A stretch of 26,439 nucleotides of DNA from Planctomycetota bacterium. Lineage in GTDB: Bacteria > Planctomycetota > GCA-002687715 > DRQF01. The DNA lies in NCBI GenBank assembly GCA_036479435.1, contig JAZGFI010000175.1, positions 1-26,439 on the forward strand, written 5' to 3'. The notes under the pieces were generated by a model, which was not told the origin of the DNA, made no database searches, and worked only from the letters and a program-made list of their open reading frames with translations. The position numbers were made by a program, and so were the translations under genes. Of this stretch, positions 1 to 26,439 are shown piece by piece. Positions within the stretch are counted from its first letter, which is position 1, and every line of letters starts with the position of its first letter.

Positions 1-329
1 GGAATCCAGCCCTCCGCCAACCATTGAATGACCTGGGGCAAGATCTCGATGACTTCAACTTTTGAGGTCCGTGAGTCCTTAAGCGCTTCGAGAGCGGTGA
101 AACCGAGTCCCAATCCGCCCACCAAGATCTCAAGATTGTCGTTCCCTTGATGAATCTCGAGGGCGCGACTGGCGAGCGCACGTTCCGACTCCGTGTGATA
201 ACTGCTCATCAAAAAAACATGGTCAAGCGTGACTTCGGTCACGATGATGCCGGGACGCGAGAGCAACTCGCGACGCCGTAAACAAAGCAGGCCAAGGGGC
301 GTCTCTTGGTAGTCGAGCAATTCAATCAT
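1..329 (-). CDS. Spermidine-synthase-like class I SAM-dependent transferase (3' end runs off the window; not in ORF track)
   Basis: Hand translation from ATG at 329: MIELLDYQETPLGLLCLRRRELLSRPGIIVTEVTLDHVFLMSSYHTESERALASRALEIHQGNDNLEILVGGLGLGFTALEALKDSRTSKVEVIEILPQVIQWLAEGWI. It has SAM-binding motif I (LVGGLGLG), an acidic residue at the end of beta-2 (VIE) and the FLMSS...SE..LA signature. The start overlaps the upstream stop (ATGATTGA). Confidence 0.8.
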   Translation of the reverse strand, partial: MIELLDYQETPLGLLCLRRRELLSRPGIIVTEVTLDHVFLMSSYHTESERALASRALEIHQGNDNLEILVGGLGLGFTALEALKDSRTSKVEVIEILPQVIQWLAEGWI

Positions 330-1587
330 GGCGTGCCGCTTCATCCGAGTGACCATCAATCCGACTTCGTAAATACTCGCGCTGCGGGTCGGACCCCGCC
401 AAGCTAGCCGCAAGGCGAAACGCGGCTCGCGACTCATCAGCGTTTCCGGCGAGCGAAAGGAGCTCGGCTCGAACGACATGGTAGCAGAGATAGGGCGCCA
501 GAATTTCCTTCCCTTCCAAGGCCTGAAACTCGTGGAAGCCAGCGGCCGGGCCTCGGGCCATGGCGATCGCGACGCAACGATTCAAGGCCACCACGGGTGA
601 AGAAGTCAAGGCCAGCAGTTGGTCATAGAACTTCAAGATTTGTGGCCAATCGGTCGCCGCGGTGCTGGGTGCCGCCGCGTGACAGGATGCGATTCCCGCC
701 TCCAAATGAAAGCGACTCAGCGCTGGGCTCTTCATGGCTGCGAGTAAATGACGAAAGCCGCGCCGGATGAGGTCTTGGTCCCAGCGTCCGCGATCTTGAT
801 CCGCCAAGAGCTGCAAACGCCTCGCTTCGTCCGATCGCGTCGTCAAGCGAGCGGCGTGAAAGCACATGAGTGCCGCCAAAGCTTCACCCGAAGGACTCGC
901 GATCGCCGGATTCTCCAGCAAGACGCTGAGTAAGCGCATCGCCTCGTCAACAAGGTCGCGGCGTACCAGCTCTCGGCCCTGGTCCGCCACATAGCCAGCG
1001 TTGAACATCAAGTAGATGACGTCGAGAACAGAATCAACCCGCGCCGCCAGATTCGCCGGCGAAGGAAAATCGAAGGGGATCTCCCCTTCCTTCAAGACTC
1101 GCTTGGCCCGAACCAAGCGCTGCTGAATGGTCGCGCGTTCTGCAAACAGGGCGCGCGAGATTTCCCCGGTGCTGAAACCGCCGACAAGCCCTAGCGTCAA
1201 GGCGACTCGAGAGGGACCGGCGAGATTCTCGTTGCAACAGTGAAAGATCATCCGCAGCACGCTGTCCGCGACTTCGTCGGGCAACAGCTCCTCGGATGCC
1301 CGCGCCTCAACATCCAAGTCGGGCAAGAAGTCCATCTGCCGACTCGATCGCCGAATGCGATCAAAGGCCGCGTTCTTCGCCACGGTCCGCAACCAGCCCT
1401 TGGGATTGTTGGGGACACCATGAAAAGGCCAACTGCGAAGGGCCTTTAGGAGAGCCTCTTGCACGACGTCCTCGGCGAGCCCGAGATGTTGCACTCCGAG
1501 CTGCCGAGTCAGTTCAGCCGTGATCTCGGTCGATGCCTGGCGGAAGAGATGGCCCACCAAGTCATCGACACAACCTTTTTGGGGCAT
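322..1587 (-). CDS. ECF RNA polymerase sigma factor, ECF42-like, with C-terminal TPR-containing extension
   Basis: Sigma2 (LAEDVVQEA, WP..G.P.NP.GWL), LRMIF.CC motif, sigma4 (GFSTGEI...QRLVRAK) and a long C-terminal extension (IYLMFN.GY, LADQDR.RWD, TDWPQI..YD.L, SPVVALNR.VA). A DGPF gene lies directly upstream, the typical ECF42 context. Confidence 0.9.
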   Translation of the reverse strand: MPQKGCVDDLVGHLFRQASTEITAELTRQLGVQHLGLAEDVVQEALLKALRSWPFHGVPNNPKGWLRTVAKNAAFDRIRRSSRQMDFLPDLDVEARASEELLPDEVADSVLRMIFHCCNENLAGPSRVALTLGLVGGFSTGEISRALFAERATIQQRLVRAKRVLKEGEIPFDFPSPANLAARVDSVLDVIYLMFNAGYVADQGRELVRRDLVDEAMRLLSVLLENPAIASPSGEALAALMCFHAARLTTRSDEARRLQLLADQDRGRWDQDLIRRGFRHLLAAMKSPALSRFHLEAGIASCHAAAPSTAATDWPQILKFYDQLLALTSSPVVALNRCVAIAMARGPAAGFHEFQALEGKEILAPYLCYHVVRAELLSLAGNADESRAAFRLAASLAGSDPQREYLRSRIDGHSDEAARHD

Positions 1588-1593
1588 CGGGCT

Positions 1594-1947
1594 TTAGCTA
1601 GGACCTTCCATCTCTTCGACGGCGCGAATCTCGATGCTGCCGAACTGAAGATGAGGACAATCCGCAGCCAGCGACTGCGCGGCATCGTAACCTTCAGCTT
1701 CCACTAAGAAGAAACCGCCGAAGACCTCCTTGGCTTCCGCGAAAGGTCCGTCGGTTACCGCCATTTTGCCGTCGGCTCCTCTTAGCAGCCGGCCTTCGCC
1801 GTCACAGAGCTTCTCGCCGCCGAGATGTTGAGCACCGAGTTTCTCGCACCAAGCGCCATAGGCCTGAATGACCTTTTGCATCTCTTCCGGGCTAACGTCG
1901 TCGAATTCTCCGATGCGATCTCGCAGTAAAAGCATGTATCTAGCCAT
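1594..1947 (-). CDS. YciI/DGPF-domain protein
   Basis: 117 aa with M.RYMLL, TDGPFAEAKEVFGGFFLV and GSIEIR. Shine-Dalgarno AAGGAGG at 1954-1960. Confidence 0.9.
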   Translation of the reverse strand: MARYMLLLRDRIGEFDDVSPEEMQKVIQAYGAWCEKLGAQHLGGEKLCDGEGRLLRGADGKMAVTDGPFAEAKEVFGGFFLVEAEGYDAAQSLAADCPHLQFGSIEIRAVEEMEGPS

Positions 1948-2004
1948 GACCGGCCTCCTTAAGGTTCTCGATTAGCGACGCACTCAGCGCCCTTTCATCT
2001 CGAC

Positions 2005-2031
2005 GACGAACGGCGGACGCGAAAATCGACC
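2005..2031 (-). promoter_or_regulatory. Candidate ECF42-type promoter for the DGPF-ECF operon
   Basis: Minus strand reads GGTCGA-TTTTCGCGTCCGCCGTT-CGTC, resembling the recalled ECF42 consensus (-35 TGTCGA, -10 CG(A/T)C) with one mismatch, about 60 nt upstream of the DGPF start. Confidence 0.55.
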
Positions 2032-2151
2032 GACTAAGTAAATTAATCGAGGTTGATAACTCAGAGCCGAGGAACGGTCAGCGCTTAGTGGGTTGTCAAA
2101 TTAAGTTGCAGCTCGCAAGATGTCACGAATTCACTTAATGACCCGCCAGGA

Positions 2152-3339
2152 CTATTGCAGCTCTTTCGCGATGGCGGCTTCGAGTTCATCCGGGGAAAAC
2201 TGGAAGGGCCCCGGCCCTCCGTGATAGGCGATGCGACCATCGCGGCCCACGAGATACAGGCGATCCGGCCAGGCGGAGTAGGCCTTGTTGGCGCTATCCT
2301 TCAGATCATCGACGAGGGCTGGCATCGGCGCGAGAGCGAGCTTGGTCATGCAGACCGCCGCGACGTTGCTGCGCTCATCCAAGTTGACGGGATCTTCAAC
2401 GATCGGCATGCCATCGCCGCCCATGGGGGAACGACTGTCGATGGCATGGGCCTCGCGAATGTAGACCAAGAAAAACTGAACCTCATCGCCGTAGTCTTGC
2501 CACACCTTCTTCAGCCGACCGGCTGAGTTACGAAACGGCGGTCAGGTGTAGCTACCGAAGATGAGGGCAACGGGTTTTTTTCCTCGAAACGATGACAAGG
2601 CAACGTCGCTTCTACTTTCAAGGGACCTGAGCACGAAATCGGGAGCTTGGCTCCCTACTTCGGGGCCGGTCTTAGGGCGCGATGCCCCGGCCCCTCGCCC
2701 TGCCCCGGGTTGCCGGCGCCGCAGAGTCCAGACGCCATCGCCGTCATCTCGCGAGTTGAAGAAACTCACGAGCTCGATCTTCGATGCGCGGCCATCGGAG
2801 TCTTTGTCGACTCCGTCTAAAACGGACTTCCAGGGATCGGTACCACGCATCGTGGGTGACGGCTCGGAAGCAAACTTCTTGCCCTTCGACGCACTGGCGA
2901 ACTCGGCCGCGTCGACTTGTCCATCACCGCCCGTATCCATGCGATCGACGGCTGATTCCAGCTCGCTGAGAGCGAGGCTGTCAGCATCGTCGGCGACTTG
3001 GAAGTAGCGCGCGACCATGCGCTGCGCCATCATCCCGCGCATCATCTCTTTTCGGGATGGGCCCTTCGACTCGAAATCGGCAGCGGTCAAGATGCCGTCG
3101 TTGTCGCGATCGACGCGCTCGAAACTCTTCTGATCGCGTTTGTACTCACTCGCCGTGATACGGCCGTCAGCATCGCCATCGTACTTCTGCTCGAGGTAGG
3201 TCCAAACAGACGCCTGTTCGCCCGAAACATCCATCGGCGTTGCTGCCGCATCCAGGCCACCCGAGGGTGACGACGACGCGCAAGCGGCAAGGCCAAAACA
3301 AGCCACGCTGCAAGCCAGCCCGTAAACAAAATTCTTCAT
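2152..3339 (-). CDS. Lipoprotein with EF-hands and a C-terminal iodothyronine-deiodinase-like thioredoxin-fold domain; selenoprotein (UGA at 2542-2544 = Sec266; 395 aa)
   Basis: The two track ORFs share a frame and are joined across TGA: ...APDF...KPVALIFGSYT*PPFRNSAGRLKKVWQDYGDEVQFFLVYIREAH...DD...AYSAWPDRLYLV...IAYHGGPGPF. These match deiodinase motifs FGSxTUPPF, YIxEAH, P(E/D)RLY and GGPGP. Start ATG 3339 has SD AGGAG and lipobox LAA-C20. EF-hand loops: DGDADGRITASE, DRDNDGILTAAD, DTGGDGQVDAAE, DKDSDGRASKIE. Confidence 0.88.
2497..2541 (-). promoter_or_regulatory. Putative bacterial SECIS element directly 3' of the Sec UGA
   Basis: The mRNA after UGA reads CCGCCGUUUCGUAAC-UCAGCC-GGUC-GGCUGA-AGAAGGUGUGG. 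It forms a perfect 6-bp upper stem (2511-2526) with a 4-nt loop starting GG at +22, and an imperfect lower stem is possible (CGCCGUUU with GAAGGUG). Confidence 0.7.
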
Positions 3340-3509
3340 TGCCTGCTCCTGATCATCGCGGACCCGAGAGTCGATACGATTCTCGATCCTTACCGCCAAC
3401 GAAAAACGCAAATCGCGGCCGCGGACAGCCAGCAATTTACGCCAGGATCAAGGACTGATCGTATCACGGGTGGCGGAAGAGGTCACCTTCCCGGTTGAGG
3501 GAGGAGGCT

Positions 3510-6500
3510 TTACTTTAGGAGTTTCAATTCGGCGGTGGCTGAGGTGTGCTCGGTGAAAGTTGTGACTTTCTCGGCCACGCACTTTAGGAGGAAACTCTTG
3601 GTGGCCGCGAGGTCGCCGCGGGCGCGGCGGAATTGGGCGACGTAGTAGTAAGCTTCGCAGCGGTGTTCGCGATCCTTCGCGGCGAGGCGGATAAAGGCCT
3701 TCTCGCTCAGATCTCCGGCGAAGTAGTTCATGACGGTTCGCGACCACTTATCCAAAGCGAGCGTCGTCTCGGCGCGGTACAGAGCAGCTTTAGTCTGCAC
3801 CGCATCCAGTTGGGTTCCCGTGCGAAGATCGATCAGCAGGCGCCGCATGAGCAAGTAGGGATGTTGATTTCCCTGATCGCTGCGAGCCTGGGCCTCGATG
3901 GCACTTCGGGCTTTTCTCCATTCGCGCCGATTGAAGAAATCATAGGCGCTGCGGGAATAACTCGACGGTTCGGGAAGGTCAGGTCCACGGGCGGATGCGA
4001 CCAAATGAAAGCGCTCTTTCCACGCCGCCTTGATGAGGGCTTTGGGCCACTCAAGACTCTCAAGGATGCGGTGATTCTTCAGCGACTTGTCGGCGGTTGC
4101 GACGGCTAGCCAATTCACGCCGTCATGAAGGAGCAAGTGAGGACGCTGACCAGCTTTGCTTTTCGCATTGAAGAATCCACGTGGAAAAGTCTTCGAAGTC
4201 TCCCATGATTGGATGGGCCGGGTTCGATTGGGGAACTTCTTCATCACAAAGACTTTTTGCGTCGTCGAAATGGGCCACATGGCCGTGAGTTCATAGCCGT
4301 CTTTCGCCTTTTTTTTGATCCAGTCGGAGGGGATCACCGAGTCCGGCTTGTAGGACTGACCGATCTGGTTGCTATTGGCGAACTTTCTCATGACGACGGT
4401 GTGCTCGCTGCCCGACCACCCACCGGTTTCCAAGACGTATTTCTCGTCCCAACGCTTTTTGATCCAAGCGGCGGGAAAAGCCTTGGACACTTCAGTTCGC
4501 TGTTGAAACCCCTTCGCTTGGGTATCGAACACGGCCCAACGGTCAGCGCCGTGACTGATGTAGTTGACGTAGTAGCCCTCTTTTTGATTCCTGTCGTCGA
4601 GGGTCTTAAGGGGCTTCGGCCAAGACGGCCGAAGGATCCAACGCACCGAGCGATACTGCCCCTGGTGCATGATGACGAACCACTTGTCGAGCCTTTTGAG
4701 AAGAGCCTTTTGGTTCGGGAACAGAGCGATGGACTGGCGGGCGTCGATATAAGCCGCAGTCTTCGATTTTAACTTGTCATGGCAGTCGCTTCGCAAGGCA
4801 AGTGCCCGGCTGTTGTAGGGCTCACGCTTTAGGATGTGATCAAGATCAGCTCTTGCGTCGCGGTAGTTCTTTTTCTCTATGTACTGAAGCGCGCGCTGTA
4901 ACCTGATGCCGGGTTGATCGTAGTCGGCGATGGCAGCCGTCAAATCGCGGATCTTGCCCGCTGAAAACTGGGGGCCGAGGCGTCTGAGCGCTCCTTCCAA
5001 ACGAGCGATCCCCAGCAAACGACGGATCTCGGCTCGCTGCTTTGCCGGTAAGGCCTTGTCTTTGGAGAGAGCATTGGCCTGCGAAATCGCGGCGCCAATG
5101 ACGCCGGAGGCTCCGCCGGGGTCGGCAAGCGCCGCCTTGATATGCCAGATTTGTCCCTCGAGTGATAGGCTCGGCACACCAAGGTATCCGCGGCGTGCCT
5201 CGGCGTAATCGCCGTCGAGATGCTTCGCTCGAGAAAAGCGCAAGAGGTTATTCACTAACTCCGCAGACGGCGGCGCCCCCAATGTGACCACAATCTCAAT
5301 GACTTCAGACCCGAGGTTTGGCGCAGAAAACCAAGGCATAGGGCGCTTCTTAGATCTTCGTGAGCCGCCAAACTTAAGCGCCTGCAGGTAATCGCGGTAG
5401 GCGCCTGCAGCGTCCTGGATCGCCATTTTCGAGACGGCGCGGTTGAGCCAGGCCTGAGAAAACTTGCCGTCATCAGCAATAGCGCGGTCAAAAAAGACGA
5501 TTGCTTCGCGATGGCGTCCCTGTTTGGCCTCCGCATAGCCAATGTTGTTATTGACGATGGCGGTAGTCAACCCACTCGTAACGGCGCTCGCTCGCTTGGC
5601 GAGATCGCTGTCGGCGAGCGAATCGCCCGCGACCGCTTTGAGAGCGATGAGGTTGGACAAGGCCGCCGCGTCTTTCGCATCCTGCCTCAAGGCATCTTCA
5701 AGATCCATTTGGACCAAAGCAGAGGCTGGAACCAAGCGGGTGCTTCCTTGCCGATAGGCCTGGGAGGCCTCCAACCACCATTTCACCACGGCTCGATTCG
5801 AATAAGTGGTCGCATCCTGACCCTTGTCATCGTCGAGAACAAAAGTCAGGTCTTGGTAGGCCTCTTCCATGTTCTCAAAGATGCTCAACAGCGCTCCGCG
5901 CATGCGGCGGGCCCTAATGGACTTGGAGTCGATCTCTAACGCACGATTGAGCGACTCGAGAGCCTTGACTACGTCCATCTCAGCAAGTTGTTTGGCGGCG
6001 CGGTCTGCGCAAACTGCTGCCGTCTCGCGAAAAGTCTCGATACTCTTGCGGCGAACGTTCCCCGCACGGTCCGTCGCCACGAGTTCGAATTTGTTCACTC
6101 CCGGGACCAAGCTAAGCGTCCGAGTGAATCGGCCGAAGATATCGACGGTAACCGGTTTGCCCGCAAGTTCCACCGTCTCAAGGTTGGTGTCCATCACGCC
6201 GCAAGCCACAGACAATGAAGTCTCGATCAGGGTCTTGGGAAAGGCGTCTACGAAGATGTCCGGTTGCTTGGTGTCGACGACGAAAGCCCGTTCGATCGTC
6301 GTAGATTTTTTGGTCTCATCCGTGGCCGTGGCCTTAATCCGATAAGAACCGTCGTCGAGGGCGACGACGCTATTCCAAGGAATCCCCAAGGTATCACCAG
6401 CCGAATTCATGGCGTTGACATTGCGGTTCGTGGGACCTGTGATGCTCAAACTCACTCGGCAAGTGGTCGCGTCCTGGTAGCTTCCAATAATCGAAACCGG

Positions 6501-8360
6501 ATTCTCACGCACATGGGCGCCCTGCGCTGGCACGGCAATGGCCATCACCGGCGGGCGGGAGTCCGATCGGAGATTCAGTTCTATCTCCGCCGCGGAATCG
6601 CCGAAAGCGATGAGGCGAATGGAAATCTGGTGGCCCCCTTCGGGCAGAACGAGCTCAGAGCGAAACTGCCCGCCGCTAATCTTGACCTGGTCTCCGTTGA
6701 CCTCGAGCTGGCTTTGGTCCAAACCGAAGTCATAAAGACGATCAAGGTCGACACTGCCGAGGATCGAGGCGCGACCGTCGGGAAGGATCGCGCCGGACTT
6801 GGGGCGCTCTATTTTCAGAGCCGCGCCGAGGGCCTGAGTGATGGCACTCGCGATCTCGCGGCTCAATTCTTTACCGCCGGCGTCCTCATCGATAGACAGG
6901 GCCTCTCGGCAAAGTTCATAGGCGCGACCGAGATTGCCATCTTCGAGTTGCCGTTGTCCCAAGACCAGCAGCGCTGGTCTTAACTCGGCATCGAGGCCGG
7001 GGTAGTCCGGTGATTCCTTCTTCACGCGAAGAAGCGTCGTCACGCCGCGGTCAAGGGTGGCAGGACGACGAATGTCGGCCACGCCTTCGTCGAAGCGTGC
7101 CCGATACTCGCCAACATTAGAGCCAATCCACCCCAGTTTCCACGCCGCGAATCCACTCCCGGCGGCGATCAAAAACAGAAATGCAAACAGCACGAGGGCC
7201 GTTCGACCCCGCCGTACTGGAGCGTGCCGCGCCCCGCTCGGGACCACGGTACGCGACATTCTTGTTGCCGCGTTCGAATCCGAAGGAGCTCGCGGGGCCA
7301 TCGTCGGCGGAATGGTCGAACTAAGGGGCGGCACGATCGTTCCAGGGATGCTCTGAAGATCGCTATTGCTCTGCACGGCATCGCGAATGCGTTGCATCGT
7401 CGCCGTGGGCACTATGGCGGTCGTCCGGTCGGGACGGTCACCGGCCATCTGAACCCCGCGAGCCAACTGCTCTTCGCCTTTGCGATTGCGATAAGGCGCC
7501 AAGAGTGAAATGACTTCGACGCCGCTTTGAGGGCGCTTGCTTGGGTTCTTGTCAATGGCGCGACGGTAGAAGTCGATGACGCCATCTTCGAGGTCCGGGC
7601 GTTCGAGGGCAAGATCCGGGAGCGGGTCGTCACAAACGCGGCGCATGACATCGACCAAGGAACCACTGGGCACCGCGTGATGCCCCGTCAACATGTAGTA
7701 GAGCGTCAAGGCCAGCGAGTAGACATCGGCCGCCGGTGTCAGGCTTTTCGCATCCGCGTACTGTTCCGGTGGCATGTAGTTGGGCGTGCCCATCATCAAG
7801 CCGCTGCGCGTCTCAAGACCGTCCAAGCTCTCTGCGACTTTTGCCAAGCCCAAATCCGCGACTTTGATCCGACCGTGGTCGGCAATCATGATGTTGTCGG
7901 GTTTAATGTCGCGGTGGACGATGCCCATCTTGTGGGCTTGCGCTAATCCACGAGCCGCTTCATAGATGATCGTGACCGCGGCGCTGCTGGGCTCGATATG
8001 GCCCACGCGATTCACGCGCTCGCGGATCGTCTCACCCGGCACGAACTCCATGACGAGGTAGTGGATGCCGCGCGACTCGTGGACGTCGAAAACGCGTACC
8101 AGGTTCTCACTGTCAATGGAAGCGGCGACCGTAGCCTCGCGGCGAAAGCGTTGAACGAACTCCTCATTTTCCTGGGCTAGCCCGGGTCTCAAGCACTTGA
8201 CCGCGACGTCAATATCCAGCTTAAGGTGACGGCCGCGGTAAACGGTTCCCATCCCCCCCTGCCCGAGTTTCGCCGTCAAGACGACGGGGTAAAGGACCTT
8301 GAAGCCCTCCACCTCCCAGGCGTTTTGAAGCAGTGGGTCCGATCTAAAATCGCCGCTCAT
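3510..8360 (-). CDS. Receptor-like Hanks-type Ser/Thr kinase (kinase - TM - TPR - Ig-like repeats - TPRs - Trp/Lys repeat domain - NlpI-like C-terminus), 1616 aa
   Basis: GQGGMGTV, VAVK, HRDIKPDN, DLG, GTPNYMPPEQ and DVYSL motifs. A Pro/Thr linker precedes the TM helix (RRGRTALVLFAFLFLIAAG). Beta-sandwich repeats (L.EG.H.I.I, L.DGSY.I.ATATD, L.PG.N.F.L.ATDRAGN) and TPR patterns (A...RA, AWLNRA) follow. Confidence 0.92.
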   Translation of the reverse strand: MSGDFRSDPLLQNAWEVEGFKVLYPVVLTAKLGQGGMGTVYRGRHLKLDIDVAVKCLRPGLAQENEEFVQRFRREATVAASIDSENLVRVFDVHESRGIHYLVMEFVPGETIRERVNRVGHIEPSSAAVTIIYEAARGLAQAHKMGIVHRDIKPDNIMIADHGRIKVADLGLAKVAESLDGLETRSGLMMGTPNYMPPEQYADAKSLTPAADVYSLALTLYYMLTGHHAVPSGSLVDVMRRVCDDPLPDLALERPDLEDGVIDFYRRAIDKNPSKRPQSGVEVISLLAPYRNRKGEEQLARGVQMAGDRPDRTTAIVPTATMQRIRDAVQSNSDLQSIPGTIVPPLSSTIPPTMAPRAPSDSNAATRMSRTVVPSGARHAPVRRGRTALVLFAFLFLIAAGSGFAAWKLGWIGSNVGEYRARFDEGVADIRRPATLDRGVTTLLRVKKESPDYPGLDAELRPALLVLGQRQLEDGNLGRAYELCREALSIDEDAGGKELSREIASAITQALGAALKIERPKSGAILPDGRASILGSVDLDRLYDFGLDQSQLEVNGDQVKISGGQFRSELVLPEGGHQISIRLIAFGDSAAEIELNLRSDSRPPVMAIAVPAQGAHVRENPVSIIGSYQDATTCRVSLSITGPTNRNVNAMNSAGDTLGIPWNSVVALDDGSYRIKATATDETKKSTTIERAFVVDTKQPDIFVDAFPKTLIETSLSVACGVMDTNLETVELAGKPVTVDIFGRFTRTLSLVPGVNKFELVATDRAGNVRRKSIETFRETAAVCADRAAKQLAEMDVVKALESLNRALEIDSKSIRARRMRGALLSIFENMEEAYQDLTFVLDDDKGQDATTYSNRAVVKWWLEASQAYRQGSTRLVPASALVQMDLEDALRQDAKDAAALSNLIALKAVAGDSLADSDLAKRASAVTSGLTTAIVNNNIGYAEAKQGRHREAIVFFDRAIADDGKFSQAWLNRAVSKMAIQDAAGAYRDYLQALKFGGSRRSKKRPMPWFSAPNLGSEVIEIVVTLGAPPSAELVNNLLRFSRAKHLDGDYAEARRGYLGVPSLSLEGQIWHIKAALADPGGASGVIGAAISQANALSKDKALPAKQRAEIRRLLGIARLEGALRRLGPQFSAGKIRDLTAAIADYDQPGIRLQRALQYIEKKNYRDARADLDHILKREPYNSRALALRSDCHDKLKSKTAAYIDARQSIALFPNQKALLKRLDKWFVIMHQGQYRSVRWILRPSWPKPLKTLDDRNQKEGYYVNYISHGADRWAVFDTQAKGFQQRTEVSKAFPAAWIKKRWDEKYVLETGGWSGSEHTVVMRKFANSNQIGQSYKPDSVIPSDWIKKKAKDGYELTAMWPISTTQKVFVMKKFPNRTRPIQSWETSKTFPRGFFNAKSKAGQRPHLLLHDGVNWLAVATADKSLKNHRILESLEWPKALIKAAWKERFHLVASARGPDLPEPSSYSRSAYDFFNRREWRKARSAIEAQARSDQGNQHPYLLMRRLLIDLRTGTQLDAVQTKAALYRAETTLALDKWSRTVMNYFAGDLSEKAFIRLAAKDREHRCEAYYYVAQFRRARGDLAATKSFLLKCVAEKVTTFTEHTSATAELKLLK

Positions 8361-8433
8361 CGAGTTCCATTCCCTTCGATCACGCAGCTCCGAACTTCGC
8401 CCGAGCTGCCGTCGTCATCCTATCGTCGCCGGG

Positions 8434-10347
8434 CTACTTACTGTTAAACAGCCAAAGTTCGTAGTTCACCGTATCCGAGCCACTTTTCGCTTGGTAGACC
8501 TCGACCTGATGGGCGCCCGCATTTCGCCTGCTAACCGCGACCTGCCAAGTATTCGGCATTGAACTGACGGCACCTCGCATGCCAATTTTCCCGAAGCGGC
8601 GGCCCGTCACGAGGGCGACTAAAGCCCAGCTTTTGCCCGCCCTGAATTTGGTCTTCTCGCCAGCTCCCGGTTTCAGTGAGCCCGCCCTGATCTTTCGTCC
8701 CTTGAGGGCCGGGAAGCGGGGCCAAGAGGACCGCGCCTTGATCTCGCGCAAGGCGAGGGCGGGGTCGTGGTTGGAAGACCACAGGCTCAGGAATCGCTTG
8801 CGCCAGTTCTTTTCGAGAGCTTGAAGTTCCGCGACCTCGCTACCATCCAAAAGCTGTCGCACTAGGTCAACTCGCTGCCCAAAGGCCGTACTGCCCTGAC
8901 TGATACGCTGCCCACCGATTGATTTGAAGTTGCCAGCACTATGAACGGCGACAACCTTAGAATCCAAGCCGACGACCGGACTTCCGCTCGCCCCACCCTC
9001 GCCCTTGAAGTTGTAAGTCACGAGCTGTTCGAAACGTGTCTCGTTCTTCTCCAAGAAAAAATCGAAGACCTGGCTGATTGGTCCGATGTCACTGCTAGCT
9101 TTGGTGCGCTCCAGGGCCCCCACGATGCCACCTTCAACGGGATATCCCAAAAATGCCGCTGGTGTGCCGCGAGCCAAGGACCGCAAGGCTTCATCAGACG
9201 CCATGGCAAGCGGCGGCCCAAAGGCCGCAGTGGCTTCGGGACGGCACCACATGAGAGCCACGTCACAGGCGGGAATGAACTGCAAAAAACCGGAGCCATT
9301 GGGATCCAAGGGCAGGTATTCGCGGCGCAGCCGAGACCAACGTACGTAGCCGGGATGGATCTTGACACGCTGGACTTCGAAGTCGCGCACCGGATCGCCA
9401 GCGCGAACCACCAGGGTGGTCCCAGTCTTAAGATGGCCTTCGGCGACGTGGGCATTCGTGGCGAGGACGCCGGGAGCTACGACCCAGCAAGTGCCGCCGC
9501 CCGAATACATGCGCGTCGACGACCCGACCTTCCGTTTTCTGAAAACCGGATAGACCGACTTCTCTATTTTTGGAAAGACGTCGGAGAATCCACGGTTGGA
9601 TTCACTGAGCCTTTGCTTAAAAGTCGACGAGAGTTCTTCGAGTCGCGCGTTTGCATCTCGTCTCAGGCCTCGTGATGTTCGCTCGGCGACACCGCGGGCG
9701 GTTAGCTCGGCTTCGTTGCGAGCTTCTTTGCGTGCGGCCTCTTTAACTCTGTTCTCTGCACCGCCGCCGAGAAGCCAGAAGAACCCGACCATGACGCCAA
9801 CGATTAGCAAACCGATGGCAACCATGAGGAAATAGATGATCGTTCGGTGGCGTTGACGTTCGTGCTGACCCGCCTCGGAGACGATCTTCATGACGGACTC
9901 GGTGCTCGGGGTCTTGCGAGGTCTGGCGCGCGGTAAGCTGGGCGATGCCGCGCCCTTTGGTGCCGCCGGCATGGACGGCGACGTCACAAAGAGATTCGCA
10001 CCGTCTTTTCCCAAGACGATTTCGTCGCCAACACGAAGAGCAACCGCAGCCTTGATGCGCTGCCCATTGACGAAAGTCCCGTTGCTCGATCCTAAATCAT
10101 GGAGCCACAACACGTCATCGCTGAACCGGAGTTCGACGTGATGACCGGATACGACGCGGTCCTTTTCGGCACTAAAGGCAATGTCGTTACTGGGGTGTCG
10201 CCCCAAGGTGACGATCTCGGCATCAAACTTGAATTTGACGCCATCGAGACTCGAGCCCGAACCGCAAGTTACCTCGATAGACTTCGTCATCGCGGGATGG
10301 TGTTTCCAAGATCTAAGGGACGACGGCATTGGACCGCTATGTCGCAT
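8434..10347 (-). CDS. FHA domain - TM - trypsin-like (S1) serine protease; true start may be ATG 10290
   Basis: FHA motifs TLGR, VSGHH and DLGSSNGTFVNG; TM helix IIYFLMVAIGLLIVGVMVGFFWLL; coiled coil; catalytic triad contexts TNAHV, CDVAL and GASGSPV. Confidence 0.88.
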   Translation of the reverse strand: MRHSGPMPSSLRSWKHHPAMTKSIEVTCGSGSSLDGVKFKFDAEIVTLGRHPSNDIAFSAEKDRVVSGHHVELRFSDDVLWLHDLGSSNGTFVNGQRIKAAVALRVGDEIVLGKDGANLFVTSPSMPAAPKGAASPSLPRARPRKTPSTESVMKIVSEAGQHERQRHRTIIYFLMVAIGLLIVGVMVGFFWLLGGGAENRVKEAARKEARNEAELTARGVAERTSRGLRRDANARLEELSSTFKQRLSESNRGFSDVFPKIEKSVYPVFRKRKVGSSTRMYSGGGTCWVVAPGVLATNAHVAEGHLKTGTTLVVRAGDPVRDFEVQRVKIHPGYVRWSRLRREYLPLDPNGSGFLQFIPACDVALMWCRPEATAAFGPPLAMASDEALRSLARGTPAAFLGYPVEGGIVGALERTKASSDIGPISQVFDFFLEKNETRFEQLVTYNFKGEGGASGSPVVGLDSKVVAVHSAGNFKSIGGQRISQGSTAFGQRVDLVRQLLDGSEVAELQALEKNWRKRFLSLWSSNHDPALALREIKARSSWPRFPALKGRKIRAGSLKPGAGEKTKFRAGKSWALVALVTGRRFGKIGMRGAVSSMPNTWQVAVSRRNAGAHQVEVYQAKSGSDTVNYELWLFNSK

Positions 10348-10400
10348 GCCGGGGGCGACACTCTACCTGCACGACGCAGCCTCGGAAAGCCTAGCTTGGC

Positions 10401-12287
10401 CTACTTTCCCTTCTCAATCTTGAGACTGTCGAAGAGGCGCCCCTCGAGATCGTAGGCCTTCATTTCCAATGTGCCGCCATTGACGGCCACAAAGCAAAAA
10501 TGATGGCCGTGTCGCACGGTGTTTTGAAAAAACGGGCGGATGGGGCCGGCTCGTTCCAAAGGACCTCCACCGCCGCCGGTGACCATGTAGACCGTGCCCT
10601 TTGCCGCCATCGTTGCGCGGCCCTTTTTCAGCGGCCAAGTCCGTTCGTAGCTGTGGATATGACCATTCCAGACAATATCGACTCCGTAGCGGTCAAAAAG
10701 TGGCACGAGGGCTCGAACGCGAAGATCGCCTTTCGTCGAGGGGCCGTACCAAGTATTGCCGTAGTCGTTCTCGTCGGAGGTGTAGGCCGGGTGGTGATAG
10801 CAGACGATCTTCCATTTCGCCTTCGAAGCCCTCAGCGCTCGCTCGAGGAACTTGTACTGAGCGGTTTCAGGGCCGACCGCGCGGTTGGAATCGAGCATGA
10901 AGAACTGCGTGTTTCCATAGTGAAAAGTGTAGTAGTACTCCGGGTCGGGGAGCGACATGTAGTCGTAATAGAATCGCGCGTCTTGTTCGTGGTTCCCAAG
11001 GACCGGGAAGAGCGCTACGCGCTCCAAAAGCGGTTTCATCGAACTGAAGAACTCTTGCTCCCACTGTTGTTTGACCTTGCCCGCGTCGACGAGGTCACCG
11101 GGATGCAGAACGAAGTTCGGCCGCAAATCCCAGGCGTGCTGAGCGATCTTCGTAGCGATCTTGGGTTGGGTTTGGGTGTCGCTGATAACCGCAAAAGCGA
11201 AGGGAGTGTCACGCTCGGGAGCGGTCTGAAAACTAAGCACGGGCGATGTGACTTTTTGCCCGCGCTTGTCGGCCAGTTCAATCTGGTAGTAGTAGGCGGT
11301 GTTGGCCTTTAGACTATTCAGCCTGATCTCCCCTAAGGTTGACGCGAGGCTGACGCTTTTCTCGGCTTCGAAGACCGCTTTTCGTTGATCGCCTTTTCCT
11401 TGAAACAGCACTTTGGTCCCGAAACAAACTTTGGCTCGCGTCGGGTGAGAGCTCTCCCACCTCAAAGTCATGCCGTCGCGAGTCGCCCATTGAAGATAGG
11501 GATGAATGACCCAAGAGAGGTCTTCCGGTCCGTGAGCCATCGCTTTGGCGTCTGCGAGCTCCGCAAAGTGGCGAAAAGCCCCTTTTACCCAGGTCTCTTT
11601 TGCTGTCTGATCAAAAATCCGAACCGAGCGAATCCGGCCCTTGAAGTAGTAACTCTCGTCGTCGTCTTGATAGCCCCCAATGATGAGGGGAGCTGAGTTC
11701 GGATAAAGGAGGTCACCGAACTGCACTTGGCTTTCAGCCTCGAGCTTGCCGTTCACATAGACTCTTTGAAAAGTCCCGTCGTAAGTGCCAACGACGTGGT
11801 ACATGCGGCCCAATTCGAATCTGGAATCCGCGCTTAGGTAGGTCATCTTGCCGTCGCCATCATCGGCCCCCTTGGTTGATATCCCAAAGGTGAAATGACC
11901 GTTGCTATGGCCGAGCAACCAACCTTTCTCAGACGGGCCGTTGTCCTGCAAGCTGCCGATAATGCCGCCCCATCGGCTGCGCTCGTTAACGGCGACCCAA
12001 GCCTCGACGGTCATGTTACGGAGCGGCAATTTCTGTTGCGACTCCGCGATGTTGTCGGCGAGGACGATGCGCGTCGTCCGGCCATCAAACCAAAGCGCTT
12101 GATTTACCCCTTCGCCGACAAACTTGACCTTGCCCTCAACGCGCCCCCTGGTGCCTAAGATGGGCTCAAGAACTCCGGCGCTTATTTGTGCTTCCGTAAG
12201 TTGCCAGCTGCCAATCGGATCGGGTCCGTCGTGGCGCGATGAGAAAGGAAGGGAAACCAGCAGAATCAAGGGGAGGGGCCAATACAT
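10401..12287 (-). CDS. Secreted LamG/concanavalin-like + FN3-like + calcineurin-like metallophosphoesterase (purple-acid-phosphatase-like)
   Basis: Hydrophobic N-terminus; LamG_3 pattern (MTVEAWV, YHVVGTYDG...VYVNG, IGG, FKGRI..VRIFD); PYLQ...L..L...T.YYY; phosphoesterase motifs SDTQ, GDLVD, GNHE, YHH, GHIHSYER and TGGGG. Confidence 0.88.
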   Translation of the reverse strand: MYWPLPLILLVSLPFSSRHDGPDPIGSWQLTEAQISAGVLEPILGTRGRVEGKVKFVGEGVNQALWFDGRTTRIVLADNIAESQQKLPLRNMTVEAWVAVNERSRWGGIIGSLQDNGPSEKGWLLGHSNGHFTFGISTKGADDGDGKMTYLSADSRFELGRMYHVVGTYDGTFQRVYVNGKLEAESQVQFGDLLYPNSAPLIIGGYQDDDESYYFKGRIRSVRIFDQTAKETWVKGAFRHFAELADAKAMAHGPEDLSWVIHPYLQWATRDGMTLRWESSHPTRAKVCFGTKVLFQGKGDQRKAVFEAEKSVSLASTLGEIRLNSLKANTAYYYQIELADKRGQKVTSPVLSFQTAPERDTPFAFAVISDTQTQPKIATKIAQHAWDLRPNFVLHPGDLVDAGKVKQQWEQEFFSSMKPLLERVALFPVLGNHEQDARFYYDYMSLPDPEYYYTFHYGNTQFFMLDSNRAVGPETAQYKFLERALRASKAKWKIVCYHHPAYTSDENDYGNTWYGPSTKGDLRVRALVPLFDRYGVDIVWNGHIHSYERTWPLKKGRATMAAKGTVYMVTGGGGGPLERAGPIRPFFQNTVRHGHHFCFVAVNGGTLEMKAYDLEGRLFDSLKIEKGK

Positions 12288-12428
12288 GAAGAATCCTTAA
12301 GACGATGCCGAACTGAGGGGTCACCGCGGGATCATACCAGTCCGCAGCCGGGCGGCGAGATGGCGCGATGGACAGCAATCGGCCAAAAGCCTAGATTACT
12401 TTCGAGAACCGGCATAGTGAGCGAAGCG

Positions 12429-14825
12429 ATGCGTCAAAAGATCCCCCTAATCCTCCTTGCGGTAGCTCTGCTCGCTGTCACCAGCTTTCTGCTTTGGCTG
12501 GAGTATGGAGATGACGACGAAGTAACCATGGACGGCTCGAGTCTCAGCGAACTCGAAGAGGAATCCGCTCCACCCGCCGCGCGCCGGTTCGATGAGAAGC
12601 TCAGCGATCAATCGCAGCCCGCCACATCCTCGATAGCCAACGAAGTCGCAGAAGATCGCGACGACCATGAAGCTGAAAACGGCCCAGTCCTTTGGTCAGG
12701 CCGAGTTGTGGACGACCTGGGACTCGCGCTGGTCGATGTCAAAGTGATGCTCTTCGAGGCTCGTCGTGATGACCCATTCTCACTCAACACTGAAACGGGT
12801 CCGCTGTTTCGAGCAAGAATGAAACCAAAAGAGCGCACGCGATCGGCGGCCGACGGGAGTTTCGGTTTTCGGTCCAAAATCCGGGCGGGCAATTGGCTGT
12901 TGGCAAAGTCAACGGCAACGGGAATCGGCATGTTGTCACCTGAGTTGCCGCGCCAAAAACTCCCGGAGAGTCCGACGATTGTCATAGCTCGGCACCTGCC
13001 TTACGCGGGAGTGGTCTTATCTCCCGAAGGGAAGCCAGTCGCCAAGGCCATCGTCACGCTTCATTTCCCTGAATCTTCGAAAACGAAACTCGTGCGGCCG
13101 GCAATGCCCATCGTCGCGATCAGCGCGGGCGATGGAAGTTTTCGAATGCCCGGCTCATCGAAGTACGACCATATCGAAGTTGAGCACTCCGAGTACGCCT
13201 TGTATCAGTTCAACGTGACTCCAGAAGGCACGGTCAACCACTGGGTCCGCAAGGCTCTCGATAAGGTTCCGGAAAAGATCGAACTCGTTCGCGGCCGCCG
13301 CCTGACGATTCACTTCACGGGGGCAGACTCAGATACATCACCGGCCGATTTCAATTGGCGATTGACCGGCATCACAACAAAGCTAAATGGTGTCGCAAAG
13401 CTCAACGCCTCGGTCGTCATCCCCCACTTCCCCATGGTCAAACAGTTCTATCTCAGTTCCGATCATCCCGAGTATCGGGTGGTCCGCAAGGACCGATCGG
13501 CAGACCTCGACCCGCGGATTGGAGTCCGCTTCGGAATCTCCCCGAAGGGTCCGGTCGAGTGCCACGTAAAGCTCGAAAAAGGCGGCACGATCCGAGGACA
13601 AGTTGTCGACTCCCAGGGACTGCCGATCTCCGGACTGAAACTGCGTTGGTTCGGCAGAAGCCTAAACAAGGTCGTCGGACCGCTCGACCGAACGACGTTG
13701 AGCGACGGCAACGGTAACTTCTTATTTCGTGGCATCCCCGCGACCACCGTCTTCATGACGCTTGCGACCGAGGACTACGTTCTTAGAAGTTTCAAAGTCT
13801 TGGAATCTGCGGGGAGCCACCCGGGCAAGGCCCTACCCGTCCTCAACCTTCGAAACTCCACGAAGGCCGTCATCAATCTTGTGGTGGAGCGCGCCGCAAC
13901 CGTGAGGGGCCGAGTCAGAGATCAAAGCGGAAAAGGCCTCGCGGAGTACATCGTCCAGCTCGCACGAGAGACCCGCTCCTCCAATTCCGAGTTCTTCCAC
14001 TTGAAGCTGTCCACCCACATGAGAAGGGAGAAGTCCCTTCATCAAGTTCCCAACGAGCTGAGACGCGCCATTCGACAGGTCGTCAGCGATGCCGACGGTC
14101 GGTTTTTGCTGGCGGGGCTGTCACCGGCGCTAGGCATGAGGCTAGAAGCCATCCACCGCTTGGGTCCACTTGGAGGCTCCTTCGAGTTTGACTTGGAAGC
14201 AGGTGAGACAAAGAACGTCGATATTCAGATCGGCAACCGGCCGAAAGTCACCGTCTGCCTTACTCTTGAAGGCGGCAATCCTGTGGTTGACTTCCCCATC
14301 AAGATGCAGCAAATGCTGCGCTCCGATGGCCCCCGTCGACAGATATCAAACCACCAAGTCACCGTACGCACGAACGCCGAAGGTCTCGCCGTCTTCGAAC
14401 ATCTCAACGTCGGCATCGCGAGCGCATCGATTGACTACAAACTACTGCCAAAAGGCTGGACTTTGCCCTTTGGCCTTTCAAACGAGATCGAAGTACGAGA
14501 GGGTGGCCCCCATGCGAACCGACACGAAATAACACTGGTACAACCTAAGTTCATCGAGGCTCTGGTGGACTTTCCGCCCGACGCGCCCACTGGCTCTCTG
14601 ATGCACATCATTCTTCATCGCATCGACCCCGTCTCAGCCGAGCTCGGTCATCGCCACCCCCACCCCATCAAGGTTGGCGATCGCCTCCGATTCCGGGTCC
14701 GAGACTCCGCAACATTCAAGATCGCGGCCGCCACCCGAGTTAAGGATTGGAAGACGGTCGAGTACCGCGCCATCTCTGGGGAACTCCTGCGATTCGGGGC
14801 CGAAAACAAGGTCGTACTGCGTTAG
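12429..14825 (+). CDS. N-terminally anchored protein with several carboxypeptidase-regulatory-like (transthyretin-like) beta-sandwich repeats
   Basis: Start refined to ATG 12429 (MRQKIPLILLAVALLAVTSFLLWL). Repeated G.V.D..G.P..G..V and T..DG.F.F motifs: GRVVDDLG, GVVLSPEGKPV, GQVVDSQGLPI, GRVRDQSGKG, SDADGRF, TNAEG. Confidence 0.75.
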   Translation: MRQKIPLILLAVALLAVTSFLLWLEYGDDDEVTMDGSSLSELEEESAPPAARRFDEKLSDQSQPATSSIANEVAEDRDDHEAENGPVLWSGRVVDDLGLALVDVKVMLFEARRDDPFSLNTETGPLFRARMKPKERTRSAADGSFGFRSKIRAGNWLLAKSTATGIGMLSPELPRQKLPESPTIVIARHLPYAGVVLSPEGKPVAKAIVTLHFPESSKTKLVRPAMPIVAISAGDGSFRMPGSSKYDHIEVEHSEYALYQFNVTPEGTVNHWVRKALDKVPEKIELVRGRRLTIHFTGADSDTSPADFNWRLTGITTKLNGVAKLNASVVIPHFPMVKQFYLSSDHPEYRVVRKDRSADLDPRIGVRFGISPKGPVECHVKLEKGGTIRGQVVDSQGLPISGLKLRWFGRSLNKVVGPLDRTTLSDGNGNFLFRGIPATTVFMTLATEDYVLRSFKVLESAGSHPGKALPVLNLRNSTKAVINLVVERAATVRGRVRDQSGKGLAEYIVQLARETRSSNSEFFHLKLSTHMRREKSLHQVPNELRRAIRQVVSDADGRFLLAGLSPALGMRLEAIHRLGPLGGSFEFDLEAGETKNVDIQIGNRPKVTVCLTLEGGNPVVDFPIKMQQMLRSDGPRRQISNHQVTVRTNAEGLAVFEHLNVGIASASIDYKLLPKGWTLPFGLSNEIEVREGGPHANRHEITLVQPKFIEALVDFPPDAPTGSLMHIILHRIDPVSAELGHRHPHPIKVGDRLRFRVRDSATFKIAAATRVKDWKTVEYRAISGELLRFGAENKVVLR

Positions 14826-14853
14826 TGACCATACGGTGCCTGACACCGGATGG

Positions 14854-14889
14854 AAAAAAACCCCAGGCCGGCAGAACCGACCTGGGGTT
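14854..14889 (-). terminator. Rho-independent terminator after the PspA-like gene, between convergent genes
   Basis: Minus strand CCCCAGGTCGG-TTCTG-CCGGCCTGGGG (11-bp stem with one G-U pair) followed by T7. Confidence 0.85.
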
Positions 14890-14920
14890 AACAGCGAGTG
14901 CTTAGGGTAAAGACTCGGGT

Positions 14921-15784
14921 TTAGTTTTCGGCTCCGATCGAGACGATCTCGCAGCTCTCGCCGACGACCTCAAGTTCGAGTTCGGAAGAGACCAGGGTTT
15001 CGCTCGTGGCGCTCGGCGCATCGAAGTAGGCCGAGATGCGATCTGTGATGCTCACACCTTGGATGTCCTCAAGTTCGACGTCGTCGAGCAAGGGTTGGTT
15101 GTTCTCCATGACTTGCAGTTCGACGTCGAGACGCTTGTTGCAATCCGAAAGGATGCTGCGCGCTTCGGCAAGGTTGCTGGTGTCGACTTCGACGTCGAGC
15201 GTCAGCGCCTTCTTGGCTTTGGTTTCCTGAAGCTTGGCTTCGATCGTGGCCACTTGAGCGATCAGCTTTTCACGCTGAGTGCGAAGTTCTTCGAGGCGTT
15301 TTACCGCCGAGAAGAGCGTTTGCTCGAGAGCGGCGTGGCGCTCGCGCTTGCTGTTGAGAACACTGTCTGCGGCGCGAACCCGGTTGAGTCGGCGACCTGC
15401 ATCCTTTTCGAACTTAGCCCGACTCACCTGGCGGCCGTAGCTCACCTTGTAGACGTTTTTGTCTTCTGAAAGACGAGCCGCCTGCGTGCGAAGAAGATCT
15501 TTATTGCGAGTCTGACTGCGATCGAGAGAGACGATCTCGCGATCGAGATATTTGAGCTCAACCTGCTTTTCCGCGATCACTTTCTTGACTTTTCGAATCT
15601 CGGGACCGGTCTTATCGATCAGTTCACGAGCGCGTTCGATTTCGTATTCGACGGGAACGCTGTTTTTGACTTTGCCCTGCATCCAGGCAACGCCGTGTTC
15701 GATGTGGCTGACAGCTGAGGTCCCGAAAAGCAGGAAGGCCACCAGGGTCGCGCCACCGCCAAGGACGAAGATTTTTTTGAACAT
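14921..15784 (-). CDS. Coiled-coil protein with an N-terminal hydrophobic segment, PspA/IM30-like
   Basis: Start refined to ATG 15784 (SD AAGGAGG 6 nt upstream), 287 aa. MFKKIFVLGGGATLVAFLLFG is followed by VPVEYEIERARELI, long heptad-rich helices and an acidic tail. The PspA link is by overall pattern only. Confidence 0.6.
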   Translation of the reverse strand: MFKKIFVLGGGATLVAFLLFGTSAVSHIEHGVAWMQGKVKNSVPVEYEIERARELIDKTGPEIRKVKKVIAEKQVELKYLDREIVSLDRSQTRNKDLLRTQAARLSEDKNVYKVSYGRQVSRAKFEKDAGRRLNRVRAADSVLNSKRERHAALEQTLFSAVKRLEELRTQREKLIAQVATIEAKLQETKAKKALTLDVEVDTSNLAEARSILSDCNKRLDVELQVMENNQPLLDDVELEDIQGVSITDRISAYFDAPSATSETLVSSELELEVVGESCEIVSIGAEN

Positions 15785-15880
15785 GAGTAGCCTCCTTGAA
15801 GTTTCGCGGTCGGGCATCGCCTTTCCGCATTGACTGGAGGCCCTATCCGGCGAACTGCCTGGAAGATTTTGAGATCTTCG

Positions 15881-15902
15881 AAAAAGCCTCGCGGCTTGAG
15901 GC
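15881..15902 (-). terminator. Possible weak intrinsic terminator after the zinc-finger gene
   Basis: Minus strand GCCTC-AAGCCGC-GAGGC-TTTTT: a 5-bp stem followed by T5. Confidence 0.4.
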
Positions 15903-15963
15903 GGGAATGTGGACACCAAAACAGGAATCACCCATAAGTCATTCAAAGGCAATGAATTAGACG

Positions 15964-16362
15964 CTACTCTTGGCGCAGGAACGCAGCGGAACGCTGCAAA
16001 GCGGCGTCTTTGGCTCTTTCCAGTCGTTGGGGCTGATCAACATCTGCGGCCGATTCGAGTTCGGAGAGACCCGCTAGACAATGTGGGCATTCGACGATCT
16101 CCAGGTGAAACTGGATAAAGTCCGCCTCTTCGGTGTCCAAGGAACCGTCGTGGTAACTCGCCAAGATGTCTTGGTGAGGACAGGACACGCGTTCGCGCAG
16201 CCACAAGGCACCGACGCTTATGGTGAGCCCCTCGGTCTCATCCCTGAGCGCTGAGACGACGGCACTACAAGCCTGACAGTCGCCGAGGTGAATCTCGAGA
16301 TCTCGTTCAAAGCGTCCGACTTCGACCGAGTCCAGAAGCTGTTTGACCGTGGGACATTCCAT
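15964..16362 (-). CDS. Small soluble protein with two ZAS/zf-HC2-like zinc-binding motifs (putative anti-sigma factor)
   Basis: Start refined to ATG 16362, 4 nt after the ECF stop; 132 aa. Motifs C-P...HLGDCQAC and C-P-H...FHLEIVECPHC; no TM segment. Confidence 0.7.
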   Translation of the reverse strand: MECPTVKQLLDSVEVGRFERDLEIHLGDCQACSAVVSALRDETEGLTISVGALWLRERVSCPHQDILASYHDGSLDTEEADFIQFHLEIVECPHCLAGLSELESAADVDQPQRLERAKDAALQRSAAFLRQE

Positions 16363-16366
16363 GGCG

Positions 16367-16999
16367 CTACTCCCAGAGTTTCGAGAAAAGGGAACGGTTG
16401 GGATCGAGCGCGCGCAAGCGATCCTGAAAGTCTCTGATCGTGCGAAACTTGACGCCTGCAATCGACTTCTCGTCGGGATAGTCCAATAGATCAGCGATGC
16501 GGCGATGGCGCCAGTTGCGCAAGAACACCAACTCAATGGTCTTCAATCGCTTGAAATCACGCTCTTCCCAAAGCTCGCCGACGTATTCTTTGAGGATCTC
16601 GACGAGGGCATCTTTTTGTCGATCGACCTTTTCGCGCGCCAACGAATGCTGCGCCGGAGTAAGGTCTTCTCGTGGCACATTGCCAAAATAACTTGAGCTA
16701 TCCTCGTCGTCCGAAATCTGGATCTCGTGCCCAGACTTTCGCAACCAGTCGATCGCCTTCTTGCGGGCAATTCCGAACAAAAACTGTTCGATGTTGTAAC
16801 GGTCGTCAAAGCGGCCGATGCCCTTCAACGCCCCAAGAAAGGTCTCAGAAGTGACGTCCTCCGCCCCATCGGGGTGACCGATCATGCGTTTTACATAGTA
16901 GTAGATGCGCGTGAAGTAATCCGACTGCAAGCGCTCCCACTCGCCCGAGTCGAGGGCTTGCAGTTTCGCAATGTTGTAGTCGGGAATCTCGCTCATCAT
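16367..16999 (-). CDS. ECF sigma factor, kinase-associated planctomycete type (ECF59-like, tentative)
   Basis: Sigma2 (W..L...Y..RI.YY...GAEDVTSETF...FLFGIARKKAIDWLRK) and an atypical sigma4 (ELVFLRNWRHRRIADLL...KSIAGVKFR). A kinase gene lies directly upstream. Confidence 0.85.
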   Translation of the reverse strand: MMSEIPDYNIAKLQALDSGEWERLQSDYFTRIYYYVKRMIGHPDGAEDVTSETFLGALKGIGRFDDRYNIEQFLFGIARKKAIDWLRKSGHEIQISDDEDSSSYFGNVPREDLTPAQHSLAREKVDRQKDALVEILKEYVGELWEERDFKRLKTIELVFLRNWRHRRIADLLDYPDEKSIAGVKFRTIRDFQDRLRALDPNRSLFSKLWE

Positions 17000-17022
17000 C
17001 AGTCACCTAAATACCGGCGGAA

Positions 17023-18471
17023 TCAGAACCCAAACTCCCAGCCTCGGATGAGGCCGTGAATCAGGATGCCGAGGCCAAACGTTAAGGCCAGAATGAAAAC
17101 ATAGCGAAAGAAGTTCTTGAAGAAAATCCCCAGCCCCTTGAAGACCAAGCGTACCGGCGAAAACAACAGGTAAAAGAACCACCCCACGCCGGAGCGCGGC
17201 TTTTTGGGCTTGGGCACAGCGTCACCCTTAGGCGACTTCTTCGGCTCGGTTTCGGAGACTTTTTTTGGCTTTAGGCGAGGCTTCGGCGCCAACTTTAGGT
17301 CAATGGCTTCGACGAACTCATCGTCCTCGTCAACCTCAACGACGCCGGCGGGCATGCCCGCCCCGGCTTCACCACCTTCAAAGTCCGAGTAGAAACTGCC
17401 CATTCCCGGTGAATCGGGAACGGGACTGACCTGGGCCTTTGCCTGTACTTTGTTCCGGTAAATTTCCCGGGCTTGTTCGGCGGCGATACCGCCAACCTCT
17501 TTCAAATTCCCTACGATTTCACCGAGCCGCTCCTTTACTTCGCGCGCGACCTCACCCGGTTTGCGATCGCAATGCGTGGGCAAAGGCGGCGGGCCCGAGG
17601 CAGCCGGCGTCAGAGCGGTACTCGGCGGAACGATGAACCCACCCGTGGACGGTCGTCCTGAGGAACCCTCGAGCGCTTGAATCATCTCCCGAACTGAGGC
17701 GAAACGATCACTGGGAGTCTTTTGCATCGCACGGGCGATGACAGAGCGGTAAGGCGCCGCGATCATCGGCGGCATGACCACGGGCTCGCTTTCGTGTTTG
17801 CGGAGCACCTCCCACTCGCTATCGCCCTTGAAGGGGACGTCTCCGGTCAACATTTCGTAGAGAATCACGCCAAGCGAATAGATGTCACTCAGATGATCAC
17901 CGCGACGACGGAGCATCTCGGGCGCCATGTAGTAGGGCGTGCCGCGCCCAATCGACATCGTATTGTGCGATTCACTGACAAGCTTGGAGAGCCCGTAGTC
18001 TCCAACCCGGGCGTGATCACCCTTCATGAAGATATTGGCCGGCTTCAAGTCGAAGTGGATGATCGACTTTTCGTGAAGAGCGGAGACGCCTTCACAAGTC
18101 TGCCGAAAGATCGAATCGACTTGCTCTGCCGCCATGCGGCCGGCAGAAAGTCGTTTCTTAAGCGTCTGGTCACCACCGTAGCCCATCACAATGTAGGGAA
18201 TGCCCATCACTTCACCCTGGTCTTCAATCGAAACCAAGTTTGGGTGATCGATTTGCGCAAAATATCGGAGCGTATCGAGTTCTTTGAAAATCGCCTCGCT
18301 GATCTTTTCGTCCGAGACCTTCAAGAACTTGATGGCGTAGAACTTGCCAATGGACTCCTTGCGCGCCTTGTACACTTCACCGAAAACGCCGCTGCCAAGT
18401 TTGTTGACAATCTCGTAGCCGGGGATAAACCCGGGCTTTCGGTAGTGAGTGAAAAATCCTTCCCAATCCAT
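17023..18471 (-). CDS. Hanks-type Ser/Thr kinase with C-terminal membrane anchor (non-RD)
   Basis: Start refined to ATG 18471 (SD AAGGAG), 482 aa. Motifs GSGVFGEV, AIK, HFDLKPAN, DYG, GTPYYMAPE and DIYSLG; Pro-rich and Lys-rich linker; hydrophobic segments at the extreme C-terminus. Confidence 0.92.
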   Translation of the reverse strand: MDWEGFFTHYRKPGFIPGYEIVNKLGSGVFGEVYKARKESIGKFYAIKFLKVSDEKISEAIFKELDTLRYFAQIDHPNLVSIEDQGEVMGIPYIVMGYGGDQTLKKRLSAGRMAAEQVDSIFRQTCEGVSALHEKSIIHFDLKPANIFMKGDHARVGDYGLSKLVSESHNTMSIGRGTPYYMAPEMLRRRGDHLSDIYSLGVILYEMLTGDVPFKGDSEWEVLRKHESEPVVMPPMIAAPYRSVIARAMQKTPSDRFASVREMIQALEGSSGRPSTGGFIVPPSTALTPAASGPPPLPTHCDRKPGEVAREVKERLGEIVGNLKEVGGIAAEQAREIYRNKVQAKAQVSPVPDSPGMGSFYSDFEGGEAGAGMPAGVVEVDEDDEFVEAIDLKLAPKPRLKPKKVSETEPKKSPKGDAVPKPKKPRSGVGWFFYLLFSPVRLVFKGLGIFFKNFFRYVFILALTFGLGILIHGLIRGWEFGF

Positions 18472-18520
18472 TGGCGACTCCTTTTCGGAGAGTTTGCGTT
18501 CTTGAGTCTGTTCGGCGACC

Positions 18521-19699
18521 TCAAACATGGAGGTCGAGGTTCCAGACCAGGCCAGTCGCTGCAATGCCGAGGATCAGCATGGCAAAGCGAGTCAGCCAGG
18601 AATAGTGTCCTTTGAGCCACCAGTCGATGCGGAACCACAGCAGCAGCGACAAGATGATCGTACCGAAGGATAAGCCGAGGCGAATCCAGGGAGCGCGTTG
18701 TTCGGCGATCATGCTTTGGGCGGCTACTTGAGCGGCTTTCTCCAGGTCCCGGTCAGCTCCGGTCCAGCTAACGGTGGCTCGATAAAGCGTGCCTCCGTTG
18801 TCATCCGTCTCTTGAAGAGGCGTGATTCGGGTCTCACCGAGGTTGATCAACGTGTCTCGACCGTAGCGTTGATCGAGAATCTGGCGAAAGCGCGCTTCAT
18901 CAGCTTCGTCAACCCAGTTTCTTGAGAGAGCGTGGCGATAGGCTGCGGTGCGAATACGGCGCGCCAAAGTATCGATCGAATCTTCAACGGCAGATTCCGG
19001 GTCGGTGGTCACCGCCGTTACAAAGTGAATCGGCCGGAGTAACGGACGGTAGTAGCTGCGTCGCTGCGCAACCTGCGACTTGGAATCCTCGATCTGAATC
19101 ACCGAGCGGGCCCAAGGCCCCGTCACTGCCCGGACCACAATAAGAGGACCCCCCAGGGGACTCTCATCGGCTTCCAGCGTGAGGGTCAAGTCGCCTTGAT
19201 TCCTGATCCTGCCCGGGATGACGTGCTCACCGCGGTGGCGAAGTTCTTGTTCGATACCCTTGGCATAGCTACGGCGCACCGCAGAGTAATCGTCGCTGCC
19301 ACGCGCACTACTTTGGTAGCCGAGGACAATGCGAAACACCCGCTCGCCCCGCTGATCCAAAAGATGACGGTGTTTCACGATCGCGTCAGCGAGGTGACGG
19401 TATCCCGATTCTGCCGAGGTCACGACATCAAAACCGCCGTCACGGCTCTCTAACTCGTTCTCAATCAAATAACGTGAGATCGGACCGTCAGTGTTTTTGA
19501 TGCTGACTTGAGGGCCGACAACCCGCTCCATCTGGTCCCGGTATTTCCGCGCCGATGCGGGTTCAGCGATCGATTCACTTTCACGGCGCAGCCCAAAAGC
19601 CAGCATGAACGCGCCGATGGCCAAAAAGGCAAAGACGATGAAGATGATTACCAACAGCGGTTTCACGGCTTTGCCTCCTGAGCGGGACCGACCAGCCAT
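18521..19699 (-). CDS. Hypothetical membrane protein (one N-terminal TM, large soluble domain, two C-terminal TMs)
   Basis: 392-aa ORF in an operon-like position. Hydrophobic segments: LLVIIFIVFAFLAIGAFMLAF, LGLSFGTIILSLLLWF and FAMLILGIAATGLVW. Confidence 0.75.
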   Translation of the reverse strand: MAGRSRSGGKAVKPLLVIIFIVFAFLAIGAFMLAFGLRRESESIAEPASARKYRDQMERVVGPQVSIKNTDGPISRYLIENELESRDGGFDVVTSAESGYRHLADAIVKHRHLLDQRGERVFRIVLGYQSSARGSDDYSAVRRSYAKGIEQELRHRGEHVIPGRIRNQGDLTLTLEADESPLGGPLIVVRAVTGPWARSVIQIEDSKSQVAQRRSYYRPLLRPIHFVTAVTTDPESAVEDSIDTLARRIRTAAYRHALSRNWVDEADEARFRQILDQRYGRDTLINLGETRITPLQETDDNGGTLYRATVSWTGADRDLEKAAQVAAQSMIAEQRAPWIRLGLSFGTIILSLLLWFRIDWWLKGHYSWLTRFAMLILGIAATGLVWNLDLHV

Positions 19700-19732
19700 T
19701 CAGGGTTTTCCCCGGATATTTTTGCTGCGCGA

Positions 19733-21739
19733 CTATCGACGTTCAAGGGACACCTTCAGTTCCCCCGCCGCCAGGCGGGCATCAGCCTTAATGTCGACCC
19801 GTGATCGAGCCTCATCATCGTTCAGAGCAACGCCTTGGGGGCTTTGGGCCACGAGCTGCTCAGCATTTACCCGCTCCCTGAAAATCTCAAGATCGCCCTC
19901 ATGGCCATCGGTCACAACGTGCGCATCGCTTCGATTGCCGACAACAATGCCGCCGCCCCGACCTGTCGCAGGAACGAGGATGATCGCCTTCGCGCCTTGG
20001 ATCAAATAGGTTCCACTAAGTCGCAAGACCGCAGCTCGCGAACGCTCGCAAGGCATGTCGAACACAATTTCCAACTCGTTGCCGAGCCGAATCCGATCGC
20101 CCGACTCCAGCACCCGATGGATTGTGGCTTCGCCGTTGACGTAAAGCTCGCTGTCGGCGATGGCCTGAACTTCGTATTTGGATCCGCCGTGAAAACTCGT
20201 TTTACGGCTGAATTCGACATGCCGCGAAGCAATGTTGGCGAGCAGGGTGAAATCTGCGGCTGCCGACACCTCATTGCCAAGCGTAAACTGCTCGTCGCCT
20301 AGCAGCAAATACTCTCCGTGCTCCTCAACGCTCAACATCCAATGCGCGGCACTTAGTGACTTCGCGGGACGCCCAGCGTTAGGACGGCTTGGCCCCGGCT
20401 GCTTGTCGCCACCCTTGCGGTCTTGCCGGCGATGATGGGCGGATTCCTCAAGCCAATCTAACTCTCGAACCATTAGCTTGAGATCTGCGCCGTCGCCAAA
20501 CTCTCCTCGCACCACGCTGAGCATATCCGCAGCATCCTCAAGGCGCCGTCGATCCAAAAGGTTCTGGAGGTTGGCGACTTTCTCGCGTCGCAGGGCCATG
20601 CGCTCATGGACACCGCGCAGCAGTCGCAATGCAAGACGGTGCTCTCGTGAACAGGCGAAGACGTCCATCAACTTGGCTTTTGCGTCGACGAGGTCACCTG
20701 ACTCCAGGGATTTTTGGGCCTCGAGCAAAGCGGGTTCAACCGCGTTCTTAGTCTCGTCGAGTTTCTTGCGGAGTTCCTTGCTGACCTTGAGTGTGCCCCA
20801 CTTTTTCGCGGCGAACTGGAGGCTCTTCTCAGCGTGGTCAAAATCGCCTTCCGCCAAGTCACGCTCCACGCCCAAAAGGCCTTTGGCGGCCGTCTCGAGC
20901 TCTTCGAGTCCTTCGTCGCCAGCGAGATTCTCCCGCCGGCGCTCGAGTAGAGTCGCAGCGGGTTCAATCTGGCTCTTCGACATCCGTTCCTTCACTCGCT
21001 TGGCAACCCAACGATTGAGCGGTCGATCTAACTCTTGGCCCAAATGTCCGTCCAAGCGCTGCAGATGCCGGCGCTTGAACAGCCCATGCTCAAGCAAAAA
21101 CGAACTGAGGGCCCCGTCGCTCAGCCCCCCTTTGACGGCAACTTCGACGCGGCTCTTCGCCAAAGCCAGCCAAGCCTCCTGTAGACCCGGCGCACGCGGG
21201 TGCAACGAAGACGCACGCTCGAGTAATTCTTCGACCGTCGCGATCTCTTTGGGGCCACGTTTCATGGCGTCCTTCAGCAGAGACTCAGCCTCCTGACGGT
21301 TCAGCTCTAAGTCGCGCATCAGCTGCAATGTGTCATCATCACGATCGGAAAGCTCGATACTCATCAAGGTCGCGAGCGCTGCATCCAAGTCGCCGCGCTC
21401 ATGCTCAAGTCGAGCTTTGAAGAATCGCGCGCGGGCCCGATCGCGGCCGGCATCGCGATGGCCTTTCTTCGCCAAGAGCTCACGCTCAAGCTCATCGTCG
21501 TCATCCGGCGAGAAGTGTTTTGCCAAGCGATGAGCCTCAACCGTGGCCCGCGTCAGGTCGCCGCGATCCGCCCGATCAGCCACACGTTTCGAAAGCGCTT
21601 CCAAGCTGCGGCGATGGAGATCGCGTGCTTTCAAGTGGTCTCGGATCTCGGGATCTTCCGCGAGACCCAGAGCTTCTTCGAAACGGCCGTCGTCGAAGGC
21701 TCGGCGGGCTTGTCTAAGTTTGAGGATCTGTCGAAACAT
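19733..21739 (-). CDS. Helical/TPR-like repeat protein with C-terminal degenerate FHA-like domain(s)
   Basis: The N-terminal part has A...L..G....A helical repeats. The C-terminal FTLG...AD..LLANIASRH...YVNG...L.SGDRIRLG fits the FHA fold but lacks the canonical GR and NG(T) residues. Confidence 0.72.
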   Translation of the reverse strand: MFRQILKLRQARRAFDDGRFEEALGLAEDPEIRDHLKARDLHRRSLEALSKRVADRADRGDLTRATVEAHRLAKHFSPDDDDELERELLAKKGHRDAGRDRARARFFKARLEHERGDLDAALATLMSIELSDRDDDTLQLMRDLELNRQEAESLLKDAMKRGPKEIATVEELLERASSLHPRAPGLQEAWLALAKSRVEVAVKGGLSDGALSSFLLEHGLFKRRHLQRLDGHLGQELDRPLNRWVAKRVKERMSKSQIEPAATLLERRRENLAGDEGLEELETAAKGLLGVERDLAEGDFDHAEKSLQFAAKKWGTLKVSKELRKKLDETKNAVEPALLEAQKSLESGDLVDAKAKLMDVFACSREHRLALRLLRGVHERMALRREKVANLQNLLDRRRLEDAADMLSVVRGEFGDGADLKLMVRELDWLEESAHHRRQDRKGGDKQPGPSRPNAGRPAKSLSAAHWMLSVEEHGEYLLLGDEQFTLGNEVSAAADFTLLANIASRHVEFSRKTSFHGGSKYEVQAIADSELYVNGEATIHRVLESGDRIRLGNELEIVFDMPCERSRAAVLRLSGTYLIQGAKAIILVPATGRGGGIVVGNRSDAHVVTDGHEGDLEIFRERVNAEQLVAQSPQGVALNDDEARSRVDIKADARLAAGELKVSLERR

Positions 21740-21747
21740 GGGCGCCC

Positions 21748-22497
21748 TCAGTTTACCGCAACCGCGATCGCACTGGCATTGTCACGTAGCGATGATTCCG
21801 AACTGGAGTCAAATATTCGATTTAGGAGATCGGCGGGGACTTGGGTTTTATCCCAAATCGGTGGCGAGGCACCTTCACAGCAGCCATCGGTGGTCAACAA
21901 AAAGCGATCACCCCGACTGAGAGGAAGTACTTGGCGATCCACCATGTCCGCCGCCGAGTCACCCTTACCTAGATAACGGTAGAGGCGGCTTCTCATCGGG
22001 CTAGTGGCCAAATCCTCGGGCGCCAAGGCCCCTTCCTTGACCAAACGAAACGCCAAATTGTGATCCTCAGTTAGCAGCGCAGGCACCGTGGACAAAAACC
22101 GATAAAGGCGCGAATCGCCGGTGTGAATCACGTGGGCGGAGTCGCCATGTATAGCGAGGGCCGTCAGCGTGGTTCCCATGCTCTCGCGGTCGGGGCGGCC
22201 AAGTCGCGCCTTTCGCAGGGCCTCGTTCACTTCCAAAAGGGCATCGTCGAGTACTTCTTCGGGAAAAAGATCGGGGCTTGCCATAACTCTCTCCGCCACA
22301 TGTTCGAAAGCCTGCACCGCGATTTTGGAGGCGTCGCCGCCACCGCCATGGCCTCCCAGACCATCGGCAACCACAAAAAGGCCCCGCCAATCGCCCGAAT
22401 CAAAGATGGACGCGAAGACCGCGTCCTCGTTGCGGGCTCTCGGTCCCTGTTCAGTGCGCGTGGCCGCTTGGAGCCCATTTCGTCCGGGAAAGCTCAT
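21748..22497 (-). CDS. PP2C/PPM-family Ser/Thr protein phosphatase (PrpC/Stp1-like)
   Basis: Motifs R.RNEDA, VVADGLGGH, MGTT, HTGDSRLY, LTEDHN, LLTTDG and DNAS. Start trimmed to ATG 22497 (exact start uncertain) because the track's extension overlaps the tRNA. Confidence 0.9.
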   Translation of the reverse strand: MSFPGRNGLQAATRTEQGPRARNEDAVFASIFDSGDWRGLFVVADGLGGHGGGGDASKIAVQAFEHVAERVMASPDLFPEEVLDDALLEVNEALRKARLGRPDRESMGTTLTALAIHGDSAHVIHTGDSRLYRFLSTVPALLTEDHNLAFRLVKEGALAPEDLATSPMRSRLYRYLGKGDSAADMVDRQVLPLSRGDRFLLTTDGCCEGASPPIWDKTQVPADLLNRIFDSSSESSLRDNASAIAVAVN

Positions 22498-22672
22498 CTC
22501 ATCACCGATCTTGGCGTTTCTTGCCGTCGGCGGGGCTTGGGGTACAGCCCCCTTGACCACGGCATTCCCGCCATACCAGCTTCGCGGACAGATATTTCCG
22601 ACCTTTTTGCCGCCCACGGCCCCGAGAGGCTCGCTCGCCACGCCGATCTGGCCAGCGAAGCGGGCTTGCGGG

Positions 22673-22707
22673 TTGATGGCCGGCGAAGGTCCGGTAGGAT
22701 GCCGCCG
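22673..22707 (+). promoter_or_regulatory. Candidate sigma70 promoter of tRNA-Leu
   Basis: TTGATG (22673-22678), 16-nt spacer, TAGGAT (22695-22700), then a GC-rich discriminator GCCGCCG, as is typical of stable-RNA promoters. Confidence 0.55.
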
Positions 22708-22745
22708 AGCGTGGGAATCAACTTCCCCGCTTGGACTGAAAAGAC

Positions 22746-22827
22746 GCCGGAGTGGCGGAATTGGCAGACGCGCTGGATTCAAAATCCAGTTCCTTCGGGA
22801 GTGAGGGTTCAAGTCCCTCCTCCGGCA
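22746..22827 (+). tRNA. tRNA-Leu(CAA), CCA end not encoded
   Basis: Acceptor stem GCCGGAG/CTCCGGC plus discriminator A; D-arm GCGGAATTGGCAGACGC; anticodon arm CTGGA-TTCAAAA-TCCAG; variable arm TCC-TTCG-GGA; T-arm GAGGG-TTCAAGT-CCCTC. Confidence 0.97.
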
Positions 22828-23063
22828 TTTCTCAGTCCTCTTTCTTCAGCAATCCCCCCAAAATCCACCCGGTTCAGCCCATTTTCTCGCCGGTGGCTTC
22901 CCAAAATCAGGTTTATGGCCGAATTTATCGGCACTTGGGGTTATCCATCCCGGTATTCTGCGATCTGAGCTCTTGATCCTCACCGCAAGTCGCTGGAGAG
23001 TATGGGGCCTGCGTGTAAGAGCCGCCGTTCCTGCACACCACCTAAGGACATCGAGAACACCCC

Positions 23064-24509
23064 ATGCCCCGTTGCATCCTCGCTTTGCTATTAGCCGCGC
23101 TATTCGTCTTTTCCGCCTCCGCCCAAGAACCCGTCCGTTTCGGGACTTGGAATGTGGAAGTCCTCGGTACGCCCGGGTCTACCCAATGGGATCGAGCGAT
23201 CTCGGTTTTGGGTCGAGTCGGCGCCGACGTGGTCGCGGTGCAAGAGATCGATTCTATCGCCGACGTCATCGCTTTTCCGAATTTCGCCTTGACTGGCGGC
23301 TACCCCTTTTCTGCGGTGTCAGCGACCTCGGGAACTCTGTCAGGTGATCTCTACAACGGCCTGATGTCAATACATCCCATCGTCTTCAGTTCCTCCCACA
23401 GTGCGGCTTCGATCTCAGGCGATTCGAACGCCAACGACATTACGCGCGACATCTTCGAAGCCCACGTTCAGATTCCAAATGCGGCCGACGTCCTCGGCGT
23501 CTTCGTCGTGCACCTAAAGGCGAGTTCTGGCGGTACGAACGACTTTCGTCGCGCGGTGGAGATCATTCGACTCAAACAAGTCGTCGACGACTTCAAGGCC
23601 GCCAATCCGCAAGCTCCCTACATCGTCTGCGGTGATTTCAATGATGACATCCTCGACGGCGGTTTCGGCAACAGCTTCACGAGCCTGCCCGGCGGTTTGC
23701 CTTCTTCGTACGACCTTGGCAACGACATGAGCTTCCCGATCGTCTACGAGCCCTTCCAAACCTTTCTTTCGGCCGGTGACATCATCACCGCCGCCACTCA
23801 GGAAGACTCCACCACGATTGACGCGACCCGTATCTCCGGCCGCCGGCTTGACTACATCATTTACGGAGGCGGACTCGCCGTTAGCGGCGACGAGGTCTAC
23901 AATTCCGCTCGCGACAACGGCGTCGATGACACTCCCATCGGCAACTGGCTCAACAAGTTCGGAAGCCCTTTGCCGAGCAGCTACAGTCTCGACGCCGCGG
24001 ACCACTATCTGGTATTTGCCGATGCCACCGTGCCCTCGTCGAATCCCATTGCCGTCCAATGGCCCGGCAGCGGCGACGACTTTGTGATGGAAACTTCGGT
24101 TAACGCCGGAGTCTTTGCAACCGGCCCCGGGCAGGACGAGCTGGTGGCGATCACTGGCAATTCCTTAAACGTCCACTACTTTTCGCCCAGTGAGACTTTG
24201 TCAGGTCCTTTGGCTCACGCCATCATCGTCGCTCAACTCTTCACTCCCGCGGGCCTAGCCCCCACCGGCATTTTCCCCGGGATGTGGTTCGACCTTTCGG
24301 GTGCCGCGATCGAGCTTTACAATGGCCTCAATACTTCGGGCGGATTTATGCCCTTCATCCCGCCATTTTTCGGCGGCTACCACTCGTTCACGATTCCCGC
24401 TGGCTTTGGCGGAACGAGCGTTATGATCCAAACCGTGGTAATTTCCGGTAACACGATCGGCGGCTTTGTCGGCTTCAGCGACGGACACCGCCTCAACATC
24501 TTGTTCTGA
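23064..24509 (+). CDS. Secreted endonuclease/exonuclease/phosphatase (EEP) family protein with an extra C-terminal domain
   Basis: Signal peptide MPRCILALLLAALFVFSASA-Q; motifs TWNVE, VQE, HLKA, GDFND, LDYI and ADH (SDH variant). About 150 further residues form a Gly/Pro-rich beta-type tail. Confidence 0.85.
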   Translation: MPRCILALLLAALFVFSASAQEPVRFGTWNVEVLGTPGSTQWDRAISVLGRVGADVVAVQEIDSIADVIAFPNFALTGGYPFSAVSATSGTLSGDLYNGLMSIHPIVFSSSHSAASISGDSNANDITRDIFEAHVQIPNAADVLGVFVVHLKASSGGTNDFRRAVEIIRLKQVVDDFKAANPQAPYIVCGDFNDDILDGGFGNSFTSLPGGLPSSYDLGNDMSFPIVYEPFQTFLSAGDIITAATQEDSTTIDATRISGRRLDYIIYGGGLAVSGDEVYNSARDNGVDDTPIGNWLNKFGSPLPSSYSLDAADHYLVFADATVPSSNPIAVQWPGSGDDFVMETSVNAGVFATGPGQDELVAITGNSLNVHYFSPSETLSGPLAHAIIVAQLFTPAGLAPTGIFPGMWFDLSGAAIELYNGLNTSGGFMPFIPPFFGGYHSFTIPAGFGGTSVMIQTVVISGNTIGGFVGFSDGHRLNILF

Positions 24510-24530
24510 TCGAATCCGATAAGAGGACTG

Positions 24531-25562
24531 ATGTCCCACTCGACCGACTCAGATCCTGGCTCCGCCCGGCCCCTATCCGCGCGGAGCACAGACTTGAGTC
24601 CGAAAGAAAAGCGCGCCGCGCCGTCCAACAAACGTTGGCTTCTCATCTTGTTTGCCGTCATGCTCCCGGCGCTACCAGCGCTCTGGACTCGCTTTCTGCA
24701 AGACAAAGAGCGTGCCGCGATCCCGTCGCCAAGCGCGCTCGAAGCTGATGCCCGCGCTCGCTTAGCCGCTCTCCCTGCGCCAACGGGAGACCCAAGACCG
24801 ATTCTCTACGAGTTTCAGCCGGGACAAAGCTTCATCGCCGAAACCAGATTCCGCCGCGTCATCTCCGAAACGTCTCCGGGCCGCTCACCGAGCTCGGACC
24901 CCATCGACCTTGAGTTCGAGGCCGCCCTGGCGAAACAGGGCGGGCGTTTTCGATTCGAAATTGCATCGCTCGTTCTTCCAGGACCAGAATCGCGCAAAGC
25001 CTGGAAAGTCCGAGTACAGCGCCTATCGATCACCGCCGCTGAAGCGAAGTTAGAGTTTCATTGGCACCGCGACGGTTCCATGACTTGGATCGCCCCAACG
25101 CCAGAACCCGGCCCCCGACAGTTTTTCATCGAAAACTGGGGCCTCTTTTTTCCGGGACCATTGCGTTCGCCAGCGCGAAGATTCGATCAGATCTCAAACC
25201 TTCGCTCTGGCCTGAGTTTCAGCGCCAAACAGGTCATGAAGCGGCTGGAGATCGAAATCGGTGCCGACTCAATCCCCCCCGAAGGCGGGGTCTTTTTGCG
25301 TGAGCGTCCCGAGGGCAAAAAAGCCGCTGGCGCCTACGCCTTCACTTGGATCGGCTACTCCCGCCGCGCCGCCTCCGGCCGCGAATGGGGAGGCGGGCTC
25401 GAAATTCTGATCAACGGTGAATTTGAGACCACCGGCCCCAGGCTTGAACTCTGCCAGGGCACCTGGCGAGTACAAGAGTCCTTTGAGTTGCGCCGTAGCG
25501 ACGAAACCAAGGCCTGGGCCGACCATTCCATCGAAATCCAACAAACCATAAAACCCGAATGA
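24531..25562 (+). CDS. Hypothetical single-pass membrane/exported protein
   Basis: 343-aa ORF with SD GAGGA and TM segment WLLILFAVMLPALPALW. It fills the gap between same-strand neighbours with short spacers. Confidence 0.65.
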   Translation: MSHSTDSDPGSARPLSARSTDLSPKEKRAAPSNKRWLLILFAVMLPALPALWTRFLQDKERAAIPSPSALEADARARLAALPAPTGDPRPILYEFQPGQSFIAETRFRRVISETSPGRSPSSDPIDLEFEAALAKQGGRFRFEIASLVLPGPESRKAWKVRVQRLSITAAEAKLEFHWHRDGSMTWIAPTPEPGPRQFFIENWGLFFPGPLRSPARRFDQISNLRSGLSFSAKQVMKRLEIEIGADSIPPEGGVFLRERPEGKKAAGAYAFTWIGYSRRAASGREWGGGLEILINGEFETTGPRLELCQGTWRVQESFELRRSDETKAWADHSIEIQQTIKPE

Positions 25563-25572
25563 GAGCACAAAG

Positions 25573-26439
25573 ATGAAAACGACATTCTTCGGTCACGCAG
25601 TCCTTCGAGTCGATGCGCCGAGCGGTGCCAGTTTGATCACAGACCCTTGGTTTGACAAAAACGGCTGCTTTTTTCAGAGCTGGTTTCAGTTTCCAGAAAA
25701 CGCTCCCTTTGTCGAAGCGGCCTTCAACGGCGTCGACGACATATTGCTGTCTCACAATCACGCCGACCACTATGACCCCGTGACTCTTAAACGTTTCCTC
25801 GCGGAAAGTCCCACCCGGCGCCTGCACATCGCCCAATTTGGCACCGACTGGTTTGCGAAACGCGCCAAGAGGTTCCTTCCTGGTTTTGAAGACCGCATTG
25901 TCGTTCACGAACCATGGGAGAGGTTTAAGATCGGTGATGATCTCAGTGCCTACTTCGTGCCCGAAAGGTCACCCGGGCACATCGACTCCGCCATCGTCAT
26001 CGAATCGAAGCGCCAAACGATCCTCAACCTCAACGACGCCAGGCTCGACAGTGCCCAGTTGGCGCGCATTCGTGCCCGCAGCAAAGGCGTCAACATCGTG
26101 GCGCTTCAGGCATCTGGCGCTAGCGAATACCCTTTGAACTACCTTTACGACAGCGCCGACATGAAAGAGCGTTGCCACACCAAGCGCCGACTCAAATTCG
26201 AGGCCTGCACCAAAGTCCTCGAGCAAATAGAGCCGCACCGGGTTTTGTTCTTCGCTGGACCTCCGGTCTTCCTCGACCCTTCACTTGCGGAACTCAACAA
26301 ACGGTCCGACGAATCGGTCTTCCCCGATCAACTCGACGTGCTCAATCACTTCCAAAGCCACAATCCAAAGCTCGCCGAGAGCTGCTACTTCGCGCTCCCC
26401 GGTGAAGAGTTGGATGACACCGTACTATGGTCGTCAACT
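25573..26439 (+). CDS. MBL-fold metalloenzyme, NamH (UDP-MurNAc hydroxylase)/CMAH-like (3' end runs off the window; not in ORF track)
   Basis: Hand translation is open to the window end: MKTTFFGHAVLRV...ITDPWF...FFQSWFQFPEN...LSHNHADHYDP...DSAIV...LNLNDAR...LQASGASEYP..Y...FAGPPVFLDP.L..LN...VFPDQ...LPG. It has an HxHxDH metal site plus motifs I recall from mycobacterial NamH. Confidence 0.78.
   Translation, partial: MKTTFFGHAVLRVDAPSGASLITDPWFDKNGCFFQSWFQFPENAPFVEAAFNGVDDILLSHNHADHYDPVTLKRFLAESPTRRLHIAQFGTDWFAKRAKRFLPGFEDRIVVHEPWERFKIGDDLSAYFVPERSPGHIDSAIVIESKRQTILNLNDARLDSAQLARIRARSKGVNIVALQASGASEYPLNYLYDSADMKERCHTKRRLKFEACTKVLEQIEPHRVLFFAGPPVFLDPSLAELNKRSDESVFPDQLDVLNHFQSHNPKLAESCYFALPGEELDDTVLWSST

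Follow-up and report, generated by a model that had tools for sequence, protein, structure and literature searches.

Two apparent genes of a Planctomycetota contig are almost certainly one gene for a deiodinase-like selenoprotein

The window, i.e. the whole stretch of 26,439 nucleotides that was analysed, carries two separate ORFs on its minus strand, 2542..3435 and 2152..2505, when open reading frames are called with translation table 11. The first of these ends in ...LIFGSYT, which is followed by a TGA at 2544-2542, and past this codon the same frame reads PPFRNSAGRLKKVWQDY... and runs into the second. An earlier note on this DNA had pointed to this continuation through the UGA without another stop, and translation of positions 3339-2152 with TGA read as selenocysteine (Sec, U) bears it out: the frame includes a single TGA and zero other stops, and codon 266 lies in the context V-A-L-I-F-G-S-Y-T-U-P-P-F-R. 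The deiodinase motifs described in that note are indeed present in order in the 395-aa product, as YIREAH (residues 293-298), WPDRLY (357-362) and GGPGPF (374-379), and the match to the Pfam family PF00837 spans the TGA. Its expectation that gene callers would split the gene also proved right, as the database cluster of this protein contains 265-aa and 230-aa products, the lengths expected for stops at the TGA. The two apparent genes are almost certainly one gene, in which the internal 'stop' encodes selenocysteine. The deiodinase-like gene is found in one copy in the genome. A scan of positions 1900-3600 for promoters and terminators gave 0 promoter-like and 2 terminator-like sites, which is the chance level. 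The features of the locus are listed in Table 1.

Table 1 Features of the deiodinase-like locus, in positions of the window.
Feature	Position	Strand	Details and basis
Shine-Dalgarno-like AGGAG	3346..3350	minus	6 nt ahead of ATG 3339; sequence, putative function
Whole gene	2152..3339	minus	395 aa, Sec at 266; ATG 3339 to TAG 2152 (TAG at 2154-2152)
Predicted signal peptide ending in lipobox L-A-A-C (residues 17-20)	3280..3339	minus	Cys20 = predicted lipid anchor; by eye from sequence
EF-hand module, ~residues 45-205	2725..3207	minus	Pfam EF-hand families over cut-off; putative Ca2+ binding
Flexible Gly/Arg linker, residues 212-220	2680..2706	minus	pLDDT < 50 at model residues 178-186
Deiodinase-like thioredoxin/peroxiredoxin-fold catalytic domain, residues 228-392	2164..2658	minus	PF00837, AF2 model, Foldseek
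In-frame TGA = Sec266 in S-Y-T-U-P-P-F	2542..2544	minus	Reading frame, comparison of loci, contigs
Bacterial SECIS apical hairpin UCAGCC-GGUC-GGCUGA	2511..2526	minus	Fold, frozen codons, covariation, absence in Cys forms
YIREAH, start of deiodinase-specific insertion	2446..2463	minus	Tyr293/Glu296/His298 = Dio2 Tyr157/Glu160/His162
Cys330, probable resolving cysteine	2350..2352	minus	Helix after insertion; conservation, probable role
WPDR	2260..2271	minus	Pro358 = Dio2 Phe224 position (Pro in Dio1); Asp359-Arg360 = Dio2 Glu225-Arg226
GGPGPF loop	2203..2220	minus	Pro376 at Dio2 Lys241 / Dio3 Arg275 position

All four of the genes selA, selB, selC and selD, for which the earlier note had proposed a search, were found in the genome over curated cut-offs. 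The profile search gave selA at E 1.1e-138, selB at 357 bits (cut-off 242), selD at 372 bits and the tRNA-Sec gene selC, with a UCA anticodon loop, at 67 bits (cut-off 47). selA, selD and tRNA-Sec are located together on one contig (C117) and selB on another (C237), and selD itself has its own in-frame TGA that is followed by a GGUC-type hairpin.

Strong matches (E < 1e-20) were found in 27 of 60 relatives, and all of them contain a single TGA. The codon was seen in the Sec column in 27 of the 28 loci examined, the own locus included; the 28th was missed by the search pattern and shows TGA in the same column on separate inspection. One match (L143) has an extra TAG and looks broken. selA is present in all 27 strong-match genomes and a tRNA-Sec was detected in 26 of them, while none of the 10 selA-negative genomes has a strong match and 23 selA-positive genomes are without one; we attach no p-value to this co-occurrence, as the relatives are kin and not independent. 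A deiodinase-like domain is present in 62 of 201 genomes of the same phylum, and homologs reach up to five copies per genome. In these 201 genomes 82 of 86 matches carry one TGA and four carry none, one of the four starting after the Sec column; the position in the Sec column was checked in the fetched loci.

The same column holds TGC or TGT in 34 of 34 Cys loci, a set that was gathered with a pattern requiring a Cys codon and that served as negative control. Among 225 database domains, which are largely Cys forms because TGA forms appear there truncated, the column is Cys in 200, W in 7 and Ser, Leu, Ala or Arg in 13. Cys twins of full length that share the lipoprotein-EF-hand-deiodinase layout are found (P0003-P0007, P0010, P0017 and P0021), and beside them database homologs that end in ...FGSYT. 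Named homologs are mostly from Planctomycetota; Cys homologs span several phyla, with a freshwater lake indicated by one record. A study labelled 'invertebrate metagenome' was left aside as a guide to habitat, because this DNA may itself come from it.

The earlier note had also considered a sequence error, with TGC or TGT at 2542-2544, and a recent nonsense mutation. Only TGA was found at this codon in assembled contigs from four runs of three studies, which is modest support, as these are assemblies and not raw reads and three of the four runs (X1, X2 and X4) may themselves be the source of this DNA; in one run (X7) the contig piece ends 7 letters beyond the codon. No RNA data set was listed for this DNA. 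The comparative evidence for the TGA is stronger than the contig evidence: relatives keep TGA in the same column together with a conserved hairpin.

This hairpin has a 6-bp stem and a GGUC loop, with the stem starting 15 nt and the loop G located 21 nt after the UGA. Its stability is unremarkable when compared to shuffled sequences (z -1.05 to +1.31), and since stability alone is not significant, the assignment as a SECIS rests on conservation. The codons that form it, GCC, GGT and CGG, are each found in 16 of the 16 closest loci, where the flanking four-fold codons of Gly, Thr and Pro vary and use all four endings; in long frames genome-wide GGT makes up ~20% and CGG ~15% of their codon families. 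All 27 Sec loci have the loop G though the encoded residue changes, but a G at this position is also found in 19 of 34 Cys loci, which counts against a SECIS. Pairing of the stem is 82.1% versus 69.7 +/- 1.9% in shuffled data (0/500) and 22-46% for slid stems, and 15 cells are altered on both sides versus 5.2 in shuffles, in a test that took its structure from the query and so favours the query hairpin. The 27 Sec loci keep 4.9 of 6 pairs versus 1.9 of 6 in the 34 Cys loci, and the fold energies are -11.0 and -4.7 kcal/mol, respectively. In the eleven Sec loci that are more distant, just 2-4 of the 6 pairs remain in the register of the query, and the hairpins are shifted or weaker. On this comparative sequence evidence we regard the hairpin as a SECIS under selection. 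An element in the 3' UTR was rejected, the 95 nt after the stop folding no better than shuffles (z 0.28).

The machinery, the conservation of the codon and the hairpin together make it very highly probable that the UGA is decoded as Sec266 of a 395-aa deiodinase-like enzyme, as the earlier note had proposed; that the product is not a selenoprotein is highly improbable. A real stop could stem from a nonsense pseudogene, from a sequencing error or from two genes, a 265-aa EF-hand lipoprotein and a 117-aa ORF from GTG 2505. Truncated products are listed in databases, a purine-rich stretch lies ahead of GTG 2505, and as UGA recoding is never complete, some 265-aa product is to be expected under low selenium. 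However, such a stop would end the protein in mid-fold, at the catalytic residue, many families retain the TGA in a single column, GTG 2505 lacks conservation, full-length Cys twins of the same architecture (P0003-P0007) exist, the SECIS is under selection and the contigs from three studies agree. On comparative grounds a real stop is already very unlikely. Reading of the UGA as Trp or Cys, by a changed code or a suppressor tRNA, is no less improbable: the W found in 7 of the 225 domains most simply reflects gene callers that use a UGA=Trp table, while ordinary genes of the window end in TGA (e.g. ORF 322..1587), selD as the analogous case has an internal TGA just once, the genome has the full Sec system, Sec and Cys alternate in the column, and presence of the TGA form follows that of selA.

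Ahead of the catalytic domain the protein includes two further modules. By the lipobox rule, applied by eye to L-A-A-C, the protein is predicted to be exported and lipid-anchored at Cys20; signal-like N-termini are also found in close homologs. The EF-hand module contains four EF-pattern loops (residues 54-65, 77-88, 135-146 and 178-189), whose Asp and Glu residues are invariant or nearly so in 41 sequences, and in the AF2 model it is a folded helix-loop-helix domain that probably binds Ca2+. The model of the EF-hand, linker and catalytic regions has a mean pLDDT of 90.5 and a pTM of 0.75. EF-hand loops are present in the 16 loci with the frozen hairpin and absent from the other 11 Sec loci, so the module appears to be accessory. 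In homologs elsewhere, fusions to TPR, EF-hand, hydrolase and HMA domains are found. Four features escaped the earlier note: the SECIS, Cys330, the lipoprotein signal and the EF-hand module.

Catalytic-domain matches filled the fold-match list, which included none for the EF-hand module. Lanmodulins have a proline at position 2 of the EF loops; none is found there in this protein, and the lanmodulin (LanM) model NF053806 gives 23.5 bits of the required 135. The matches to XopAW, as those to lanmodulin, were rejected as generic EF-hand similarity far under cut-off.

The catalytic domain matches PF00837 (T4_deiodinase) with E 4.6e-26 and 92 bits (cut-off 27) over residues 228-392, across the TGA. 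In the same check of the read-through protein, which the earlier note had outlined, the AhpC-TSA profile is just reached (26.9 bits, cut-off 26) and matches residues 228-299 only. The domain is modelled by AF2 with a pLDDT of 96.2. The top Foldseek matches are 9H48 (TM 0.88) and 4TR3 (TM 0.80), mouse Dio2 and Dio3, followed by ResA/TlpA. Structure comparison gives Dio3 (4TR4) a Z of 22.8 (rmsd 2.1, 165 aligned), and the next folds are the peroxiredoxins Bcp1 (Z 17.9) and AhpE (Z 17.8), level with ResA (Z 17.7), a point in favour of a peroxiredoxin-type cycle. The predicted fold is therefore closest to mouse Dio2 and Dio3 and, as modelled, clearly nearer to these than to any peroxiredoxin.

Ser263, Thr265, Tyr293, Glu296, His298 and Arg360 correspond to Dio2 Ser127, Thr129, Tyr157, Glu160, His162 and Arg226 and are invariant in 26 of 26 Sec rows. 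The insertion residues are similarly conserved in the 225 database domains (Tyr in 224, Glu in 224, His in 218). Arg360, which is located in the strand region expected for the peroxiredoxin catalytic Arg, is conserved in 215, and Pro358, near the position of the thioredoxin cis-Pro, is Pro in 223. The Phe of U-P-P-F is F in 195. Position 359 is Asp in 32 and Glu in 13 of these domains, i.e. an acidic residue is not a family-wide feature. Other Dio2 columns have changed: the relay His182 is Pro317, Trp167 is Arg303, the proximal Cys is Tyr264 and the distal Cys column is Met339. Roles of active-site residues and pocket positions in the Dio structures are given in sections 3.2 and 3.3 of PMC11592359; in these sections the insertion covers the active site, the equivalents of Asp359-Arg360 are the proposed amino-carboxylate site, and the Pro choices found here are of the Dio1 type, with a wider pocket. 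For DIO1, passages of PMC9141512 describe Thr125 as essential (T125A is dead), place Glu156 and Tyr153 in a proposed relay and report H174A as active. Judged by these two DIO1 mutants, the residues found here would allow deiodinase chemistry but do not establish it.

Cys330 is the sole other cysteine of the mature protein after Cys20, and is Cys in 23 of 26 Sec-form rows and in 171 of 225 database domains. Some homologs have a proximal cysteine instead, in the form S-C-T, and in 220 complete rows the helix cysteine of the Cys330 column is found in 0 of these 10 rows versus 166 of the 210 others; 44 of the 220 have neither. The proximal state needs five changes on a tree, at least four of which are forced by well-supported branches; this tree, whose bootstrap is not fully settled, includes 87 rows, i.e. 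all 10 proximal rows, 35 sampled helix-Cys rows, 15 sampled rows with neither and 27 Sec loci. Such an either-or pattern is as expected of a resolving cysteine, which Cys330 probably is.

Relatives also point to a possible redox partner. An AhpD-like region is fused, at either end, in 14 of the 150 profile matches and in locus L133, and L040, L137 and L138 contain fused thioredoxin domains with CxxC; the proteins with an AhpD fusion are Cys forms from other clades. Since AhpD is the reductant of oxidised AhpC peroxiredoxin, a deiodinase-like domain fused to AhpD looks like a recycled electron acceptor. The fusion does not fix the substrate, since AhpD-fold proteins include a debrominase, Bmp8; our literature search found no paper naming Bmp8. 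The proximal-or-helix exclusivity and the AhpD and thioredoxin fusions in relatives are, with these caveats, added here. In the genome itself a DsbD domain was found, as were 11 plausible TlpA/peroxiredoxin-like W-U Sec candidates among 15 pattern matches. The genome-wide TGA scan gives an incomplete list, as it missed the deiodinase-like gene itself.

We suggest that the protein most likely works in a peroxiredoxin/deiodinase hybrid mode. SelB would bind the GGUC-loop hairpin behind the UGA, leading to insertion of Sec266, and the protein would be exported and anchored at Cys20. The EF-hand module would bind Ca2+ as a structural or accessory unit; catalysis should not need it, because many homologs are without one. 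The Sec266 selenolate, held by the Ser263/Thr265/Tyr293/Glu296/His298 network, would attack a small electrophilic oxidant and become oxidised, as deiodinase and peroxiredoxin chemistry suggest, and Cys330 would then resolve the oxidised Sec266 into a selenenyl-sulfide. A dithiol reductase would recycle the enzyme; in this genome it is probably a TlpA-like protein that is exported and supplied by DsbD, and in relatives the AhpD-like or thioredoxin domain of the fusions. We regard it as likely, taking all points jointly, that the protein is exported and lipidated, that it binds Ca2+, that Sec266 and Cys330 form a cycle and that a dithiol partner recycles the enzyme. Our guess at the substrate class is an extracytoplasmic oxidant, a hydroperoxide or a reactive halogen species (HOX, N-halamine); with an oxidant outside the cytoplasm as substrate, the mode of action would be that of an atypical 2-Cys peroxiredoxin whose pocket is of the deiodinase type. 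The occurrence of Cys homologs in several phyla and the freshwater lake suit a common oxidant. The complete account, an exported, lipid-anchored Sec/Cys reductase that scavenges oxidants in a peroxiredoxin-type cycle, substrate class included, is put forward tentatively, with slightly less than an even chance of being right. Several observations stand against it: the whole deiodinase insertion is kept, though peroxiredoxins do not need it; the fold is nearer to Dio3 than to any peroxiredoxin, and the Pro of the peroxiredoxin motif is absent; the AhpD fusions are not in the present protein and 44 of 220 rows are without a second cysteine; and in 13 of 225 domains the Sec column holds no redox residue.

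The Sec residue could alternatively perform deiodinase chemistry, taking I+ or Br+ off a halogenated phenol or a halogenated tyrosine derivative outside the cytoplasm while the Thr/Glu network protonates the ring, with the same recycling. In all 26 Sec rows the equivalents of DIO1 Thr125 and Glu156/Tyr153 are unchanged, an enzyme without the relay His (Pro317 here) may still be active, as DIO1 H174A is, Pro358 and Pro376 are of the Dio1 type with its wider pocket, Asp359-Arg360 match the proposed amino-carboxylate site, and the best fold match is to Dio2/Dio3. Yet the omega-loop Trp and the relay His are replaced (Arg303, Pro317), the acidic residue at 359 is not kept across the family, and the 2005 paper on the family expected a different, redox function (PMC1088965).

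The gene neighbourhood and the genome content also fail to favour such chemistry. When the neighbours in 53 loci (positions 1-12000 of the window, 32 Cys loci and 20 Sec loci) were clustered by BLAST and judged by inspection, each neighbour family was confined to 7 loci at most; what recurs is FG-GAP/ASPIC genes (7 loci), kinase-like frames (6) and synteny within a genus. By inspection no halogen-metabolism gene was recognised among the neighbours of the 53 loci, and they give no operon clue. In the genome no RdhA was found over cut-off and Trp_halogenase gave only weak partial matches, the same as in control genomes, i.e. no convincing halogenase; a vanadium haloperoxidase profile matched neither the genome nor the controls, which makes that search uninformative. 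Deiodinase chemistry is the main rival to our account, possible but, on balance, unlikely. It is slightly more doubtful in its specific form, a bacterial exported Sec-dependent reductive dehalogenase with a Dio1-like open pocket that acts on iodo- or bromo-tyrosines or halophenols and is recycled via Cys330 by periplasmic dithiol reductases.

Less probable still is an action on proteins, as a TlpA/ResA-like thiol-disulfide or sulfenic-acid reductase, or as a redox-switched binding module, in which the EF-hand or TPR domains would do the recruiting. ResA/TlpA are the next Foldseek matches, Pro358 is near the thioredoxin cis-Pro position, the variety of fusions (TPR, EF-hand, hydrolase, HMA) and the copy numbers of up to five would fit, and ~6% of domains have no redox residue in the Sec column. 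Nevertheless, the motif is U-P-P-F and not CxxC or UxxC, the insertion covers the active site in the Dio structures (PMC11592359), and the fusions to dithiol donors are more easily explained if the domain accepts electrons than if it shuttles them.

If the dehalogenase reading is true, deiodinase chemistry predates thyroid hormone, and the Sec form in ~30% of the sampled genomes of the phylum is a dehalogenation capacity masked by UGA-split genes. The predictions added here by the comparison are a resolving Cys330, recycling of the AhpD/thioredoxin type and a Dio1-like pocket. The natural Cys twins of the same clade (P0003-P0007) can be expressed without the Sec machinery and offer a direct test of a 20-year-old question of function, on a soluble-domain, confidently modelled relative of the thyroid-hormone deiodinases. 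The Sec form dominates in the phylum, and protein databases hold many relatives that are cut at the UGA.

The family has been known since 2005 and its EF-hand fusion since 2021, i.e. the locus is an annotation miss and not a new protein type. Zhang, Fomenko and Gladyshev 2005 (PMC1088965) describe, in the passages on the family, four Sec bacterial deiodinase-like sequences, a bacterial SECIS and Cys homologs, with a redox role expected. That family and the present protein have in common PF00837, a TGA at the catalytic position, Sec/Cys pairs and a SECIS with a G in a small apical loop; the high frequency and near-exclusive Sec form in the phylum are not in the published passages. A 2026 review (PMC13188914) places the family, in the relevant part, among the bioinformatically found selenoproteins, and its table gives the motif UxxC, whereas here U-P-P-F is found with the distant Cys330, and U-P-P-C occurs in a homolog (L139). 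We treat UxxC as non-defining, because the table has one motif per family and the last position is F in 195 of 225 domains. In passages of PMC9402790 (2021) a deiodinase-like protein is fused with an EF-hand domain and has extra conserved Cys residues of unclear function. The two-domain architecture is the same as here; the lipoprotein signal, the SECIS and a role for the extra Cys are not in that paper's passages on the fusion. In our literature search no substrate or assay for a bacterial deiodinase-like protein was found, within an incomplete coverage in which the supplements of selenoproteome papers were outside the scope, and the word 'deiodinase' is absent from the main text of PMC5029168, PMC12013277 and PMC4807772.

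The NCBIfam model NF038285 (deiodinase_rel) matches both the EF-hand and the catalytic regions (E 1.5e-65), but at 221.9 bits the protein is under the cut-off of 250 and is not filed under the model. The Cys forms L061 and L133 score 502 and 509, whereas the clade mates P0003 and L126 score 201 and 209, so the present protein belongs to a sister clade of NF038285.

The atypical 2-Cys and 1-Cys peroxiredoxins (Bcp1, 3DRN; AhpE, 5ID2) and the TlpA/ResA proteins (2F9S) have the same core fold (Z ~18), a Ser at -3 and a distant second Cys. The peroxiredoxin active-site motif is PxxxT/SxxC; in contrast, its Pro is absent here (position -7 is Leu259), as is a CxxC, and the deiodinase insertion is extra. 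With Dio1-3 (4TR3/4TR4, 9H48) the protein has in common the fold, S-x-T-U-P-x-F, the YIxEAH insertion, the Arg after the gate residue and the GxxGP loop, and Pro at two pocket positions is Dio1-like. The identity is 27-28%, a lipid anchor and EF-hands take the place of the N-terminal transmembrane helix of Dio, the SECIS is inside the ORF and the Arg/Lys clamp is absent. Of the residues conserved in all Dio isoforms, the relay His is Pro317 here, the loop Trp is Arg303 and the distal Cys is Met339, a column that Cys330 precedes by nine residues. Tyr264 stands in place of the proximal Cys. The protein is a member of the bacterial deiodinase-like family and not a vertebrate-type deiodinase.

The deiodinase-like selenoprotein gene shares its strand with the genes on either side of it (Table), and neither the YCII/ECF sigma factor pair nor the FHA-trypsin/kinase pair was kept beside its homologs in the locus neighbourhoods that were compared. 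At position 3561 the window has a T where three assemblies have a C, a synonymous difference at Thr1600 of the Ser/Thr kinase-TPR gene.

In several Planctomycetota/Isosphaeraceae loci with a Cys-form gene, i.e. one encoding Cys at the position of the in-frame TGA (the Sec column), the deiodinase-like gene (L059, L061, L063, L065, L067 and L081) adjoins FG-GAP/ASPIC genes and genes with a prepilin-type N-terminus, the latter presumably DUF1559-like. TPR-fused deiodinase-like proteins that carry database names come from Acidobacteria.

The residue in the Sec column is Ser, Leu, Ala or Arg in 13 of the 225 deiodinase-like domains. These include domains of the database proteins P0011, P0019, P0085, P0088, P0143, P0192, P0244 and P0278, and the second domains of the tandem proteins P0140, P0141 and P0146. 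They could be inactive copies, errors, or forms that bind without a redox function. A second, more distant deiodinase-like subfamily contains Sec (L132 and L135-L141, in the relatives' genomes G035, G017, G024, G121, G196, G112, G083 and G012). Its members mostly have a Y-x-R-E-P-H motif and end in K-x-x-W, and the subfamily includes fusions to thioredoxin, HMA or an alpha/beta hydrolase; in G012 the gene is separated from selA by about 4 kb.

Judged from sequence, the genome that holds the window (G000) looks very rich in selenoproteins, mostly exported proteins, with candidates on many contigs (L109-L125). An incomplete TGA scan gave at least 11 TlpA/peroxiredoxin-like candidates, at least two DUF3179 and at least two AhpD-like proteins, a BCP and a formate dehydrogenase-like motif, a list that is a lower bound and of which a minority was compared with relatives. 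Further candidates include HMA-like proteins, one with several TGAs (contig C124), a VPGUxxT thioredoxin with two TGAs (C274), and unnamed ones on C46, C97, C201, C209 and C294.

Two FG-GAP protein types were also found in this genome.

Table. Neighbours of the deiodinase-like gene and FG-GAP selenoprotein candidates
Feature	Position	Strand	Remarks
Ser/Thr kinase-TPR gene, 1616 aa, upstream (within 3510..10347)	3510..8360	(-)	
YCII protein and ECF sigma factor with DUF6596, downstream	322..1947	(-)	domain search
FHA-trypsin protein and kinase with DUF7477 and TPR, upstream	3510..10347	(-)	domain search
CRTAC1/ASPIC FG-GAP protein fused to TlpA-like domain	G000:C126, TGA at 2863	(-)	L106, L156-L167; D-T-U-S-x-Y/F-W
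FG-GAP repeat protein without ASPIC domain	G000:C295, TGA at 7575	(-)	L107, L144-L155; exported; N-W-U-C-I-G
Paralog of the N-W-U-C-I-G protein	G000:C220, TGA at 1002	(+)	L108

The N-W-U-C-I-G protein has a single TGA in all 19 matches (16 of 61 genomes), and the TGA column and a hairpin are kept in 12 of 12 loci. It has no NCBIfam selenoprotein model, was not found in the text of a 2026 review of selenoprotein families (PMC13188914), and a literature search turned up no relevant report; it is a candidate for an uncatalogued selenoprotein family. The CRTAC1/ASPIC-TlpA fusion has the TGA in 21 of 22 matches, and TGA column and hairpin are present in 11 of 12 loci. Proteins of this type are already listed as selenoprotein candidates (table S9 of PMC4807772).

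Follow-up and report, generated by a model that had tools for sequence, protein, structure and literature searches.

A predicted lipid-anchored EF-hand protein fused to a deiodinase-like selenocysteine domain in a planctomycete

Organization of the gene

The window, that is the whole stretch of 26,439 nucleotides analysed (contig JAZGFI010000175.1, from a planctomycete), carries on its minus strand a single gene running from 3339 to 2152, which comprises 395 codons and a stop and has an in-frame TGA at codon 266 (Table 1). The genome search returned the same site as an open frame with one internal TGA, and the public gene call at the locus (P0002) is a 230-residue EF-hand protein that ends at GSYT. 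The features picked out by an earlier sequence-only reading (a lipobox, EF-hand loops, degenerate loops, a linker and a thioredoxin-fold domain) were all found, on the minus strand, and its proposal of a membrane-tethered, extracytoplasmic fusion of EF-hands to a Sec-deiodinase domain is backed, as a prediction, by sequence and family evidence. On balance we judge it likely that the product is exported with a lipid anchor on C20, that its four EF-hand loops bind Ca2+ and that it ends in a deiodinase-like thioredoxin-fold domain in which UGA is predicted to encode selenocysteine; the model of the whole two-domain protein has a pTM of 0.72. The arrangement is widespread among related bacteria, so the gene is no isolated case but a genuine, if under-annotated, representative of a family of selenoproteins that has been recognised since 2005.

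Table 1. Features of the gene and its predicted product (positions are those of the window)
Feature	Position	Strand	Basis
Shine–Dalgarno-like AGGAG	3346..3350	-	6 nt upstream of ATG 3339; direct sequence reading
Whole gene	2152..3339	-	translation with TGA as U: 395 residues, U266, single open frame
Predicted SPII signal peptide, residues 1–19; lipobox L17-A18-A19-C20	3280..3339	-	PS51257-type rule
EF-hand loop 1, DGDADGRITASE, residues 54–65	3145..3180	-	strict pattern passed; in relatives D54 72/73, D58 70/73, E65 73/74
EF-hand loop 2, DRDNDGILTAAD, residues 77–88, Asp at loop position 12	3076..3111	-	strict pattern passed
Degenerate acidic stretch DDADSLALSE, residues 117–126	2962..2991	-	part of family motif YFQxDDD...LxLxEL
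EF-hand loop 3, DTGGDGQVDAAE, residues 135–146, Gly at ligand position 3	2902..2937	-	loose pattern only
EF-hand loop 4, DKDSDGRASKIE, residues 178–189, Ala at position 8	2773..2808	-	loose pattern only
DDGDG, residues 198–202	2734..2748	-	part of subfamily motif RDDGDGVW; in relatives D198 43/64, W204 41/82
Arg/Gly-rich linker, residues 205–227, length varies among relatives	2659..2727	-	alignment; pLDDT <50 at 209–218
Deiodinase-like thioredoxin-fold domain, residues 228–392	2164..2658	-	PF00837 (T4_deiodinase), 92 bits against a cut-off of 27, E 4.6e-26
TGA codon 266, predicted Sec in FGSYT-U-PPFR	2542..2544	-	aligns with catalytic Sec of Dio2/Dio3 (Cys in crystallised mutants)
SECIS-like hairpin UCAGCC-GGUC-GGCUGA, nt 19–34 counted from U of UGA	2511..2526	-	covariation
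C330, sole further Cys in the mature chain, putative resolving residue	2350..2352	-	Cys in 64/72 relatives

Predicted selenocysteine decoding of the internal UGA

Decoding of UGA266 as selenocysteine is well supported. A TGA follows GSYT at codon 266 in 79 of 80 related genome loci from different species, the column of this codon holds Cys in 70 of 71 relatives, and sequence conservation runs on in frame past the TGA. The organism's own genome encodes tRNA-Sec (67 bits, above cut-off), SelA and SelB. Pairing in the SECIS-like hairpin was counted on 48 EF-type sequences (47 of the 79 Sec loci together with the window), because a gap-free stack of all 80 Sec loci gave no consensus with RNAalifold and the hairpin of EF-less relatives is shifted, lying about 5 nt closer to the UGA. 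In this set 91.7% of the cells are paired and 13 cells are changed on both sides; such two-sided changes occur at four of the six pairs, and the GGUC loop is present in 36 of the 48 sequences. The observed values were reached by none of 500 shuffles, and slid controls paired 7–49% of cells. It should be noted that the 63 nt after the UGA, folded alone, do no better than shuffles (z −0.53), and the hairpin draws its support only from the comparison between loci. Rfam gave no SECIS match on the post-UGA stretch with the gathering thresholds, nor with the E limit relaxed to 10.

The public call, with its end at GSYT, would be correct if the TGA were a true stop or a disabling mutation, leaving an EF-hand protein and a downstream ORF of 117 residues that is separate or dead. 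The recurrence of TGA at the catalytic codon in nearly every locus, the in-frame conservation beyond it, the covarying hairpin and the presence of the Sec machinery leave this reading with next to no probability.

The deiodinase-like domain

Searches with phmmer matched the C-terminal domain to Dio3 (4tr3, E 8.9e-17) and Dio2 (9h48, E 5.7e-16), and the VIA fold comparison placed the same two enzymes at the top (Dio2, Z 21.9, 163 residues aligned, rmsd 1.8; Dio3, Z 20.5). The peroxiredoxin AhpE came third and nearly level with the deiodinases (Z 19.1), so that the chemistry is not fixed by the fold match. The active-site segment FGSYT-U266-PPF lines up with FGSCT-C-PPF in 4tr3 and with FGSAT-C-PPF in 9h48, and the Dio-type insertion (residues 294–319) aligns to that of Dio3 with one 2-residue gap. 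The proton-relay residues of Dio2, as listed in the consulted section of PMC11592359, are Ser127, Thr129, Tyr157, Glu160, His162 and His182; five of these six positions are matched by S263, T265, Y293, E296 and H298, and the sixth, His182, corresponds to Pro317 in the window protein. Among relatives E296 and H298 are invariant (75/75), as is R270 (71/71).

Predicted signal peptide and lipid anchor

The N-terminus, read earlier as a lipobox LAA-C20 followed by ASSSPSGG, passes a rule of PROSITE PS51257 type (K2 within the first seven residues, an uncharged h-region and Cys at position 20), and residues 4–19 have a mean Kyte–Doolittle value of 1.93. Cys occupies the C20 column in 54 of 67 aligned relatives, and the rule is passed by 65 of the 97 stored forms truncated at GSYT (P0002 being counted among the 97). 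Lgt (PF01790, 248 bits) and LspA/signal peptidase II (PF01252, 114 bits) are both encoded in the same genome. Conservation across many relatives extends from the signal peptide to the EF ligand positions and to the fusion itself.

The EF-hand module

The loops were scored with a strict pattern of PS00018 type; a canonical EF-hand loop has 12 residues, with ligands at positions 1, 3, 5, 9 and 12 and Gly at 6. The sequence-only reading had described four canonical-looking loops; four loops are indeed present but only EF1 and EF2 are strictly canonical, EF3 failing the pattern at loop position 3 alone (Gly) and EF4 at position 8 alone (Ala). Of 80 relatives, 74 have D, N or S at position 137 in EF3, where the window protein has Gly. 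Retention of ligand positions 1, 5 and 12 among relatives is 76–99%; counts for single residues are given in Table 1 for EF1, and for the remaining loops they are D77 76/80, D81 71/79, G82 70/78 and D88 70/74 (EF2), D135 78/97, D139 64/79, G140 70/80 and E146 79/104 (EF3), and D178 66/74, D180 56/77, G183 57/85 and E189 67/82 (EF4). When residues 21–210 were shuffled 20000 times, four loose matches arose once and two strict matches never. Four Pfam EF-hand models scored above their cut-offs: EF-hand_1 (42.9 against 25.4), EF-hand_6 (39.2 against 25), EF-hand_5 (34.8 against 25.9) and EF-hand_7 (31.1 against 30).

The two degenerate stretches, DDADSLALSE (117–126) and DDGDG (198–202), are present as they had been described. 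In the model the former precedes strand 121–123 and the entering helix of EF3, and the latter is followed by strand 203–205. The Arg/Gly linker LRRRQPGAGRGAGASRPKTG (residues 205–224) is likewise there, at 2727..2659, just beyond the stretch in which it had been placed. The N-terminal module is modelled with a pLDDT of 91.3, and its EF3–EF4 part (residues 101–204) gives EF-hand pair alignments at a middling Z of 5–8 (maximum 8.1); Foldseek returned calmodulins for the module at E about 1e-3 with low TM. Structural comparison of the EF1–EF2 pair, whose loops lie 23 residues apart, gave no clear match.

Two more specific assignments of the module were rejected. Lanmodulin (NF053806) scored 23.5 bits against a cut-off of 135 and covered residues 52–92 only, and XopAW scored far below its cut-off; both matches reflect generic EF-hand likeness. 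The window protein lacks the Pro at EF loop position 2 that is a feature of lanmodulin.

Distribution of the fusion

Among the 249 other stored proteins, 96 end exactly at ...GSYT and are named merely as EF-hand proteins. A word-indexed search with the N-terminal module gave three proteins and was uninformative, so it was replaced by a profile search of 401 genomes of the phylum, in which all of the 30 best matches run in frame into FGS[YWF]T-TGA. Both kinds of hit, EF-hand and T4_deiodinase, occur together in 14 of 24 longer relatives, of which P0098 has the reverse domain order; fusions of DsbD-like or AhpD-like type were absent from the 24 long relatives scanned at E up to 1e-6. The EF-hand layout is a family trait. 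Pfam annotation of 58 ORFs flanking 12 of the 24 loci with four EF-hands (the other 12 loci, with 61 ORFs, lay outside the scan) revealed no shared neighbour and no hint of a reductant or substrate. At a single locus (L010) SelA and SelB adjoin the gene.

These surveys also bear on the earlier suggestion that one gene gives two products depending on selenium supply, namely that at low Se translation stops at UGA266 and yields a functional stand-alone EF-hand lipoprotein, both products being under selection. Stopping at UGA is possible in any bacterial selenoprotein gene, since termination there competes with Sec insertion, and a chain cut short there would retain its signal peptide along with all four EF loops. 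As described above, however, each of the 30 best matches to the module continues into the catalytic domain, and no homologue of the module stands alone by design among the 249 other stored proteins, whose EF-only entries end at GSYT, GSYS or GSAT with one aberrant exception (P0217). Moreover the Cys-type relatives, which have no stop and cannot be truncated in this way, keep the same EF-hand module and its ligands. Truncation would cut the thioredoxin fold within its strand beta-1, about 38 residues into the domain (228–265), and because this leaves the domain incomplete the model suggests that the truncated product is likely to be degraded. The suggestion thus found no specific support, and we consider two selected products very improbable.

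Relation to known proteins

Bacterial deiodinase-like selenoproteins were reported by Zhang, Fomenko and Gladyshev in 2005 (PMC1088965) and listed again in PMC13188914, where the passages concerned leave the function unassigned and take it to be redox. The window protein agrees with the 2005 family in its match to PF00837, in the site that holds Sec or Cys and in a SECIS hairpin whose small apical loop contains a G, as far as the family is described in the sections of PMC1088965 consulted. Neither those sections nor the corresponding ones of PMC13188914 refer to EF-hands, to a lipoprotein signal or to Planctomycetota (0 occurrences in PMC13188914). Our literature search found no paper on fusion of EF-hands to a deiodinase-like domain, and we know of no experiment on any bacterial deiodinase-like protein.

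The animal iodothyronine deiodinases Dio1–3 (4tr3, 9h48) provide the best match in sequence and fold and have in common with the window protein membrane anchoring, the Dio-type insertion and the motifs FGS-x-T-U-PPF and Y-I-x-E-A-H. The window protein differs in having a predicted lipid anchor where Dio has an N-terminal helix, in its EF-hand module and in the Pro at the position of Dio2 His182, and R270 and C330 are specific to its own family. Thyroid hormones are not expected as its substrates.

The NCBIfam model NF038285 (deiodinase_rel), with 347 positions, covers an N-terminal part as well as the Dio-like domain. The window protein scores 221.9 bits against it, below the cut-off of 250, and the best stretch (profile 173–341) corresponds to the C-terminal domain only. 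The model is passed by P0104, P0031, P0133, P0136 and P0198, all of which bear EF-hands (P0104 by precomputed Pfam hits), and the passing members examined are Cys forms.

Within the bacterial deiodinase-like selenoproteins this gene points to a large planctomycete branch that is predicted to be exported and lipid-anchored and is always fused to a conserved EF-hand module. Since public gene calls end at the UGA and label the front half 'EF-hand domain-containing protein', the Planctomycetota selenoproteome is under-counted, and what is annotated as a whole class of EF-hand proteins is artefactual. The fusion also offers handles for a first biochemistry, in the comparison of Ca2+ with EGTA and in the U266/C330 pair.

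Possible roles of Ca2+ and proposed mechanism

Ca2+ might regulate the enzyme, and the EF module could act in more than one way. It might be a sensor whose occupancy turns the Sec-redox domain on and off. Such a switch would have real analogues in calredoxin of Chlamydomonas (CRX, PDB 5e37), described in the excerpt consulted of PMC4911631 as Ca2+-dependent and consisting of four EF-hands and a thioredoxin domain, and in selenoprotein N (SEPN1/SELENON), in which, according to the corresponding excerpt of PMC7474598, an EF-hand in the ER lumen links Ca2+ to Sec redox activity. Fusions of EF-hands to a Dio-like domain turn up repeatedly, in several arrangements of which one has the domains reversed, and the pTM of the whole model hints at a fixed domain arrangement. 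There is also a weak phmmer match to 5e37 that spans the EF and thioredoxin parts (E 6.4e-4, with no stretch passing singly), but the structural match to it is poor (VIA Z 5.9 for the N-terminal module, rmsd 13.5), the linker is flexible and variable, and extracytoplasmic Ca2+ is usually far above the affinity of canonical EF-hands, so that the sites would be saturated. We regard a switch of this kind as rather unlikely.

Likeness to both analogues is one of arrangement. Calredoxin combines four EF-hands with a thioredoxin-fold redox domain, an analogy and not a shared membership, and differs in its classical thioredoxin domain, its location in the chloroplast stroma and its lack of Sec and of a lipid anchor. 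Selenoprotein N, set beside the window protein by description and again by analogy only, is a membrane-bound, non-cytosolic selenoprotein with an EF-hand; it differs in being eukaryotic, in its unrelated catalytic domain and in having a single EF-hand. A broader proposal would be that extracytoplasmic selenoenzymes with a lipid anchor make up a large clade that has been overlooked, in which a four-EF-hand module gates a deiodinase-like Sec centre as a bacterial counterpart of these two proteins. If true this would couple envelope Ca2+ to redox or dehalogenating chemistry; at present we hold it to be doubtful.

The array could instead be a dockerin-like module that, depending on Ca2+, fixes the enzyme to a partner protein or envelope polymer and has no action on catalysis. 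The spacing of EF1 and EF2 is unusually close, and in other relatives the place of the EF module is taken by typical binding modules, namely TPR or 3-keto-disaccharide-hydrolase-like domains. Precomputed hits to Dockerin_1 (PF00404) occur in two close relatives only (P0012 and P0060) and the window protein has no match to this model, nor is a partner gene conserved next to the 12 loci scanned. We hold docking to be distinctly unlikely.

The mechanism that we favour is one in which Ca2+ has a mainly structural part. The protein would be exported by the Sec pathway, processed by Lgt and Lsp and held on the membrane facing the periplasm or the cell surface, where the EF module would be loaded with Ca2+ most of the time and would serve chiefly in Ca2+-dependent folding or positioning of the catalytic domain. 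Activity in vitro would then be sensitive to EGTA, and a physiological Ca2+ switch would not be required. U266 would be the nucleophile of a redox cycle of Dio or Prx type and would reductively attack some extracytoplasmic substrate that is halogenated or oxidised. The oxidised selenium would then be resolved by C330, giving a selenenylsulfide for some thiol reductant to reduce. ResA and the pneumococcal Etrx lipoproteins (2yp6/4hqz), which gave strong fold matches, are likewise proteins of thioredoxin fold, lipid- or membrane-anchored on the membrane's outer face; they differ from the window protein in having CxxC dithiol sites and in lacking Sec, the EF module and the Dio-type insertion.

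Gene layout and product

Given readthrough of TGA 2544..2542, the gene runs from ATG 3339, with AGGAG 6 nt upstream, to the stop at 2154..2152 on the minus strand and encodes a window protein of 395 residues with selenocysteine at position 266 (U266). Two alternative starts, the in-frame TTG 3435 and Met36, were rejected as the conserved N-terminus of the relatives is lost. Translation bore out the parts list of the sequence-only reading (lipobox, EF loops, degenerate motifs, Arg/Gly linker and Sec-deiodinase domain; see table). The public gene call, P0002, starts at Met36 and ends at the UGA and so lacks both signal peptide and catalytic domain; relatives ending ...GSYT are, where named, 'EF-hand domain-containing protein' (e.g. 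P0013, P0022, P0059). The gene is flanked by a Ser/Thr kinase and a YCII/ECF-sigma pair, and no conserved gene neighbours were found among the 12 loci examined.

Features of the window gene, its product and its flanks (minus strand)
Feature	Window	Residues	Detail
Signal peptide and lipobox			L17-A18-A19-C20
Ser/Pro/Gly stretch			between lipobox and EF loops
EF1		54-65	D54 72/73, D58 70/73, E65 73/74
EF2		77-88	D77 76/80, D88 70/74
Degenerate acidic motif		117-126	
EF3		135-146	D135 78/97, E146 79/104
EF4		178-189	D178 66/74, E189 67/82
Degenerate acidic motif		198-202	
Arg/Gly linker		205-227	
Deiodinase-like domain		228-392	
Peptide after Sec	2511-2529		S-A-G-R-L
C330	2350-2352	330	Cys in 64/72 relatives
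P0002 (public gene call)	2542-3234		230 aa
Ser/Thr kinase, directly upstream	3510-8360		1616 residues; TPR, Ig-like, glucodextranase-B-like and DUF7477 parts
YCII-domain gene, then ECF-type sigma factor with DUF6596, downstream	322-1947

The EF-hand module

Strict and loose EF loop patterns were applied. All four loops had been described as canonical-looking, which holds for EF1 and EF2, the only ones to match the strict pattern; EF3 departs from it by a Gly at ligand position 3, EF4 by an Ala at position 8. When residues 21-210 were shuffled 20000 times, four loose matches arose once and two strict matches never; a chance origin of the loops is excluded. Four Pfam EF-hand models scored over cut-off on the window protein, and the ligand positions, counted over 121 aligned relatives, are strongly conserved (see table). 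The part carrying the four loops (the N-module) was modelled alone with a pLDDT of 91.3; residues ~101-204 (EF3 and EF4) superposed on the EF-hand pairs of polcalcin, calaxin and troponin C (Z 5-8.1), and Foldseek matched calmodulins, though at low TM and with E near 1e-3. Because these structural values are middling, the case for EF-hands is mainly sequence-based. EF1 and EF2, whose starts are just 23 residues apart, had no clear counterpart in the structure comparisons.

The catalytic domain

The window protein scores 92 bits against the T4_deiodinase family (PF00837) and matches Dio3 (E 8.9e-17) and Dio2 (E 5.7e-16) by sequence. The top fold matches of the full-length model (pLDDT 85.8, pTM 0.72) are Dio2 (Z 21.9, 163 aligned, rmsd 1.8) and Dio3 (Z 20.5), with the peroxiredoxin AhpE close behind (Z 19.1). 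Five of the six residues of the Dio2 proton relay, as given in PMC11592359, are kept, the exception being Dio2 His182, which is Pro317 here. E296 and H298 are conserved in 75/75 relatives and R270 in 71/71. The mature protein's only Cys residues are C330 and the lipobox C20, and C330 is a candidate resolving Cys, the putative partner of U266. In four full-length relatives (P0011, P0019, P0123, P0158) the Sec/Cys site is occupied by Ser or Leu, and these may be non-catalytic copies or miscalls; three further relatives (P0129, P0179, P0238) each contain two deiodinase-like stretches.

Deiodinase-like selenoproteins have been known from bacteria since 2005 (PMC1088965) and are listed in a 2026 review (PMC13188914), where the terms 'EF-hand', 'lipoprotein', 'signal peptide' and 'Planctomycet' have 0 occurrences. 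No paper on an EF-hand fusion of such a protein was found in the full-text literature searched, with subscription journals and supplements outside its scope.

Selenocysteine and the downstream hairpin

The window gene is the only PF00837 gene in its own genome (92% complete), which encodes tRNA-Sec (67 bits) next to SelA, and SelB. U266 aligns with the catalytic Sec site of Dio3 and Dio2 from mouse, a site changed to Cys in the mutants that were crystallised. Scanning one genome per species by pattern gave at least 592 relatives, and among the best 80 loci, which were inspected, the codon after GSYT is TGA in 79 and TGC in one.

A hairpin, UCAGCC-GGUC-GGCUGA, begins 19 nt after the U of the UGA. 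Across 48 EF-type sequences (the window and 47 Sec loci with at least two EF loops) 91.7% of the cells of its six pairs are formed, both sides change in four pairs (13 cells) and the loop is GGUC in 36; the observed values were reached by 0/500 shuffles, and slid-register controls paired just 7-49% of cells. In Sec forms the hairpin dictates a peptide, S-A-G-R-L, five residues past Sec, and at these positions the Cys forms are variable. Two results count against the hairpin: single-sequence folding after the UGA was no better than shuffles, and no Rfam model matched the region. EF-less relatives among the best 80 loci (L010-L089) have a different hairpin, ~5 nt closer to the UGA and with a 3-nt loop. 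L010, at 51% identity the closest genome relative, has SelA and SelB immediately downstream of the gene on the opposite strand (4176-7617).

Distribution of the fusion

Among the 249 other stored proteins, 96 have a GSYT-type ending, 95 of them with at least two EF loops, and a further 38 combine Cys at the catalytic site with EF loops. Matches to some part of the window protein occur in 153 of 301 sampled phylum genomes (own genome included), and about 20 genomes besides its own match over the whole length, with exactly one TGA apiece. EF-hands are combined with a Dio-like domain in 14 of 24 longer relatives, P0098 among them. In P0094 and P0098, stored proteins that begin just past the UGA, the order is reversed, with the deiodinase-like domain first and EF-hands C-terminal; in some relatives the EF module is replaced by TPR or 3-keto-disaccharide-hydrolase-like domains. 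NCBIfam NF038285 models a sister group full-length, and the members checked bear EF-hand loops or Pfam EF-hand matches; the window protein scores 221.9 bits against it, under the cut-off of 250. The EF-hand/deiodinase-like layout is a family trait.

The sequence-only reading had also proposed two products from one gene depending on selenium supply, one being a stand-alone EF-hand lipoprotein. This is chemically possible, but the N-module was never seen alone (the best 30 places in a search of 401 genomes with a profile of just the N-module, E <= 8e-38, own included, all continue in frame into FGS[YWF]T-TGA), Cys forms retain it, and the UGA-ended chain would finish within the first strand of the thioredoxin fold. 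The proposal has no specific support.

Predicted export and anchoring, and a proposed mechanism

The window protein satisfies the lipobox rule, and of 97 stored UGA-ended forms (a total that includes P0002) 65 do so too. Its h-region is hydrophobic, and its genome encodes Lgt and signal peptidase II. At the C20 position 54 of 67 aligned relatives have Cys, the remainder bearing ordinary signal peptides. The best reading is of a single full-length product which would be exported and lipid-anchored, with the EF module Ca2+-loaded outside the cytoplasm and U266, with C330, driving a Dio/Prx-type redox cycle. A true Ca2+ switch, of the kind described for calredoxin and selenoprotein N, is possible; a docking role for the EF module is a weaker alternative. 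In the Cys-type sister clade (P0003-P0010, P0017, P0021, P0122, P0127) a Cys/Pro-rich CC..CC..C stretch, absent from the Sec clade, immediately follows the lipobox and might serve to bind metal or form disulfides.
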